This document shows, piece by piece, positions 1-64,000 of a stretch of 64,000 nucleotides of DNA. The notes beneath the pieces are model-generated. The model did not search any database. It had not been told where the DNA came from and saw only the letters and a program-made list of their open reading frames with translations. This DNA is from Candidatus Limisoma faecipullorum (GTDB lineage Bacteria > Bacteroidota > Bacteroidia > Bacteroidales > Muribaculaceae): assembly GCA_017694955.1 (NCBI GenBank), contig JADIMC010000019.1, positions 16,242-80,241 of the forward strand, in the 5' to 3' direction. Position numbers and translations under genes: made by a program. Positions within the stretch are counted from its first letter, which is position 1, and each line of letters opens with the position of its first letter.

Positions 1-95
1 TTACCATCGATGGCACAGCGTTTGCGCCAGGTGCATATATCATAAAAATCGATACGGCAACCGGCCCGATAATGCTCAAGGCGATAAAACGTTGA
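1..95 (+). CDS. 3' end of a T9SS-sorted secreted protein (partial, starts upstream of window)
   Basis: Frame 3 reads ...TIDGTAFAPGAYIIKIDTATGPIMLKAIKR*. This has the same terminal beta-strand pattern as the T9SS C-terminal sorting domains ending ORFs 1234-4551 and 40882-41175. Confidence 0.5.
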   Translation, partial: TIDGTAFAPGAYIIKIDTATGPIMLKAIKR

Positions 96-112
96 CCAAT
101 ATAGAATAACAC

Positions 113-162
113 AGGAGGACGTATGAATTCAACAAAAAATTCACACGTCCTCCTTCTTTTTT
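113..162 (+). terminator. Rho-independent terminator
   Basis: aggaggacgt(113-122) pairs with acgtcctcct(145-154). An inner tgaatt/aattca pairing is present. A T-run (tcttttttc) follows. Confidence 0.7.
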
Positions 163-195
163 CATTAAACACATCCGCTTTCGGAAATATAGAAG

Positions 196-203
196 TAACT
201 TTG
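196..203 (+). promoter_or_regulatory. Bacteroidetes -7 promoter box TAACTTTG
   Basis: Matches TAnnTTTG, 21 nt upstream of ATG 225. Confidence 0.5.
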
Positions 204-224
204 CCGCAATTTTTACGGTAAGAT

Positions 225-1217
225 ATGAAAGAAAGGGATTTACGGATTGACGTACTGAAAGGTATCGGGATAATAAGCGTCATATGGGCACATCTTCGCG
301 GATATTTCGATATGGAAATTTATATTTTCCATATGCCGCTATTTTTCTTTCTGTCGGGTATGTTCTATAAAAACCGGAAAGATTTCATCCCACGGCGGTT
401 CAAATCACTCGTCATTCCGTTCCTGCTCTACACAGCAGCATTCTCCCTGATATTCCATCTGCAAGGCGGAGCGTGGGAAAAGCCCATACACCGTCTCACG
501 ATATGGTTTCCGTCAGCTGTCGTAGGCCCGGCATGGTTTCTCATCGCTCTGTTCAACATCAGCGTCATATACTATCTGCTTGACTGCCTGATAAAACGCA
601 AGGCGCTTTTACTCGCCACGACATTTGCCATCGGATTAATCTTCTATTATTACAAGGTAGAGCTGCCTTTTGATTTACGGCAATCATTCTATGCGATGCC
701 ATTCTTCGCCCTCGGCAGGTATATGAAATCAAAGGAGCTAACAAACATCGGCATTAATTACAAAATACTAATAATAGCGGCATTTGCTTTCGCCGGGACA
801 GTGGCATATTGCCGCATAAATAATTTCCGGTTCGACATCCTGTGCTCATACCTGCCCGACAACTGTATGCTTTTCTACGGCGGAGCCACAGCCGCAATCA
901 TTCTGTTGCTCAACGTGAGATACTTTACCATAGCCACTGTAGCCAACAAAATACTGTCGTCATTCGGACGGCATTCGCTCGCCATAATGGCGTTACATAT
1001 GCCGTATATGTTCTTTCTGCGCAGACAAATATTCCGCATGCATCTGTTCGAATCACCAACCGCAAACACAATCGGCACTTTCTTCATAACATTCCTGGCA
1101 ATAACCGCAGCAAGCTACCTGATCGCCCTCGCAATCGACACCACCGTCAGACTGTCGAAGCAAAAGCTAATGACTATAAAAAACACATCCTGGTATGCTT
1201 CTCATACCAGGATGTAA
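225..1217 (+). CDS. Acyltransferase family 3 (OafA-like) integral membrane protein
   Basis: N-terminus RIDVLKGIGIISVIWAHL is typical of acyltransferase_3. The protein has about 10 hydrophobic helices. Confidence 0.8.
   Translation: MKERDLRIDVLKGIGIISVIWAHLRGYFDMEIYIFHMPLFFFLSGMFYKNRKDFIPRRFKSLVIPFLLYTAAFSLIFHLQGGAWEKPIHRLTIWFPSAVVGPAWFLIALFNISVIYYLLDCLIKRKALLLATTFAIGLIFYYYKVELPFDLRQSFYAMPFFALGRYMKSKELTNIGINYKILIIAAFAFAGTVAYCRINNFRFDILCSYLPDNCMLFYGGATAAIILLLNVRYFTIATVANKILSSFGRHSLAIMALHMPYMFFLRRQIFRMHLFESPTANTIGTFFITFLAITAASYLIALAIDTTVRLSKQKLMTIKNTSWYASHTRM
1147..1173. repeat. Direct repeat copy 1 (25/27 identical to 4717-4743; 21 nt exact at 1153-1173)
   Basis: tcagactgtcgaagcaaaagctaatga here versus tcacattgtcgaagcaaaagctaatga at 4717-4743. 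Confidence 0.9.
1187..1213 (-). terminator. Hairpin terminator of the T9SS phosphoesterase gene, embedded in the 3' end of the acyltransferase CDS
   Basis: atcctggtatg(1187-1197) pairs with cataccaggat(1203-1213). On the minus strand it is followed by GTGTTTTTTAT. Confidence 0.65.
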
Positions 1218-1233
1218 GAATATTCAGTCTTAC

Positions 1234-4200
1234 CTACTTGGATTTTTTCACGACTTTAAGCACTCTGCTCTCCCCGTCGTTCTCAATCATAAAGAAATAA
1301 AATCCGTCAGCCAAACCAGAAATACTTATCATTTCGTCATCTGTCTGTATCTCACTCGTGAGCAACACACTGCCGGACACGTCCATCACTTTCAACAATG
1401 CACCTTCCGCACCGTTGATACAGACTTCATCAGAACAAGGATTCGGATAGACAGAAAGCTGCAATCCTTCAACATCGCTAATGCCGCCAGATTTCTCAAA
1501 GCTGACCTCTACCGAAATGTCTTCCGAAATACATTCCACAACATAAGAAGCAACATCGCTTTCCACCGTCTCTCCATTTATAGTCCACGACCTGACCACA
1601 TAACCATCAGCAGGTTCTGCCTTGAATTCCACATCACTGCATTCTTTCACAAAACCTCCATCCGAGACTTCCTCGCCGTCAACAAAAGCCGTCAATGTGC
1701 CCTCACCAGAAGAGACAGCAAAATCGACCTCATATTCGTCAAGTTCCGATGCATAAAGAGTGAAGCACTCTTCCTCCACTACATTATTAGCCGCATCCCT
1801 GACAGTAACTTCCATTTTCTTTCCGTCAACATCACAATGCAACCAGCGGCCATTACGCCCAGTAGATGTCATATCACCAAGCTGAATATGCATTGTTCCA
1901 CCGATTGCCGGTTCAAATGTACGCCGGTCACCGGCATCAACAAGATAACTACCGTTTTCAACTTGTACCCTTTCATAAGTATGTCCATGGCCACAGAACA
2001 CAAGCTGCACCCCATGCTTACTCAACACAGGATCAAAAAGCCCTTTTGCTCCAGGTGTTGACTCACCTGGATAAATCGGATAATGCAATGATATGACTTT
2101 CCAAACTTTATCCGTGTTTTTTGAAAGCACCTCATCCACCCATTTCAATTCTTCCTGAAGCAACGTAGTAGCAGATTCCGGACCACGATGTTCCCAGTCA
2201 AGACTTATCACAATCATATTACCATATTCCACTGCATACGACCCTGTACCTACAAGTCTTGCATCATAATTATCCGATATGGAAACAGAATGATGCCCAT
2301 TGATGAATTTACAATTATCAGCATCAACATTTCCCATATACTCATGGTTCCCATACCCTGAAATAATGTCGATATTTGAAAAAGCAGGCTGCTGGTTGAA
2401 CAAATATCCATAATATGAATAAAAATCATACCTGTCATCAGAGTCAACCACATCTCCTACATTCAGATTAAACATCGGAGCGGTCTCCATCTCTTCCGTT
2501 GTTTTTGCTGCCGCAATATATCTTGACATATCTGCTGTCGAAGACGCCTGCAAATCACCAAATGCATTAAATGAGAACTTATCCGTATCAGCCACTGTGG
2601 AAAACTCACGTGTTGGCGACCAATTCACCCCATCGCCAACCTGATATATGTAAACCGTAGCGGGCTCAAGCCCTGTCACGGTAGCAGCACTTCCTTTCAC
2701 CACACCGCTGCTGACCACTGCATTATATTCAAGCCATTTTGTTTTCCCCTCCACCTGGCGGAAAGCAGCTTCTCCATCTGTCTTCTTCGCGATTTTAATA
2801 TAAGAGCCCTCCTCCGACAGCAAAGGATTGGACATCCACGTAATTGTCTTTTGCGTCAACGGGTCAGGAGTGACACCTGAGCGTATAAACTCAGGCTCTA
2901 ATGTCAACAAAGGATTCAACGTACGCACCAAACGCGTATAAGAATATTTACCTTCTTTCTCCACATATATGTTGACAGGCTGTGCCACATTAGTAAAACT
3001 CATTTCCGTTGCCACACCGTCAGCCCCCGTTGTCTTGGAGTCAAGAACAGTCTGCAAATCCTCACTCAAAGCATATACCGTAGCTCCAGAAACAACATTG
3101 CCATCCAAATCCGTAACCGTTATCTCACCAGGCACACCGACTACACGCTTATTAACCGCGAAATCATATGATGCCTTAACATTCTCACTAAAAGCTTCAA
3201 ACAAAGAAAACAACGACAACGAATTATCTGCATATGTTGCCAATGACGATACCGGCGAGCACCGCAACACATCAGTAGGATTACTATTCTTTGATATATC
3301 AATTCTGACAGAAGCCAATTTCCCATCAGACGCCGCATCGACATCATTCACTATTGTCATAGTCAAACGCCTGTCACGAGCATTGAAATCATATTCACTA
3401 CCAGCGGCAGATTCAGCAAAAACAACGCCACCCACAGGCTCAACCGATCCAATATTATTCATTTCCAAAACGAGATGCAGTTCCTTTATATCTTTAGGAT
3501 TATCTGTGACAATATCCAAATAATAAGGTGTGCCAACATAGACATCATCATCCCTTTCGATAGTAACGACTGTCGCTTTTCCATCTGAAGCATTCACAGC
3601 AAATGCAGCCCGTTGAGTAGCAATATTCCCGAAATTATCCTCAACAATGACTTCTACATTGTGCGTGCCATTTGACAAGCTCAAGCCTGTGAGGTCAACC
3701 GTATTTCCTTCCTTGTTCAAAACAAACCCGAAATCACCATCCCTGAACTCATTACCATCAACGTTTATAACTACACTGCCATAATTTATACCGCTTGTAT
3801 TTAACGGAGAATCATTGAAAGATGCTGAAATGTCAATCTTACTTGTCGTATATGTGCCACCATTCAGAGTGACCCCGTTACCAGTCAACGAAGAAATGAC
3901 AGGCGCAGCAAAATCTTCTGCAAATGATTGGTTTGTCACCCTGATATTATCAATTATCACATAATCATTCACATAATAATTTTCATAACTTTTAAGCACC
4001 ACAAACCTTATGCAGTCAGGATGGAATTCATGCCCTGCAGGCAGCTCGCATTCCACATATTTCCAGCCTGTCCAGTTAATCGAAGAAGCCAAATCCGTAT
4101 TTGTAACGCCAGAAGTAGCACCGATAGGACGTGTTGACACTCTTACCCACATACCTTGCACACCTTCAGTAGCATACAGCCACATACCTAATTTCTTGCC

Positions 4201-4551
4201 ACCAGAAGCATTCCCTGGAATCTGCAAATCCTCAGTTGCAACAGGAGTTATCTGCGCAACAAGTGTCTGTTGCGCCTGTGCATTGGTAAAATCAATATTG
4301 ACTTTTAATGCATAATTGCCAAAACGCACCATATCGCCATTCGAAGCGTCCATCAGTTCAAACGACATCACTTCGCCACGAGACCCAGGACGGGTTTTCC
4401 ATTTGCCATAGTCCCCGCTTTCAAAATCATCAAGCATCACTGCATCAGGGTCCACTCCAGGACCAGGAATCTGTGCATTTACAGTCCCGAAAACAAATAG
4501 GACAAATAGCGACGTTAATAATTTCGCATAATCTAAGATTTTTTTTACCAT
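1234..4551 (-). CDS. Large multidomain secreted metallophosphoesterase with T9SS C-terminal sorting domain
   Basis: Calcineurin-like motifs are present: FGDLQ, NVGDVVDSDDRY, GNHEY, SLHYP, CGHGHTYER. The signal peptide is MVKKILDYAKLLTSLFVLFVFGTVNAQ (ATG 4551). The C-terminus LSVYPNPCSDEV...DGFYFFMIENDGESRVLKVVKK is a T9SS CTD. Confidence 0.85.
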   Translation of the reverse strand: MVKKILDYAKLLTSLFVLFVFGTVNAQIPGPGVDPDAVMLDDFESGDYGKWKTRPGSRGEVMSFELMDASNGDMVRFGNYALKVNIDFTNAQAQQTLVAQITPVATEDLQIPGNASGGKKLGMWLYATEGVQGMWVRVSTRPIGATSGVTNTDLASSINWTGWKYVECELPAGHEFHPDCIRFVVLKSYENYYVNDYVIIDNIRVTNQSFAEDFAAPVISSLTGNGVTLNGGTYTTSKIDISASFNDSPLNTSGINYGSVVINVDGNEFRDGDFGFVLNKEGNTVDLTGLSLSNGTHNVEVIVEDNFGNIATQRAAFAVNASDGKATVVTIERDDDVYVGTPYYLDIVTDNPKDIKELHLVLEMNNIGSVEPVGGVVFAESAAGSEYDFNARDRRLTMTIVNDVDAASDGKLASVRIDISKNSNPTDVLRCSPVSSLATYADNSLSLFSLFEAFSENVKASYDFAVNKRVVGVPGEITVTDLDGNVVSGATVYALSEDLQTVLDSKTTGADGVATEMSFTNVAQPVNIYVEKEGKYSYTRLVRTLNPLLTLEPEFIRSGVTPDPLTQKTITWMSNPLLSEEGSYIKIAKKTDGEAAFRQVEGKTKWLEYNAVVSSGVVKGSAATVTGLEPATVYIYQVGDGVNWSPTREFSTVADTDKFSFNAFGDLQASSTADMSRYIAAAKTTEEMETAPMFNLNVGDVVDSDDRYDFYSYYGYLFNQQPAFSNIDIISGYGNHEYMGNVDADNCKFINGHHSVSISDNYDARLVGTGSYAVEYGNMIVISLDWEHRGPESATTLLQEELKWVDEVLSKNTDKVWKVISLHYPIYPGESTPGAKGLFDPVLSKHGVQLVFCGHGHTYERVQVENGSYLVDAGDRRTFEPAIGGTMHIQLGDMTSTGRNGRWLHCDVDGKKMEVTVRDAANNVVEEECFTLYASELDEYEVDFAVSSGEGTLTAFVDGEEVSDGGFVKECSDVEFKAEPADGYVVRSWTINGETVESDVASYVVECISEDISVEVSFEKSGGISDVEGLQLSVYPNPCSDEVCINGAEGALLKVMDVSGSVLLTSEIQTDDEMISISGLADGFYFFMIENDGESRVLKVVKKSK

Positions 4552-4716
4552 ATAAATTGATTTTAAGGTGACGGATTCTTTAATCTTTTTTATTATCCCG
4601 CCATGATAAGAATCCATTAAAACATTAACGAAATAATAATTTTATGCAATATAATAAAACTTCTAAAACCAGAAGCAAGGCAAACCATTATTTAGCACAT
4701 ATTAACACCTGAGACG

Positions 4717-4743
4717 TCACATTGTCGAAGCAAAAGCTAATGA
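4717..4743. repeat. Direct repeat copy 2 (covers comF stop codon and last 8 codons)
   Basis: See 1147-1173. The minus-strand reading is SLAFASTM* here and SLAFASTV* in copy 1. Confidence 0.9.
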
Positions 4744-5430
4744 GAGGACTTTTACACTCTGCACACCTGCCTCGCCCAAGACATCGCAACACGCAGTAGC
4801 CGTGGCGCCAGTAGTAATAACATCGTCAACCAAAAGCACATTCTTCCCTACAACATCCGAAACTACCTCAAACACATCCGCGACATTACGCCGCCGCTCT
4901 TCCGACGATTTAGAAGTCTGAGTAGAATGCGGACGCACGGCTGCAAGCGCCTCCACCACATCAAGTCCAGAAACAGCCGCCACCCCTTTTGCCACATACA
5001 CACTTTGATTATAGCCACGTTTTCGCATCTTTGATTTATGCAACGGCACCGGCACAATAAAATCAAGATTCTCAAAAAAGCCACCTTCCCGCAAGTCTTC
5101 AGCAAAGCGCACGGCAAGCCACTGCGCCGCCCCAGGACTATTGCGATACTTCATATCCTTTATTATTTCCGAATAACGGCTCTGACGATTGTAATGGAAA
5201 TATGACACAGCAGAATCCACAAGCCTGCTGCCTACAAACAAATCCTGAATTTCATCCATTACACCCTGACGGTTTCCGACACGGGGCAGCTCCAACAAAC
5301 ACGACAGACACAAATACTTCTCTCCTTCCGAAAGAGCCCTGCCGCATACAGAGCAACAACGAGGGAAAAACAATTCATATAAACTTTTCAACACACCAGC
5401 CATAAAAATATCAGTCATCGTCTGCCACAT
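4717..5430 (-). CDS. comF: ComF family protein (phosphoribosyltransferase domain)
   Basis: CSVCG...CLSC zinc-finger-like N-terminus, RGYNQS, and the PRTase motif VLLVDDVITTGATA. The start is uncertain (ATGs at 5430, 5418, 5403) and overlaps the recX stop at 5411. Confidence 0.8.
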   Translation of the reverse strand: MWQTMTDIFMAGVLKSLYELFFPRCCSVCGRALSEGEKYLCLSCLLELPRVGNRQGVMDEIQDLFVGSRLVDSAVSYFHYNRQSRYSEIIKDMKYRNSPGAAQWLAVRFAEDLREGGFFENLDFIVPVPLHKSKMRKRGYNQSVYVAKGVAAVSGLDVVEALAAVRPHSTQTSKSSEERRRNVADVFEVVSDVVGKNVLLVDDVITTGATATACCDVLGEAGVQSVKVLSLAFASTM

Positions 5431-5914
5431 CCAGTTCGTCAGCGTCGGATATCATTCTGTTAACCACATTGGCAACCACCGATGATTCATATCCACGCGA
5501 GGCTGCATAACGGAACAAGGCCAACTTAGTCTGATAGGGCTCTTTGCCATTCAACGTAGCCAATTTATTAGACAGCAATCTTTCCAATCCTTCCTGATAC
5601 TCTTCCGGATCAATTCTACTGACAGCTTCTTCTATCAAATCATCCTTTATGCCGTTCATACGCAAATAATATCTGATTTTTATGCGCCCCCAGAAATCGA
5701 ATTTGGACTTATCGTGCACAAATGCCTCCGCAAACCTCCGGGCATCAATAAAGCCACTATCTTCCAATCGGTCAGCCACCATTTGCGCTAATTCACGGGA
5801 AACACCCCAACGGCACATCCTGCCAATCATTTCAACCCTTGAATGCTCGGCTTTCGCACACAACGCCGCACATTTAGCCAAAACATCATCATAACTCATC
5901 GATTTCTTTGCCAT
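5411..5914 (-). CDS. recX: Regulatory protein RecX
   Basis: Helical-repeat protein of 167 aa with RecX-like ...LEDSGFIDARRFAEAFVHDK... and YLRMNGI segments. Confidence 0.8.
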   Translation of the reverse strand: MAKKSMSYDDVLAKCAALCAKAEHSRVEMIGRMCRWGVSRELAQMVADRLEDSGFIDARRFAEAFVHDKSKFDFWGRIKIRYYLRMNGIKDDLIEEAVSRIDPEEYQEGLERLLSNKLATLNGKEPYQTKLALFRYAASRGYESSVVANVVNRMISDADELDVADDD

Positions 5915-5919
5915 CTGTA

Positions 5920-6789
5920 CTATTCCTTTCTTTTACACGCACGCACAAATCGCCAAAGCCCCTGCATATCGCGGCGTAATTCAACATTCTCATACCCATC
6001 CCCCTCCAGCAACGCCTTCATTTCATCCGGAAAACGGCTGTTGATTTCAAAATACAATCTGCCGCCATATTTCAATGCCGACTTTCCATAATCCGACAAT
6101 GCCCGATAGTACCTCAAAGGGTCATCATCAGGCACGAACAAGGCAGCGCCAGGCTCATAATCAAGCACATTGCCATCCATCTCCTTTTTTTCACCCTCTG
6201 CCACATAAGGCGGATTACTCACTATTATGTCATATTTCCCGGAAACGGCTGGCATATCAAGCATATCCTGACACAAAAAGCCAACCTTGGCTTTCAATCT
6301 TTCCGCATTCATACGCGCGACCCCAATCGCCGCCTCTGAAATGTCGATTGCCGTTATTTCCGCGAACTTCAGTGCAAGCGCAAGCGAAACTGCAATACAA
6401 CCGCTTCCCGTTCCGGCATCAAGCACCGACAAATCCGACGACCTGTTTTCATCAACAATCATATCGACAAGTTCTTCTGTCTCCGGACGCGGAATAAGCA
6501 CAGACTCATCAACATAAAAATCGTGGCCATGGAATCGTGCCTCATTGAAAACATATTGTATAGGACGCCTTTCTTGCAACTCCGACACTACTTTATTAAT
6601 TTTATCAACAATAAAATCCGGCAAAACCGTATCTTTGCGGAGCAGAATGTCAACAGGCTCATAATGCAACACGTGGCGGAATATTATTCGAATGAATCCT
6701 TCCACCTCTCCGTCAGGATACATAGGACGCAACACCGACCTGATTTTCCGCACGGATTGCTCGATTGTTGTCGATTGACTTTCGTTCAT
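5920..6789 (-). CDS. prmC: Peptide chain release factor N5-glutamine methyltransferase
   Basis: VLDAGTGSGCIA SAM motif and the IVSNPPY catalytic motif. ATG at 6789 (MNESQS...). The ORF-track extension to 6924 overlaps ribD. Confidence 0.9.
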   Translation of the reverse strand: MNESQSTTIEQSVRKIRSVLRPMYPDGEVEGFIRIIFRHVLHYEPVDILLRKDTVLPDFIVDKINKVVSELQERRPIQYVFNEARFHGHDFYVDESVLIPRPETEELVDMIVDENRSSDLSVLDAGTGSGCIAVSLALALKFAEITAIDISEAAIGVARMNAERLKAKVGFLCQDMLDMPAVSGKYDIIVSNPPYVAEGEKKEMDGNVLDYEPGAALFVPDDDPLRYYRALSDYGKSALKYGGRLYFEINSRFPDEMKALLEGDGYENVELRRDMQGLWRFVRACKRKE

Positions 6790-6821
6790 AAATTCAAAGG
6801 TAGCAAAATTTCTTGAGAAAT

Positions 6822-7877
6822 ATGAACATCGATGAAAAATATATGAGACGGGCCATTCAATTAGCAAAATCAGGCAATGGCAGCGTCTCTCCCAATCCGA
6901 TGGTAGGAGCCGTGATAGTGGCAAACGGCAGAATTATAGGTGAAGGGTTTCACAGGCGCTTCGGCGAAGCGCATGCCGAAGTCAACGCCATCAATTCCGT
7001 AAAAGAATCCGACGTGGCTCTATTGGAGAAAGCAACGTTATATGTCACCCTCGAGCCCTGTTCGCACTACGGAAAGACACCGCCATGCAGCGAGTTGATA
7101 ATCCGCAAAAAAATCCCACGCATAGTAACAGGGAGCGCCGACCCGTTCAAAGAAGTAAGCGGCAGAGGAATCAGAATGCTACGTGAAGCCGGATGCGATG
7201 TCGTTTGCGGCATAATGGAAAAAGAATGTATGGAGCTGAATGAAAAATTCATGACAGCCCATATACTCCACCGTCCATACATATTATTAAAATGGGCAGA
7301 AAGCAGTGACCGTATGATTGACCGCACACGCAAACAAGGAGAAACACCGGCGAGATTCTCCACAGCGGCAACGACCTCTCTTGTACACAAATTGCGTTCT
7401 GAATACGACGCGATAATGACAGGCACAAACACCGTCATTCTCGACAATCCGTCACTGACAGTACGCCAATGGAACGGAAGAAACCCACTGAGAGTGACAA
7501 TCGACAATAACGGAAGGATTCCCTCCACAAGCAAAATACTGACCGATGGTAATCCCACGTTGATATTCACCCGCGACATGGCAAATCCCAACTACATAAA
7601 AATCCCGGAAAAAGCTGAAACGCTTGAATTCATCTGCTCCAGGCTTTACGCCAACGGAATCACATCACTGATGGTAGAAGGCGGCACGACCTTACTACAA
7701 GCATTCATCGACCGCAACTTGTGGGATGAAACACGCATAGAGCGCAACAGCCGGCCCCTCGGCAGCGGAATGCCAGCCCCCTCCATTCCTCAAGGCATAA
7801 TTACAGAAGAACGGACAGACGGCAATTTAATTATACATATAAAAAACCGCAAAACTGCGCAAATGGCGATACAATAG
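6822..7877 (+). CDS. ribD: Bifunctional riboflavin biosynthesis deaminase/reductase RibD
   Basis: CMP/dCMP deaminase motifs HAEVNA and TLEPCSHYGKTPPC, plus a C-terminal RibD reductase domain. The first ATG is at 6822 (the ORF-track start 6813 is TTG). Confidence 0.9.
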   Translation: MNIDEKYMRRAIQLAKSGNGSVSPNPMVGAVIVANGRIIGEGFHRRFGEAHAEVNAINSVKESDVALLEKATLYVTLEPCSHYGKTPPCSELIIRKKIPRIVTGSADPFKEVSGRGIRMLREAGCDVVCGIMEKECMELNEKFMTAHILHRPYILLKWAESSDRMIDRTRKQGETPARFSTAATTSLVHKLRSEYDAIMTGTNTVILDNPSLTVRQWNGRNPLRVTIDNNGRIPSTSKILTDGNPTLIFTRDMANPNYIKIPEKAETLEFICSRLYANGITSLMVEGGTTLLQAFIDRNLWDETRIERNSRPLGSGMPAPSIPQGIITEERTDGNLIIHIKNRKTAQMAIQ

Positions 7878-8016
7878 CACAATTAATCGTATTTACACTG
7901 CATTTACACTTATCTTTATGTATTTTTGCAATCGTTACCCAGTGCATACAACGGTCTTTTTGCGCTTTGTTTGACTGTTTAACATTTATTCTTTTCACCC
8001 TTTTATAAATTAGTTA

Positions 8017-8024
8017 TAAATTTG
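8017..8024 (+). promoter_or_regulatory. -7 promoter box TAAATTTG
   Basis: TAnnTTTG, 25 nt upstream of ATG 8050. Confidence 0.5.
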
Positions 8025-8049
8025 CACTTTAAATCAAGGCAAACATAGA

Positions 8050-9573
8050 ATGAAAAAAATAATTCCGATATATGCCCTGCTGACGGCATTTGCATTATTG
8101 ATGTCAGTATCGTGCAACGACAATGGCAACGGCAATGGCGACGAACCTACCGTCATATCATCCAACACTTTAGTGTCAGCTTTCTCCTTAGCGGAGAATG
8201 ACTCCGTACTGGCAAGTCTCGACTCGCTCCACTTCACAATCGACGTGGACAACCGCCTTATCTACAACGCTGATTCTTTGCCAAAAGGCACAAAAATAAA
8301 CCGGCTTGTAGCAAACATATCACTCTACGATTACAACTCCACCGGCACAATACGTATCTCCGGAGCCCAAACAATGGAAGATACCACTTATACATACAAC
8401 AGTTCAGCTAACGACAGCATTGACTTTACCGGCAACGTTTCACTTACGGTCAACGCCGCAGACGGCTCGACAAGAGAATACCGCATACTGGTGAATGTAC
8501 ACCAAATGGAAGCCGATTCGTTATACTGGAACCAGCTTGCACGCCGCAACCTGCCGGCACGCTCATCCGAGCTTGTCAGCCAGAAAACGGTACAAAAAAA
8601 CGAAGAACTGTTCTGTCTCGTCGAAGAAGAGCGCGGATTCACAATCTCCACAACGGATGACCCGTCAGCCAACAACTGGAACATTGCATCGGTTGAATTC
8701 GGATTCACCCCTGTCATCGACAGCTTCACAGCGACCGACGAAGCGCTGTACATACTCTCCAACGATGGCAGCATTCATAAGTCGTCAGACGGAAAGATAT
8801 GGACAGACACCGGAGCAGACTGTCATTCCATCATTGGCAGCTATGCCGACAGACTGCTTTGCATAATAAACGATAACGGCACATACCGGCACGGAGAATT
8901 CAACGATAACAATCTGACCGTCCTTTCCGAAATCGAAAGCGATTTCCCCGTAAGCGGATTCTCCCAATGCATAAGCTTCGGCAACGATTGGAGTTCCGTC
9001 AGCCAAATACTGTTTGCAGGAGGAACTATGCAAAATGGCAAACCTAACGGATGCGCATGGGGATATGACGGAAGCAACTGGGGAAAAATCAGCCGAATTC
9101 CGATTCCTGCCCTTACCGGCGTCACATTACTACGTTATTTCAACTACTTAGGTGATTACTACAACTTGCAGAAATATCCGGTATGGCTTGCAATAGGAGG
9201 CATGGATACCGAAGGCAAGACCACAAACAAGGTATATATATCCTACGACAATGGGGTTACATGGAGTCTTGGCGATGAATATCTGCAATTGCCCGACTAC
9301 ATAACACCATTCACCAACGCCCAAGCATTTGTCTATAACACCACTATGCAGGCTACACGAGCAATGTCGTCCATATGGGAAGCAATGCCTTCACGCCACT
9401 TGCCATATTGGCTCACAGTGGAAAGCCAGCCGAAAACAAGGGTGTCAGCAGCCGTGACAAGCTGGGAATGTCCATATATTTATATATTTGGAGGAGAAAA
9501 CACCAACGGAATACTGATGAACAACATCTGGAAAGGCGTACTGAACAGATTGTCGTTCAAACCGGTGGTTTAG
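8050..9573 (+). CDS. Hypothetical lipoprotein
   Basis: Lipoprotein signal MKKIIPIYALLTAFALLMSVSC. It is beta-rich with repeated GxxxDG/W motifs that suggest a propeller. No catalytic motif was recognised. Confidence 0.7.
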   Translation: MKKIIPIYALLTAFALLMSVSCNDNGNGNGDEPTVISSNTLVSAFSLAENDSVLASLDSLHFTIDVDNRLIYNADSLPKGTKINRLVANISLYDYNSTGTIRISGAQTMEDTTYTYNSSANDSIDFTGNVSLTVNAADGSTREYRILVNVHQMEADSLYWNQLARRNLPARSSELVSQKTVQKNEELFCLVEEERGFTISTTDDPSANNWNIASVEFGFTPVIDSFTATDEALYILSNDGSIHKSSDGKIWTDTGADCHSIIGSYADRLLCIINDNGTYRHGEFNDNNLTVLSEIESDFPVSGFSQCISFGNDWSSVSQILFAGGTMQNGKPNGCAWGYDGSNWGKISRIPIPALTGVTLLRYFNYLGDYYNLQKYPVWLAIGGMDTEGKTTNKVYISYDNGVTWSLGDEYLQLPDYITPFTNAQAFVYNTTMQATRAMSSIWEAMPSRHLPYWLTVESQPKTRVSAAVTSWECPYIYIFGGENTNGILMNNIWKGVLNRLSFKPVV

Positions 9574-9640
9574 CAGGGAGAAAGGATATTACCATATAAT
9601 TAAACGTAGCTTTCATCGTTTATATTGAAAAGGCATTACT

Positions 9641-10327
9641 ATGAAAGGATTTGTCATAAGATATAAAACACGATTGAAAGTAGTGGTTTTGACAATACTG
9701 ATTGCCTCAACGGCAACTGCCGCGGCACAGGACTACAGATATGAAGCAGGCGTCGGACTTGGTATCAGCGGATACCTTGGCGATGTCAACCAAAGCAATG
9801 TACTGAAAAATCCGGGATTTTCCGGAGAAGCGTTTTTCCGCTATCTCATCAACAAGCGGTTTGCCGTGAAAGCGGGCATATCGACTGCCGGAATAAGCGG
9901 AAATTCTGCCGATTTCGACAACAAATTCCCCAATGGGGAACAATATTCGTTTTCGGCAAGATACTATGACGCGGCTGTGGCGTTCGAGTTCAACTTCCTT
10001 AATTTCGGAATGAACGACGACTACCGCAAACTGAAAAGAATAACACCCTACCTTTCATTTGGAATTGGTGGTGCATATTCCAGCTGCAAAGCCTTCGCGC
10101 TCAACATACCGATAGGCTTCGGCGCGAAATACAAAATCAGCCGCAGATGGAATCTTGGGCTTGAAATGCGCGCAAGAATGATGCTCGGCGACAAAATAGA
10201 CGGATTGTCGGACCTGCGCAATATGAAAAGCTCCTTTATGAAGAATACCGACTGGTGTCCAACCTTGATGCTGAGCGTGTCATACGAATTCGGCGAAATT
10301 TGCAAGATTTGCCACTATGTCGATTGA
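9641..10327 (+). CDS. Outer-membrane beta-barrel protein (DUF6089-like)
   Basis: Signal peptide, alternating beta-strand pattern, aromatic C-terminal strand. The position upstream of uppS-bamA is typical for Bacteroidetes. Confidence 0.65.
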   Translation: MKGFVIRYKTRLKVVVLTILIASTATAAAQDYRYEAGVGLGISGYLGDVNQSNVLKNPGFSGEAFFRYLINKRFAVKAGISTAGISGNSADFDNKFPNGEQYSFSARYYDAAVAFEFNFLNFGMNDDYRKLKRITPYLSFGIGGAYSSCKAFALNIPIGFGAKYKISRRWNLGLEMRARMMLGDKIDGLSDLRNMKSSFMKNTDWCPTLMLSVSYEFGEICKICHYVD

Positions 10328-10349
10328 TTAAATTGAGAATTTTGGCTAT

Positions 10350-11105
10350 ATGTCATTAGAAGATAAAATAACGCAAATAAGCGGCAAAAAGCTTCCTGCC
10401 CACGTGGCAATAATCATGGACGGGAACGGACGTTGGGCACGGCAACGTGGCCTCGACCGTTCTATGGGCCATATGGAAGGGGTGAAATCCGTAAGGAGGG
10501 TGACCGAGATAGCATCCGACCTCGGAATGAAATACCTTACGCTCTACACATTCTCTACCGAGAACTGGAACCGCCCGGAAGAAGAAGTTGACGCATTGAT
10601 GCACCTCATCGCCATAGCCATCGAGAATGAGACACCCGACCTTATAAAAAACAATGTAAGGTTGCGGTTAATCGGAGATATGGAAAGAGTGCCTGACTTT
10701 GCCCTTCAGAAGCTCAACAACTGTGTAAAGGCCACATCCGGCTGCACCGGTTTGTCACTTGTTCTTGCCATAAGCTATTCTTCACGATGGGAAATAGTAG
10801 AAGCCACAAAAAAGATTGCAAAAGATGTGGCGGACGGGAAAATGCCAATTGAAAAGATTGACGAAAAGTCGTTTGCCGACAAGCTTTCTACCACAGGCAT
10901 TCCCGACCCGGACTTGCTTGTCCGAACAGGAGGCGAATTCCGAATAAGCAATTATCTCTTATGGCAGATAGCATATTCCGAGCTTTATTTCTCAGAAAAA
11001 TTCTGGCCTGACTTCTCAAAAGAAGATTTTTGCGATGCGATAATACAATTCCAGTCAAGAGAACGGCGGTTCGGAAAAACAAGCGAACAAATAAAACATA
11101 ATTAA
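10350..11105 (+). CDS. uppS: Isoprenyl transferase (undecaprenyl diphosphate synthase)
   Basis: HVAIIMDGNGRWA, FSTENWNRP, RTGGEFRISNYLLWQIAYSELYF. Confidence 0.95.
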   Translation: MSLEDKITQISGKKLPAHVAIIMDGNGRWARQRGLDRSMGHMEGVKSVRRVTEIASDLGMKYLTLYTFSTENWNRPEEEVDALMHLIAIAIENETPDLIKNNVRLRLIGDMERVPDFALQKLNNCVKATSGCTGLSLVLAISYSSRWEIVEATKKIAKDVADGKMPIEKIDEKSFADKLSTTGIPDPDLLVRTGGEFRISNYLLWQIAYSELYFSEKFWPDFSKEDFCDAIIQFQSRERRFGKTSEQIKHN

Positions 11106-11136
11106 CCGACATATATATTTTTCATCACGATAAGAA

Positions 11137-13782
11137 ATGAGATACAGACTTCTACTCATACTGATTTCAATCTCCATAATGCTTGGAACAGACATAAAAG
11201 CTGCCGAGCAGAATGATACAATCTATAACCCTACGGTGGTATTCACCGGTATGCCGAAAAAATATGAGATTGCAGGAATCCGGGTAACCGGATTACAAAA
11301 CTACGAGGACTATATAGTCATCGGATATTCCGGACTTGCCGTCGGTGACATCATTGAGATACCAGGCGATGAAATAACCAACGCTGCAAAACGATTCTGG
11401 AGGCAAGGACTGTTCTCCAAGATTCAAATACGTGTTGAAAAAATATGCGGCGACAAGGCGTGGCTGCTGTTCGACTTGCGTCAACAGCCACGAATATCAC
11501 AAATCAATTACCACGGAGTGAAAAAAAGCGAGCGCGAAGACATCGAAGAACGTCTGAACCTGATGATTGGCAACCAGATTACCCAAAACATCGTCAACCG
11601 TGCCGAGGAAATCATTTCCGCATATTTCAAGCAGAAAGGATTCAACAACGTGGAAGTGGATGTCAGACAGACTCCCGACCTTAGCCACGAAAACGAAATG
11701 ATTGTGGACATAATAATCGACAAAAACGAAAAAATCAAGGTCCACAAGATACATATCACTGGCAACCATGTACTTTCCGACAAGAAGTTGCAACGCGTGA
11801 TGAAAAAGACAAACGAGAAAAAGAAGCTCGTCAATTTGTTCCGTCAGAAAAAATTCGTTGACAAAGATTTCGAAAATGACCTTGACCTGATCATAAAGAA
11901 ATACAACGAATTAGGCTATCGCGACGCAAAAATCCTGAAAGACAGCGTAGTGCGTTATAACGAGAAATATGTGGACGTATTCATCGAGGTGGAAGAAGGC
12001 AAACAATACTTCATATCCGACATCACATGGGCAGGCAACACAATATACCCGTCGTCGATGCTCGATAATATCCTCGGAATGAAGAAAGGCGATGTCTATA
12101 ACCAAACGCTTCTCAACAAGCGCACACTGGAAGACGATGATGCCGTAGCCAACCTGTATATGAACAAAGGCTATCTGTTCTTCCAGCTCATCCCCATCGA
12201 ATCGAAAATCGAAGGCGACTCCATCGCTTTGGAGATGAGAATCATGGAAGGTCCGCAAGCAAGAATCAACAGCATCGTAATCAACGGTAACGACCGGCTA
12301 TACGAAAAGGTTATACGTCGTGAATTGCGCGTGCGTCCGGGTGACCTGTTCTCAAAAGATGCATTGCAACGGTCGGCACGTGAAATTGCGCAAACCGGAC
12401 ACTTCGACCCTGAGTCGATGGACATACGTCCTGAGCCAAACACGGAGAACGGTACTGTTGACCTTATCTTCAACCTGACATCGAAGAACAGCGACCAGGT
12501 AGAGCTCTCCGCCGGATGGGGACAAACTGGTATCATTGGAAAAGTGGCATTGAAATTCACCAACTTCTCCATCAAGAACCTGTTCAATCCGAAATCGTAT
12601 AAAGGAATCATTCCACAAGGTGAAGGACAGACATTCACCATCAGCGCACAGACAAACGCAAAATACTATCAGGCATACAGTCTGTCGTTCCTCGACCCAT
12701 GGTTCGGCGGCAAGCGCCCTAATTCGTTGTCAGTATCGGCATACTACTCACGCCAGACAGGTGTCAACTCCAACTTCTACAACGACAACTACTACAGCGG
12801 TATGCTCTACAACAACCTTGGCAGTTATTGGGGCAGCGGATACTATCCTGGATATTATCCGAGCTACTACGACGACTATTACCAGAACAGCATAGAAAAC
12901 GCCTACGACCGCAACAAATACCTGCAGATGGCAGGCATCGCGGTCGGTTTCGGGAAACGTCTGAACTGGCCTGACAACTACTTCACGTTCCAGGCACAGC
13001 TGTCCTACAACTGGTATCACCTTAAGAACTGGGAATATCTCTATTATATGAATAATGGTACGTCGAATGCATTCGTGCTCGGACTGTCGTTTGCACGCAA
13101 CAGTATCGACAACCCGATATACACCCGCAGCGGTAGCCAATTCTCCATAGACCTGAGCCTCACCCCGCCGGTATCGCTATTCTCCAACAAGGACTGGAAA
13201 GCATTGTCGGAAGCCGGCACACAGGAAGCAAAGGAAGAAATGTATAGGTGGATTGAGTATTGGAAACTTAAATTCAAGGCACGCACCTACACTCCTCTCA
13301 CCGATCCGGAAGGCAAATGGACACTCGTGCTTATGACCCGTGCCGACATCGGTTTGCTCGGCAGTTACAACAAGTACCTGAAATCGCCTTTTGAGACATT
13401 CTATGTCGGTGGCGACGGTATGTCGGGAAGCTACGGATATGCACAGGAAACGATAGCTTTGCGCGGTTACGACAATGGAGCGTTCACACCTTGGACAAAA
13501 GACGGTTATGCATACACTCGCTTCTGTATGGAGCTGCATTTCCCGTTCATGCTGCAACCGACAACCACAATCTATGGTTTGGCATTCCTCGAAGGTGGTA
13601 ACGCCTGGACTGATATGAAGGATTTCTCACCGTTCAACCTCAAGCGTTCAGCCGGTGCCGGAGTGCGCATCTACCTGCCTATGGTCGGCATGATGGGTAT
13701 CGACTGGGCATACGGTTTCGACGAAGTGTTCGGGCAGAAAGGAGGAAGCCACTTCCACTTCATCCTCGGTCAAGAATTCTAA
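11137..13782 (+). CDS. bamA: Outer membrane protein assembly factor BamA
   Basis: 881 aa with POTRA repeats followed by an Omp85 barrel ending ...HFHFILGQEF. Conserved uppS-bamA-skp synteny. Confidence 0.95.
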   Translation: MRYRLLLILISISIMLGTDIKAAEQNDTIYNPTVVFTGMPKKYEIAGIRVTGLQNYEDYIVIGYSGLAVGDIIEIPGDEITNAAKRFWRQGLFSKIQIRVEKICGDKAWLLFDLRQQPRISQINYHGVKKSEREDIEERLNLMIGNQITQNIVNRAEEIISAYFKQKGFNNVEVDVRQTPDLSHENEMIVDIIIDKNEKIKVHKIHITGNHVLSDKKLQRVMKKTNEKKKLVNLFRQKKFVDKDFENDLDLIIKKYNELGYRDAKILKDSVVRYNEKYVDVFIEVEEGKQYFISDITWAGNTIYPSSMLDNILGMKKGDVYNQTLLNKRTLEDDDAVANLYMNKGYLFFQLIPIESKIEGDSIALEMRIMEGPQARINSIVINGNDRLYEKVIRRELRVRPGDLFSKDALQRSAREIAQTGHFDPESMDIRPEPNTENGTVDLIFNLTSKNSDQVELSAGWGQTGIIGKVALKFTNFSIKNLFNPKSYKGIIPQGEGQTFTISAQTNAKYYQAYSLSFLDPWFGGKRPNSLSVSAYYSRQTGVNSNFYNDNYYSGMLYNNLGSYWGSGYYPGYYPSYYDDYYQNSIENAYDRNKYLQMAGIAVGFGKRLNWPDNYFTFQAQLSYNWYHLKNWEYLYYMNNGTSNAFVLGLSFARNSIDNPIYTRSGSQFSIDLSLTPPVSLFSNKDWKALSEAGTQEAKEEMYRWIEYWKLKFKARTYTPLTDPEGKWTLVLMTRADIGLLGSYNKYLKSPFETFYVGGDGMSGSYGYAQETIALRGYDNGAFTPWTKDGYAYTRFCMELHFPFMLQPTTTIYGLAFLEGGNAWTDMKDFSPFNLKRSAGAGVRIYLPMVGMMGIDWAYGFDEVFGQKGGSHFHFILGQEF

Positions 13783-13863
13783 AAAAGCGATAATTAAACT
13801 TTAACAGAATAAACCATCCGGATAAACAGATGTCATATTATCCAAACGAAAAGATTTAGAATT

Positions 13864-14382
13864 ATGAAGAAAATCATCATCACGGCAATATTTGCCACAA
13901 TATTCTCAATCGGGGCATACGCACAAAAATATGCCTTGGTCGATATGGAATACATACTGAAAAACATCCCGCAATACGAGATGGCAAACGAGCAGCTCAA
14001 CCAAGTGTCGCTCCGCTGGCAGAAAGAAGTGGAGACAAAAACAAAGGAAGCCGAGACTCTATATAAAAACTACCAGAGCGATATGGTATTCCTGACCGAC
14101 GAGCAAAAAACAAAAAAAGAAGAGGAAATAGTTGCCAAAGAAAAAGAGGCGGCAGAGCTGCAGGCAAAATATTTCGGACCTCAAGGCGAACTTTACAAGA
14201 AACGCCAATCACTGATGGAACCGATACAAAACGACATTTATGAAGCAGTCAAGAAAGTGTCGGAAGAAAGAGGTTATCAGGTGATTTTCGACCGCGCATC
14301 CTCCGCTGGCATCGTGTTTGCATCCCCAAGAATCGACATAAGCAACGAAGTCCTCTCCAAATTAGGATATTCAAAGGATTAA
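13864..14382 (+). CDS. OmpH/Skp family periplasmic chaperone
   Basis: Signal peptide, coiled-coil charged core, position after bamA. Confidence 0.85.
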   Translation: MKKIIITAIFATIFSIGAYAQKYALVDMEYILKNIPQYEMANEQLNQVSLRWQKEVETKTKEAETLYKNYQSDMVFLTDEQKTKKEEEIVAKEKEAAELQAKYFGPQGELYKKRQSLMEPIQNDIYEAVKKVSEERGYQVIFDRASSAGIVFASPRIDISNEVLSKLGYSKD

Positions 14383-14433
14383 TATTATCTTTGCGACCAA
14401 ACAGAAAATACAAATAAAAAACTATAAACAAAG

Positions 14434-14982
14434 ATGTTAAAAAAATTATTATTAGCAGCCGCATTGGTTGTGCCGATGTGTGTGTCTGCCCAATCTAAAT
14501 TCGGCTACGTAAGCTCTCTCGAGATCTTCAACCTTATGCCGGAGAAAACTACGGCAGAGGCCTCTTTGCAGGAAGTAGCAAAGAAATACGACGACGAATA
14601 CAAGGCCTTGCAGGACGAATTCAACAAAAAATACGGTGAATACCAGGCACTCGCGCAGGACACCCCTGAATCAATCAAGCAACGCCGCGAGCAAGAGCTT
14701 CAAGAACTCACCACAAAAATCCAGAACTTCCAGCAAGTGGCAGGTCAGGATTTGCAACGCCAGCAGCAAGTGCTGATGGCGCCGATACAGGAAAAGATAC
14801 AGACAGCCATACAGTCTGTCGGAGCTGAGAATGGTTTCACATTCATTTTCGACAGCGCATCATTCCTCTATCGCGGAGCTGACGCAATCGACGTGACACC
14901 GATGGTGAAAACCAAGCTCAACCTGAAGGATACTCCGGCTGCAGCCACAACAAACACAGAAGCAGCGACAACAGCTAAATAA
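14434..14982 (+). CDS. OmpH/Skp family periplasmic chaperone (second copy)
   Basis: Same architecture as 13864-14382. Confidence 0.85.
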   Translation: MLKKLLLAAALVVPMCVSAQSKFGYVSSLEIFNLMPEKTTAEASLQEVAKKYDDEYKALQDEFNKKYGEYQALAQDTPESIKQRREQELQELTTKIQNFQQVAGQDLQRQQQVLMAPIQEKIQTAIQSVGAENGFTFIFDSASFLYRGADAIDVTPMVKTKLNLKDTPAAATTNTEAATTAK

Positions 14983-15002
14983 AATTGACTATCCCATAAT
15001 GA

Positions 15003-15037
15003 ATGAAGGCGGAGAACTTTTAGTTCTCCGCCTTCAT
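15003..15037. terminator. Bidirectional hairpin terminator between convergent genes
   Basis: 15-bp perfect stem atgaaggcggagaac / gttctccgccttcat with loop tttta. Confidence 0.75.
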
Positions 15038-15093
15038 ATTACTATTGCAGAAATTATAGCCAGCCCCAGCGACTTTCCCCGGTTGACACCAAT

Positions 15094-15684
15094 TCACCGC
15101 CGCCACCAATTGGCCACCAATATGGCGACAAGCACGAAAAATCCAGCCGACGACACCAAAAAGGAAAAGGGAATAGCATTATAATTACATGAGAAAATGT
15201 CCGGCAACATAATGTTGTAAGCATACATACAGGAAATCAACCACAATGAACTCGTGAAAACGACAGAGGCTGTAATCGCAACTTTAATTTCCAAATTTGC
15301 ATAAGATGCCCAGATGAACAGCATCATACCAGCAAAATAGAAAAACTGCCATAACAGAGAAACTGAAAAAGAGCTATCCATAGAAATGAGTATCAAAGCA
15401 ACAGAAGCGACTCTCTGAATCAGCAATATGGCCAATCCGGATTTCGACCACGCATTAAGCGGGACATTTGGAGAAAGCAGCATCCACAGATAGACCGACA
15501 AGAATGCGCATGCCCAGAAAAGCATACTGACAGTAATTGCCGCTTTTCCCATAACGGAAAACACCATTGGCAAAAGAAAGTCCGTCAGATTGGCAATGAA
15601 GCCGAGAAGAAAAAGTAAAACCAACCCCGCTCCCAACACTTTTTTATTCAAAGGAGTGATAGTCCTCGCCGCATAATCCTGCAT
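15094..15684 (-). CDS. Hypothetical multi-pass membrane protein
   Basis: About 6 hydrophobic helices. ATG 15684 (MQDYAART...) was chosen because the ORF-track start 15711 abuts the -7 box. Confidence 0.6.
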   Translation of the reverse strand: MQDYAARTITPLNKKVLGAGLVLLFLLGFIANLTDFLLPMVFSVMGKAAITVSMLFWACAFLSVYLWMLLSPNVPLNAWSKSGLAILLIQRVASVALILISMDSSFSVSLLWQFFYFAGMMLFIWASYANLEIKVAITASVVFTSSLWLISCMYAYNIMLPDIFSCNYNAIPFSFLVSSAGFFVLVAILVANWWRR

Positions 15685-15712
15685 AACAATCAGATTTAAT
15701 GATTCAACCACA

Positions 15713-15720
15713 CAAAATTA
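15713..15720 (-). promoter_or_regulatory. -7 promoter box TAATTTTG
   Basis: The reverse complement of caaaatta is 28 nt upstream of ATG 15684. Confidence 0.5.
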
Positions 15721-15798
15721 GCAAATAAAAAACAACTATCCATACCCCACATCAGAATTCAGACATCAGTATCTGACAAAAATTGATACCCGATACCG

Positions 15799-17694
15799 TC
15801 AAAACTCAAGATGGACTCCGCCTTCAAACGTGGCTTTAGGCATCGGATAACCGGCGTTAATCTCATAACGCTGCGCAAGCAGATTCTCGCCCCTCGCCCA
15901 TACCGACAGCCATTCCGTGGCACGAAAAGAGCCACGCACATTCCAAAGCACGAAATCCTCGGTCTGGGGTTTGTCGCCGACCGCAGTATAAAGTCCTGCT
16001 ATATACTGAATCCCGGAAGAAACATTCCAACGCCCTTTCGTGAAATTCGCCCCTGCATACAATTTATGCTCCGGAGCGGCAATAACAGGGCTTTTCATAT
16101 GCAAATAGCTGTAATTGGCATCGACCGACCAACATCTGTTAATCCGATATGCAGCCTGCAGCTCCACCCCGGCATTGTCAATTGCACCGGAATTCTGATT
16201 CAGCATACCACCATTGGGATTTGGCAAAGTCATAATAAGATTCTTCCCGTCAATATAAAACAGATTCAGCCCATACTGTAACCTGCCACCAAACAACCGC
16301 TGAGAAAATGCTATCTCATAATTCCACATACTCTCAGGTTTCAAATCAGGATTTTGCGGCGGAAACATATACATCTCCCGCAATATAGGATAGCGGAATC
16401 CTTTCGTTGCCGATGCCTTCAATTCCATATCCTTCGGCAAATGAAATGCCACACCAGCTTGAGGAATCCATTCTGTCCCGACACGCGAATGATGATCGAC
16501 ACGCAAACCGGCATTCAGCGTCAACCACCGGCTTATGTCCTGCCTGAAATCGACATAACCGGCTACTTCATTCTCATACTTGTCAACCAAATCAGAGCGA
16601 GTCCCGGCATTCTCCCCCTTTACATATTCCGTCCACGCCTCTCCACCATAACGGAACCAGTCAAAACCGAAAGTGATTCGGTTGCCTTTAAAAAATTGAG
16701 CGCTCTGGTAAAGCGACATGCCCATCATATTGTCAAAAGAATTAAACCGCCCGTCCTTAGGCGACTCTCCGGCACTTGGAGTATAACCGTCATTAATCCA
16801 ATGCTTTCCCCAATTGTAGAAAACACTCAACGCACCAGAAGTACGCTCATATTTGTTTTCCAATGCAAACGAAGCCACCCCGCGAGTGATTCGCTGGTCG
16901 CCTTCCAGCAACGGAGCTGAAACCGGACCGGGGTAAGTGGCATTAAAATGAGTCACATTCACATCGGCATATGTACCCCAATTATCAGCCAACTCATATC
17001 CAAGCTTTGCATAACCGCCATATTGCTCGAACTGCATATTGCCGCGGTGCCCGTCCGTACGGTTATAAGAGCCACTTACAACAGATGAAAAGCGGCCTTT
17101 ACGGATTCGGTTGGTCAATTCGGTCTCCAATGTATTATACGAGCCATACCCGGCGTGCAAATCCGTTTTCACACCATCTTCGTGCATTTTCCGGGTAACG
17201 ATGTTGACAACTCCGCCCATGGCATTCGAGCCGTAAAGCACGGAAGCCGGGCCGCGAAGCACCTCCACCCTGTCGGCCAGCAACGACTGGTAAGAGTCGG
17301 AAATCGGATGCCCGAAAATACCAGCGTATTGAGGATGCCCGTCGATAAGGACCATCAAACGCCCGCTTCCCCCACTCAATCCCCGCAAAGAAATTCCCCC
17401 GGCTGCTCCGTCCGACACTCCATAGCCCATCACACCTCGCGAAGTGACAAACAACCCCGGCACCTGCTCTGTGAGCACCGGCAAAAGCGACGGCTGAAGG
17501 CTTTGTTCAATTACAGAACGGTCAATCACCGAAACCGTCTGCGAAAGATGGCGCACATCGGTTTCATCCCGTGTTCCTGTAACCACGAGCTCACCCAAAG
17601 AACGGTTGACAGAAAGAGAATCCGCCTCCTCCGCCCGCATCGAAACAGCAGAAGGCAATATCACACAGCAAACAATAAATAATCTTCGTATCAT
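15799..17694 (-). CDS. TonB-dependent receptor
   Basis: Plug-domain motifs (LGELVVTGTR TonB box region, IEVLRGPASVLYGSNAMGGVVNIVT) and a barrel ending ...EGGVHLEF. ATG 17694 (MIRRLF...). Confidence 0.9.
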   Translation of the reverse strand: MIRRLFIVCCVILPSAVSMRAEEADSLSVNRSLGELVVTGTRDETDVRHLSQTVSVIDRSVIEQSLQPSLLPVLTEQVPGLFVTSRGVMGYGVSDGAAGGISLRGLSGGSGRLMVLIDGHPQYAGIFGHPISDSYQSLLADRVEVLRGPASVLYGSNAMGGVVNIVTRKMHEDGVKTDLHAGYGSYNTLETELTNRIRKGRFSSVVSGSYNRTDGHRGNMQFEQYGGYAKLGYELADNWGTYADVNVTHFNATYPGPVSAPLLEGDQRITRGVASFALENKYERTSGALSVFYNWGKHWINDGYTPSAGESPKDGRFNSFDNMMGMSLYQSAQFFKGNRITFGFDWFRYGGEAWTEYVKGENAGTRSDLVDKYENEVAGYVDFRQDISRWLTLNAGLRVDHHSRVGTEWIPQAGVAFHLPKDMELKASATKGFRYPILREMYMFPPQNPDLKPESMWNYEIAFSQRLFGGRLQYGLNLFYIDGKNLIMTLPNPNGGMLNQNSGAIDNAGVELQAAYRINRCWSVDANYSYLHMKSPVIAAPEHKLYAGANFTKGRWNVSSGIQYIAGLYTAVGDKPQTEDFVLWNVRGSFRATEWLSVWARGENLLAQRYEINAGYPMPKATFEGGVHLEF

Positions 17695-17715
17695 AAATCT
17701 GCAATTTTCACATTG

Positions 17716-17723
17716 CAAAATTA
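17716..17723 (-). promoter_or_regulatory. -7 promoter box TAATTTTG
   Basis: 21 nt upstream of ATG 17694. The ORF-track start 17718 lies inside the box. Confidence 0.55.
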
Positions 17724-17788
17724 ATACGTCAACCGATTTAACACACTACCTGTTTAACCGTATTACTAACCTTTTTTACAGAAGCCGT

Positions 17789-18004
17789 TCACTTTCCCTC
17801 GAAATCCTCATAAAGCGCAACCGGGCCATAGTGCCAATATTTCGTTTCTTCTTTCTCCAATTTCTTATAAGTGTCCGAATGATAATATGCCCGTAAAGCA
17901 TCCAACACCGAACCGCCTCTTTTATTTATATAAATACGCACGAACGAACTTGCCTTTCCGGGCAAAAGCAAATACAAGTTTTCCGATGTAATCTTCCTAT
18001 CCAT
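17789..18004 (-). CDS. DUF3791-like small protein
   Basis: 71 aa. ...YYHSDTYKKLEKEETKYWHYGPVALYEDF matches the pattern I recall for DUF3791. Confidence 0.65.
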   Translation of the reverse strand: MDRKITSENLYLLLPGKASSFVRIYINKRGGSVLDALRAYYHSDTYKKLEKEETKYWHYGPVALYEDFEGK

Positions 18005-18014
18005 TTATCATCTC

Positions 18015-18497
18015 TCACTTAATAATTCTCGCATCAACAAACGACAAACATTCCAACGAGCGTTCTGTATGAAACAACATCTGATCCACCAATTTATAGA
18101 CTTTCAACTCCTTCAAAAGTCCATCTTTATCCAATAACCCGCTCTCATATAATGCAAAAGCAGCATAAACACGGTCATTTGCCACCGGACCATATATCAA
18201 ATCATAGTCGTGATTGAAATCAGGATTCATACGATTACTCATCACGAAATCCAACCAAGCCTCTGATGGTGAATCAAACCGCAGCGTCATCATTTCCCCT
18301 GCCTTTTCTTCATCTAAAGCATAAACATTGACATAGCCAGCATTCAATTTCATAAGTTGCATCCGCCTCCGAGCCAACTGTTCCGCCTGATGAAAAGATG
18401 TGGTTGTATAAAAACCAGAACCATAATCCAATGTTCTTTCCGGTTGGATTATTCGCGGATTGCACACCACCTCTACACTACCATGATACAGCTCCAT
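18015..18497 (-). CDS. DUF3990-like protein (possible ADP-ribosyltransferase-like fold)
   Basis: 160 aa starting [11 protein letters not shown]..., with [10 protein letters not shown]. Its start codon shares one nucleotide with the upstream stop (TGATG at 18495-18499). Confidence 0.7.
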
Positions 18498-18715
18498 CAG
18501 TCATTCCTCCTATTTTCTATATATTCATCTATATCAGCCAATATCCATTCCGGACTTTGAGTATGCAACACCTCAAAATTATCAATTAAATATTCAGATA
18601 CTCCATATTTATCAAACAAATCCATAACAGCATCACCCGGCATGCCAACATACGTTTTGTAATTTTCTATACAAAACGACAAAAAATATGCAATATCCAA
18701 TTCATGCTTTGTCAT
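18497..18715 (-). CDS. DUF3791-like small protein
   Basis: [20 protein letters not shown]...[21 protein letters not shown] 18715 lies 18 nt downstream of the -7 box. Confidence 0.65.
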
Positions 18716-18732
18716 AAATACCAAGCCTTTTT

Positions 18733-18834
18733 GCAAATATAGCGAAAGTCGAGAGCAGAGACAAACGAAAACGGAGTTTTCAGGTTTGGCTATGCCGAGA
18801 CGCAGCCTATATTATCCAAATATACGCAAAATCC
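18733..18834 (-). repeat. Hairpin-plus-promoter repeat module (family member E1)
   Basis: gcaaatatagcgaaagtcgagagca... is shared with 55381 (gcaaatatacgcaaagtcgagagca) and 47254. A second degenerate head ccaaatatacgcaaaatcc is at 18816. Internal hairpin gaaaac-gga-gttttc. Confidence 0.6.
18734..18741 (-). promoter_or_regulatory. -7 promoter box TATATTTG (with TTTG 20 nt further upstream)
   Basis: The reverse complement of caaatata. The minus strand reads cgTTTGtctctgctctcgactttcgcTATATTTG. Confidence 0.6.
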
Positions 18835-18848
18835 ACCGGAAACTCAAA

Positions 18849-18884
18849 AAACAGGCGAACAGCGTTTAAGCTCCCCGCCTGTTT
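18849..18884 (-). terminator. Rho-independent terminator of the WG-repeat gene
   Basis: aaacaggcg pairs with cgcctgttt. On the minus strand it is followed by TTTTTTGAG. Confidence 0.65.
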
Positions 18885-18909
18885 CATTACCCAATTTTCT
18901 GTATGCTAA

Positions 18910-21576
18910 TTATTCACTCCAGAACTTTTCTGCATCAGTGGTGAGGTTATACATAAAATCACCGAGATTTTTCACAATGCTGTCAAACAGACTGCGGCTC
19001 TCGAACCAGCTTTCCGGTGGAGTCCAACGCACATCATCGCGTTTCTGCGACACTTTCAACGCACATCCGTTGAACATCCACGAAGGTATAAGCCACTCCG
19101 TATCACGCATACTGAACAATGAGAAAGGCGAGCTTTTCTTCTTCACCTTCAACCTTTCGTCATCAGAAAGCAACCACCCATAAGTAGGAGAAAAGCGCTC
19201 CATCTTGCCCAGCGTGAATTCTCCGGTCTCTTCGTTCACATCAAGCATCTCTATGCGATATCGTCCGGAAGAGACGGTAGCTACCGCGCTGCCGTTGAAA
19301 CTCATCAAGAAATTAAGATACAGATGCATCATCGGGTCAGGCAACTCGAAATTAATGCCGCCTACCATAAACTGTCCGCCATCCGCTACCAAATATTTCC
19401 TACCTCCATCATTGATGAAACCGGAAACACGCATAGGGACAAAGAAGAACTTGGCCTGCACACTACCCTCACCGGCTGAGCTAAGCATCGGAGCGACATA
19501 ATACTCCTCCGGATTGATTATCATAGTCAGGAATCCACTTGTATTCTCCCCATATGGTGAAGATATATTCTTACCAGCGTCTATCTCCAGATATGCGGTA
19601 GCAGGAATCATCATCGACGCGTCAGAAGGGTCCATGACATTTACAGGAGCCGACAGAACCACAGTCTTGTCAATAGCCTCTATGCTGTCTTTCTTGATGA
19701 AATGCGCCGTAAACAGAAGGTCCTCTCCTGTGACAGTGAATTGCGCGCCATTGCCGTCCGGAGTAACAAGCGGCGAATTACAGTCGATTCCCGACAATTT
19801 CCAGTTTTCGTTGGCCGTAGCTGTAATATTCACAGCATCGCCCAACTTATATTGGCCGCCACCGCTGACAGTACCTCCTTCCGGAGGATCAGCCACAACC
19901 GACACATTATATACCGGCTCGTCCACATCACGCGGTCCTTTCGGCTTTGTAACATAATTCTTCAGAATTATAGGATAAGGAATAGGTACCGGAACAGGAT
20001 TGCTGACAACTAATGTGTCAGGCGGAACAGGATCACCCGGTTCTGGTCCCGGTCCCGGCACAGGCGTCAGCACTGGAAAATACACCAACTCGTATCCGGG
20101 GTCCGGAATTGTCTCAGCCTCGGCATTAAACACTATCGTGAACTGCGCGGAAGCGTCGATGAAACCTTCAAACCACTTTGTATTCATTCCACGCTCATCA
20201 GACATTCCAATCCGGGCTTTGGCAATATAATCTTCAGTGAATGTCCCTATTGACCCGCCTCCCGGACGATTCTCCCTCGAATTCCATGTGCGTATCAGAA
20301 TCTGACCGTCAGGAGTGATGACAAACTGCCCGTTACCGTTAACAGACGCCACACCGGCACCACCGAACACAATACCGTCAGGAGTTATATCATTACGATC
20401 TATGCCGAATTTCTCCACAGTACCAACTTCCTTGAAAGAAGTGTCTATCACCGTCACATACTTATCCGCCGAATATTTCTCTTTATATACAAATGCATAG
20501 CCGTCGGTAAATGGAGTTGCGCTCGCATATTCCGCCGCCAGATTGCCGTTCCTGTCATAAAACTTGTCAACGCCCATTTTGCTGTCACGCCAGCAGAAAT
20601 ATCCGTCACGGTAATCGCTCACCTTGCCATAGCCGGTGAATATGCCGTCAAGCACAATCTTTCCCGTCTTGTCGATGACAGTCCAGTCATAACCTTTCTT
20701 TGTCTTAACAAGAGCAAGTCCGTCGCTGAATATCCGCGCTTCTTCAAACTGTGGTGCGATGACAATCTTACCTTTCCCGTCGATATATCCCCATTTTCCT
20801 ACTCCCATATCGTAGTGGGCGCGCAATCCGTCAGACAAAGGAGCGACGTTCCCGGCACCGGACGCCATACTGGAAGTATAGCCGCCCTGCTTCTTGACAA
20901 GGTGCGGATATACCTCCTCTCCTGCCGTGTTGATATACACCCACACTGAGCCGGTCTTGAAATCGCCGGTGTCCTTCAGCACCAACGCCAAACCGTCAAC
21001 AAAGTTGGAGCCCTGCGTATATTTCAACGACAACTCCTTCACCCGTCCGTCTTTGTAGATAATGGTCAACGGATATTTCTTGTCCCAGCTATTGCTTCCC
21101 ACTTGCTTCTCGCCTTTCACGAGGCAGGCTCCGCGGTCGAAGCGCGGATCTTGGTAGCGTCCAAGCCCTGACCATATATAGTCGAAAAGCATATCGCCGT
21201 TTTTCAGGAAAAAAGCATATTTGCCGTTGCCTTCATTATAAACGGAGAACACTCCGTCGTGAACATCCGAAACTTGCGCATAATCCGGCAAGCGGAGATA
21301 ACGGGTGTCGGGCGTAATACGTGGTATGCTGAACGAAGTGCCATTCCACACAACATCCTGTATCTTCGCCGGTTTGCCATCATTTGCCTGTCGATCCAGC
21401 TGCTTGTTTTCAGTTTCTTTCTTATCCTGTTGATTAGGATCCAGCAGTTTCTGAACTTTTTCGACTTCTTTGGTGACTTTATCCAAACCTTTGCTCAACT
21501 TCTTCAGAAACTGTGCATCGGCATCAAACGAGAAACTGACAGCAAGAGTCAATATTAGAAACCATAATTTTCTCAT
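18910..21576 (-). CDS. Secreted WG-repeat protein with Pro-rich linker, InlB-B-repeat-like domain and unknown C-terminal domain
   Basis: Signal MRKLWFLILTLAVSFSFDADAQ (ATG 21576). Repeated motifs such as GKWGYIDGKGKIVIAPQFEEARIFSDGLALV are the WG/KWG repeat. Also GGTVSGGGQYKLGDAVNITATANENWKL. Confidence 0.8.
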   Translation of the reverse strand: MRKLWFLILTLAVSFSFDADAQFLKKLSKGLDKVTKEVEKVQKLLDPNQQDKKETENKQLDRQANDGKPAKIQDVVWNGTSFSIPRITPDTRYLRLPDYAQVSDVHDGVFSVYNEGNGKYAFFLKNGDMLFDYIWSGLGRYQDPRFDRGACLVKGEKQVGSNSWDKKYPLTIIYKDGRVKELSLKYTQGSNFVDGLALVLKDTGDFKTGSVWVYINTAGEEVYPHLVKKQGGYTSSMASGAGNVAPLSDGLRAHYDMGVGKWGYIDGKGKIVIAPQFEEARIFSDGLALVKTKKGYDWTVIDKTGKIVLDGIFTGYGKVSDYRDGYFCWRDSKMGVDKFYDRNGNLAAEYASATPFTDGYAFVYKEKYSADKYVTVIDTSFKEVGTVEKFGIDRNDITPDGIVFGGAGVASVNGNGQFVITPDGQILIRTWNSRENRPGGGSIGTFTEDYIAKARIGMSDERGMNTKWFEGFIDASAQFTIVFNAEAETIPDPGYELVYFPVLTPVPGPGPEPGDPVPPDTLVVSNPVPVPIPYPIILKNYVTKPKGPRDVDEPVYNVSVVADPPEGGTVSGGGQYKLGDAVNITATANENWKLSGIDCNSPLVTPDGNGAQFTVTGEDLLFTAHFIKKDSIEAIDKTVVLSAPVNVMDPSDASMMIPATAYLEIDAGKNISSPYGENTSGFLTMIINPEEYYVAPMLSSAGEGSVQAKFFFVPMRVSGFINDGGRKYLVADGGQFMVGGINFELPDPMMHLYLNFLMSFNGSAVATVSSGRYRIEMLDVNEETGEFTLGKMERFSPTYGWLLSDDERLKVKKKSSPFSLFSMRDTEWLIPSWMFNGCALKVSQKRDDVRWTPPESWFESRSLFDSIVKNLGDFMYNLTTDAEKFWSE

Positions 21577-21651
21577 ATCCTTGTTTCGACTTTTAATAAA
21601 AAAGAGGATATGCCGGTAACGGCACACCCTCAACTACATAATATCAAGACA

Positions 21652-22062
21652 TCATTTGTCTATGCTCAATTTCCATTCGCCATCGACATTCACCAAATCC
21701 ACAGTTTCATCGTCAACAGAGCCATCACCATATGTGATTTTCATCTCAACCTTTGCAGTCTTGCCGTCTTCTGCAACAGTTTCAGAAACTACTTCTGTAG
21801 AAGTTATGCCCCCCTTCTTTTCTACCTGAGCCTTTGCCTTCTCCTCAAACAAGGAAAGGAACATCTGTTTCGACTGCTCTTTCTCCTCTGCCGACATTTC
21901 ATCCGGGAATGCAATCTGGTCAACTATCCCCTTGTAGTCACCAGCCTTCATCATATTACCCCAATTTTCTGCGGCTGCCTTAGGTGTAGAGGTGTCACTT
22001 CCACATGCCGCAAATAACAATACAGAAAACACAAACGTCAAAAAATAAATCGACTTTCTCAT
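21652..22062 (-). CDS. DUF4878-like lipoprotein
   Basis: Lipobox LLFAAC, 136 aa, ends DGEWKLSIDK. This is typical of small NTF2-like DUF4878 proteins. Confidence 0.65.
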   Translation of the reverse strand: MRKSIYFLTFVFSVLLFAACGSDTSTPKAAAENWGNMMKAGDYKGIVDQIAFPDEMSAEEKEQSKQMFLSLFEEKAKAQVEKKGGITSTEVVSETVAEDGKTAKVEMKITYGDGSVDDETVDLVNVDGEWKLSIDK

Positions 22063-22105
22063 AATTGATAGGTTTTAAGTTATTAATATATGTTTGTAAA
22101 AATCA

Positions 22106-22729
22106 CTAAAAACAAAACACGGTCTCCAACTTAGAGCTTTTATAAATATCCGAAGGAAGCAGATAATCGCCCACCATTCCCGGGATATTGATATGCGTTG
22201 TTCTGCCTTCTGTCAAATTTACCCCGGCAAAACGGAGCACAAAATCAATCAGCTCCGTACAATACAGCTTAGAAGTATCGGAAAGATTGTAATTATGGTC
22301 AAACAGCACTTTCCTTTCCGCCAATTCCATCGCCTTTCCAGCAACGGCTGACAATGTGTCACCGCCTATCCGCGGACGCATTATGGCTCCCGACGAAGCT
22401 CTTTCCTCGCTGAAAAAAGAGTCAATGGTCTCAAGTTTCACCCTGTCGGTATCACCGTCAAAATCCGGCTCTCCCGGCACTGAATGCACAACCATACACT
22501 TCCCGTCCTTGACGACTATCACTCCTATATGCGAATATTTGCCGTCACGGTCGGCGCAAAGCACCATCCGGCTCACCACACTGCCTCCTTTTCGAAAGAC
22601 AACATCACCTTCACAGAGCTCCGGGAAATGCAATTCTCGCTTTTCCGCAAATTTGCCGGAACATCCATTCAGCAGGACCGACACAATCGCAATAGCTATA
22701 CAATATGATATGGTTCTCCTCAATGACAA
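22106..22729 (-). CDS. YiiX-family permuted papain-like (NlpC/P60-like) lipoprotein
   Basis: GDVVFRKG, YSHIGVIV and LYCTELIDFV motifs, lipobox LLNGC. There is no in-frame ATG near the N-terminus, so the start appears to be TTG at 22729. Confidence 0.7.
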   Translation of the reverse strand: MSLRRTISYCIAIAIVSVLLNGCSGKFAEKRELHFPELCEGDVVFRKGGSVVSRMVLCADRDGKYSHIGVIVVKDGKCMVVHSVPGEPDFDGDTDRVKLETIDSFFSEERASSGAIMRPRIGGDTLSAVAGKAMELAERKVLFDHNYNLSDTSKLYCTELIDFVLRFAGVNLTEGRTTHINIPGMVGDYLLPSDIYKSSKLETVFCF

Positions 22730-22762
22730 TGCTTTATGATTTTAAAGTCATTAACCTATTTG

Positions 22763-22770
22763 CAAATATA
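22763..22770 (-). promoter_or_regulatory. -7 promoter box TATATTTG
   Basis: 33 nt upstream of the TTG start at 22729. Confidence 0.5.
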
Positions 22771-22832
22771 GTTTAAATGGGGCCATTCAACCGTTCACTA
22801 CAACCGAAATAAACGTTCATTAAAACAAAAAG

Positions 22833-22859
22833 TGACACAGCAAAGCGTTCACTGCGTCA
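22833..22859. terminator. Hairpin terminator after the AraC-family gene
   Basis: tgacacag pairs with ctgcgtca (one G-T pair), flanked by A-run/T-run on both sides. Confidence 0.5.
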
Positions 22860-22891
22860 TTTTTTGCTCAAAACGTCAATTATTCCGGCAT

Positions 22892-23959
22892 CTATTCAGA
22901 AGGTGAAAGAAAGCCTTGCAACGCCATCGTCCGATATTTTTTCGGCGTCATACCATATTTCTTTTGGAACGCACGACGAAATGTGCTGATAGAATTAAAT
23001 CCAACCTGCTGCGCTATATCCTCTTGCGACAAATTACATTCAGGAGAACGAAGCAATTCTTCGGCATACTTAAGGCGATAACCGTTGATAAAGTCATAAA
23101 AATTCACATTCAGTTTATTATTAAGATATAATGAGAAATAATTACGGTTAGTACCTATCATCTTTACCACTTCAGCCATTGTCAGCTGAGGATTACGGGC
23201 AATCTGACGTTCACCGAACAACAATTCCACCTCCTTGCTGAAATCCATCGGGACTTCACGGCTGCCACTCACAGACGCCATTTCCTCTACGACAGCCACA
23301 GCTTCTTCCGAAATCTGCCTCTGTCTTTTCGTGCGATAGCTTATCAAGCCCCACACTGCCAATATCAACATATAATAGAATGTATCCAGCAATGCAGAAT
23401 AATCGTTGAACATCATCAAAGCTCCCCAAACTGCAAAAACAATCAGAAACAGCACTATAACCTTACTCAACCATCCGACATCCACTGTTTCCACATCGGA
23501 ATAATAACTTTCCGCAGCACGCATATACTCACCCATCCACTTTATCATCATCGCCAATATCACAATGCTATAAACCACACACGCCGCAAATATCGCATAA
23601 TAAATCCATTCCCATCCAGTGGCGGCATAAACACACAATCCGGCAAAATAAGGGACAACGTGCATCAAAGCGCCCCGCATCGTAAAATATTTCGGCTTCA
23701 GCAAATCCATCGCATAGAAAGAACAGGTAAACACCACCGACATATCCAGAAGCAACATTGAGCGGTACACACGTTCGGAATCAATGAAGGAATCCACACT
23801 GTAAAACATATCCTTCAACAATAATGCGAACCAAATGAAAAATATCACTGCCGTAGTCTTATAAAGACGCTTTTTTTCTCTCCTTTTATAAAAATAAAGG
23901 CCCTCCGCCAAAAAAAACATACAGCAGAAACCGTTGCAAAAAGCACTCAGATATTGCAT
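22892..23959 (-). CDS. Membrane-anchored AraC-family transcriptional regulator
   Basis: About 6 N-terminal TM helices, then a C-terminal AraC HTH (...QEDIAQQVGFNSISTFRRAFQKKYGMTPKKYR). Confidence 0.85.
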   Translation of the reverse strand: MQYLSAFCNGFCCMFFLAEGLYFYKRREKKRLYKTTAVIFFIWFALLLKDMFYSVDSFIDSERVYRSMLLLDMSVVFTCSFYAMDLLKPKYFTMRGALMHVVPYFAGLCVYAATGWEWIYYAIFAACVVYSIVILAMMIKWMGEYMRAAESYYSDVETVDVGWLSKVIVLFLIVFAVWGALMMFNDYSALLDTFYYMLILAVWGLISYRTKRQRQISEEAVAVVEEMASVSGSREVPMDFSKEVELLFGERQIARNPQLTMAEVVKMIGTNRNYFSLYLNNKLNVNFYDFINGYRLKYAEELLRSPECNLSQEDIAQQVGFNSISTFRRAFQKKYGMTPKKYRTMALQGFLSPSE

Positions 23960-24005
23960 ATCACTACAAAATAATGAATTTATTAAGGTAAGATTCCAAA
24001 CAGCA

Positions 24006-24035
24006 CGCCCTTAGGAGCCTGTTCCCCTAAGGGCG
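24006..24035 (-). terminator. Hairpin terminator of trpS
   Basis: cgcccttagg pairs with cctaagggcg (10-bp stem), 8 nt after the stop codon. Confidence 0.65.
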
Positions 24036-24042
24036 GACACTG

Positions 24043-25125
24043 TTACTTATACTTCGCGGCCTGTTCTGCTATCAATGCAGAATCCTCGAAATAGTTTATC
24101 TTCATAGCCCGGCGGACATCGTCAAGCGTAGCGGCTGCCACTTCACGCGCGGCCTCGCTACCACGCTTAAGGATATCGAACACTGCCGGAATATCTTTCT
24201 CGAATTCATGGCGGCGCTCGCGTATCGGAGCAAGAGTCTCCTCAAGCACAGAAATAAGCGTCTTTTTCACTGTCCCGTCACCTAAACCGCCACGGGTATA
24301 ATGGTCTTTCATTTCCTGCAAGCTCTGATAGTCAGGGCAATACTTCGAGAAATTCTTGTCATTGCAAAAAGCGTCCAGATAAATAAACGGGCAGTTACCT
24401 TCAAGATGTCCCGGATCAGAAATATTAAGATGCAACGGGTCTGTGTACATACTCTTCACTTTCTTGGCCACTTCTTTCGAAGTGTCGGAAAGATAAATGC
24501 AATTACCTAACGACTTGCTCATCTTAGCTTTACCGTCAGTCCCCGGCAAACGCATACAAACTGCATTCTCCGGCAACAGTATCTCCGGCTCTACGAGCGT
24601 AGGCCCGTAAACGTGGTTGAAGCGGTTCACAATTTCGCGCGTAAGCTCAATCATCGGCTCCTGATCCTCTCCGGCCGGCACTGTAGTGGCCCGGAAAGCC
24701 GTAATGTCAGAAGCCTGGCTTACAGGATAACAGAAGAAGCCTACCGGTATGCTCGCCTCGAAATTACGCATCTTGATTTCCGTCTTGACCGTAGGGTTGC
24801 GCTGCACCCGCGACACAGTGACCAGATTCATATAATAAAAAGCAAGCTCTGTCAGCTCCGGCACCTGCGACTGTATGAATATCGTAGTCTTTTCCGGGTC
24901 GATTCCGGCTGAAAGGTAATCGAGGGCCACCTCGATTATATTCTGGCGGATTTTTTCCGGATTGTCGGCATTGTCGGTCAACGCCTGCGCGTCGGCTATC
25001 ATCACATATATCTTGTCGTATTCGCCGGAGTTCTGCAATTCCACACGGCGGCGGAGCGAGCCGACATAGTGTCCCAGATGCAATTTTCCGGTCGGGCGGT
25101 CGCCTGTCAATATTATCTTACCCAT
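24043..25125 (-). CDS. trpS: Tryptophan--tRNA ligase
   Basis: Class I motifs [10 protein letters not shown] (HIGH) and KMSKS. ATG 25125 ([13 protein letters not shown]). Confidence 0.95.
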
Positions 25126-25151
25126 AACTTTTTCATAATTTAAATTAAACA

Positions 25152-25159
25152 CAAAGGTA
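25152..25159 (-). promoter_or_regulatory. -7 promoter box TACCTTTG
   Basis: 26 nt upstream of ATG 25125. Confidence 0.5.
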
Positions 25160-25464
25160 ACTAAAGTTAATCGCAATGCAAAGGGTTTGCCCAATTTGCC
25201 TCGTCAAAATGCATCCAGCATAGCAAACACAATAATCATTTCCGCCATAATCAAACAGGTCAAAAAAAATAACAGCAGCCTGTCCTCCCGGATATGCCGC
25301 TGTCCCCTATGTGTCTGTAATGTGTTATGAGTAGTAGTTATGTCTCGATTATTATGATTTTTCAAATTCGATTGTAAAACACATAAGCATCACTTTTTGT
25401 TCGCAAAGAAAAATATTTTATTATATTTAAATACGATGGGCATAAAACACGCCCAGCATCCATC

Positions 25465-25472
25465 TATTTTTG
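25465..25472 (+). promoter_or_regulatory. -7 promoter box TATTTTTG
   Basis: 13 nt upstream of ATG 25486. Confidence 0.4.
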
Positions 25473-25485
25473 TATCAGAAAGGAG

Positions 25486-25776
25486 ATGAGACATATGAGA
25501 ATAGAAAATGGAAAAATTGAAAAAGGAGACGAAGTATATGCGACACTGTCAGTTGCCGGCAATACAATGGTGGAACTTCAAAAAGTAGAAGCTGCAAGCA
25601 TTGATGAAATAATGCAGAAACTACGAAAGACCGCATCCCTCTACACAGGACTGGCAAAAGTGTATATCCGCAACCGCACCCGCGGATGGTCGGTGCAAAA
25701 AGCGATGTTTGCCAGCACACAACTCCCTCCCCGATACAGCTGCGACAGTACCGGGCAATACGCTTTGCAATTCTAA
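25486..25776 (+). CDS. Hypothetical small protein (96 aa)
   Basis: The ORF has its own -7 box and a protein-like composition. No motif was recognised. The competing antisense ORF 25475-25837 looks less protein-like. Confidence 0.45.
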   Translation: MRHMRIENGKIEKGDEVYATLSVAGNTMVELQKVEAASIDEIMQKLRKTASLYTGLAKVYIRNRTRGWSVQKAMFASTQLPPRYSCDSTGQYALQF

Positions 25777-26045
25777 GGATTGTACAAATCCTTATTATAA
25801 AAATCAAGAATACGGCTGGCTGCCCTGTATGCGGCAACGGCAGGACTGTCGGGATTCAGCTCCGCAGCCTTGCAATAGTCGCTCATGGCATGCTTCCAGT
25901 CATTATGCTTTCTATAAGCGTTACCACGTAAAAAATAGAGTTCATCACAGTCGGGACAAGCGTCAATCAACCCGTCGAGCAAAACGATTGCTTCAGATGT
26001 GTCATTTGCATCAATAAGGGCTTTTATCTTATCTATGTCAGTCAT
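25773..26045 (-). CDS. Small tetratricopeptide-repeat protein
   Basis: ELYFLRGNAYRKHNDWKHAMSDYCKAAELNPDSP is a canonical TPR. ATG 26045. Confidence 0.65.
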   Translation of the reverse strand: MTDIDKIKALIDANDTSEAIVLLDGLIDACPDCDELYFLRGNAYRKHNDWKHAMSDYCKAAELNPDSPAVAAYRAASRILDFYNKDLYNP

Positions 26046-26063
26046 ATTCTTTAAAATATGCTG

Positions 26064-26071
26064 CAAATTTA
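26064..26071 (-). promoter_or_regulatory. -7 promoter box TAAATTTG
   Basis: 18 nt upstream of ATG 26045. Confidence 0.5.
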
Positions 26072-26145
26072 AGAGTTTCCATATTTTTATACCGCAAATA
26101 CAGGAAAAATCAGTAATTTCACGACCGATAAAAACATATCTGACA

Positions 26146-27375
26146 ATGAAACGACTGATACTTCTTGCCGCCATCAGCCTTATCGCGGCAATTTCATACG
26201 GATTCACCTACGACAACGGAAGGGCAAGCTTGTCGCCATATCCGGAATGCACAAGCATCACAGAATACCCAGACTCTCTCACTCCAATATTCATCAATCA
26301 CGTGGGCAGACACGGCTCACGTTATCCGGCAGGCTCATTCCACACTATGATGCTCAAAAAAGCCTTGGACGAAGCTGATTCCTTGAATACAATCACCCCG
26401 CTCGGCAAACAGCTGAAAGAAGAGACCGAGCGCGTGATTACCGCCACAGCAGGACGCTGGGGAGAGCTTGACACAATCGGAGAGAAAGAACACCGCGAAA
26501 TTGCCGGGCGTATGTACAAAAAATATCCGCAACTGCTCGACAGCGCAAACATATCCGCAATTTCCTCGGATTCGCCACGCAGCATAATGAGTATGTATTT
26601 CTTCACCCAGCAGCTTGCAAAATCTGCTAAAGAAATAAATATCACGACTGAATCGGGCAGCAAGTTCACACCTCTGATGCGTAACTATGAATTGGACGAA
26701 ACATATCAGACATACCGCAACGACACCGCATACACAGCCGCATACAACCGCTTTGCCGCGGCAAACATCCCGATTGAGCCGATTTTGCGAGTGCTGGGCG
26801 AAGAATATCCGCTCGACTATTCTACCGTATATGACCTCGCGCTGGCAGAATATTATGTATCAGCCGGAATGAACGCAATGGGACTGGAACACGATGCATC
26901 AAAATACTTCACCATCGACGAATACCACAAACTGTGGTCTGTTTTCAATTTCCGCCAATACCTGCTCTATTCTGCATCTTTGGCATCAACTCGCCCGGCG
27001 GAGATTGCCGCGCCGCTGCTGCAGAACATCGTTGCAACCGCCGACAGCGTTGTCACCGGCAAACTCCACATAGCCGCCAAACTGCGCTTCGGACACGCCG
27101 AGACGCTGATGCCACTGATGGCATTGATTCAAGCACCCGGATGCTACTACCTGACACACTACTACGACACTCTCGCCAACAACTGGAAAGACTTTGAAAT
27201 GTTTCCTATGGCGGCAAACCTGCAATTAGTATATTTCAAAGCGCCATCCGGGAAAATATATGTCAGGGCAGAATATAACGAAAAGCCCATACAACTGCTG
27301 CCTGGTGCCAAATCACCATACATTGACTGGAACGACCTCCGTCTGCGCTTTCTCGAATTGCTGCCACTGGAATAA
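26146..27375 (+). CDS. Histidine acid phosphatase, MINPP-like (multiple inositol polyphosphate phosphatase)
   Basis: RHGSRYP catalytic motif and an HAE proton-donor motif (FGHAETL). Signal peptide MKRLILLAAISLIAAISYG (ATG 26146). Confidence 0.8.
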   Translation: MKRLILLAAISLIAAISYGFTYDNGRASLSPYPECTSITEYPDSLTPIFINHVGRHGSRYPAGSFHTMMLKKALDEADSLNTITPLGKQLKEETERVITATAGRWGELDTIGEKEHREIAGRMYKKYPQLLDSANISAISSDSPRSIMSMYFFTQQLAKSAKEINITTESGSKFTPLMRNYELDETYQTYRNDTAYTAAYNRFAAANIPIEPILRVLGEEYPLDYSTVYDLALAEYYVSAGMNAMGLEHDASKYFTIDEYHKLWSVFNFRQYLLYSASLASTRPAEIAAPLLQNIVATADSVVTGKLHIAAKLRFGHAETLMPLMALIQAPGCYYLTHYYDTLANNWKDFEMFPMAANLQLVYFKAPSGKIYVRAEYNEKPIQLLPGAKSPYIDWNDLRLRFLELLPLE

Positions 27376-27378
27376 ATG

Positions 27379-28050
27379 TCAACGGAAAAAAATCACGGCA
27401 CATTTCTCTCTTTCCAACAAACTGTTGAAGTCCTCAAGCACACCATCTGTTGATTCTTGAGTCGCAAAACGGCATACCGGATATTTCTTCATAACGGATA
27501 TCGCCTTCCCATCAAGGCTTTTGTCTATTTTCTCATTACAACCGCTATGAAGGAACTGCCAAAGATATTCCGTATGCTTATCCCAAGCCGTATTGCCCAA
27601 CCAGACATTTTTTTTAGAACCTTTGCTGCGGAAATGAGCATACAAAATCAACCAAGTGCCAGAACTCTCAGGAGAAGCAAAAGTGTCAACATCCGTCAAA
27701 TGCTTACCCGGAACATCCGATATGGCAAAGCCGTCATCAGAAACCTGAAATACCGACATTTCGGCAATGCCACGCCTATATCCAAAATCAAAATCTCCCA
27801 TATAATATTCAAACAAGTATCCATAAAGGAAATCCCAACCCCACATTTCTGGGAATACTTTCAACCGGGCATAGTCATATATCCAATTGCCTGCCTGTAT
27901 GACATTCGACCCTAATTTCCTACCAACCAACATTGTAAAAGGACTTTTCTCCTTTATATAACCGACCATGCCAACTATTCTTTTTTGATATTCGCTAAGC
28001 AGTCTGAATGCCCTGCGTACATCCACAAAAGATTTCTCCAAATCAGTCAT
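27379..28050 (-). CDS. Hypothetical protein, partner of the PD-(D/E)xK protein
   Basis: 223 aa with no recognisable motif. Its ATG overlaps the upstream stop (ATGA at 28047-28050). Low GC. Confidence 0.7.
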   Translation of the reverse strand: MTDLEKSFVDVRRAFRLLSEYQKRIVGMVGYIKEKSPFTMLVGRKLGSNVIQAGNWIYDYARLKVFPEMWGWDFLYGYLFEYYMGDFDFGYRRGIAEMSVFQVSDDGFAISDVPGKHLTDVDTFASPESSGTWLILYAHFRSKGSKKNVWLGNTAWDKHTEYLWQFLHSGCNEKIDKSLDGKAISVMKKYPVCRFATQESTDGVLEDFNSLLEREKCAVIFFR

Positions 28051-28706
28051 TTTCCGAAAATTGATTTAATTACATTTATCGAATCTCTACATATTTCTTC
28101 CTTAACCACAAAAGAATCAAACCATTCAAGATAAAACATTCCATTCAACTTGAATGACAACATCACATTTCCAAGTATTCGCCGGCAAGACGATGTGTGG
28201 CAATCGGCATCATCAATTCTGTCCAGCCTATCCAAACAACCGCTTACTGACGCAAGCAAAGACAACCAACTGCACCTGTATACAGGAACAGACCTTACTA
28301 TAGATGGCTTTTTATTGCCATTTCCTCCCAAGGCAATAAAATATACATCCTTAACGCTGCCATATTCATTAAAATACGAACATATCTCATTTTCCCACTG
28401 TTCATAATATTGCCCATTACCATCAAATTGTTTAACCTCAACAATCACATCAAAATTTGAAAAGCGCAAAAACAAATCCGGCTCTACATATTTCAAATTT
28501 GTCGTATTATCAGCATTCCACCGGGGCCAGAACTCAAATGAATCAAGAACACCCGCAACATCTGGCAACTTTTCAGTCCCTCCACAACAAGATTTGACCA
28601 ACAATTCCCACAACAAATCATCAGGCAGCAACAACAAACTTCCAAGTATCGAAGACGTTTTCAAATCCTCAGATTGTGACTTGTTTTTATAACGAGCTTG
28701 CAGCAT
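28047..28706 (-). CDS. Putative PD-(D/E)xK-fold nuclease
   Basis: YVEPDLFLRFSNFDVIVEVKQF gives a D...E-x-K arrangement on predicted consecutive beta-strands. An acidic N-terminal helix (SEDLKTSSILGSLL) is present. ATG 28706 lies 20 nt downstream of a -7 box. Confidence 0.6.
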   Translation of the reverse strand: MLQARYKNKSQSEDLKTSSILGSLLLLPDDLLWELLVKSCCGGTEKLPDVAGVLDSFEFWPRWNADNTTNLKYVEPDLFLRFSNFDVIVEVKQFDGNGQYYEQWENEICSYFNEYGSVKDVYFIALGGNGNKKPSIVRSVPVYRCSWLSLLASVSGCLDRLDRIDDADCHTSSCRRILGNVMLSFKLNGMFYLEWFDSFVVKEEICRDSINVIKSIFGK

Positions 28707-28726
28707 AATCCAATAATTTATCGATA

Positions 28727-28734
28727 CAAATATA
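28727..28734 (-). promoter_or_regulatory. -7 promoter box TATATTTG for the two-gene operon
   Basis: The reverse complement of caaatata is 20 nt upstream of ATG 28706. Confidence 0.55.
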
Positions 28735-28824
28735 CAGCAATTCACTGACAACTTCAAAAAACGACAAAGAAAATGACACAGCAAATAAACATACAGGGTT
28801 AGGCATCAGTCCATATATTTTGCG

Positions 28825-28832
28825 TAATTTTG
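28825..28832 (+). promoter_or_regulatory. -7 promoter box TAATTTTG
   Basis: 28 nt upstream of ATG 28861. Confidence 0.5.
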
Positions 28833-28860
28833 TGTCCGATTTCCATAAGAACATAAAAAG

Positions 28861-30297
28861 ATGACAAGACATATTACGAAATTAGCGGCAATGCTGTTTG
28901 CCGTGTTGCTGCTTCCTCAGATACTGTTTGCAGGAAAAGTCAATGCAAAGGCGGCAGAAGATTTCGCGCAATCCAAAGCTATGCGCGGCGCAAAGGCCGG
29001 CGTTTGCGTAATCGATATGACAACCGGAGAAGTAGTGGCAAGCCTCAACGAGGACACCCCCCTCACCCCGGCATCAATCACAAAACTGATAACATCAGCT
29101 GCTGCAATAAAGGCATTGTCGCCCAACTACCGCTTCACCACAGAAGTCGTAATCGACGGATTAGTGGACCATGCCGGAGTGGTTGACGGCAACCTTATCA
29201 TCAACGCCGGACTTGACCCCACACTTGAATCACGTCATTTCCAGGAACACGAATCTTTCATCGTTGGCACAATTGAAGGATTGAAACGTCTCGGAATAAA
29301 GCGCATCAACGGCAAAGTGATAGTCAACGAAAGCGTCTGCCCCGAACAAGGAGTGCCTGCTGATTGGGAAGATGCCGATGTGACGGAAGACTACGGTGCA
29401 GGTGTGCACGCTTTGAACTATGCCGACAACCAATGCTCTGTGATATTCGACGTATCAGGCAAGAAAGCCATGATCATCGACACACTTCCACACCAAAGCA
29501 ACCTGAAAATACGCAACAACGTAAAAGTAACGACCGGACGTAAAAGCAATTGGACGCCATCAGCGACACGTAAAAAGAACAGTAACAACCTTATAGTATG
29601 GGGATACGTAAAACGGCAAGACGACCCCGTAGAATTGAAGACCACTATTCCCGATCCTGCCAACGCCCTGTGCTGCGACCTTACGGAAGCCATAGTTTGT
29701 GAAGGCATCCCGGTGATGAACCGAAATATTAAAAGCGGCAGCTACCGTCGCACCGTATATGAGCACCAGTCTCCTCTATTACAAGAGATTGCATCATCCC
29801 TGCTATTCCGCAGCGACAATATGTATGCCGAAGCCGTGCTAAGGGCGATAGCCTTGCATAACGGCACTTCCGCATCGCGCGAAATGGCATTGAGAAGCGA
29901 ACGGGCTATACTCGCCGACTGGGGAATCGACCTCAAAGGGCAAACAATCTACGACGGTTCAGGACTGGCGCGTACCAACCACTATTCGCCACACTTCCTC
30001 GCAACCATACTCACAGCAGCGGCCACCGACTCGCAAATCGGGCTATTATTTCCTACCCTCTTACCTGTATGCGGACAAGAAGGGACCGTCAAGAAACTGC
30101 TTAAAGATACTGCTCTGGATGGCAAAATCGCATTGAAATCGGGCAGTATGACACGGGTGCAATGCTATGCCGGCTACTATCCGGCAGGCAATCCGAAATA
30201 TGCCGTTGTAGTGATGGCGAATAATTTCAGCTGCAATTACGATGCTCTGAAAAAATCAATAGAGGACTTATTACTCGGACTTTTCACGCAAGAGTGA
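28861..30297 (+). CDS. dacB: D-alanyl-D-alanine carboxypeptidase/endopeptidase (PBP4, peptidase S13)
   Basis: SxxK motif PASITKL, a KSGSM (KTG-like) motif, and PBP4 length and layout. Confidence 0.88.
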   Translation: MTRHITKLAAMLFAVLLLPQILFAGKVNAKAAEDFAQSKAMRGAKAGVCVIDMTTGEVVASLNEDTPLTPASITKLITSAAAIKALSPNYRFTTEVVIDGLVDHAGVVDGNLIINAGLDPTLESRHFQEHESFIVGTIEGLKRLGIKRINGKVIVNESVCPEQGVPADWEDADVTEDYGAGVHALNYADNQCSVIFDVSGKKAMIIDTLPHQSNLKIRNNVKVTTGRKSNWTPSATRKKNSNNLIVWGYVKRQDDPVELKTTIPDPANALCCDLTEAIVCEGIPVMNRNIKSGSYRRTVYEHQSPLLQEIASSLLFRSDNMYAEAVLRAIALHNGTSASREMALRSERAILADWGIDLKGQTIYDGSGLARTNHYSPHFLATILTAAATDSQIGLLFPTLLPVCGQEGTVKKLLKDTALDGKIALKSGSMTRVQCYAGYYPAGNPKYAVVVMANNFSCNYDALKKSIEDLLLGLFTQE

Positions 30298-30322
30298 CAT
30301 ACGAAAAACACATCCACAATCA

Positions 30323-31264
30323 ATGAACGCTAAAATAAAAGGATACACACTTGGCGCGATTGCCGCCGCAACCTACGGTATGAATCCGCTATTTGCGCTT
30401 CCCCTCTACTCTGACGGTATGGATGCCGACTCAGTGCTGTTTTTCCGCTACCTGTTCGCAATTCCAATTCTTGGAATAATGATTAAGGCACGCGGACGCA
30501 GTTTCCGCCTCAACCGCAGGGAGATACTCCCGCTTGTAGCGCTGGGATTGCTTGTGGCAGCATCTTCACTCACATTGTTCCTCAGCTACAACTATATGGA
30601 CGCGGGAATAGCATCGACCATACTGTTTGTGTACCCTATAATGGTTGCCCTAATCATGGCTATGGTGTTCAAAGAAAAAATCACATTGCAGACAGCGTTC
30701 TGCATCCTGCTTGCCCTTGCTGGAATAGGTATGCTCTACCAAGGCGGTGACGGAGCTACATTGAGCCTCGCCGGCACATTGTTCGTCCTTGCGTCGGCTC
30801 TGACTTACGCAATCTATATCGTAGGGATAAACCAATCGTCGCTGAAAAACGTCGCAACTCTGAAAGTCACGTTCTACATACTGCTGTTCGGCGTGTCGCT
30901 GTTCCTCGTCCGTCTGGATTTCGGACAAGCAGTCACCCTGCCGCAGAAATGGTATATGTGGAGCAACCTCATCGCACTTGCCATATTCCCGACAGCAATA
31001 TCATTCCTATGCACCACAAGCGCCATACAATACATAGGCTCTACTCCTACCGCTATTCTCGGAGCGTTGGAACCAGTAACCGCTGTCATAATCGGCGTCA
31101 CAGTGTTCGGCGAAGCATTGACACCACGAATACTGTGCGGAATACTGATGATTATAGCCGCCGTAACACTGATAATAGCCGGCGGACGCATAACCGTCCA
31201 CCTCGTCCGCTTCCGCAAAATGTTCCCGCGGCTGCCCCTTAAACACCACCACAAAAAGGAATAA
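30323..31264 (+). CDS. EamA/DMT-family transporter
   Basis: 10 TM helices in two EamA-like halves. Confidence 0.8.
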   Translation: MNAKIKGYTLGAIAAATYGMNPLFALPLYSDGMDADSVLFFRYLFAIPILGIMIKARGRSFRLNRREILPLVALGLLVAASSLTLFLSYNYMDAGIASTILFVYPIMVALIMAMVFKEKITLQTAFCILLALAGIGMLYQGGDGATLSLAGTLFVLASALTYAIYIVGINQSSLKNVATLKVTFYILLFGVSLFLVRLDFGQAVTLPQKWYMWSNLIALAIFPTAISFLCTTSAIQYIGSTPTAILGALEPVTAVIIGVTVFGEALTPRILCGILMIIAAVTLIIAGGRITVHLVRFRKMFPRLPLKHHHKKE

Positions 31265-31419
31265 AAACAAAAAAGATTACTTATCTCCCGACAAATAACC
31301 TTTCTACCTTAAAATTTAATACCATGAAAAACTTGATGCAAATATAGCACATATATGTTTTACAACATAGTTTTACAGCAGAAAATCCATCTTTATAACA
31401 TTATTTAACCATCCTGTGC

Positions 31420-31578
31420 CTAATGTGAGGAATGAGGCACCACGTGGGAAGGAATCTCCACCGAATGCGAATGCCCTTCTCCCGTACCGAATATAGAATC
31501 AAGAATCAATGGAAAGACAAACAAGATGAAAAGCATAAGGGCTACACTATAAATAAATCTTTTAACATCAATCTTCAT
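31420..31578 (-). CDS. Possible 52-aa membrane peptide with His-rich tail (below ORF-track cutoff)
   Basis: My translation is MKIDVKRFIYSVALMLFILFVFPLILDSIFGTGEGHSHSVEIPSHVVPHSSH*. The ATG is 21 nt downstream of the radC stop, on the same strand. Confidence 0.3.
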   Translation of the reverse strand: MKIDVKRFIYSVALMLFILFVFPLILDSIFGTGEGHSHSVEIPSHVVPHSSH

Positions 31579-31599
31579 ACGGCATATATATTATTCTAA

Positions 31600-32304
31600 T
31601 CACAACCTGCCCTCCGCAGTATAGCTGTAATATCCTTTTTCTCCAATTATTATGTGGTCAACCACATCAATGTCAACAAGTTTTGCGGCATTCTTCACAC
31701 GTACGGTCAGCTCATCATCATTACGGCTCGGAACAATGTTGCCCGATGGATGATTATGCACCAGAATCATAGCCGTAGCAAGATTCTCAATCCCGTATTT
31801 TATAAGTATCTTCACATCGACAACCGTGGCAGCTATCCCTCCTGAGCTTATACGCTGCCTGTCGATTACACGCTTGGCATTATTCAGATAAATTGCCCAG
31901 AATTCCTCGTGAGGCAATCCCTCCATCTGATAATGCATCAAATCATAGGCCGCCCCCGGGTCACGTATCACAGGCATTGTGTCGCGATCCTCCTCACGGT
32001 ATCGTTTCCCCAATTCTATGGCAGCAAGCAACGTAATCGCCTTTGCCTCACCAACTCCCTTAAACGACTTCATCAGATTACGCACCGAGCGTTTGGCTAT
32101 GTTCGACAACCTGTTACCGGAATCATTGAGAATACGCTGCGACAAATCGATTACCGATTCTCCACGCGAACCGCTTCCAAGCAATATGGCAAGAAGCTCG
32201 GCTGTAGTCAGTGCCTGCATTCCGTGTGCCAACGCTTTTTCACGAGGACGGTCCTCCTTCATCAGGTCAACAATGCGCCGTGTGTATTCATCCTTCCGTT
32301 CCAT
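31600..32304 (-). CDS. radC: RadC-family JAB-domain protein
   Basis: N-terminal HhH region (LTTAELLAILLGSG) and the JAMM motif HNHPSG. Confidence 0.9.
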   Translation of the reverse strand: MERKDEYTRRIVDLMKEDRPREKALAHGMQALTTAELLAILLGSGSRGESVIDLSQRILNDSGNRLSNIAKRSVRNLMKSFKGVGEAKAITLLAAIELGKRYREEDRDTMPVIRDPGAAYDLMHYQMEGLPHEEFWAIYLNNAKRVIDRQRISSGGIAATVVDVKILIKYGIENLATAMILVHNHPSGNIVPSRNDDELTVRVKNAAKLVDIDVVDHIIIGEKGYYSYTAEGRL

Positions 32305-32306
32305 AA

Positions 32307-33305
32307 CTACTTGCCTTTTCTCAATTTCACTTCTTCATCCACATTACGACCGTGACGCAGCAATACTTTCCAAACGTAAGCTTTAATGAATCCTAAGCCA
32401 TAAGCGCCAAGCTGCACAACGCTCGTCACTATGGAAAGCAGCGATATTTTCAGGCTTTTCGTAGAGAACAAAGCACAGACAAACACCGCCAGTAGATATG
32501 CAGCCAACGGCATAATCCACCACCACGACCACAACAGCGAAAGCAAAGCCATCGTCACGACCCCAATGACGAACACAGCCGGAAGCATATGCACCAATTT
32601 CAAGGAATCTGGATAAAGCATATAGAGAGTGATGCGCGACATTCCGAAAACATACGTCTGGCGACAGAACGACTTCAAATTGTTGCGCCGCTTGTGATAT
32701 ACGTATGCATCACGTATCAACGATATGGAAAAACCGGCCTGACGAATACGCGTGCTCATATCTATGTCCTCTGAGAACATCTCACGGAATCCTCCGACCT
32801 TTTCCCAAACCTTACGGGAAAATCCCATATTGAACGTGCGTGGGACAAACTTCTCAAGCTGCACCTTGCCTCCACGTATTCCACCGGTAGTGAGGAACGA
32901 GGTCATCGAATAATTGATGGCTTTCTGCATATCGGTAAACGAGTTGTGAGCGGCGTCAGGTCCTCCGAAGCAATCGGTATAGCCGCTCCTCAAAGCGTCG
33001 CGCAAAGTTGCCACATACCGCTCCGGTATGACACAATCGGAATCGAAGAACAGGAAATATTCGCCCGAAGCGCGCTCCATCCCATAATTCCGAGCAATGC
33101 TACGCCCCTCGTTTTCCTTATAAAAATATTTTACGTCAACTTTGTCCTCAAACTTGGCAACAACGGCTTCACAACGCTCCGACGAGCCGTCCTCAACGAG
33201 AATAACCTCAAAATCTTTGCTTGTCTGCTGCGAAAGGCTACCAAGCAAATCGTCAACTTCATCAACACGGTTATATACCGGCACTATTATCGAAAAATAC
33301 GGCAT
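32307..33305 (-). CDS. Glycosyltransferase family 2
   Basis: FSIIVPVYNR, VEDGSSE and FFDSDC (DxD) motifs, with C-terminal TM helices. ATG 33305. Confidence 0.85.
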   Translation of the reverse strand: MPYFSIIVPVYNRVDEVDDLLGSLSQQTSKDFEVILVEDGSSERCEAVVAKFEDKVDVKYFYKENEGRSIARNYGMERASGEYFLFFDSDCVIPERYVATLRDALRSGYTDCFGGPDAAHNSFTDMQKAINYSMTSFLTTGGIRGGKVQLEKFVPRTFNMGFSRKVWEKVGGFREMFSEDIDMSTRIRQAGFSISLIRDAYVYHKRRNNLKSFCRQTYVFGMSRITLYMLYPDSLKLVHMLPAVFVIGVVTMALLSLLWSWWWIMPLAAYLLAVFVCALFSTKSLKISLLSIVTSVVQLGAYGLGFIKAYVWKVLLRHGRNVDEEVKLRKGK

Positions 33306-33353
33306 CGCTTTATCTATTATGAAAACCAATATACCAAATTATCTAATACAAAT

Positions 33354-33920
33354 TCATTCCAGCAGAGAGCGGACCACAACAGGGAGATAGCGGTGCTCAA
33401 GAGCGTGGATACGGGAAACAAGAGTTTCGGGCGTATCATCAGGCAGCACTTCGCACTTGAACTGCGCAACAATCTCGCCGCCGTCGATTTCCGGCGACAC
33501 ATAATGAACCGTAATCCCGCTTTCCTTCTCACCAGCTTCAATCACAGCACGGTGCACATTCATTCCCCACATCCCTTTTCCACCGAATTTAGGCAATAAC
33601 GACGGGTGCAGATTGATTATGCGGCGGTCGAAAGCCTGCACGATGCAATCGGCAACAAAACTCGTGAAACCGGCAAGCACAATCAAATCGATACCACGGT
33701 CCTGGAGCAACTCTACAATTTCCTTACAATCGCCACGCCACACCTCTTTCGGGAAATAGAACACCGGCACGCCATAGCGGTGCATCTTCTCCACGACAGG
33801 AGCATTCTCCCGGTCACAAAAAAGCGAATCCACACAAATTTGCAGGTCATCGGCAAAAGCACGTGCGAGATTTTCGGCATTACTACCAGTTCCAGAGGCG
33901 AATATTGCTATCTTTTTCAT
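33354..33920 (-). CDS. purN: Phosphoribosylglycinamide formyltransferase
   Basis: IAIFASGTGSNA, INLHPSLLPKFGG, and about 188 aa. Confidence 0.9.
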   Translation of the reverse strand: MKKIAIFASGTGSNAENLARAFADDLQICVDSLFCDRENAPVVEKMHRYGVPVFYFPKEVWRGDCKEIVELLQDRGIDLIVLAGFTSFVADCIVQAFDRRIINLHPSLLPKFGGKGMWGMNVHRAVIEAGEKESGITVHYVSPEIDGGEIVAQFKCEVLPDDTPETLVSRIHALEHRYLPVVVRSLLE

Positions 33921-33925
33921 CTCAA

Positions 33926-35755
33926 TCAGAATTTTTGCATATCAACAAGGCGCTTGTAATAACGGTTGAGAGCTATCAATTCGTCGTGTGTGCCGCTCTC
34001 CACGATTTTCCCCTCGTGCATCACACATATCATATCGGCGTTTCTGATAGTTGAAAGGCGATGGGCTATCACAAGCGTCGTACGGTTCTTCATCAACCGG
34101 TCAAGAGCCTCCTGCACGAGACGCTCGCTTTCTGTATCCAAAGCGGAAGTTGCCTCGTCAAGAATCAGCAACGGCGGATTTTTCAGGATAGCCCGCGCGA
34201 TGCTGATGCGCTGGCGCTGTCCGCCCGACAACTTGCAGCCCCGGTCTCCGATATTCGTGTCATAGCCGTCCTCAGAAGCCATTATGAAATCGTGAGCATT
34301 TGCAATCTTGGCCGCCTCCACCACCTGCTCCATAGTGGCATTCTCCACACCGAAAGTTATGTTGTTGAAAAAAGTGTCATTGAAAAGAATAGCCTCCTGA
34401 TTCACATTGCCCATCAACGCACGCAAATCCTTCACACGAATCTGACGGATGTCAATGCCATCGATGGAAATCGAGCCCTCGTCAACATCGTAGAAACGCG
34501 GCAACAAATCGGCAAGCGTGGATTTTCCAGATCCCGACTGCCCCACGAGCGCGACAGTCTTGCCGAAAGGTATTTCAAGCGTAACATCATCGACAACCCA
34601 GTCTGTATTATAACGGAAACGCACATGGTCGTAACGGATGCATCCCTCACGTGTCGATACCGTCTTGGGATTCACAGGATCCTTTATCGGATTATCAGCG
34701 CTCAGAATCTTATCCACACGCTCCATTGAAGCAAGCCCTTTCTGAACGGCATATACCGCTTTCGACAAGTCCTTTGCCGGATTGATGATGCTATAGAAAA
34801 TCACCATATAATAGATGAACGTCGGAGCATCGATTATGTTGTTGCCAGAAAGTATAAGCGTACCTCCAAACCACAGGACAATCGCTATTGTAAGCGTTCC
34901 AAGAAACTCACTCATAGGATGCGCAAGCGACTGACGCCGGTTTATGCGGTTAGACGTGCCGAAAAACCGCTGGTTCTCGTCGTGAAAACGCTTCTTCATC
35001 TTATGCTCTGCATTAAAAGCCTTGACGATACGCAATCCTCCAAGAGTTTCCTCAATCGTTGACATCAAAGCCCCCCATTGCTGCTGTCCTTCGAGAGAAG
35101 TGCGCTTCAGACGCTTTCCCACACGCCCCATCACCATACCTGCCAATGGAAGAAGAATAAGCACAAAAATCGTAAGCTCCCAACTTATCGCTATCATCAT
35201 GGCAAGACACACGACTATCATAATCGGGTTCTTGAACATCATATCCAGCGACGCCATAATCGAATTCTCTATCTCCGCCACATCGCCCGACATACGTGCC
35301 ATCACATCTCCTTTGCGCTCGCTTGTGAAAAAGCCTATCGGAAGGCTTACAATCTTGTCGTACACAAAATTACGGATATCGCGGACAATCCCTGAACGTA
35401 TCGGGATAAGGAAATATGAGCTCATATAAGTTGCGCCTGTTTTCAAAAAAGTCATGAATACAAGCGCCACACAAAGCAACATCAGCGTGAGCGAGGCGCC
35501 AAGATGCGTCTTACAATAATATGCCGAATAATAGAAATTATTGATTGCCACATCCTTGAGCGACGCACTCCCCCATTCCATATACTCATAAGCCACACCC
35601 TTGTCGCCCATAAACAGCATTTCAAGAATAGGGATGATAAGCGCAAACGAAAACAGCGTCAACACCGCCGCCAATATGTTGAAAATTATATTGAGCGCAA
35701 GATATTTCTTATAAGGGGGTACAAACCTGCGCAATATTTCAATGAATTCTCTCAT
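33926..35755 (-). CDS. ABC transporter permease/ATPase (MsbA-like exporter)
   Basis: Six-TM domain plus an NBD with GQSGSGKST (Walker A), LSGGQRQR (signature) and LILDEATSALD (Walker B). Confidence 0.9.
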   Translation of the reverse strand: MREFIEILRRFVPPYKKYLALNIIFNILAAVLTLFSFALIIPILEMLFMGDKGVAYEYMEWGSASLKDVAINNFYYSAYYCKTHLGASLTLMLLCVALVFMTFLKTGATYMSSYFLIPIRSGIVRDIRNFVYDKIVSLPIGFFTSERKGDVMARMSGDVAEIENSIMASLDMMFKNPIMIVVCLAMMIAISWELTIFVLILLPLAGMVMGRVGKRLKRTSLEGQQQWGALMSTIEETLGGLRIVKAFNAEHKMKKRFHDENQRFFGTSNRINRRQSLAHPMSEFLGTLTIAIVLWFGGTLILSGNNIIDAPTFIYYMVIFYSIINPAKDLSKAVYAVQKGLASMERVDKILSADNPIKDPVNPKTVSTREGCIRYDHVRFRYNTDWVVDDVTLEIPFGKTVALVGQSGSGKSTLADLLPRFYDVDEGSISIDGIDIRQIRVKDLRALMGNVNQEAILFNDTFFNNITFGVENATMEQVVEAAKIANAHDFIMASEDGYDTNIGDRGCKLSGGQRQRISIARAILKNPPLLILDEATSALDTESERLVQEALDRLMKNRTTLVIAHRLSTIRNADMICVMHEGKIVESGTHDELIALNRYYKRLVDMQKF

Positions 35756-35780
35756 CGATTAAATAATATTAAAACATTTG

Positions 35781-35788
35781 CAAATATA
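35781..35788 (-). promoter_or_regulatory. -7 promoter box TATATTTG
   Basis: 25 nt upstream of ATG 35755. Confidence 0.55.
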
Positions 35789-35842
35789 AGTACATTTAGT
35801 CGTTTTGTCCATTATACAAGAAAATTTCCGGGCATTTTTAAT

Positions 35843-35850
35843 TACTTTTG
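35843..35850 (+). promoter_or_regulatory. -7 promoter box TACTTTTG
   Basis: 11 nt upstream of ATG 35862. Confidence 0.5.
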
Positions 35851-35861
35851 ACACCACAAAA

Positions 35862-38768
35862 ATGACACATATAGCTGTAATGCGAACAATTATATTCAAT
35901 ATTGCCGTACTAATATCCACCGCAAGCTGTTTCGCCGGCAACATAAAAGGAACAGTTGCAGACGCCACTGACAAATCACCGCTCGCCAACGCCACAGTAA
36001 GAGTACTGCAGCAACGCGACAGCGCTTACGTGACAGGAGGAATGACCGATGCACAAGGATTGTTCACAATCAACGTCAAAAACGGCAGCTACATCATCGA
36101 GACATCCTATCTTGGCTACCATACTACGACAAAAAACGTGACTGCAGGACGGCATACCGTCTCGACCGACACGATTGCCATGCGTCCAAACTCCATAGTC
36201 TTGGATGAAGCGGAAGTCGTAGGTGTGAAAACCGATGTAAAAGTGATGCAGGATACCGTAGAATATAATGCCGGCTCGTTCAAGACACAACCGAATGCCG
36301 TAGTGGAAGACCTGCTGAAACGGTTGCCGGGCGTCGAAGTGGACAGCGAAGGCAAAATCACGGCACAAGGCAAAGAAGTATCGAAGATTCTTGTTGACGG
36401 CAAGGAATTTTTTTCCGACGACGCAAAAGTGGCGTCGAAAAACATACCTGTTGACATAGTTGACAAACTACAAGTAATCGACCGTAAAAGCGACCTCGCA
36501 CGGCTTACAGGCGTTGACGACGGAGAGGAGGAGACAGTAATCAACCTGACCGTAAAAAAAGGCATGAAACAGGGATGGTTCGGAAATGTAACGGCAGGCT
36601 ACGGCACCGATGACCGCCATGCCGGCAATTTCATGGTGAACCGCTTTGTAAACGACAACCAATTCAGCATCCTCGGCAACATAAACAACACTAACGATCC
36701 GGCTTTCACAAGTCCAGGAATGGGAAGATTCTCACGTTTCGGCGGAAGCAACGGAATAAATTCCACACAAAGCATCGGACTGAATTTCAATGTAGGCAAC
36801 GAAGAAATATTCCGTGTAGGCGGCGATGTAATGTACTCGCATTCCAATCAAAAGACCGACACGAAATTCAACAAGCAATATCTCTTCACAGACTCAACCT
36901 CATACGAGGACTCCGAAAGCAGCTCGCGCGACCGCAACCACAGCGTGAACGGTCATTTCAGGATGAAATGGGAAGCAGACTCGTCTAACACCATCGACTT
37001 CCGCCCGAATTTCACCATAAGCTTCAACGATTCGGGAAAAACCGACTTTTCAACTTTACGCGCAGGCGACAAAAACCAGACATTAGTCAACCGAAGCGAC
37101 AATAGAGCTGAAGGCAACGGCACAAGCTACGACCTTTCAGGAGAATTGGTCTATAACCATAAGTTCAAACGGCGCATAGGACGCTCGTTCAGCACACAAG
37201 TCTCATACAAATACAGCAACACGCAAGAAGACGAGACTTCGTATGCCATCAACGAGTTTTTCCTCGTCCCCGACAAAAACGAGACACGCGACCTCTCGAC
37301 CGACAACCGGCAATGGACAAGCCGAATAGGAGCACGGCTGACATGGACAGAGCCGCTGGGCGACATCAAGAAAGCGCGGTTCCTGACTTTTGCCTACCGT
37401 ATGAACTACTATTTCAACAACGCCGACAAATTGGTCTATGACATGTCGGGCAACTTCGACACGGAAAAAGCTGTAGATATGCTCGCCAGAAACGGTATAG
37501 TAACAAACCCTGTGGCAGCAATGGCGATTGCCGGTGAATCCGGTGTGCTTGACGAGGATTTAAGCAACCGCTTCCGCAACGACCAATTCACACAAGAATT
37601 TCGTGTAGGATTCCAACAAAACCGTGAAAAATACCGCTTGAATGGAGGTTTTGCAGTGACACCGACTATGATGCGCAGTGAAGACCTGATTAACAGCGAC
37701 CGTAACATCCCTACAAACTGGGTATGGAACTATGCGCCGTTTATGCGATTCCGCTATGCATTCTCAAAAATGGAAAGCCTCGCGCTCGACTACCGCGGCT
37801 CGTCACAATCGCCGTCCCTTAAGCAACTTCAGCCAGTTGCCGATGAAACAGACCCGCTCCGCATCATAGTTGGAAATCCGGACTTAGTACCATCGTTCCG
37901 CCACCGCATATCGCTGCGATACAACAATTTCAACCAGGAATCGCAACGCAGCATAATGGCAATGGTAAGCACTAACATCACGACAAACAGCATCATATCC
38001 AAAACCCTATTCGACAAAGAGACCGGAGGACAGACAACCACCTACGACAATGTGAACGGCGTATGGTCGGCAAACGCAATGATGATGTACACATCACCGC
38101 TGCGCAACAAGAACTGGCGCATTGCCAACAATCTTTTCGCCAATTTCTCGCGCACCGTGGGATTCAACAACAACATTATCAACCGCAGTAGCAACGTGAT
38201 GATAAGCGAGACACCGAGCGTGGCATTCCGCACCGATGCCGCCGACTTCGAGCTGCGCCCGTACTACAATCTCCAAATAACGCGCAACTCCAACCAGACC
38301 GGCAGCAACCGCAACGTGCACTCCTACGGCGCGACGTTCAACGGCACGTATTATTTTCCGTTCGGGCTGGTGCTGAACACCGATCTGACCTACGGCAACA
38401 CAAGCGGATATTCACAAGGCTACGACAGCGAACAATGGCTATGGAACGCATCAATATCATATCAATTCCTCAAAAGCAAACAGGCAACCATAGGCCTGCG
38501 CGCCTACGACCTGCTGCACCAGAAACAGAACATATCGAGGAGCGTGACCGCCAACTACATACAAGACAGCGAATACAACACCGTCACCCGCTACTTCATG
38601 CTGACATTCTCCTACCGCTTCACTGCATTCGGCAAAGGCACTACAGAAAATGACACCAACTACGACGGATTCGGTCCGCGCCGCAACCGTCCGCCTCACC
38701 GCTCCGGCAATCGTCCCCAATGCCACCACATCAATAATGACTTAAACCAAACAGCATCGCCGTTTTGA
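35862..38768 (+). CDS. Outer-membrane beta-barrel / TonB-dependent-receptor-like protein with carboxypeptidase-regulatory-like N-domain
   Basis: GNIKGTVADATDKSPLANATVRV (CarbopepD_reg-like), a plug-like segment (LLKRLPGVEVD), and a long barrel. Confidence 0.85.
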   Translation: MTHIAVMRTIIFNIAVLISTASCFAGNIKGTVADATDKSPLANATVRVLQQRDSAYVTGGMTDAQGLFTINVKNGSYIIETSYLGYHTTTKNVTAGRHTVSTDTIAMRPNSIVLDEAEVVGVKTDVKVMQDTVEYNAGSFKTQPNAVVEDLLKRLPGVEVDSEGKITAQGKEVSKILVDGKEFFSDDAKVASKNIPVDIVDKLQVIDRKSDLARLTGVDDGEEETVINLTVKKGMKQGWFGNVTAGYGTDDRHAGNFMVNRFVNDNQFSILGNINNTNDPAFTSPGMGRFSRFGGSNGINSTQSIGLNFNVGNEEIFRVGGDVMYSHSNQKTDTKFNKQYLFTDSTSYEDSESSSRDRNHSVNGHFRMKWEADSSNTIDFRPNFTISFNDSGKTDFSTLRAGDKNQTLVNRSDNRAEGNGTSYDLSGELVYNHKFKRRIGRSFSTQVSYKYSNTQEDETSYAINEFFLVPDKNETRDLSTDNRQWTSRIGARLTWTEPLGDIKKARFLTFAYRMNYYFNNADKLVYDMSGNFDTEKAVDMLARNGIVTNPVAAMAIAGESGVLDEDLSNRFRNDQFTQEFRVGFQQNREKYRLNGGFAVTPTMMRSEDLINSDRNIPTNWVWNYAPFMRFRYAFSKMESLALDYRGSSQSPSLKQLQPVADETDPLRIIVGNPDLVPSFRHRISLRYNNFNQESQRSIMAMVSTNITTNSIISKTLFDKETGGQTTTYDNVNGVWSANAMMMYTSPLRNKNWRIANNLFANFSRTVGFNNNIINRSSNVMISETPSVAFRTDAADFELRPYYNLQITRNSNQTGSNRNVHSYGATFNGTYYFPFGLVLNTDLTYGNTSGYSQGYDSEQWLWNASISYQFLKSKQATIGLRAYDLLHQKQNISRSVTANYIQDSEYNTVTRYFMLTFSYRFTAFGKGTTENDTNYDGFGPRRNRPPHRSGNRPQCHHINNDLNQTASPF

Positions 38769-38779
38769 CGGCGATGCTG
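38752..38779. terminator. Bidirectional hairpin terminator between convergent genes
   Basis: cagcatcgccg pairs with cggcgatgctg (11-bp stem, loop ttttga). It overlaps the stop codon at 38766-38768. Confidence 0.7.
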
Positions 38780-38801
38780 CCAATATTTCACAGATTAAAT
38801 A

Positions 38802-40826
38802 TCAACGGGCAAGTATAAGCGCGGCTTGCGGAGCAGCCTCTACCTTACCGCCTTTCATCGTGCCCAAACCGTTCTTGTCGAGCTTGCCGTCAGCGGCAAT
38901 CACCGTCCATTCGCCTTTAGGCACTTTCACCGTTTGCGGCTCTGCGCTGCCATTGAACACTACTCTTATTTCGTTCCATTCGTCACCATTGGCATTATCC
39001 TTGATGGCGTATGAAATGAGATTAGGCGTTTTCACATCGTCGAAAACTATATGCTTTGCTATGTCATCCGCATTTGTCATACGGAATGCCGGATGGCTGC
39101 GCCGCAAATCGATAAGATTACGGTAATAATCGAACTGTTCACGATTCTTGCGCTTCAATGTCCAATCGATGGCATTCACCTCGTCGGGAGACTTGAACGA
39201 ATTGTGCACACCTTTCTTGTCTCGGAAAATTTCCTCGCCTGCAAACATGAACGGAGTACCCTGCGAAGTGAACACGATTGTCTGTGCCAGCCGCGCCACA
39301 CGCATTCTTACGGAATCCGTGACATCAGGCATCGACTTGCGCATCTTGTCGGTAAGGCAAAGATCGTCGTGGCACGACACATAATTCATAATCTGCTCAG
39401 GTGAAGAAGCATATGCAAATTTAGAATTGTTGCCTTTGGAATAATCCACCTGCGGATGAGCAGTAGAAGCGACAATACCGATTTTTACAGTTTCCTCCAA
39501 TCCTGGTTTGCCGGAAGCGAATCCACGGTCTTCTTCACGGCTGTAATGCCCCTTGACCGCATCGCGGATATCGTCGCTGAACACCGCTATGCCTTCCATC
39601 TTAGCTACATTCTCCTTCAGAGCCCGGCGCTCTACCGGCAAGCGGCTGTCGCCAGCAGTCCAGCCCTCACCATAAATGACGGCATACGGGTTAATCGCAC
39701 GGACAGTCTCAGCCACACGGGTCATCGTCTCCGTGTCGTGTATCGCCATCAAGTCGAAACGGAAACCGTCGATATGGTATTCTTCCGTCCAGTATTTAAC
39801 AGAATTGACGATGAAATCCCCCATCTGACGACGATCGGAAGCAGTCTCATTGCCACACCCCGAAGCATCGCTGTAAGAACCGTCAGGATTATGGCGGTAA
39901 TAATACCCCGGAGCAGTAAGAGAGAAATTAGAATCATCGTTAACGGCAGTATGGTTATATACGACATCCATAATCACACCGATACCGGCATCGTGCAATG
40001 CCTTGACCATCTTTTTCATCTCGCGTATTCGCGTAGCAGGGTCGGCAGGATTTGTTGAATAAGAGCCATCTGGCACATTATAGTTAATAGGGTCATATCC
40101 CCAGTTATACTGGCGGTCCATAAGCTGAGCCTCGTCAACCGAATTAAAATCATATGACGGCAATATGTGCACATGTGTCACACCCAGCTCCTTCAAATGG
40201 TCAATACCGGTCTTTTCCCCGTCGGGAGAAAGCGTCCCCTGCTCAAGCATAGCAATAAATTTTCCTTTATTTACAATACCCGAATTGCGGTGCGCGGAGA
40301 AATCACGATGATGCATCTCATAGACGACGGCATCAGTCTGATGCGGAGTGACAACATACTTATCATTCTCCCATCCTTCCGGGTCAGTCGAAGCCAAGTC
40401 GATTATAGCGGCACGATAACCGTTGGTACCCACAGCTTTCGCCCACACACCCGGTGTCTCCTTCAACCATCTCCCATCCATATGGATTTGGAAAGTATAA
40501 AACTTACCGTAAAGTTTTTCAGCAAACGAATACGTCCACGTGCCAGCCACGTCTTTCCTCATATCTACAGTCTGATACGCATCCCCTTTCAATCCATCAG
40601 CATACAAATGCAATCTCACAGCCTCAGCGCCAGGCGACCACAAGCGGAAATGCGTACCGGCAGCATCAACCTTAAGCTCCAGGTCATCGCCAGAATACAC
40701 TGGATAAGCATCCAATACCGCATCAGGGACTTTAGGCAACGTTTGCGAATCCGCGGCAACAGGTGAAAGCGCAGCAACAGAGGCCACAGTTGACGCGGCA
40801 AGAAGTCTTACAACAAGATTTGACAT
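38802..40826 (-). CDS. pulA: Type I pullulanase (GH13)
   Basis: GH13 regions VIMDVVYNH, GFRFDLM, YGEGW, YVSCHDD. An N-terminal CBM48-like region and a signal peptide are present. Confidence 0.88.
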   Translation of the reverse strand: MSNLVVRLLAASTVASVAALSPVAADSQTLPKVPDAVLDAYPVYSGDDLELKVDAAGTHFRLWSPGAEAVRLHLYADGLKGDAYQTVDMRKDVAGTWTYSFAEKLYGKFYTFQIHMDGRWLKETPGVWAKAVGTNGYRAAIIDLASTDPEGWENDKYVVTPHQTDAVVYEMHHRDFSAHRNSGIVNKGKFIAMLEQGTLSPDGEKTGIDHLKELGVTHVHILPSYDFNSVDEAQLMDRQYNWGYDPINYNVPDGSYSTNPADPATRIREMKKMVKALHDAGIGVIMDVVYNHTAVNDDSNFSLTAPGYYYRHNPDGSYSDASGCGNETASDRRQMGDFIVNSVKYWTEEYHIDGFRFDLMAIHDTETMTRVAETVRAINPYAVIYGEGWTAGDSRLPVERRALKENVAKMEGIAVFSDDIRDAVKGHYSREEDRGFASGKPGLEETVKIGIVASTAHPQVDYSKGNNSKFAYASSPEQIMNYVSCHDDLCLTDKMRKSMPDVTDSVRMRVARLAQTIVFTSQGTPFMFAGEEIFRDKKGVHNSFKSPDEVNAIDWTLKRKNREQFDYYRNLIDLRRSHPAFRMTNADDIAKHIVFDDVKTPNLISYAIKDNANGDEWNEIRVVFNGSAEPQTVKVPKGEWTVIAADGKLDKNGLGTMKGGKVEAAPQAALILAR

Positions 40827-40881
40827 AAATAAATGAATATAAGTTATTAAATTTACAAAAACGACACAGTATGCCGACCGG

Positions 40882-41175
40882 CTATTTCACAACTACCTTA
40901 ACAGTGCCTTCATCGCTTTTTACGATATAAAAACCCTGCGGCAATGCCACAGTAGCACTATCGGATTTCAAGGTAACCGTTTTCACCGCCTGCCCTGTTA
41001 TGGAATAGACAGTAAAAGTGACACTTTTGCCGGTATTGTTCTCAAGGGTCAAAGTGCCGGGAAGTGCCGAAACGGCAACAGGAGCAGACGGGACACGGTT
41101 ATCCGCCCCCTCTGCAAACGCCGCCGCACAACACAGCAGCGCACATCCTAATGCTATTAATTTCTTTTTCAACAT
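40882..41175 (-). CDS. Signal peptide plus T9SS C-terminal sorting domain only (cargo-less mini-protein)
   Basis: MLKKKLIALGCALLCCAAAFAEG..., then about 75 aa ending LPQGFYIVKSDEGTVKVVVK. ATG 41175 lies 20 nt downstream of a -7 box. Confidence 0.6.
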   Translation of the reverse strand: MLKKKLIALGCALLCCAAAFAEGADNRVPSAPVAVSALPGTLTLENNTGKSVTFTVYSITGQAVKTVTLKSDSATVALPQGFYIVKSDEGTVKVVVK

Positions 41176-41195
41176 ACCGATACTTCTAACTACCG

Positions 41196-41203
41196 CAAAA
41201 TTA
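41196..41203 (-). promoter_or_regulatory. -7 promoter box TAATTTTG
   Basis: 20 nt upstream of ATG 41175. Confidence 0.5.
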
Positions 41204-41305
41204 AAAATTTTCATCGTAAAAACAAATTATTATTCACTTTTTTGGAATCGTTTTGTTTTTTTTCTAATTTAGCAAAAGAATTAGTTAATAACCATATCAC
41301 CTGAT

Positions 41306-42739
41306 ATGACCGCACTCATTACTCCATATCAATGGATTGGCATCATAGCTCTGATTGTCTATACGGCAACCATCCTGTCGGTCATATACGTAGTCATATC
41401 AGAAAACCGCAACCCGGTACGCTCCCTCGCATGGGTGACAGTGCTTATGTTCCTTCCCGTAATCGGGCTGATATTATACCTGTTTTTTGGACGCAGCATC
41501 AAAATCAAAGCCGTAATCTCAAAGCGCATGCGCCGCAAACTGATGCGCAAGGAACGTATAAAGCAAGTCGATATACCAAAATTGCAGCTCTCCAGCGAAA
41601 GCAAGCAGCTCGTGAAATTAGGGCAATCGCTTACCGGCGCAATATATTTTCCAGGGAACAAAGTGGAAATTTTCACTAATGGAAAAGAGATGTTCGCCTG
41701 TCTTATTGACGATTTTAAAAAAGCACAAAAATCCATCGACCTGCAATTCTACATATTCGAAGACGACAACATAGGGAGGGAAATAAGGAGGATACTAATC
41801 GAGAAAGCAAGGCAGGGAGTGGAAGTGCGGGTAATCTACGACCACGTAGGATGCTTCAAAGTGAGCAAAAAGTTCTATCAGGAAATGGCAGAGGCAGGCA
41901 TAGAAGTTCACCCATTCTTTAAAGTGACATTCCCGGAATTCGCCACAAGAATAAACTGGCGCAACCACCGCAAAATCACAATAATCGATGGAGAGACAGG
42001 ATATATAGGAGGTATGAACATCGCCGACCGCTACATCAGCACCCCTGGCAACATATGGCGCGACACCCACCTGCGGATAAGGGGGAAATGCATCTTCGGG
42101 CTTGCCTATTCATTCGGCACCGACTGGGCATTCATGGGTCTGCCACCGTTCAACGAGGAAATCAAACGCTACGAGCCGACAGCAGACGATGACGCAGGAA
42201 TCCAAATCGTCACGAGCGGTCCTTTCGGGCAATGGCACAACATTGCGCTTATGTTCCTGAAAGCCATAGGCAGCGCAAAAAAGCTGGTCTATATCGAAAC
42301 CCCATATTTCCTTCCTACCGAAAGCCTGCTGAAAGCGCTGCAGACGGCCGCCCTGTCGAAAGTTGACGTAAGAATAATCATCCCCCGCAAGCCCGACTCC
42401 GTAATGCTGCGCCTTGCTTCAGGCTCATATATCGGGCAATGCATCAAGTCAGGTATCAAAATCTATTTCTACGAGCCGGGGATGCTGCACGCCAAGACCA
42501 TAATCATCGACGACGAAATAACCACCACAGGGTCCACGAACTTCGACTTCCGGAGCATGGAATACAACTTCGAATGCAACGCATTCATCTACAGCCGTAA
42601 AATCAACGCACAAATGAAAGAGATATTCCTTAATGACCAGAAAGACTCTACACGCATAACATCAACAATGTGGCGGCACCGCCCGTTCATACAAAAGCTG
42701 AAAGAATCGTTCATACGCCTTCTCAGCCCCGTGCTATAA
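41306..42739 (+). CDS. cls: Cardiolipin synthase
   Basis: Two N-terminal TM helices and two HKD motifs (NHRKITIIDG, LHAKTIIIDD). Confidence 0.9.
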   Translation: MTALITPYQWIGIIALIVYTATILSVIYVVISENRNPVRSLAWVTVLMFLPVIGLILYLFFGRSIKIKAVISKRMRRKLMRKERIKQVDIPKLQLSSESKQLVKLGQSLTGAIYFPGNKVEIFTNGKEMFACLIDDFKKAQKSIDLQFYIFEDDNIGREIRRILIEKARQGVEVRVIYDHVGCFKVSKKFYQEMAEAGIEVHPFFKVTFPEFATRINWRNHRKITIIDGETGYIGGMNIADRYISTPGNIWRDTHLRIRGKCIFGLAYSFGTDWAFMGLPPFNEEIKRYEPTADDDAGIQIVTSGPFGQWHNIALMFLKAIGSAKKLVYIETPYFLPTESLLKALQTAALSKVDVRIIIPRKPDSVMLRLASGSYIGQCIKSGIKIYFYEPGMLHAKTIIIDDEITTTGSTNFDFRSMEYNFECNAFIYSRKINAQMKEIFLNDQKDSTRITSTMWRHRPFIQKLKESFIRLLSPVL

Positions 42740-42768
42740 AATCAAGCATCCGGATGAAACGTTTAAAA

Positions 42769-42804
42769 CAAATCAGGGACTGTGTTTTTGCAGTCCCTGA
42801 TTTG
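42769..42804. terminator. Bidirectional hairpin terminator
   Basis: caaatcagggactg pairs with cagtccctgatttg (14-bp stem). Confidence 0.75.
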
Positions 42805-42826
42805 CTTTAAACCTAAAAAAAGGATT

Positions 42827-44482
42827 TTAAGCGTTATCCTTCTGACGGATTTCCACACGACGGATTTTCCCGCTTATCGTCTTCGGCAGCTCATCAACAA
42901 ATTCCACGACCCGCGGATATTTGTAAGGCGCCGTTGTACGCTTCACGTGCTCCTGAATCTCTTTCGTAAGCTGCTCTTTGTCACGGTCCTTATATCCGGG
43001 AGCCAAGACGATAGTTGCTTTCACCACCTGACCGCGAATCTCGTCAGGCACACCGGTTATGGCACATTCCACCACAGCCGGATGTGTCATCAAAGCACTT
43101 TCCACCTCAAACGGACCAATACGGTAACCTGAAGACTTAATCACGTCATCTTTTCTACCGATAAACCAGAAATACCCGTCCTCGTCACGCCAAGCCACAT
43201 CACCTGTATGATAGATTCCATCGTGATAAGCCATATGGGTCAATTCCGAATCACGATAATATTCCTTGAACAATCCAAGCGGCTTATTCCCGTGTGTGCG
43301 TACCACAATTTCTCCCTGCTCTCCATCTTCAGCCCAACGCCCGTCGGAAGTCAGGAGGTCTATGTCGTAAACCGGTCCCTTTTTGCCCATCGACCCCGGT
43401 TTTGGTTCAAGCCAAGGATAAGTGGCAATGGTCAGCGTAGTCTCAGTCTGCCCGAAACCCTCCATCAGCTTTATGCCTGTCAGCTTCAGCCATTCGTCAT
43501 AGACACTCGGATTAAGAGCCTCGCCGGCAATAGTACAATACTTAAGGCAAGATATATCAAATTTCGACAAATCCTCCCGTATCAAAAAACGGAATACCGT
43601 AGGCGGCGCACAAAACGATGTAATGCGGAAATCGTGTATCTTATGTAACACATCTACCGGCTTGAATTTCTCGAAATCATATACAAACACATTAGCCCCG
43701 GCTATCCACTGCCCGTACAGCTTTCCCCACACAGCTTTGCCCCAGCCAGTGTCGGCAAGCGTCAGATGCAAACTGCTCTCGTGCAAATTATGCCAATATG
43801 ACCCTGTAATGATGTGTCCCAAAGGATAAGTGAAATCGTGCGCAACCATTTTCGGCTCGCCAGTTGTCCCGGAAGTGAAATACATCAAGGAAATGTCGTC
43901 GTTGCTGTTTGGATGCTCAGGACGCACAAAGGGAGCCGCCTCTTCACAACCTTTCGAGAAATCAAGCCATCCTTCAGGCACATCCGGCCCTATTGATATG
44001 CAATATTTTAAAGTCGGGCAATCCGGCTTAGCATCCATTATATGCTTCAAGACCACATCGTCGCCGACAGCGACAACCGCTTTAATATCGGCGGCGTTAC
44101 AACGGTAAACGATATCCTTGGCTGTCAGGAGATGGGTTGCCGGTATAGTTACCGCGCCAATCTTGTGCAACGCTATTATAGAAAACCAGAATTGGTAGCG
44201 CCGCTTCAATATCAGCATCACCATATCACCCTTCTTTATTCCAAGTGAAAGGAAAAACGATGCAGCCTTGTCGCTTTCCCGCTTTATATCGGCAAAGGTG
44301 AACTGTATGACATCGCCTGACTCATTTGTCCACAACAACGCCTTCTTGTCGGGTTCGACACGAGCCCATTCGTCAACAACATCATAGCCGAAATTGAAAT
44401 TATCAGGAATATTGACACGGAAATTTTCCATAAAATCCTCATAAGATTCAAATTCCGTCTTGTCAAGAAATCTTTCCAGCAT
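42827..44482 (-). CDS. AMP-forming acyl-CoA synthetase (AMP-binding family)
   Basis: [11 protein letters not shown] (A3), [15 protein letters not shown]. Confidence 0.85.
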
Positions 44483-44510
44483 AACTATATGTTTTTATTC
44501 TTATAGATTT

Positions 44511-45062
44511 TCAAATTATGATGGCAATAAATCGCAATTGCCTGTCACCTACCGCACGCATCCCATGAGGATGACGGGCATCGAACATAATGGTGTCGCC
44601 CTCTTCGAGAATAATCTTCTTTCCATCGATATGTATCTCCATACTACCGGATTCAACATAGTTGAACTCCTGTCCGTCGTGAGAGCTAAGATGAACATCC
44701 TGACAACCCGCATCCGGCTCAACCGTGACAAGGAACGGCTCCATCACACGATTAGAAAATCCGGCAGCAAGCGACTGATATTTATACCAATTACGCCGCT
44801 CAACACTGACTCCAGTGCCTTTCCTTGTGACAAAATAGCTTTTCATTTTAGGCTCCTCTCCAAAAAGCAAAGCCGTAATTTCCACACCATAAGTGTGAGC
44901 AATTTTATGAATCGTACTTACCGGTATATCAATCTCGCCTGACTCATATTTGACATAACTGTCCTCGGCAATGCCACAAGCGGAAGCAATCTCCGAAACT
45001 GTCAGGCCTAATGCGTCCCTCAGTCCTTTCAAGCGGTTCGCAACTTCTTCTACGTGACCCAT
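44511..45062 (-). CDS. XRE-family HTH regulator with C-terminal cupin domain
   Basis: N-terminal HTH (LKGLRDALGLTVSEIASACGI) and cupin motifs (GQEFNYVESGSM...GDTIMFDARHPHG). Confidence 0.85.
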   Translation of the reverse strand: MGHVEEVANRLKGLRDALGLTVSEIASACGIAEDSYVKYESGEIDIPVSTIHKIAHTYGVEITALLFGEEPKMKSYFVTRKGTGVSVERRNWYKYQSLAAGFSNRVMEPFLVTVEPDAGCQDVHLSSHDGQEFNYVESGSMEIHIDGKKIILEEGDTIMFDARHPHGMRAVGDRQLRFIAIII

Positions 45063-45112
45063 TTGTTATTATTTTTAATTTAATACTTACAATCAGTTAT
45101 CAAAAACCGATG

Positions 45113-45120
45113 CAAATATA
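45113..45120 (-). promoter_or_regulatory. -7 promoter box TATATTTG
   Basis: 50 nt upstream of ATG 45062. Confidence 0.45.
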
Positions 45121-45239
45121 AAAATTAATTAGGCAAATCAAGAGGAAAACAATGCTAAAATTTCTATAAACTTCTGAATGTTACACACTTACCACACATA
45201 TGTGCAGCACATAAAGCTCAAAAGTGTGCATAATTGCAC

Positions 45240-45875
45240 TCATTTGCTTTTTTTGTGCATCCGGCGACGTACAAAATGCCACACCAATGCGGCTGCCACA
45301 ATCACCACAAAAGCGACATTAAGCTGCATACCGTACTTTTCAAGCTCTGCTACAATCTGATCTTCCGGCAACAGATAGGCAAGGTAATATCCCAAACCGA
45401 CAAGAAACGAATTCCAAATGGCAGAACCAAACGTGGTATAAAATATGAATGAGCCAACATTCATCCTTGCAAGACCTGCAGGAATAGATATGAACTGACG
45501 TCCAGCCGGTAGCAATCGCCCGATAAATGTGGATATTTTACCATTACGGCGGAACAACTCTTCCGCCTTTTCTAATTTCTCTCTATTCAGAAAAATCAAT
45601 CTTCCCCAACGGCTGCCAGCAAATTTATAAATAGCCGGACGACCTATCCACAAAGAAAGATAATAATTAATTATGGCACCAACAGTAGAGCCCAGCGTGG
45701 AAACAACAATAAGCAGCACAACACTCATCTTGCCATTTGCGGCATTATAAGCGGCAGGCGTCACAATAAGCTCAGCCGGCAATGGAACAACAGAATTTTC
45801 CATTACCATCAAAAAAAACACTACCCAATAGCCCAAGTGGGCAAGTGCCCATTCGATTATCGAGGCAACACCCAT
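45240..45875 (-). CDS. DedA-family membrane protein
   Basis: ENSVVPLPAE and GRLLPAGRQFISIPAG motifs. Confidence 0.85.
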   Translation of the reverse strand: MGVASIIEWALAHLGYWVVFFLMVMENSVVPLPAELIVTPAAYNAANGKMSVVLLIVVSTLGSTVGAIINYYLSLWIGRPAIYKFAGSRWGRLIFLNREKLEKAEELFRRNGKISTFIGRLLPAGRQFISIPAGLARMNVGSFIFYTTFGSAIWNSFLVGLGYYLAYLLPEDQIVAELEKYGMQLNVAFVVIVAAALVWHFVRRRMHKKSK

Positions 45876-47161
45876 TATTGTTCTGCCGTTTTCTCTATTT
45901 TAGAGACAAGTATTTTGTCGATGCGCGCACCATCCATGTCAACAACCTCTAGACGGAAATAATTCCATACAACCACATCGCCAGATTGTGGAATGTCGCC
46001 CAACTGTTTCAGGATAAGTCCGCCGACGGTATTGAATGAATATTCTTCATTAAGGTCGTCTGCTTCAAAATAGCTAAGGAAATCATAAATCGAGCATTGA
46101 CCGTCAACCAACCAGCTATTGCCATCAGCTCGCTCTATTATGTCAGGCTCAGTATTAATATCCTCGAACTTGCCGACAAGTCCCTCCATTATGTCCTTTA
46201 ATGTTATCAGACCTTGGCAACTGCCAAACTCATCGAAAACAAGCGCAGATCCTGTTGAGTTGTCGCGCATCTTTTCCAAAGCCTTATAAACGCTCATATT
46301 CTCGTGGAATACGGTGGCCTGACGACAAATATCCGCAATATTGAAATCCGGATTATCAAGTTCCAGTATTAAATCCTTTATGCGGATTACACCCTTCACA
46401 TTATCGAGATTCTTGTCAATAAGCGGATAAACCTGGTAAATCTTCTCACGCAGCACGTCCTTAACCTGCTGCTTATCCATATTTATGTCAATAGTAACCA
46501 AATCAGAACGGTAAGTCATCAAGGAGGAAACTTTCATATCGCCAAGCTGAAAGACCCTTTCCACAATGTCCTGCTCCACCTCTTGCACTTCACCATCTTC
46601 CTTACCCTCCTGAACAATGCTCTTAATCTCCTCTTCCGTCACTTTTGTCTCCGCATCTTTCAGCCCAAGAAGATTAAACATTCCGGATGTACTTGCAGCC
46701 AACAATTTCACGAAAGGAGAAGCGATAATCGACAAATAATACATCGGGCGCGCAATCAACTTAGCAGCTTTCTCGGAAGCTGCCATACCTATGCGCTTAG
46801 GTACTAACTCTCCCAATATGAGCGTAAGATAAGTGACAATGACTACAATCGTTATCTGCGCTATTTCATCCGCTATAACAGGAGCCACACCTGCCTCAAT
46901 CAGCAGCACAGCAAAATCGTCGCTGAGCTGAGCCCCTGAATATATACCGGTCAAAATACCAATCAACGTTATACCGATTTGCACCGTTGACAGAAACCTG
47001 TCAGGCTCATTGGCCAACTTCAACGCATAGCGTGCGCTTCTGCTTCCTTTTTTTATGTCTGTCGAAAGACTTGATTTTCTTGCTGAAATTACGGCAATCT
47101 CCGACATTGCAAAGATACCGTTTAAAAGGATTAGAATGACTATTATTATAATCTCTGTCAT
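45875..47161 (-). CDS. CNNM/hemolysin-family protein (DUF21-CBS pair-CorC_HlyC)
   Basis: LNGIFAMSEIAVISAR (DUF21), CBS pair, C-terminal CorC domain. Confidence 0.88.
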   Translation of the reverse strand: MTEIIIIVILILLNGIFAMSEIAVISARKSSLSTDIKKGSRSARYALKLANEPDRFLSTVQIGITLIGILTGIYSGAQLSDDFAVLLIEAGVAPVIADEIAQITIVVIVTYLTLILGELVPKRIGMAASEKAAKLIARPMYYLSIIASPFVKLLAASTSGMFNLLGLKDAETKVTEEEIKSIVQEGKEDGEVQEVEQDIVERVFQLGDMKVSSLMTYRSDLVTIDINMDKQQVKDVLREKIYQVYPLIDKNLDNVKGVIRIKDLILELDNPDFNIADICRQATVFHENMSVYKALEKMRDNSTGSALVFDEFGSCQGLITLKDIMEGLVGKFEDINTEPDIIERADGNSWLVDGQCSIYDFLSYFEADDLNEEYSFNTVGGLILKQLGDIPQSGDVVVWNYFRLEVVDMDGARIDKILVSKIEKTAEQ

Positions 47162-47179
47162 TTATATCTGTTTTTGTGT

Positions 47180-47287
47180 GCAAATATAATGTAAGGCGAG
47201 TGCATAAAAAAGAGCTTGCCTGATTTTTTACACAAGCCGCAATCCATATTATGAAAATATAGCGAAACACGAGTGCATAAAATATAG
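47180..47287 (-). repeat. Tandem hairpin-plus-promoter repeat module (E2), inverted relative to 48712-48850
   Basis: 47193-47219 (AAGGCGAGTGCATAAAAAAGAGCTTGC) is an exact reverse complement of 48737-48763. A second, degenerate unit starts near 47254. Confidence 0.85.
47181..47188 (-). promoter_or_regulatory. -7 promoter box TATATTTG
   Basis: 19 nt upstream of ATG 47161. It lies at the head of repeat E2. Confidence 0.55.
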
Positions 47288-47435
47288 TATCGACTTAGAA
47301 TCAGTGCCACATCAGCCATAGCTATTTAATTCAATTATTTGGAAAAACTGGAGATTTCGTTTCAATCTGTCATACATCAAAGCCTCGATATGATTTTTTA
47401 ACACAAATAATCCCCTGGTGTAATCATTTATTTCA

Positions 47436-47443
47436 TAACTTTG
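47436..47443 (+). promoter_or_regulatory. -7 promoter box TAACTTTG
   Basis: 43 nt upstream of ATG 47487. Confidence 0.4.
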
Positions 47444-47486
47444 AATAAATCTATTTTTTAAGTTAAACAGTTAAAACCAAAAGCGT

Positions 47487-48656
47487 ATGAACAGAATGAA
47501 CTTTTCCGCACACATCCCCACAAGACTGATTTTCGGAGCAGGAGAGTTAAATAAGCTGGCTGAATGCAAACTTCCGGGGAAGAAAGCCCTGGTTGTCATT
47601 TCAGCCGGCACATCCATGCGTAAATACGGATATCTCGACCGTGTTTGCGAGCTTCTGAAAAAGAACGGAGCGGAAACCGTGGTATTCGACAAGATATTAG
47701 CCAACCCGATAAAAACACACGTAATGGAAGGTGCTGCCATATGCCGTGAAAAAAGATGCGACTTTGTTGTCGGTCTCGGAGGAGGAAGCACAATCGATTC
47801 GGCAAAATCAATCGCCATAATGGCAGTGAACGATGGCGATTATTGGGACTACATTTCCGGTGGGACAGGAAAAGGCAAAGCTGTAAAGAATGCGCTCCCA
47901 ATAGTGGCAATATCCACCACTGCCGGCACCGGTACAGAAATGGACCCGTGGACCGTAATTACAAACGAAGAGACAAACGAGAAAATAGGCTTCGGATGCT
48001 CCCTGACATTTCCGGCAATCTCCATTGTTGATCCGGAATTGATGCTGTCGATTCCTCCCGCCTTCACTGCATACCAAGGATTCGATGCCTTTTTCCATGC
48101 AGCAGAAGGCTATATTGCTTCCATCGCCTCACCCATAAGCGACCTTTACGCGCTCGAAGCGGTACGACTACTCTACAAATATCTACCTGTCGCCGTTAAG
48201 AATGGTTCCGACTTGAAAGCCAGAAGCAAAGTGGCATGGGCTGCAACACTTGCCGGAATGGTAGAGTCAACATCTTCATGCACTTCAGAGCACTCAATGG
48301 AACACGCAATGAGCGCATATTATCCGAAACTGCCCCACGGAGCAGGATTGATAGCCATCTCTGAAGCGTATTTCACCACGTTCAAGAATGACAGGATGAA
48401 ACGCTATATGAAAATGTTCGAAACAATGACTGAAAAGAAGAGCGCACGTCCGTCCGACTTTATCGACGCTCTGGCATTTCTAAAGAAAGAATGCGGAGTT
48501 GACAATATTAAATTAAGCGATTACGGCATAACACCTGAAGATTTTCCACGATTTGCCGATAATGCAGTCAACACAATGGGCGGTCTGTTCTCTTTTGACC
48601 CTCGCCCGCTCAACCGCACAGAGATAATTGACATTTATGCAAAATCTTATAAATAA
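47487..48656 (+). CDS. Iron-containing (group III) alcohol dehydrogenase
   Basis: GLGGGSTIDSAK, Fe-ADH His motifs (FHAAEGY, EHSMEHAMS), 389 aa. Confidence 0.9.
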   Translation: MNRMNFSAHIPTRLIFGAGELNKLAECKLPGKKALVVISAGTSMRKYGYLDRVCELLKKNGAETVVFDKILANPIKTHVMEGAAICREKRCDFVVGLGGGSTIDSAKSIAIMAVNDGDYWDYISGGTGKGKAVKNALPIVAISTTAGTGTEMDPWTVITNEETNEKIGFGCSLTFPAISIVDPELMLSIPPAFTAYQGFDAFFHAAEGYIASIASPISDLYALEAVRLLYKYLPVAVKNGSDLKARSKVAWAATLAGMVESTSSCTSEHSMEHAMSAYYPKLPHGAGLIAISEAYFTTFKNDRMKRYMKMFETMTEKKSARPSDFIDALAFLKKECGVDNIKLSDYGITPEDFPRFADNAVNTMGGLFSFDPRPLNRTEIIDIYAKSYK

Positions 48657-48670
48657 ATTTCTTTATGAGG

Positions 48671-48703
48671 ATTAAGGCGCGAGAAAGTTTCTCGCGCCTT
48701 AAT
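48671..48703 (+). terminator. Hairpin terminator of the alcohol dehydrogenase gene
   Basis: attaaggcgcgag pairs with ctcgcgccttaat (13-bp stem, loop aaagttt). The T-tract is weak. Confidence 0.6.
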
Positions 48704-48711
48704 CTTAAATA

Positions 48712-48850
48712 GCTGCGGCTCGGCTTAAAAAATCGAGCAAGCTCTTTTTTATGCACTCGCCTTGCACTATATTTTCATAATATCGGCTGCGGCTCGGCTT
48801 AAAAAATCGAGCAAGCTCTTTCTTATGCACTCGCCTTGCACTATATTTGC
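48712..48850 (+). repeat. Tandem 74-bp hairpin-plus-promoter repeat (two units, E4)
   Basis: 48712-48747 is identical to 48786-48821 (36 nt exact). After one mismatch, 26 further nt are identical. Only unit 2 ends in a perfect TATATTTG. Confidence 0.9.
48842..48849 (+). promoter_or_regulatory. -7 promoter box TATATTTG
   Basis: 24 nt upstream of ATG 48874. Confidence 0.55.
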
Positions 48851-48873
48851 GTTATCATTCACCTAACAATATA

Positions 48874-49569
48874 ATGGATACTCAATACTGGATAATAAAA
48901 AATGGTGAAATGGATGGCCCTTTCACTTTTGATGAGCTTAAATCTCTCGACATAAACCATTCCACCAAGATTTGGTATAAGGAATTGAAAGAATGGACAG
49001 AGATTGCCGACACACCCGTGTTTCAACTTATCTTTGGCAACTGCAAAGAAAGTACTGAAACACAAGACGCTCCAGTGAGCCACACCGAAATCCCGTATAG
49101 AAATGAAGAAATCCCAGAAGAACAGGACTCTGCAGAATACACAGGCAAAGAAACGCCAATAAATTTGCCACCTGTATTCAACAGAGATGAATATATGAGT
49201 CAAAAATACCAGACACCACAAACACAACCGCACATCAACCCTCAAGAAGCCTTTGAAAATGCTTTCATACAAGGATACCACAAAGGGCTGGAAGAAGGGA
49301 AACAATTGGAAAAAGAGACCGACACCTCAAAATGCCCTCCTACCAACTTGGTTTGGGCAATTCTATCAACAATATTATGCTGTCTGCCAATTGGAGTTGT
49401 AGCCATCGTATATGCAAGCAAGGTGTCAAATCATTTTTATAACAACAATTACCTTAAGGCTAAAAAAGCGAGTGACCGCGCTTTATACTGGTCACTCGCC
49501 TCTATGATTGTATGGATGGTCACCCAACCCATCCTGTCGGCTCTATCACTATTGTTTGGAAGCATCTAA
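48874..49569 (+). CDS. GYF_2-domain / CD225 (dispanin)-family membrane protein
   Basis: N-terminal YWIIKNGEMDGPFTFDELK...IWYKELKEWTEIAD (GYF_2-like). C-terminal NLVWAILSTILCCLPIGVVAIVYASKV... (CD225-like). Confidence 0.7.
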   Translation: MDTQYWIIKNGEMDGPFTFDELKSLDINHSTKIWYKELKEWTEIADTPVFQLIFGNCKESTETQDAPVSHTEIPYRNEEIPEEQDSAEYTGKETPINLPPVFNRDEYMSQKYQTPQTQPHINPQEAFENAFIQGYHKGLEEGKQLEKETDTSKCPPTNLVWAILSTILCCLPIGVVAIVYASKVSNHFYNNNYLKAKKASDRALYWSLASMIVWMVTQPILSALSLLFGSI

Positions 49570-51437
49570 TTTCTCGGAATCTTAAGTTTCTGCCCGACAC
49601 GAATCATCGACCCTTTAATTCCATTGGCACGGCGTATCGCAGCAGCCGTAGTACCATTGCGTTCGGCTATTCCGCCGAGCGTCTCACCGGATTTTACCGT
49701 ATAAGTCTTGTAAGAAGTTCTGCTTTTCTTCGATTTCGACGATTTAGCAGCACCGCCCTTAACAACCAGCTTCTGACCAGCTTTGATATTGCTTCCGCTT
49801 ATGCCGTTCCAATCACGTAAGTTCGCCACAGTCACACCATATCTGGCAGCTATTGAGCCAAGAGTCTCTCCACGTCGCACTTTATGCGTAGTGGTTGACT
49901 GTTCCGAAGACCTTGCCGGAGATTTTTTAGCGACACTGCTGTCGATGGCAAGCCGTTGCCCGGCATTGATAGAATTGTTTCTCAAACCATTCCATTCCTT
50001 AAGGTCACTGACTGTCACCCCATAGTCATCCGAAATGCTCGAAAGCGTCTCGCCACGTCGCACTGTATGGTATTTTGCCTTTGCCAACTTCTTCTCTGCC
50101 ACCTTATCTTTAGCATTACCCGAATCCGCAACGGCAAGATTTTCATCATTACTGTCGGCATCATCAGACTCAACTTTCACATAAGTATTTATTTTCAACC
50201 TTTGCCCACGACGGATACGATTGCTCCGCAAGCCGTTCCAGCGTTTCAACGAAGTGGTCGATACACCATAACGGCGTGCAATTTTAGAAATAGTTTCTCC
50301 ACGCTTCACCACATGGTATTTCGTAACGACCTTTGTGTCACCCGAATCCTGCTCTCCACCCGGGGTCACTTCGCTACGACGTGCATACAGATTGGAATCA
50401 TGTCCCACGATGCTGTCCTCGCTTACTATATAACTATAGATTTGTTGTGAAGGGAGAGTCAACGAATACGGACGGATGTCGCCAGGAACTAAATCACGAC
50501 GATATTGCGGATTCAACACTCGCAATTCCTCCACCGGAATATTCAGCACAGAAGAAATCTGGTCGAAATGCACACGCTTGTCAACCATCACAGTATCAGT
50601 CAACACCGGACGGCGAGCCAATGCTTTTCCAAGATTATGATCCTGATAATAACTCATTACATAATTGGCAGCGATAAAAGCCGGCACATAACCACGAGTC
50701 TCGGCAGGAAGATAGAAATAAATGTCCCAGAAATCCTTCTTGCCGCCACCAGCACGGCGCATTGCCTTGTTGACATTACCCGGACCGCAATTATACGAAG
50801 CTATGGCAAGCGACCAGTCTCCATACATACCGTAAAGCTGTTTCAAATATTTTGCCGCCATTTCCGAAGAACGGACAGGGTCGCGTCTCTCGTCAACAAG
50901 AGAATTCACATCCAGTCCAAGACCCTTGGCAGTACTTAGCATGAATTGCCATAAGCCTGTAGCGCCAGCACGTGATACCGCATCAGGATTCAACGCCGAC
51001 TCAATAACAGGCAGATATTTCAGCTCAAGAGGCAATCCCTCACGTTCCAGAGCCTGCTCAAAAATAGGCATATAATATATGCTCAAACCCAGCATCTCCT
51101 CGACAAGAGCACGACGACGCTGTGTGTACATATCTATATAGCTGCGCACCACCTGATTGTAGGGCATCTCTATGACGGTGGGCATATTCTGCAAACGTTC
51201 AATGAATTCCTCTTTTGTCGTAGGCACGTCTGCAGAAGCCTCACTATCCTCGTCAATAATAGCATAATTCTTAAGATACCAATTCTCCATCAGTTTCTGC
51301 GTGTCAGTCTCGAAACTTTCAGGATAAATAATCGTGCTGTCCTGTATCGATTCCTTCAAAGTCAGCACAGTAGGACGCGCAACAGCCGCAGTCACCGCTC
51401 CTGCAAGCATCAACAATATCAATAACCCCTTTTTCAT
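49566..51437 (-). CDS. Lytic transglycosylase (MltD-like) with four LysM repeats
   Basis: SLT domain (ESALNPDAVSRAGATGLWQFM) and four copies of Y-V-(K/R)RGETL-IA-YGV...NG. Confidence 0.85.
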   Translation of the reverse strand: MKKGLLILLMLAGAVTAAVARPTVLTLKESIQDSTIIYPESFETDTQKLMENWYLKNYAIIDEDSEASADVPTTKEEFIERLQNMPTVIEMPYNQVVRSYIDMYTQRRRALVEEMLGLSIYYMPIFEQALEREGLPLELKYLPVIESALNPDAVSRAGATGLWQFMLSTAKGLGLDVNSLVDERRDPVRSSEMAAKYLKQLYGMYGDWSLAIASYNCGPGNVNKAMRRAGGGKKDFWDIYFYLPAETRGYVPAFIAANYVMSYYQDHNLGKALARRPVLTDTVMVDKRVHFDQISSVLNIPVEELRVLNPQYRRDLVPGDIRPYSLTLPSQQIYSYIVSEDSIVGHDSNLYARRSEVTPGGEQDSGDTKVVTKYHVVKRGETISKIARRYGVSTTSLKRWNGLRSNRIRRGQRLKINTYVKVESDDADSNDENLAVADSGNAKDKVAEKKLAKAKYHTVRRGETLSSISDDYGVTVSDLKEWNGLRNNSINAGQRLAIDSSVAKKSPARSSEQSTTTHKVRRGETLGSIAARYGVTVANLRDWNGISGSNIKAGQKLVVKGGAAKSSKSKKSRTSYKTYTVKSGETLGGIAERNGTTAAAIRRANGIKGSMIRVGQKLKIPRN

Positions 51438-51475
51438 TATTTTATTTTTTCTTTTTCAACATTAAACACATACCG

Positions 51476-52288
51476 TCAAAACGTCAACGCACATTGTACA
51501 CCGAACGAATTGGAAAGCCTGTCGGCCGATCCTATTACAGCCGGAGCCACATCCATCGACAAATTAGGAGAAATGTCGAAGTGCGACAATGAAGCATCAA
51601 CATAAGCATCTACCATACAAACAAGATACAGACCAACCATACCTATTATACACAAGTCACGGTTACGCCTGTAAAAATTCTTTTTCGACCGTAGCGAGCG
51701 TTCCAGCCATTCCATATCGATATCCTCTTCACGTGTCGTCGGAGGATATAGATCCATATAGCTTTTAGTATTCGGGTCGCTGTCGGTAATGTCCCGATAA
51801 GCCTGCGTATAATCCGTAAGCATCCTGTTATTCCACGAAGTGGCATAAACAAGCCCGGCATACCCACCAATGACAATCGGCAACTTCCAATAACGCCGGT
51901 TATAAATCTGCCCCAACCCCGGACACAATGCGGAAAGCCACACTGCACGTATCGGATCCGGATTGAAATTTCTTCTTAATTCGAACTCCGTCGGAAGCCT
52001 GTCGGCCGTATCCACCGTATCGGCAAGGGCTGAAAGCGCTCCGGCAGTTATAGAATCGGTCGCGAGTGTGTCAATATCAACTTTCACAGACCGCAAAGAA
52101 TCAGACGCCAGCGTGTCAGGCTGCACAAAAACAGCATCTCCGCCCTGCTTAGGCGGCGACACCCGTTTTTCCCGCTCCGGCACGATTATTTCATCGTTCT
52201 CTTCTCCGTTAACGGTTTCATCAGCAAATATAGAAAACGGAAATGAAATGGCAAAGACCAGCAACAAAGCTAAATCTTTTTTAAGCAT
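51476..52288 (-). CDS. DUF5683-domain membrane protein
   Basis: SALCPGLGQIYNRRYWKLPIVIGGYAGL. Position after parB is conserved in Bacteroidetes. ATG 52288 (the ORF-track start 52318 is TTG). Confidence 0.75.
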   Translation of the reverse strand: MLKKDLALLLVFAISFPFSIFADETVNGEENDEIIVPEREKRVSPPKQGGDAVFVQPDTLASDSLRSVKVDIDTLATDSITAGALSALADTVDTADRLPTEFELRRNFNPDPIRAVWLSALCPGLGQIYNRRYWKLPIVIGGYAGLVYATSWNNRMLTDYTQAYRDITDSDPNTKSYMDLYPPTTREEDIDMEWLERSLRSKKNFYRRNRDLCIIGMVGLYLVCMVDAYVDASLSHFDISPNLSMDVAPAVIGSADRLSNSFGVQCALTF

Positions 52289-52371
52289 TTCTTTCCTGAA
52301 AAATCTAAATCTTGCCAAATTTCTAAGTTTTATTTTAACTTATACAACATATTGGCAACCCGTATCATCCA

Positions 52372-53262
52372 TCAATTCTCCAGATTGCCTTTCAAGCGGT
52401 CAAAGATAGTAATTAATCTCTCAAGTTCCTGCTCATTTTTAAAAGGAAATGTGATTTTTCCACGACCTTGTTTGTTGCAAGTGAATTGCACCTGCGTATG
52501 GAAAGATTGCGAAAGATGATTCTTAAGCAGCTCATATTCTTTCGAGACACCCTGCCGGCGCACAGGCTTCACTTCTTCCTGACCATCGGCATTATACTGC
52601 TTTGCCAATTCTTCCACCTGGCGGACTGAAAGTCCACGTTTGATTATTTCATTATACAACTTCAATTGCATTTTAGGATTCTCCACAGCAAGCAACGCCC
52701 GCGCATGCCCCATATCGACACGCCGGTCACGCAAACCAAGCTGCACCTCCGCCGGCAACTTCAACAAGCGCAGGAAATTGGCTATAGTAGCCCGCTTCTT
52801 GCCAATACGAGCGCTGAGCTGCTCTTGAGTAAGTTCATATTGGTCAATGAGCTTCTTAAAAGTAAGAGCGATTTCAATGGCATTCAAATCTTCACGCTGG
52901 ATATTCTCTATCAATGCCATTTCTGTGATTTCACTGTCGCTTGCAGTACGCACATATGCAGGCACACTGTCCAGGCCTGCAAGCTTTGCCGCACGGAAAC
53001 GCCGCTCGCCCGATATGATCTGATAGTGTTCAGCCCCCACTTTGCGGAGTGTCAATGGCTGGATTATGCCAAGCTCACGAATCGACGATGCAAGCTCCTC
53101 CAAGGAATCCTCATCAAACCATGTGCGTGGCTGCTCCGGGTTTGGCTGTATCTGCGACAATTCTATCTCGCTGATGGCAGAAGAGCCTCCTGTCTGGATA
53201 TCATCCATAGAAATCAAGGAATCAAGCCCCCGCCCTAATGCATTACGTTTGGGATGTGACAT
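52372..53262 (-). CDS. parB: Chromosome partitioning protein ParB
   Basis: LGRGLDSLI, GIIQPLTLRK, ISGERRFRAAKLAG. Confidence 0.92.
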   Translation of the reverse strand: MSHPKRNALGRGLDSLISMDDIQTGGSSAISEIELSQIQPNPEQPRTWFDEDSLEELASSIRELGIIQPLTLRKVGAEHYQIISGERRFRAAKLAGLDSVPAYVRTASDSEITEMALIENIQREDLNAIEIALTFKKLIDQYELTQEQLSARIGKKRATIANFLRLLKLPAEVQLGLRDRRVDMGHARALLAVENPKMQLKLYNEIIKRGLSVRQVEELAKQYNADGQEEVKPVRRQGVSKEYELLKNHLSQSFHTQVQFTCNKQGRGKITFPFKNEQELERLITIFDRLKGNLEN

Positions 53263-53282
53263 ATCGTGATGACTTTTCTATA

Positions 53283-54050
53283 TTACATATTATTACGCGA
53301 CAGCAGCTCTTTGGCAAGCTGCACATGGCTAGTTGCCCCACGGCTGTCAGGATCATACAGTATGGCGGGCAATCCATGGCTTGGAGCCTCGCTCAGACGG
53401 ATATTACGCGGTATCACCGTATTGAACACCATATCACCGAAATGACTTTTAAGCTCGTCATAAATCTGGTTCGCAAGACGGAGCCGTGCGTCATACATAG
53501 TCAGCAAGAATCCTTCTATCTCAAGTTTGCGGTTAAGCTTCGACTTGATGATGCGGATTGTGTTAAGCAATTTGCTGATTCCTTCAAGAGCAAAATATTC
53601 AGCCTGCACTGGTATTATCACCGAATCCGCAGCAGTCAGCGCATTTACTGTGATAAGTCCGAGCGACGGCGAACAGTCAATGATTATAAAATCATATTTG
53701 TCACGTATCTCCGAAAGCAGATTTTTAAGGACCTGTTCACGGCTCTGCTTGTTTATAAGTTCCAGCTCAGCACCGACAAGGTCAATGCGCGAGCCTATCA
53801 ATTCAAGATTCTCGACACAGGTCTTGCATTCTGCTCCGCGCAACGGATAATCATCCACAAGACATTCATAAATCGAGGAAGTCATTTTCTTGGGGTCAAC
53901 ACCAAGCCCTGATGTGGCGTTGGCTTGAGGGTCGGCGTCAATAATCAGCACTTTCTTGCCTAAAATGGCAAGCGAGGCCGCCAAATTGATAGAAGTCGTT
54001 GTTTTACCGACACCGCCTTTCTGATTTGCTATTGCAATTACTTTGCTCAT
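53283..54050 (-). CDS. parA: Chromosome partitioning ATPase ParA/Soj
   Basis: Deviant Walker A NQKGGVGKTTT. 255 aa. Confidence 0.92.
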   Translation of the reverse strand: MSKVIAIANQKGGVGKTTTSINLAASLAILGKKVLIIDADPQANATSGLGVDPKKMTSSIYECLVDDYPLRGAECKTCVENLELIGSRIDLVGAELELINKQSREQVLKNLLSEIRDKYDFIIIDCSPSLGLITVNALTAADSVIIPVQAEYFALEGISKLLNTIRIIKSKLNRKLEIEGFLLTMYDARLRLANQIYDELKSHFGDMVFNTVIPRNIRLSEAPSHGLPAILYDPDSRGATSHVQLAKELLSRNNM

Positions 54051-54167
54051 ACTCTCAAGTATAGTTTTTCATTGCAAAGGAATTATTTTTATCGGCAACG
54101 ACAAAAGGTTTTTCCCAAAAAACGTCTTGATTGTTGATAAGTCACCTTTTTTGTTAATAACTCCAGA

Positions 54168-54219
54168 TGTTCCACGGGATAAATTGCAAAATCATAACAC
54201 CTTACAACAGCGTGAAACA
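54168..54219. promoter_or_regulatory. Split parS-like site: TGTTCCAC ... 36 nt ... GTGAAACA
   Basis: 54168-54175 is TGTTCCAC and 54212-54219 is GTGAAACA. Together they form the two halves of consensus TGTTNCACGTGAAACA, located between parA and the upstream gene. Confidence 0.4.
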
Positions 54220-54231
54220 TTCCGACGGACA

Positions 54232-55365
54232 TTAAATCCGCTTGCCGTAGGCACGACGGCGCTTATGCTGACGGGTCTCGAAATATTGCCATTGCGCCTG
54301 CACTTTCTGATTCAATTCCAATTCCGGATTACTTTCCGCATATTTGAACTTATACTTCTGGAAATAAGGAATCAAATCGGTGAAAAGCAATGCATTGACT
54401 CCCTTGCTCTGATATTCAGGCTTCACTGCCACCAGCAGCAAATCCACAGTATCGGTAACATTGAAATACATAGCCCGCATCAGATGCCACCATCCGAATG
54501 GCAACATCTTGCCACGCGACTTCTGCAACGCACGGGATAGCGAAGGCAAGGCTACGCCCACGCCGACAAGATTGTCGTCGGCATCCTTTATTACGGTCAA
54601 CAGATCAAGCCGCAACAGCCGGATGTAAATGTCAACATAATGGTCTATCTGGCGATTGGTAAGCTGCGTGAATTCAAAAAGTTCCTTATACGACTCGTTA
54701 ATCAGTTCAAACAACGGACGCCCTATCTCAGCCACAGCCTTCTTACGGTCATTGTATTTCACCACTTTCAATCCGTACTTCTGCTTCACAATCTCAGCTA
54801 TGCGCACGTGCTTGTCCGGAATAGCATCAGGCACTTTCATACTGAATTCCACCCAATCGGCTTTCTTCTCAAAACCCATCCGCTCCATATGCCGCGGATA
54901 ATACGGATAATTATATATAGTAGCCATTGTGGAAAGCTCGTCGAATCCTTCCACCAACATACCCTCATAATCCATATCCGAAAAACCGAGAGGACCTATC
55001 ATAGACTCCATACCCTTCGACTTGCCCCAACCGGCCGCCGCATCAAACAAAGCGCGACTGACCTCCTCATCGTCTATGAAATCCACGAATCCGAAACGCA
55101 TTTCCTTTTTCCCGTGTTCTTCATTCGAGATCCTGTGTATTATGGCTGCAATCCTCCCCACAGGCTTGCCGTCACGGAAAGCCATAAAATATTCCGCTTC
55201 ACAAAAATCGAACGCAGGATTCTTTTCCGGGCTTAAAGTCGCCACATCGTCGGAGACCAACGGTGGCACATAGCAATCATTGCCCTTATACAAATCTATT
55301 CCAAATTGCACAAATTTGCGCAACGACTTCCTGTCTTTAGGTATTACCTTAATTTCTACAGCCAT
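54232..55365 (-). CDS. Probable GNAT-family N-acetyltransferase
   Basis: 377 aa. The N- and C-terminal halves resemble acyl-CoA N-acyltransferase folds (…GRIAAIIH…, …QSKGVNALLF…). This call is weaker than the others. Confidence 0.55.
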   Translation of the reverse strand: MAVEIKVIPKDRKSLRKFVQFGIDLYKGNDCYVPPLVSDDVATLSPEKNPAFDFCEAEYFMAFRDGKPVGRIAAIIHRISNEEHGKKEMRFGFVDFIDDEEVSRALFDAAAGWGKSKGMESMIGPLGFSDMDYEGMLVEGFDELSTMATIYNYPYYPRHMERMGFEKKADWVEFSMKVPDAIPDKHVRIAEIVKQKYGLKVVKYNDRKKAVAEIGRPLFELINESYKELFEFTQLTNRQIDHYVDIYIRLLRLDLLTVIKDADDNLVGVGVALPSLSRALQKSRGKMLPFGWWHLMRAMYFNVTDTVDLLLVAVKPEYQSKGVNALLFTDLIPYFQKYKFKYAESNPELELNQKVQAQWQYFETRQHKRRRAYGKRI

Positions 55366-55380
55366 TACAAACTTTTTGCT

Positions 55381-55446
55381 GCAAATATACGCAAAGTCGA
55401 GAGCAATACAAAAAGCTTGCCTGATTTGTATTGCCGAAACGCATCC
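55381..55446 (-). repeat. Hairpin-plus-promoter repeat module (E3)
   Basis: gcaaatatacgcaaagtcgagagca is followed by the hairpin gcaatacaaa(55403-55412)/tttgtattgc(55425-55434). The loop aagcttgcctga resembles E2. The hairpin lies just after the nadK stop. Confidence 0.7.
55382..55389 (-). promoter_or_regulatory. -7 promoter box TATATTTG
   Basis: 16 nt upstream of ATG 55365. Confidence 0.55.
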
Positions 55447-55457
55447 TGCATTGGCAT

Positions 55458-56327
55458 CTAACGGGAATCAGCACCCCACATCAGCTTGTTGCGGAGCGCA
55501 CAGGCAAAATTATGGTCACGTCGCTGAAGAAGCCTAACCGTATGCCCTGCTTTTTTCAGACAAATACGCGAACCTATCGGGAACGACACCGAAACGCCAT
55601 CGATTGCCACACGGAATGTCTGCGAACGGTTGGAAACGGTCGTAATCTCAATCACGGAATTATCGGAAAGCACCAACGGCCGCATAGTCAGCGAATGCGC
55701 AGCTATAGGAGAAATGGCAAAACATCCGCTCACCGGGTGCAGTATCGGTCCCCCCACTGAAAGATTGTACGCAGTGCTGCCCGTTGGAGTGGCGACAATC
55801 ACACCATCACCGAGATAATCACCAAGCACATTGCCGTTGACCGTTGTCTCCATTCTCAGCATTGAAGCTGATGCATTTTTCTGAATTGCCACCTCATTCA
55901 AGGCAAACCGGTTTGGCAACACTACTTCAGCATCCGTCTCAACCTCCAACAAAGTTCGTTCCTCTATCTTATATTCACCCTTTTCAATCTCGGCAAACAA
56001 CAAATCAAAATCAGAAGCCGCCACCTCCGATAAATAACCAAGATGACCCGTATTGATTCCGACTATAGGAACTTGCCGCGCCCCTATTTTCGCTGCCGTT
56101 CTCAAAAAAGTGCCGTCGCCGCCAATGCTCATCACCACATCTGCATCGAACACTTCATCCCCGATCATATCACCAACTTCCAATCCAGGCAGAAGCCTGC
56201 TCAAATAATCATAGAAATCACGCTCCATCCCGACACTGACATTATTGGCTTGCAAGACAGAGAACATATGCCGCAAGCTCTTAATGTGCGCATCCTGATG
56301 GAAATTACCATATACCGCCACCTTCAT
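55458..56327 (-). CDS. nadK: NAD kinase
   Basis: GGDGTFL and TPTGSTAYNLS motifs. Confidence 0.92.
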   Translation of the reverse strand: MKVAVYGNFHQDAHIKSLRHMFSVLQANNVSVGMERDFYDYLSRLLPGLEVGDMIGDEVFDADVVMSIGGDGTFLRTAAKIGARQVPIVGINTGHLGYLSEVAASDFDLLFAEIEKGEYKIEERTLLEVETDAEVVLPNRFALNEVAIQKNASASMLRMETTVNGNVLGDYLGDGVIVATPTGSTAYNLSVGGPILHPVSGCFAISPIAAHSLTMRPLVLSDNSVIEITTVSNRSQTFRVAIDGVSVSFPIGSRICLKKAGHTVRLLQRRDHNFACALRNKLMWGADSR

Positions 56328-56328
56328 C

Positions 56329-56802
56329 TTAAACCACCTCCATAATAAATCTCACAATGAAATATATGCATACTGCCAACTTAATCAACGTGCCAAAAAG
56401 GAAACCGACAAACGAGCCGAAACCAGCTTTCAAAGCTGCACGCATCGGCTTTCCAGCAATCAGCTCGCCTATGACAGCACCAATAAAAGGACCGAGAATA
56501 AGTCCTAAAGGCATAAAGAACAGCCCCACGACAGTACCGATCATGCAGCCCCAGTTGCCATACTTTCCACCACCGAATTTCTTAGTTCCAATCATCGGGG
56601 TAATGTAATCAAGCACCACAGTGGCAATCACCACCAATGCGCTCACCACCAATTCAGTCACCGTAAAGTCAACCCGGTCGGTGAAATGAAGAAGAAGCAT
56701 GCCAAGCCACGCCAACGGCGGACCGGGAAGCATAGGCAATATGCAGCCGGCCAGCCCGACAAGCATACATAATGCGGAAAGTATGTAAAGCAGTAATTCC
56801 AT
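56329..56802 (-). CDS. DUF456-domain membrane protein
   Basis: GCILPMLPGPPLAWLG... with four TM helices, typical of DUF456. Confidence 0.75.
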   Translation of the reverse strand: MELLLYILSALCMLVGLAGCILPMLPGPPLAWLGMLLLHFTDRVDFTVTELVVSALVVIATVVLDYITPMIGTKKFGGGKYGNWGCMIGTVVGLFFMPLGLILGPFIGAVIGELIAGKPMRAALKAGFGSFVGFLFGTLIKLAVCIYFIVRFIMEVV

Positions 56803-56812
56803 ATCTACCTTA

Positions 56813-57202
56813 TTAACGCTTTTTAAACGTGAGAAGTTTATTCATCAAGAAATTAGTCGCGCCAAAGACAAACAATCCGAGAAACTGTGCCAAATATTCG
56901 TTCAAACCCACCAATTCAACCATACAGCAAAGGAAAGCGAACTGCAACAGATAAGCACAGGCAAACGCAAGCAAATACAATGCTATTTCCCTCGCCACAC
57001 TACCGTGAGAAGCCTTGAACACCCAAACCTTGTTCCAAACGAAGCTGCTTGCAATCGCCAATGTATAAGCAACAACATTAGCCACATACACTGTCTTTTC
57101 CAATAAATGCATCATAATCCATACCGTAAGCGATATGATTACAAAATTGCTGAAACCGACTACACAGAATCGCAATACCCTATTAAGCTCCTCTTTTTTC
57201 AC
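56813..57202 (-). CDS. GtrA-family membrane protein (GTG start)
   Basis: VKKEELNRVLRFCVVGFSNFVI... and ...NFLMNKLLTFKK are GtrA-like. There is no in-frame ATG. The susD terminator and a -7 box lie inside the ORF-track extension (57203-57271). Confidence 0.7.
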   Translation of the reverse strand: MKKEELNRVLRFCVVGFSNFVIISLTVWIMMHLLEKTVYVANVVAYTLAIASSFVWNKVWVFKASHGSVAREIALYLLAFACAYLLQFAFLCCMVELVGLNEYLAQFLGLFVFGATNFLMNKLLTFKKR

Positions 57203-57206
57203 ATTG

Positions 57207-57214
57207 CAAAGATA
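57207..57214 (-). promoter_or_regulatory. -7 promoter box TATCTTTG
   Basis: Only 4 nt upstream of GTG 57202. Confidence 0.4.
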
Positions 57215-57262
57215 ATGTAAATCGGGCGCAGTATAATAACGCTTATGTGAAAAAGCAAAAAA

Positions 57263-57287
57263 GTGGCGCACCCGCAGGATGCGCCAC
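57263..57287 (-). terminator. Rho-independent terminator of the susC-susD pair
   Basis: gtggcgca pairs with tgcgccac. On the minus strand it is followed by TTTTTTGCTTTTTC. Confidence 0.75.
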
Positions 57288-57311
57288 CTTCTGTATCAAT
57301 ATGCAAGACGA

Positions 57312-59123
57312 TTACCAACCCGGATTCTGCTCAAGTTTCAGACTTTGGTCTCCAACTTGATCAGCCTTGCTCTTGTAAAGCGAAATCTGACCTTTCGGAA
57401 TTGGATACAGATAATCCTTCTCGGCGAAAGTACGCTTCAACGATTGCGCCTGAATAGGTATGATATACCCTGTCTCGCCGCCATCAAGAACTACAGCCAG
57501 CTGATCTGCCTTGATTTCTGTTCCATGCGCAGCATTGTATTCCGCAACGTATGCAGCCTTATCGACATAAGCACCCATATTAACCTTAGGATTCAGCACC
57601 ATATCGGAATACCAAAGCTTACCCCAACGGCGAAGGTCGTCGAAACGGAGACCCTCGTAAACCAGCTCGACACGGCGCTCGCGGCGGATTTCCCACAATA
57701 TCGGGCTCACCTCATAGTCGCCCGGAACATTCGGATTGCCGAGGTCGCGGTCCGGGTCGTTGATTACAACGCCGTTAACCGACAACTGGTTGCCCGAGAA
57801 TGTCAAAGCCGGCATATTCACAGAAGCGCGCTTGCGGATAGCGTTGATTGTATTGTCGAAATCGGTCTGCGACAAAGAGTACAGTTTCATATCGGCCAAC
57901 TCGGCTGCTGCCTCGATGTAGTTGAGGAGCACTTCATTGTACTTCATGATAGGAGCGTCGGTCACGTTAGTATTGCTCTGACCGTCGGCAGTACCGATAA
58001 GGCTCTCGTTGATAAAACGGTTGCCGAGATAGCCGCCGATACCGTAAAGGGCAACTACGCCGTTCAGACACAACGAGTCGGCAACGTTGGCCAACAGACG
58101 CGGGTCGCGGTTCGCCAGCTCGTCCTTAATCGTCTTGTCGCCCTTATAGTCTGAATTGCCGCTCTGGTGGATAGGAAGACCGTTGGTGGTAAGATAACTT
58201 TCAACCAACGACTTCGAAGGAGCAGAAGCCTGAACCTGCTCTATCTGCCACGACATTTCGGCATGCGTCTTCACACCGGCAACGTAGGAACGGTAGAGTA
58301 TGATTTCCTTATTTCCTGCAAGGTCGAGCGAAGTAGTCAGAGCCTTATAGTCGTCCGAGATGCTGTAAGTCTTGCCCGAAGTGCCGTCCATCACGCGCGC
58401 TGCGGCATCCTTGGCAGCCTTCAGGTATTTCTCCGCATATTCATTGTTCTTCTCGCGGTATTTCTGCCAAGTACCCTCGAACAGGAACACCTTCGACATA
58501 TAAGCGTCAACTACAGAGCGGTTTACGGTCAAGCCGTCGGTACCGTCGGAAGTGCGCACATTGTTAGCTGCGAAAGTGAAGTCCTCGAGCACCTTGTCCA
58601 TCACGTATTCGCGGCTGTCGCGCGGCTTGTAGAGCTGAGCCACGTCGTCGCTCATCACTTCCTTATCATAGAAAGGAACGTCGCCGAACATACGCACCAG
58701 TTTCGAATATTCCATTCCACGGAAGAAGCGGCCAACACCAAGCCAGTGGTTCTTCGTCTCTTCAGGAAGGGTCGATCCTTCCACTCCGGCAATAAGGATG
58801 TTGATACGGCGCACTGTCGAGAAATCCCAATAGTCGCTCTCCGACGGAGCAACAGTAGTGAAGAATGTAGCTTCCTGCTGCGCAAGGTCGTCGCACCATT
58901 CCGCGACATTCGTACCTTCAAAGAAATCGGAGCGGTCCCAGCTTGTCATATAACCAGTGAAATAAATATCATACCAGCCATCAACAGTCGATTTGACATT
59001 GTTCTCATTATTGTAGAACTCCGGATTATTGACAACCTCGTCCATCGGCGGACGCTCGAGGAAGTCAGAGCAGGACGATACTGCCGCTGCCAGTAATATT
59101 GCTGAAAATATTTTTGCTTTCAT
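57312..59123 (-). CDS. susD: SusD/RagB-family nutrient-binding outer-membrane lipoprotein
   Basis: Lipobox AAVSSC, TPR-like helical body, position immediately after susC. Confidence 0.9.
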   Translation of the reverse strand: MKAKIFSAILLAAAVSSCSDFLERPPMDEVVNNPEFYNNENNVKSTVDGWYDIYFTGYMTSWDRSDFFEGTNVAEWCDDLAQQEATFFTTVAPSESDYWDFSTVRRINILIAGVEGSTLPEETKNHWLGVGRFFRGMEYSKLVRMFGDVPFYDKEVMSDDVAQLYKPRDSREYVMDKVLEDFTFAANNVRTSDGTDGLTVNRSVVDAYMSKVFLFEGTWQKYREKNNEYAEKYLKAAKDAAARVMDGTSGKTYSISDDYKALTTSLDLAGNKEIILYRSYVAGVKTHAEMSWQIEQVQASAPSKSLVESYLTTNGLPIHQSGNSDYKGDKTIKDELANRDPRLLANVADSLCLNGVVALYGIGGYLGNRFINESLIGTADGQSNTNVTDAPIMKYNEVLLNYIEAAAELADMKLYSLSQTDFDNTINAIRKRASVNMPALTFSGNQLSVNGVVINDPDRDLGNPNVPGDYEVSPILWEIRRERRVELVYEGLRFDDLRRWGKLWYSDMVLNPKVNMGAYVDKAAYVAEYNAAHGTEIKADQLAVVLDGGETGYIIPIQAQSLKRTFAEKDYLYPIPKGQISLYKSKADQVGDQSLKLEQNPGW

Positions 59124-59134
59124 ATCGAATTTTT

Positions 59135-62100
59135 TTAGAATGTAAGTTGAACACCGAATGAAACTGTTCTCATAAACGGATAGCTCTTACCGAACTTGTA
59201 CTGACCGTTGGACGACGCTGCCTTCTCGGTAGTTTCCGGGTCAACCGGTATATATCCGTTATAGAATTCAAACACGTTTTCCGCGCTGACATATACACGT
59301 CCGGAAGTGAAGGTAATCTTCTTCATCCATTTTTCCGGGAATGTGTAGCCGAGAGTGATGTTCTTGCAACGCAAGTACGACATATCCTGCAAGTAGCGTG
59401 TCTGACGCAAGAAGTTCTGGTTGTTGTTAAGCCAAGAGTGAGAAGTTGGAGTCGGATAGAAAGCGTCTGTGTTTTCCGGAGTCCAGTAGTCCATCTGATG
59501 CTCAAGCCAGCCTTCAGTCGGCATGAAGCCCGGGATACCGGTCTGACCTACCACCCATACATCACGAGAGCCTACGCCCTGGAAGAATGTATAGAAATCG
59601 AAGCCCTTGTAAGTCAAGCCGATTGAGAAACCATACTCGAAGTTAGGAGTAGTATTACCAATACGCTTCAAGTCGCCATGATCGTCAAGTGTTTCACTTC
59701 CGTAATCTATCACACCGTTGCCGTCAAGGTCCTTGTACTTCACATCGCCCGGACCGAACTTGAACGCACCTGTCTCGTAAAGAGTCTGGTCAGGATTCTT
59801 AGTGTAGTCAACGAACCACTTGCCGTCAGCATCCTGATAGCAGTCCTCGTACTGGAAGAGGCGGTCGGTCTCGTAACCCCAGATTTCGCCGATCTGCTTG
59901 CCCTCGTAGTAGCCGTAGATATTCTTGTTCGGGTTATTGTACTTAGTGATTTCCTCACGCACCTTCGAGAGGTTGGCAGTTACAGTCAAGCCAAGTCCGC
60001 AGTCGAACATATGGTTGTAGTCCAAAGCGATTTCAAAACCGCGTCCACGCAACTCACCCTCATTAACGTCAGGCGATGCGCCACCGAATGTTGACGGCAA
60101 AGTCTCGCCCGGAGAGTGCATACCGGTAGTCATACGCTGATACCAGTCGAAAGTGATACCGAAAGCGTTATCGAAGAAACGTGCGTCGAAACCGATGTCA
60201 ACCGTCGATACGCGCTCCCAAGTCAATGCAGGAGAAACAATCGAAGGAACACCGAGGTAAGGAAGCTCCGAGCCGCCTACTACCCAACCAGAAGCAGAAC
60301 CAACAGCGATAGTAGAAAGGAATGCGTTGGCATCCACGTCTTGGTTACCGATTGTACCGTAAGAACCACGAATCTTGAAGTTTGTCAACGCAGGCTTGGC
60401 CCATTCCATAAATGCCTCGTCACTCAAACGCCAACCGGCGGATGCCGACGGGAAGAATGCCCACTTGTCGCCTTCCGGGAACTTGGAAGAGCCGTCGTAA
60501 CGAGCGTTCACCTCAACAAGGTATTTGCCCATATAGTCGTAGTTTACACGTCCGAACACACCGGCAGAAGCATAATCGTTATGATATGCGCTTGTGCCTC
60601 TCGAGAACTCGTCGCCGATTGTAAGCGGGATTTCCGGATTGTCGAAGTTCACCAAAGTACGCGCCTCGGAATAATTACCGATGTTTTCACGCGATTCGGC
60701 ATCCATACCGACCATCACCTTCAAGTTGTGCTTCTCGTTGAAGCTCTTGTCGTAAGTGGCATATGCCTTGAACACATTGGTCATCGTGTAAGTGTCATAT
60801 TCCTGCACACGATTGTGAGTAGCGCCATAGAAACTTTCGTATGACAATGGATTTGTCGTGTTGAAAATATTCCATCCCCAAACTTCTCCGCCTTCACGCT
60901 TCTGATAAGTGTTATAAAGACCGAAAGTATAGTCGAAGTTGATGCTGAGACCTTCAATCGGAGAAATCACAGTACCTATGTTTGCGCGAGTATAGTTGGT
61001 TGTGGTCTTCATATCCTTTGCCTGGGCAGCCTCAGTAACGGCCGAACGGAACGGTATGCCCTGATAATCGGCATACGGATAGAATGCCGGCCAACGGAGC
61101 AGGTAGTACCACATATCGGTGTAGCCGCTCGTGTAAGGATACGGCTCCTTCTTCTGGCTGCGCGAGAACATTATGTTGGAGTGGAACGACCACCAGTCGC
61201 GGATCTGTGTATTGACCGTAGCATTCAATGTGAAACGCTCGTACTTGTCGGGGTTCACCTTGATGATACCGTCCTGCTTCAGGTAGCCGAGGTTGACGTT
61301 ATAGGTAGTCTTATCGCTGCCGCCCGACACAGAAAGGTCATGTTTTTGTTGCGGAGTCCAGTCTTTCATGAACATTTCCAGCGGGTCGAAGCTGCGGTAG
61401 AAGTACCACTTGCCGTCACGCTGTTCGAAATCGCGGCCGAGCTGCATCTCGCCGAGCTGTTCCTGCGACCAGCTGCCGTACTGTGCGTCCCAGTCCTTCA
61501 TCTTCTGGATGGCGAGCTCGTCGATGTTGTAACCGATTGACGACACCGTGTTGCTGCCTGAGCGTTGCGCTGCTATCAAAGCTGCCTGCGCACTGCCCCA
61601 TGAGGTTGCAACCTGCGGCATTATCGACGGGGTATTCCATGCAAAGTTGTTGGAATACTTAACGGTCGGTTTCTCGTTCTTCTTTCCTTGCTTGGTAGTG
61701 ATAAGAATCACACCCCATGCAGCACGCGTACCGTAGATTGCAGCAGAAGCGGCATCCTTCAATACGGAGATGCTCTCGATGTCGTTAGGATTGACAAGGC
61801 TAAGGCTCGGCACCTCCACGTTGTCAACGAGGATAAGCGGCGATGTACCGCTGCCTGCATTCAACGAACCGGTGGTACCACGTAAGCGGATATTCGAATC
61901 CACACCGATACCGCCCACATTTGTCGTAATCGACAGACCAGGAGAAACACCTTGAAGCGCTTTGGCAACGTCCGTGATAGGACGGCTGCCCACTGCCTCC
62001 TCCACATCGATATTGGCAACGGCACCAGTAAGATTTACTTTCTTTTGAGTACCGTAGCCGACAACTACTACTTCTTCCAGTAATTCAGGATTCTCTACAA

Positions 62101-62455
62101 GAGTAACCTCCACGCCTTGCTTTGCTTTCACCTCGCGAGTTTCGAATCCCACGTAGGAAACTTGCAAGGTAGCACCTGGCGCAGCCTTAATGGAAAAATT
62201 ACCGTCGATGTCTGTCATACCGCCGGTATTCGTTCCTTTGACAAGCACACTCGCACCAATAACCGGATTGCCGTTCTTATCGAACACCTTTCCGGTGATG
62301 GTAGCTGTTTGGCTAACTTGCTGTGCCCCCCCCTGTTGCGTAGCAGGGAAGGCTTCGGCTGCAAACGCTGTTCCGCCACCTGCAAGAAGCGAACAAACAG
62401 TAAGAGCCACAATCAACCTTCGGTTGGTTTTGGTTTTGTTTCGATTTTCGTCCAT
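59135..62455 (-). CDS. susC: SusC/RagA-family TonB-linked outer-membrane transporter
   Basis: ITGKVFDKNGNPVIGASVLVKGT (CarbopepD_reg), a plug (VVVGYGTQKK, SISVLKDAASAAIYGTRAAWGVILITTK), and a 1106-aa barrel ending FGVQLTF. Confidence 0.95.
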   Translation of the reverse strand: MDENRNKTKTNRRLIVALTVCSLLAGGGTAFAAEAFPATQQGGAQQVSQTATITGKVFDKNGNPVIGASVLVKGTNTGGMTDIDGNFSIKAAPGATLQVSYVGFETREVKAKQGVEVTLVENPELLEEVVVVGYGTQKKVNLTGAVANIDVEEAVGSRPITDVAKALQGVSPGLSITTNVGGIGVDSNIRLRGTTGSLNAGSGTSPLILVDNVEVPSLSLVNPNDIESISVLKDAASAAIYGTRAAWGVILITTKQGKKNEKPTVKYSNNFAWNTPSIMPQVATSWGSAQAALIAAQRSGSNTVSSIGYNIDELAIQKMKDWDAQYGSWSQEQLGEMQLGRDFEQRDGKWYFYRSFDPLEMFMKDWTPQQKHDLSVSGGSDKTTYNVNLGYLKQDGIIKVNPDKYERFTLNATVNTQIRDWWSFHSNIMFSRSQKKEPYPYTSGYTDMWYYLLRWPAFYPYADYQGIPFRSAVTEAAQAKDMKTTTNYTRANIGTVISPIEGLSINFDYTFGLYNTYQKREGGEVWGWNIFNTTNPLSYESFYGATHNRVQEYDTYTMTNVFKAYATYDKSFNEKHNLKVMVGMDAESRENIGNYSEARTLVNFDNPEIPLTIGDEFSRGTSAYHNDYASAGVFGRVNYDYMGKYLVEVNARYDGSSKFPEGDKWAFFPSASAGWRLSDEAFMEWAKPALTNFKIRGSYGTIGNQDVDANAFLSTIAVGSASGWVVGGSELPYLGVPSIVSPALTWERVSTVDIGFDARFFDNAFGITFDWYQRMTTGMHSPGETLPSTFGGASPDVNEGELRGRGFEIALDYNHMFDCGLGLTVTANLSKVREEITKYNNPNKNIYGYYEGKQIGEIWGYETDRLFQYEDCYQDADGKWFVDYTKNPDQTLYETGAFKFGPGDVKYKDLDGNGVIDYGSETLDDHGDLKRIGNTTPNFEYGFSIGLTYKGFDFYTFFQGVGSRDVWVVGQTGIPGFMPTEGWLEHQMDYWTPENTDAFYPTPTSHSWLNNNQNFLRQTRYLQDMSYLRCKNITLGYTFPEKWMKKITFTSGRVYVSAENVFEFYNGYIPVDPETTEKAASSNGQYKFGKSYPFMRTVSFGVQLTF

Positions 62456-62667
62456 ATACTACATTATTAGATATTGGGTAAATATGTATCGGTTTGTGAT
62501 AAACTATGTTTTTATAACATTGTACTAATCTCTCATTACAGGAGTTTAAAACTTTGGCAAAGAAACTAAACTTGTTTTAATTATAAAAATATTTTTGCAA
62601 CAAAATGCTTCACAACGTTAATTTTCCATGTAATTATAAGAAAATCAGCATTCCGTCCATAAAAACA

Positions 62668-62703
62668 ATGGCCTGCGTACTGAAAATTCAGCACACAGGC
62701 CAT
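62668..62703 (-). terminator. Rho-independent terminator of secA
   Basis: atggcctg pairs with caggccat. On the minus strand it is followed by TTGTTTTTAT. Confidence 0.7.
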
Positions 62704-62723
62704 CACCTTCTTTATATTTTCAT

Positions 62724-64000
62724 CTACACTAATCCACGACCGTGGCAGTTCTTGTACTTTTTACCGCTTCCGCAAGGGCACGGGTCATTACGCCCGACCT
62801 TAGGCTCCGCCTTAATAGGCTGCGTGACGTGGCGTTCGCCCTGTGAAGCACGCGCCGCCTGGCGTTGAGCATCCTGACCAGGATACTCCTCTTTATGTGC
62901 AGTATAACGCGAATAGTCCTGCCGACGCTCCGGCATTGCCGGGGCAACAGCCGCAACAGGCTCTGCCGACGGACGGCTCGGAGACACCGACACACCGCCG
63001 CCGTTACCTTGTTGTTGCGGAGCCGGAGCAGCCTGCACCTGCACAGGTATCTGACCACGCATCAAAATTGACACCGCCTTGGAATTCATCGTGTTAACCA
63101 TAGTTTTAAAGAGGTTGAACGATTCAAGCTTGTAAATCAGCAACGGGTCTTTCTGCTCATAACTTGCATTCTGCACAGACTGGCGCAACTGGTCAAGCTC
63201 GCGCAGATGCTCTTTCCAAGCCTCATCAATCGACATCAGCAGAATCGCCTTTTGCCAAGCCTTGGCTATGTTCTGGCTTCCACTCTTGTATGCCTCTTCC
63301 AAATCCACAGCAATGCCATATACACGCTTGCCGTCGGCAATAGGCACACGCACCAATCCGACGCCGTTACGATTCTCGACAATATCCTTGATTATAGGAT
63401 TAGCCACTTCTGCCAGACGGTCCATCTTACGCTTGAACGCCGTAATTGCCGCCTGATAGAGAATGTCTATCTTCTTTTCTTTCGAAAGTCCCTTGTTTTC
63501 ATCCTCAGTGAACGGCAACTCAATGGCAAGCGTCTTGAGTGTCTCCATTTTCAGATTTTCATAGTCGTCGATACTGTCGTAGGAGTTGACAATATTCTCC
63601 ACCGTATCGTAAATCATATTCATTATGTCGATTCCGATACGTTCTCCCATCAAAGCGTGGTGACGACGTGAATACACCACCTTACGCTGTGCGTTCATCA
63701 CATCATCGTATTCCAACAGACGCTTACGGATACCGAAATTGTTTTCCTCGACGCGCTTCTGCGCATTCTCGATTGACTTGGTAACCATATTCGCCTCGAT
63801 ACGCTCGCCTTCCTTCAGTCCGAGACGGTCAAGCATCTTGACAACACGGTCGGTGGCGAACAGACGCATCACAGTATCCTCAAACGAAACGTAAAACACA
63901 GAAGACCCCGGGTCGCCTTGACGACCGGCACGACCACGAAGCTGACGATCGACACGGCGCGACTCGTGGCGCTCCGTACCGATAATCGCAAGTCCACCGG
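62724..64000 (-). CDS. secA: Preprotein translocase ATPase SecA (C-terminal part, continues beyond window)
   Basis: The frame stays open to 64000 (...[33 protein letters not shown]...). C-terminal zinc motif [14 protein letters not shown]. Confidence 0.95.

What the first reader, a model, noticed from the sequence alone, without database searches (positions are those of the whole stretch)
27376..28734. Candidate novel two-gene nuclease module in a low-GC islet between conserved genes
Two minus-strand genes are translationally coupled (ATGA overlap at 28047-28050) and have a perfect TATATTTG box 20 nt upstream of ATG 28706. They fill the space between the MINPP phosphatase gene (stop 27375, only 3 nt away) and dacB. 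Composition differs sharply by hand count. G+C is 17/60 in 28081-28140 and 21/60 in 27901-27960. It is 39/60 in 27001-27060 and 32/60 in 29001-29060, which lie in the flanking genes. The upstream 219-aa protein carries ...YVEPDLFLRFSNFDVIVEVKQF.... This is the D-(x)n-E-x-K arrangement of PD-(D/E)xK nucleases, preceded by an acidic helix. A Cys/His-containing tail follows. The 223-aa partner has no motif I can recognise. There is no methyltransferase, helicase, ATPase, integrase or antitoxin-like HTH nearby. So it does not fit an R-M system or any named defence system I can identify by eye. A horizontally acquired nuclease plus an unknown partner is the typical signature of a small anti-phage or abortive-infection module, or of a toxin-immunity pair.
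Basis: partly seen in the sequence, partly recalled or inferred. Interest (0 to 1): 0.75.

Follow-up and report, generated by a model that had tools for sequence, protein, structure and literature searches.

The report
Catalogued candidate nuclease defence pair (PDC-M15)
A 1.4-kb low-GC insert between two housekeeping genes of a chicken-gut Bacteroidales bacterium carries a restriction-enzyme-like nuclease and a partner of unknown fold; the pair belongs to PDC-M15, a candidate anti-phage system already listed in PADLOC but never tested.

Summary
Two minus-strand genes, A (28706-28047, 219 aa) and B (28050-27379, 223 aa), overlap by ATGA. They lie in a 1,439-bp segment (27375-28813) with 39.1% G+C against 46.1% for the window. 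The segment is missing from the same MINPP-dacB junction in two related Candidatus Limisoma/Muribaculaceae genomes.

A is a PD-(D/E)xK nuclease by three lines of evidence. E13, P76, E90 and K92 are invariant and D77 is 114/115 across 115 homologues at 30-44% identity. The predicted core is alpha-beta-beta-beta-alpha-beta. The top Foldseek hits are nearly all nucleases of this fold. B belongs to Pfam PF27385 (PM0109); no function or fold could be assigned.

The pair is not novel as a kind. Both proteins match PADLOC's PDC-M15A and PDC-M15B over their full length (E 2e-62 and 9e-39). PDC-M15 is an untested candidate found by Payne et al. 2024 by "guilt by embedding".

Related loci support a role against phages or other mobile elements. 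A and B are adjacent in 96 of 97 loci, across 53 neighbourhoods. These include sites next to SIR2-pAgo, KwaB and NERD-UvrD, inside a type I R-M operon, on conjugative elements, and between terminase and portal in phage contigs.

Function remains inferred. This is a new member of a known candidate family, of moderate interest.

The parts
27375..28813 (.). Inserted low-GC islet of 1,439 bp. It replaces 37 bp of intergenic DNA present in the related genome L007.
   Evidence: blastn of the junction shows that homology to L007 and L008 stops at about window 27374 and resumes at about 28814. G+C is 0.391 against 0.461 for the window. No A or B gene is present in L007-L014.
28047..28706 (-). Gene A (PDC-M15A): PD-(D/E)xK nuclease of 219 aa, with a C-terminal helical domain at about residues 147-217.
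   Evidence: PADLOC PDLC04455, E 2.4e-62, full length. AF2 model pLDDT 82, pTM 0.80, core H15-24/E54-59/E78-82/E85-91/H101-115/E120-126. Foldseek hits include Bax1, McrC, R2 RLE, Nt.BspD6I, NucS, PspGI and Can2.
28431..28484 (-). Codons for the catalytic motif E75-P76-D77 ... E90-V-K92.
   Evidence: P76, E90 and K92 are invariant; D77 is 114/115 and E75 is 111/115 in 115 homologues at 30-44% identity. D77 precedes strand 78-82, E90 lies in strand 85-91 and K92 follows it.
28665..28670 (-). Codons for E13-D14, acidic residues just before helix 15-24.
   Evidence: E13 is 115/115 and D14 is 114/115.
27379..28050 (-). Gene B (PDC-M15B; Pfam PF27385 'PM0109'): 223 aa, function unknown. It has a long N-terminal helix followed by a mixed alpha/beta body.
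   Evidence: PADLOC PDLC04463, E 9.2e-39. PF27385 is precomputed on all homologues. AF2 pLDDT 65. No fold match was found. Conserved residues: V11, R12, R16, Q22, W..WD73, S99, Q102, D105, D106, G107, S130, D202.
28047..28050 (-). ATGA stop/start overlap, implying translational coupling of A and B.
   Evidence: Read directly from the sequence. The same overlapping A-then-B layout is seen in homologous loci.
28727..28734 (-). TATATTTG, a candidate Bacteroidetes -7 promoter box 20 nt upstream of A's ATG. A TTTG at 28755-28758 is a candidate -33 element.
   Evidence: The single motif match is not significant by itself.

Best explanation
The islet is a horizontally acquired copy of the two-gene cassette that PADLOC catalogues as PDC-M15. 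Gene A encodes a metal-dependent PD-(D/E)xK endonuclease. Gene B encodes a PF27385 protein made in step with A through the ATGA overlap. I infer that A and B form a complex in which A is the nucleic-acid-cutting effector. B would be the fast-evolving regulatory or recognition subunit that keeps A off host DNA, or directs it to invading DNA. With no methyltransferase present, self/non-self discrimination would have to come from B. B could do this by recognising a feature of foreign DNA, as in type IV restriction, or by sensing an infection cue that unleashes A, as in abortive infection. Shown here: the identity of both families, the nuclease fold and its invariant catalytic residues, the strict A-B pairing, the mobility of the cassette, and its location in defence islands and mobile elements. 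Inferred only: complex formation, DNA as the substrate, the role of B, and protection against phage.
For: Family identity: PDC-M15A at E 2.4e-62 and PDC-M15B at E 9.2e-39, both over the full length. PDC-M15 is CAS_00081, 'Assign as candidate', derived from genes embedded in BREX, DISARM or type I R-M systems. Nuclease: E13, P76, E90 and K92 are invariant, and D14, D77, E75, Q99 and Q103 are at least 96% conserved. The canonical secondary-structure order is present. Foldseek top hits are nearly all PD-(D/E)xK nucleases. Sub-threshold Pfam hits of family members go to REase-ARP, NERD, RE_AlwI, AHJR-like and PDDEXK_15. Pairing: 96 of 97 loci with room downstream of A carry B on the same strand; the exception, L035, has a divergent B. 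Acquisition: the islet is absent at the same junction in L007 (dacB 93% aa identity) and L008 (85%), and its G+C and GC3 are low. Company kept: 53 different neighbourhoods. One copy lies inside hsdM-hsdS-Fic-A-B-hsdR on a Vibrio plasmid. Others lie directly after SIR2-pAgo (6 loci), after KwaB (5 loci), and after DUF1848/NERD-UvrD/REase-ARP on a conjugative element (20 loci). Neighbours also match type I R-M, AbiLi, AriA, GajB-like helicase and DRT-associated models. Copies also sit on CTnDOT-like elements and between terminase and portal in phage contigs. B diverges much faster than A: in proteobacterial copies A scores E 1e-40 while B keeps only the N-terminal helix and the WxWD motif.
Against: No experiment exists for any PDC-M15 member, and no paper mentions it. 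Of the other PDC candidates whose tests I read about, some protected and some did not: 3 of 7 PDCs worked in one study and 0 of 2 in another. B has no recognisable fold or domain, so its role is a guess. Foldseek TM-scores for A are low (0.2-0.3) and E-values are only about 1e-3. In this window the pair is not in a defence island; its neighbours are housekeeping genes. The only A-B fusion found (P0019) is a singleton on a 1.6-kb contig and could be an assembly frameshift. Defence systems described after 2023 could not be screened, apart from the full-text search for 'PDC-M15'.
Confidence: 0.5

Rival explanations
1. The pair is a toxin-antitoxin or addiction module. A is a nuclease toxin and B its protein antitoxin, and the main role is to stabilise the mobile elements or islands that carry it. 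Any phage defence would be a by-product.
For: The cassette sits on conjugative transposons, plasmids and phage-like elements. It has two genes, tightly coupled, with no other component. B evolves fast, as immunity or antitoxin proteins do. One plasmid copy lies near a VapBC pair.
Against: The putative antitoxin lies downstream of the toxin, is as large as the toxin, and has no DNA-binding domain. In this window the cassette sits in a chromosome with no mobile element to stabilise. Homologues are embedded in and adjacent to dedicated defence systems. The two readings overlap, because many abortive-infection systems are toxin-antitoxin systems.
Confidence: 0.2
2. The pair has a DNA-repair or recombination function for mobile elements. 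It would act as a structure-specific nuclease with an accessory factor, alongside UmuDC and UvrD-type helicases.
For: UmuD-UmuC lies next to the pair in two different arrangements (L001-006 and L032-033). UvrD-like helicases lie directly or nearly downstream in L026 and L032. Foldseek hits include the repair nucleases Bax1 and NucS/EndoMS.
Against: UmuDC and UvrD-like genes are common cargo of the same elements and islands, and the UvrD-like neighbours score as GajB or NERD-UvrD defence models. The pair is absent from sister species, has a patchy distribution and a foreign base composition. None of this fits a core repair role.
Confidence: 0.1
3. The cassette is a selfish, homing-type endonuclease. 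It would spread by cutting empty sites and being copied in by repair.
For: The insertion is precise, with no recombinase gene, and lies exactly between two conserved genes; it starts at the MINPP stop codon and leaves the dacB promoter intact. In phage contigs it sits between terminase and portal, a typical niche for free-standing homing endonucleases. No target-site duplication is present.
Against: An obligatory, equally large second gene is not a feature of known homing endonucleases. With 53 unrelated neighbourhoods there is no single conserved target. Embedding in R-M operons and adjacency to pAgo and Kiwa point elsewhere.
Confidence: 0.07

Closest known systems
PDC-M15 (PADLOC-DB v2.0.0; cassette CAS_00081, FAM_00087>>FAM_00103, Payne et al. 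2024, bioRxiv 10.1101/2024.01.29.577857)
   Same: Both proteins match the A and B models over their full length. Gene order, adjacency and strand are the same.
   Different: Nothing differs at the family level. This copy comes from a chicken-gut Muribaculaceae genome and is at most 47% (A) and 44% (B) identical to any homologue found outside its own species. It sits alone between housekeeping genes, not embedded in another system. PDC-M15 itself has no published function, domain annotation or test.
Two-subunit or modification-dependent restriction nucleases of the PD-(D/E)xK fold (McrBC's McrC; heterodimeric R.BspD6I)
   Same: The catalytic fold and motif are shared. These proteins are among the best structural matches. 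Like type IV enzymes, the pair works without a cognate methyltransferase.
   Different: B is not a GTPase or AAA+ protein like McrB and is unrelated to A. No DNA-reader domain is recognisable. TM-scores are only 0.2-0.4.
Shedu (SduA, DUF4263) and NERD-type single-protein PD-(D/E)xK defence nucleases
   Same: These are defence-island nucleases with the same catalytic core. One family member gives a weak SduA hit exactly over the motif (E 0.004), and two give weak NERD hits.
   Different: No hit reaches significance. Shedu works as a single protein with an N-terminal sensor domain, whereas here a separate PF27385 partner is always present.
Type II toxin-antitoxin pairs with nuclease toxins
   Same: Both are two-gene, translationally coupled, mobile cassettes, possibly with one protein inhibiting the other.
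   Different: Gene order and sizes are atypical, no DNA-binding antitoxin domain is present, and no TA model in PADLOC or Pfam matches.

Membership tests
PDC-M15 (PADLOC candidate system) | A protein matching a PDC-M15A HMM | tested here: met
   PDLC04455, E 2.4e-62, residues 2-211 against profile positions 2-217 of 226.
PDC-M15 (PADLOC candidate system) | A protein matching a PDC-M15B HMM | tested here: met
   PDLC04463, E 9.2e-39, residues 2-217 against profile positions 6-198 of 207.
PDC-M15 (PADLOC candidate system) | The two genes are adjacent in the order A then B (FAM_00087>>FAM_00103) | tested here: met
   ATGA overlap on the same strand. The cassette definition is in Table S8. The PADLOC program with its own thresholds was not run.
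PD-(D/E)xK nuclease superfamily (protein A) | Core alpha-beta-beta-beta-alpha-beta fold | tested here: met
   The AF2 secondary-structure order is correct (pLDDT 82). Most of the Foldseek PDB hits with E below 0.1 are PD-(D/E)xK nucleases, though with low TM-scores of 0.2-0.4.
PD-(D/E)xK nuclease superfamily (protein A) | Catalytic D ... (D/E)-x-K on strands 2 and 3, conserved across the family | tested here: met
   D77 is 114/115; E90 and K92 are 115/115. P76 gives a literal 'PD...ExK'.
PD-(D/E)xK nuclease superfamily (protein A) | Metal-dependent phosphodiester cleavage | not testable with these tools
   This needs a biochemical assay.
PD-(D/E)xK nuclease superfamily (protein A) | Significant match to a curated family model (Pfam or NCBIfam) | tested here: not met
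   The window protein gave no hit with E up to 1. Family members gave only sub-threshold hits. No PDB sequence match was found.
Pfam PF27385 'PM0109' (protein B) | Match to the family model | tested here: inconclusive
   PF27385 is precomputed for the identical protein P0009 and for all listed homologues. The local Pfam copy lacks this model and gave no hit.
Type II restriction-modification system | A cognate DNA methyltransferase encoded beside the nuclease | tested here: not met
   The neighbours are His_Phos_2, Peptidase_S13, EamA and TPR. The islet holds only A and B.
Validated anti-phage defence system | Experimental protection against phage | not testable with these tools
   No paper mentions PDC-M15. 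The authors state that all 145 PDCs are untested.
Defence-island or embedded gene (guilt by association) | Homologues recur next to or inside known defence systems | tested here: met
   One copy lies inside a type I R-M operon. Others lie next to SIR2-pAgo, KwaB and NERD-UvrD. Neighbours also match type I R-M, AbiLi, AriA, GajB-like and DRT-associated models. No background rate was computed.
Type II toxin-antitoxin | Toxicity of one protein is neutralised by the other, and the antitoxin has a DNA-binding domain | not tested
   No HTH, RHH or AbrB domain was detected in either protein. Toxicity needs an experiment.
Free-standing homing endonuclease | A single nuclease gene inserted at one conserved target site | tested here: not met
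   A second gene is always present, and the cassette occupies 53 unrelated neighbourhoods.

The most novel reading that the evidence does not exclude
PDC-M15 is a working anti-phage or anti-plasmid system with a new logic. A PF27385 protein of a fold not yet seen in solved structures would act as the sensor or specificity subunit that gates a minimal PD-(D/E)xK nuclease. Phages and conjugative elements would carry the same cassette as a weapon against competing elements.
Probability: 0.4. Interest if true: 0.55.

Novelty: new member of a known kind. Interest (0 to 1): 0.35.

Why it matters
PDC-M15 is one of 145 candidate defence systems that PADLOC reports in genome surveys with no function attached. 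This analysis gives it a testable anatomy. The effector is a nuclease with named catalytic residues (E13, D77, E90, K92). The partner is always present, evolves fast, and keeps a conserved N-terminal helix. The cassette is very mobile, and its neighbours include pAgo, Kiwa and type I R-M. The Limisoma copy is compact at 1.44 kb and carries its own promoter, which makes it convenient to clone. If the system protects, it adds a small two-protein nuclease system from gut Bacteroidales, a group whose phage defences are little studied. If it does not, that helps calibrate how far 'guilt by embedding' predictions can be trusted.

Tried and rejected
- Pfam, NCBIfam and PHROGs scans of both proteins gave no usable hit.
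- PDB sequence and profile searches with small and large alignments gave nothing significant. The best result was E 0.15 to TFIIF-beta over A's C-terminal helices, which I treat as chance.
- Foldseek of the B model against PDB and BFVD gave no match below E 0.06. Repeated hits to type III secretion chaperones at E about 1 are a lead only, and the model is poor at pLDDT 65.
- I tested whether B is a degenerate paralogue of A. hhalign gave probability 0.1%, so I rejected this.
- I tested whether A has a Cys/His zinc site in its tail. The residues are not conserved, so I rejected this.
- I looked for terminal repeats or a target-site duplication at the islet ends. Only chance-level repeats turned up: one 9-nt inverted pair, 27355-27363 and 28735-28743.
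- The sigma-70 promoter and terminator scans did not exceed the shuffled controls.
- tblastn of A against 50,697 GenBank phage records gave no match. IMG/VR gave five contigs.
- The A-B fusion P0019, which would argue for physical interaction, is a singleton on a 1.6-kb contig, so I gave it little weight.
- The literature search for 'PDC-M15' returned 0 papers, and 'PM0109' returned only unrelated hits.

Full report
**1. The observation**

B runs 27379..28050 (223 aa). A lies in an ORF running 28047..28784, with an ATG at 28706 that gives 219 aa. The ATG at 28706 is the real start. All homologues begin with the same 'ML'. An independent gene call on another contig of the same species also gives 219 and 223 aa.

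A's TGA and B's ATG share the tetranucleotide ATGA at 28050-28047. TATATTTG lies at 28727-28734 on the minus strand, 20 nt before the ATG. A TTTG lies 20 nt further upstream. This is the layout I know for Bacteroidetes promoters. The octamer pattern TAnnTTTG occurs 60 times in the window against 45.5 expected, so a single match proves little.

The composition shift is real. The islet is 39.1% G+C against 46.1% for the window (sd 2.7% for same-size windows), which places it in the lowest 0.3%. GC3 is 0.365 for A and 0.415 for B, against 0.50-0.58 in five neighbouring genes.

**2. The segment is an insertion**

The organism is Candidatus Limisoma faecipullorum, a member of the Muribaculaceae. 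The proteins are MBO8475649.1 (A) and MBO8475648.1 (B), both annotated 'hypothetical protein', and they appear on 83-97 contigs.

Two relatives carry the same trpS-TPR-MINPP-dacB-EamA gene order but lack A and B. They are Ca. L. gallistercoris (dacB 93% identical) and an uncultured Muribaculaceae bacterium (85%). DNA homology to these genomes stops at window 27374, the MINPP stop codon, and resumes at 28814, just upstream of the dacB promoter box. So 1,439 bp in the window replace 37 bp in the relative.

The segment contains no recombinase gene, and its ends carry no repeats beyond chance. I found no homologue more than 47% (A) or 44% (B) identical outside this species. The donor is therefore unsampled.

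**3. Protein A**

Exhaustive profile search found 819 cluster representatives (50% identity) with E up to 1e-3. In 115 of them, at 30-44% identity to the window protein, the following residues are conserved:

| Residue | Conservation |
|---|---|
| E13, W60, P76, E90, K92 | invariant |
| D14, D77 | 114/115 |
| E75 | 111/115 |
| Q99 | 111/115 |
| Q103 | 112/115 |

The motif is a literal 'PD ... ExK'. The AlphaFold model (pLDDT 82, pTM 0.80) has this order of elements: helix 15-24, strand 54-59, strand 78-82 (D77 at its start), strand 85-91 (holding E90, with K92 just after it), helix 101-115, strand 120-126. This is the canonical core. A four-helix C-terminal domain follows.

Foldseek against the PDB returns Bax1, McrC, the restriction-like endonuclease of R2 retrotransposons, Nt.BspD6I and its small subunit, NucS/EndoMS, PspGI, AF1548, Can2, RecE, Hjc and AddAB. 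E-values are about 1e-3 and higher, and TM-scores are only 0.2-0.4.

No curated Pfam or NCBIfam model matches. Individual family members give sub-threshold hits to REase-ARP, NERD, RE_AlwI, AHJR-like and PDDEXK_15. One gives a weak SduA hit over the motif.

I take the nuclease fold as well supported and the nuclease activity as inferred. The Cys and His residues in the tail are not conserved.

**4. Protein B**

All homologues carry the precomputed Pfam family PF27385 'PM0109'. This model is absent from the local Pfam copy, and I found no literature on it.

The model is poor (pLDDT 65). It shows a long N-terminal helix (residues 3-34) and a mixed sheet. Neither the PDB nor BFVD gives a fold match, and profile searches of PDB sequences find nothing. 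B is not related to A.

When phage-borne and fused copies are included, the invariant positions are V11, R12, R16, Q22, the WxWD motif ending at D73, S99, Q102, D105-D106-G107, S130 and D202.

In proteobacterial copies A is still recognised at E 1e-40. B there keeps only the N-terminal helix and the WxWD motif (E 1e-7). So B evolves much faster than A.

**5. The pair is already catalogued**

Against PADLOC-DB v2.0.0, A matches PDC-M15A (E 2.4e-62) and B matches PDC-M15B (E 9.2e-39), both end to end.

PDC-M15 is cassette CAS_00081 (FAM_00087>>FAM_00103) in Table S8 of Payne et al. 2024. A count of 241 is listed beside it, which I read as its number of instances, and the entry is marked 'Assign as candidate'. 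It was found because members are embedded in BREX, DISARM or type I R-M systems. The authors state that all 145 PDCs are untested.

No paper in the searchable library mentions PDC-M15. Tests of other PDC candidates have had mixed results. Three of seven tested PDCs protected in one study, and none of two in another.

**6. Independent context analysis**

Across loci fetched through A or through B, 96 of 97 with room downstream of A have B next to it on the same strand. The one exception has a divergent B. The pairs lie in 53 distinct neighbourhoods.

Examples of these neighbourhoods:

| Context | Loci |
|---|---|
| hsdM-hsdS-Fic-A-B-hsdR on a Vibrio rumoiensis plasmid | L035 |
| DUF1848, NERD-UvrD, PDDEXK_13/REase-ARP, A-B, TraX, coupling protein, on a conjugative element | 20 loci |
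| Directly after a SIR2-pAgo fusion | 6 loci |
| Directly after KwaB | 5 loci |
| After traQ on CTnDOT-like elements | L029-031 |
| HTH_3, A-B, UmuD-UmuC on an element with a serine recombinase and Sak-type recombinase, inserted at different chromosomal sites | L001-006 |
| Between large terminase and portal in phage contigs | L015-019; genes identified in L018 |
| Bare two-gene islets between housekeeping genes, as in this window | L027, L028 |

I scanned 131 non-redundant neighbour proteins from 33 contexts. The recurrent PADLOC hits were type I R-M, AbiLi, AriA, GajB-like helicases and DRT-associated proteins. I did not compute a background rate, so this is qualitative support.

**7. Mechanism**

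The best reading is a two-protein nuclease system directed against invading DNA. A cuts. B is made in step with A and, I infer, binds it, either restraining or directing it.

No methyltransferase is present. Discrimination must therefore come from B or from a trigger. That implies either a modification-dependent (type IV-like) mode or an abortive-infection mode. I cannot separate these two.

The rivals are:
- A toxin-antitoxin or addiction role, which overlaps with abortive infection.
- A repair or recombination accessory role, suggested by the repeated UmuDC and UvrD neighbours.
- A homing-type selfish nuclease, suggested by the recombinase-free precise insertion and the terminase-portal niche.

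Each is weighed in the structured fields.

**8. Verdict**

It is wrong about novelty, because this is a new member of a known but uncharacterised candidate family. Interest is moderate. The main value is a concrete, testable anatomy for PDC-M15 and a compact natural copy to clone.

Noticed in passing
window 17789-18736 (-): A second low-GC patch (about 0.395-0.40 over 17500-19100) holds a DUF3791 gene (18500-18736, E 1.7e-19) immediately upstream of a DUF3990 gene (18018-18497, E 3.5e-45), plus a 71-aa ORF at 17789-18004. This looks like another small accessory two-gene cassette, lying between a TonB-dependent receptor-like gene and a 907-aa surface protein.
   Followed up: partly
proteins P0030, P0038, P0039, P0087 (A-family representatives, 329-387 aa): In these proteins the A nuclease is fused to a C-terminal domain of about 150 aa that matches no PDC-M15B model. 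This suggests an alternative partner domain that has replaced B.
   Followed up: partly
protein P0019 (422 aa): This is an apparent natural A-B fusion, with PDC-M15A over residues 6-211 and PDC-M15B over 209-414. It is a singleton on a 1,611-nt contig, so it may be a frameshift artefact at the ATGA overlap.
   Followed up: yes
L001-L006 (11351-13090) and L032-L033 (6693-8495 in L032): UmuD-UmuC genes lie beside the A-B pair in two different arrangements: A-B-UmuD-UmuC, and UmuD-UmuC-x-A-B. UvrD-like helicases of 1,000-1,056 aa lie just downstream in L026 and L032. Whether the link is functional or only shared cargo is unexplained.
   Followed up: partly
L018 6096-10583 (IMG/VR contig): In L018 the A-B pair sits between the large terminase and the portal gene; four related phage contigs (L015-L017, L019) also carry the pair. 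Upstream in L018 lie a ParB-methyltransferase fusion, an amidoligase and a gamma-glutamyl cyclotransferase.
   Followed up: partly
L039 4888-7986; L050 3639-4673: In human-gut and rumen metagenome contigs, a 1,033-aa SIR2-pAgo fusion (L039) and a KwaB homologue (L050) lie immediately upstream of A-B pairs. I did not check whether KwaA is present next to KwaB.
   Followed up: no
window 27375-28813: GC3 is strongly foreign, yet no homologue above 47% identity exists outside this species among 5.8 billion protein clusters. The donor lineage is unsampled.
   Followed up: partly
window 27355-27363 and 28735-28743: A perfect 9-nt inverted repeat (GAATTGCTG / CAGCAATTC) lies near the two ends of the islet. 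By my rough estimate, about five such pairs are expected by chance in 1.6 kb, so I take it as coincidence.
   Followed up: yes
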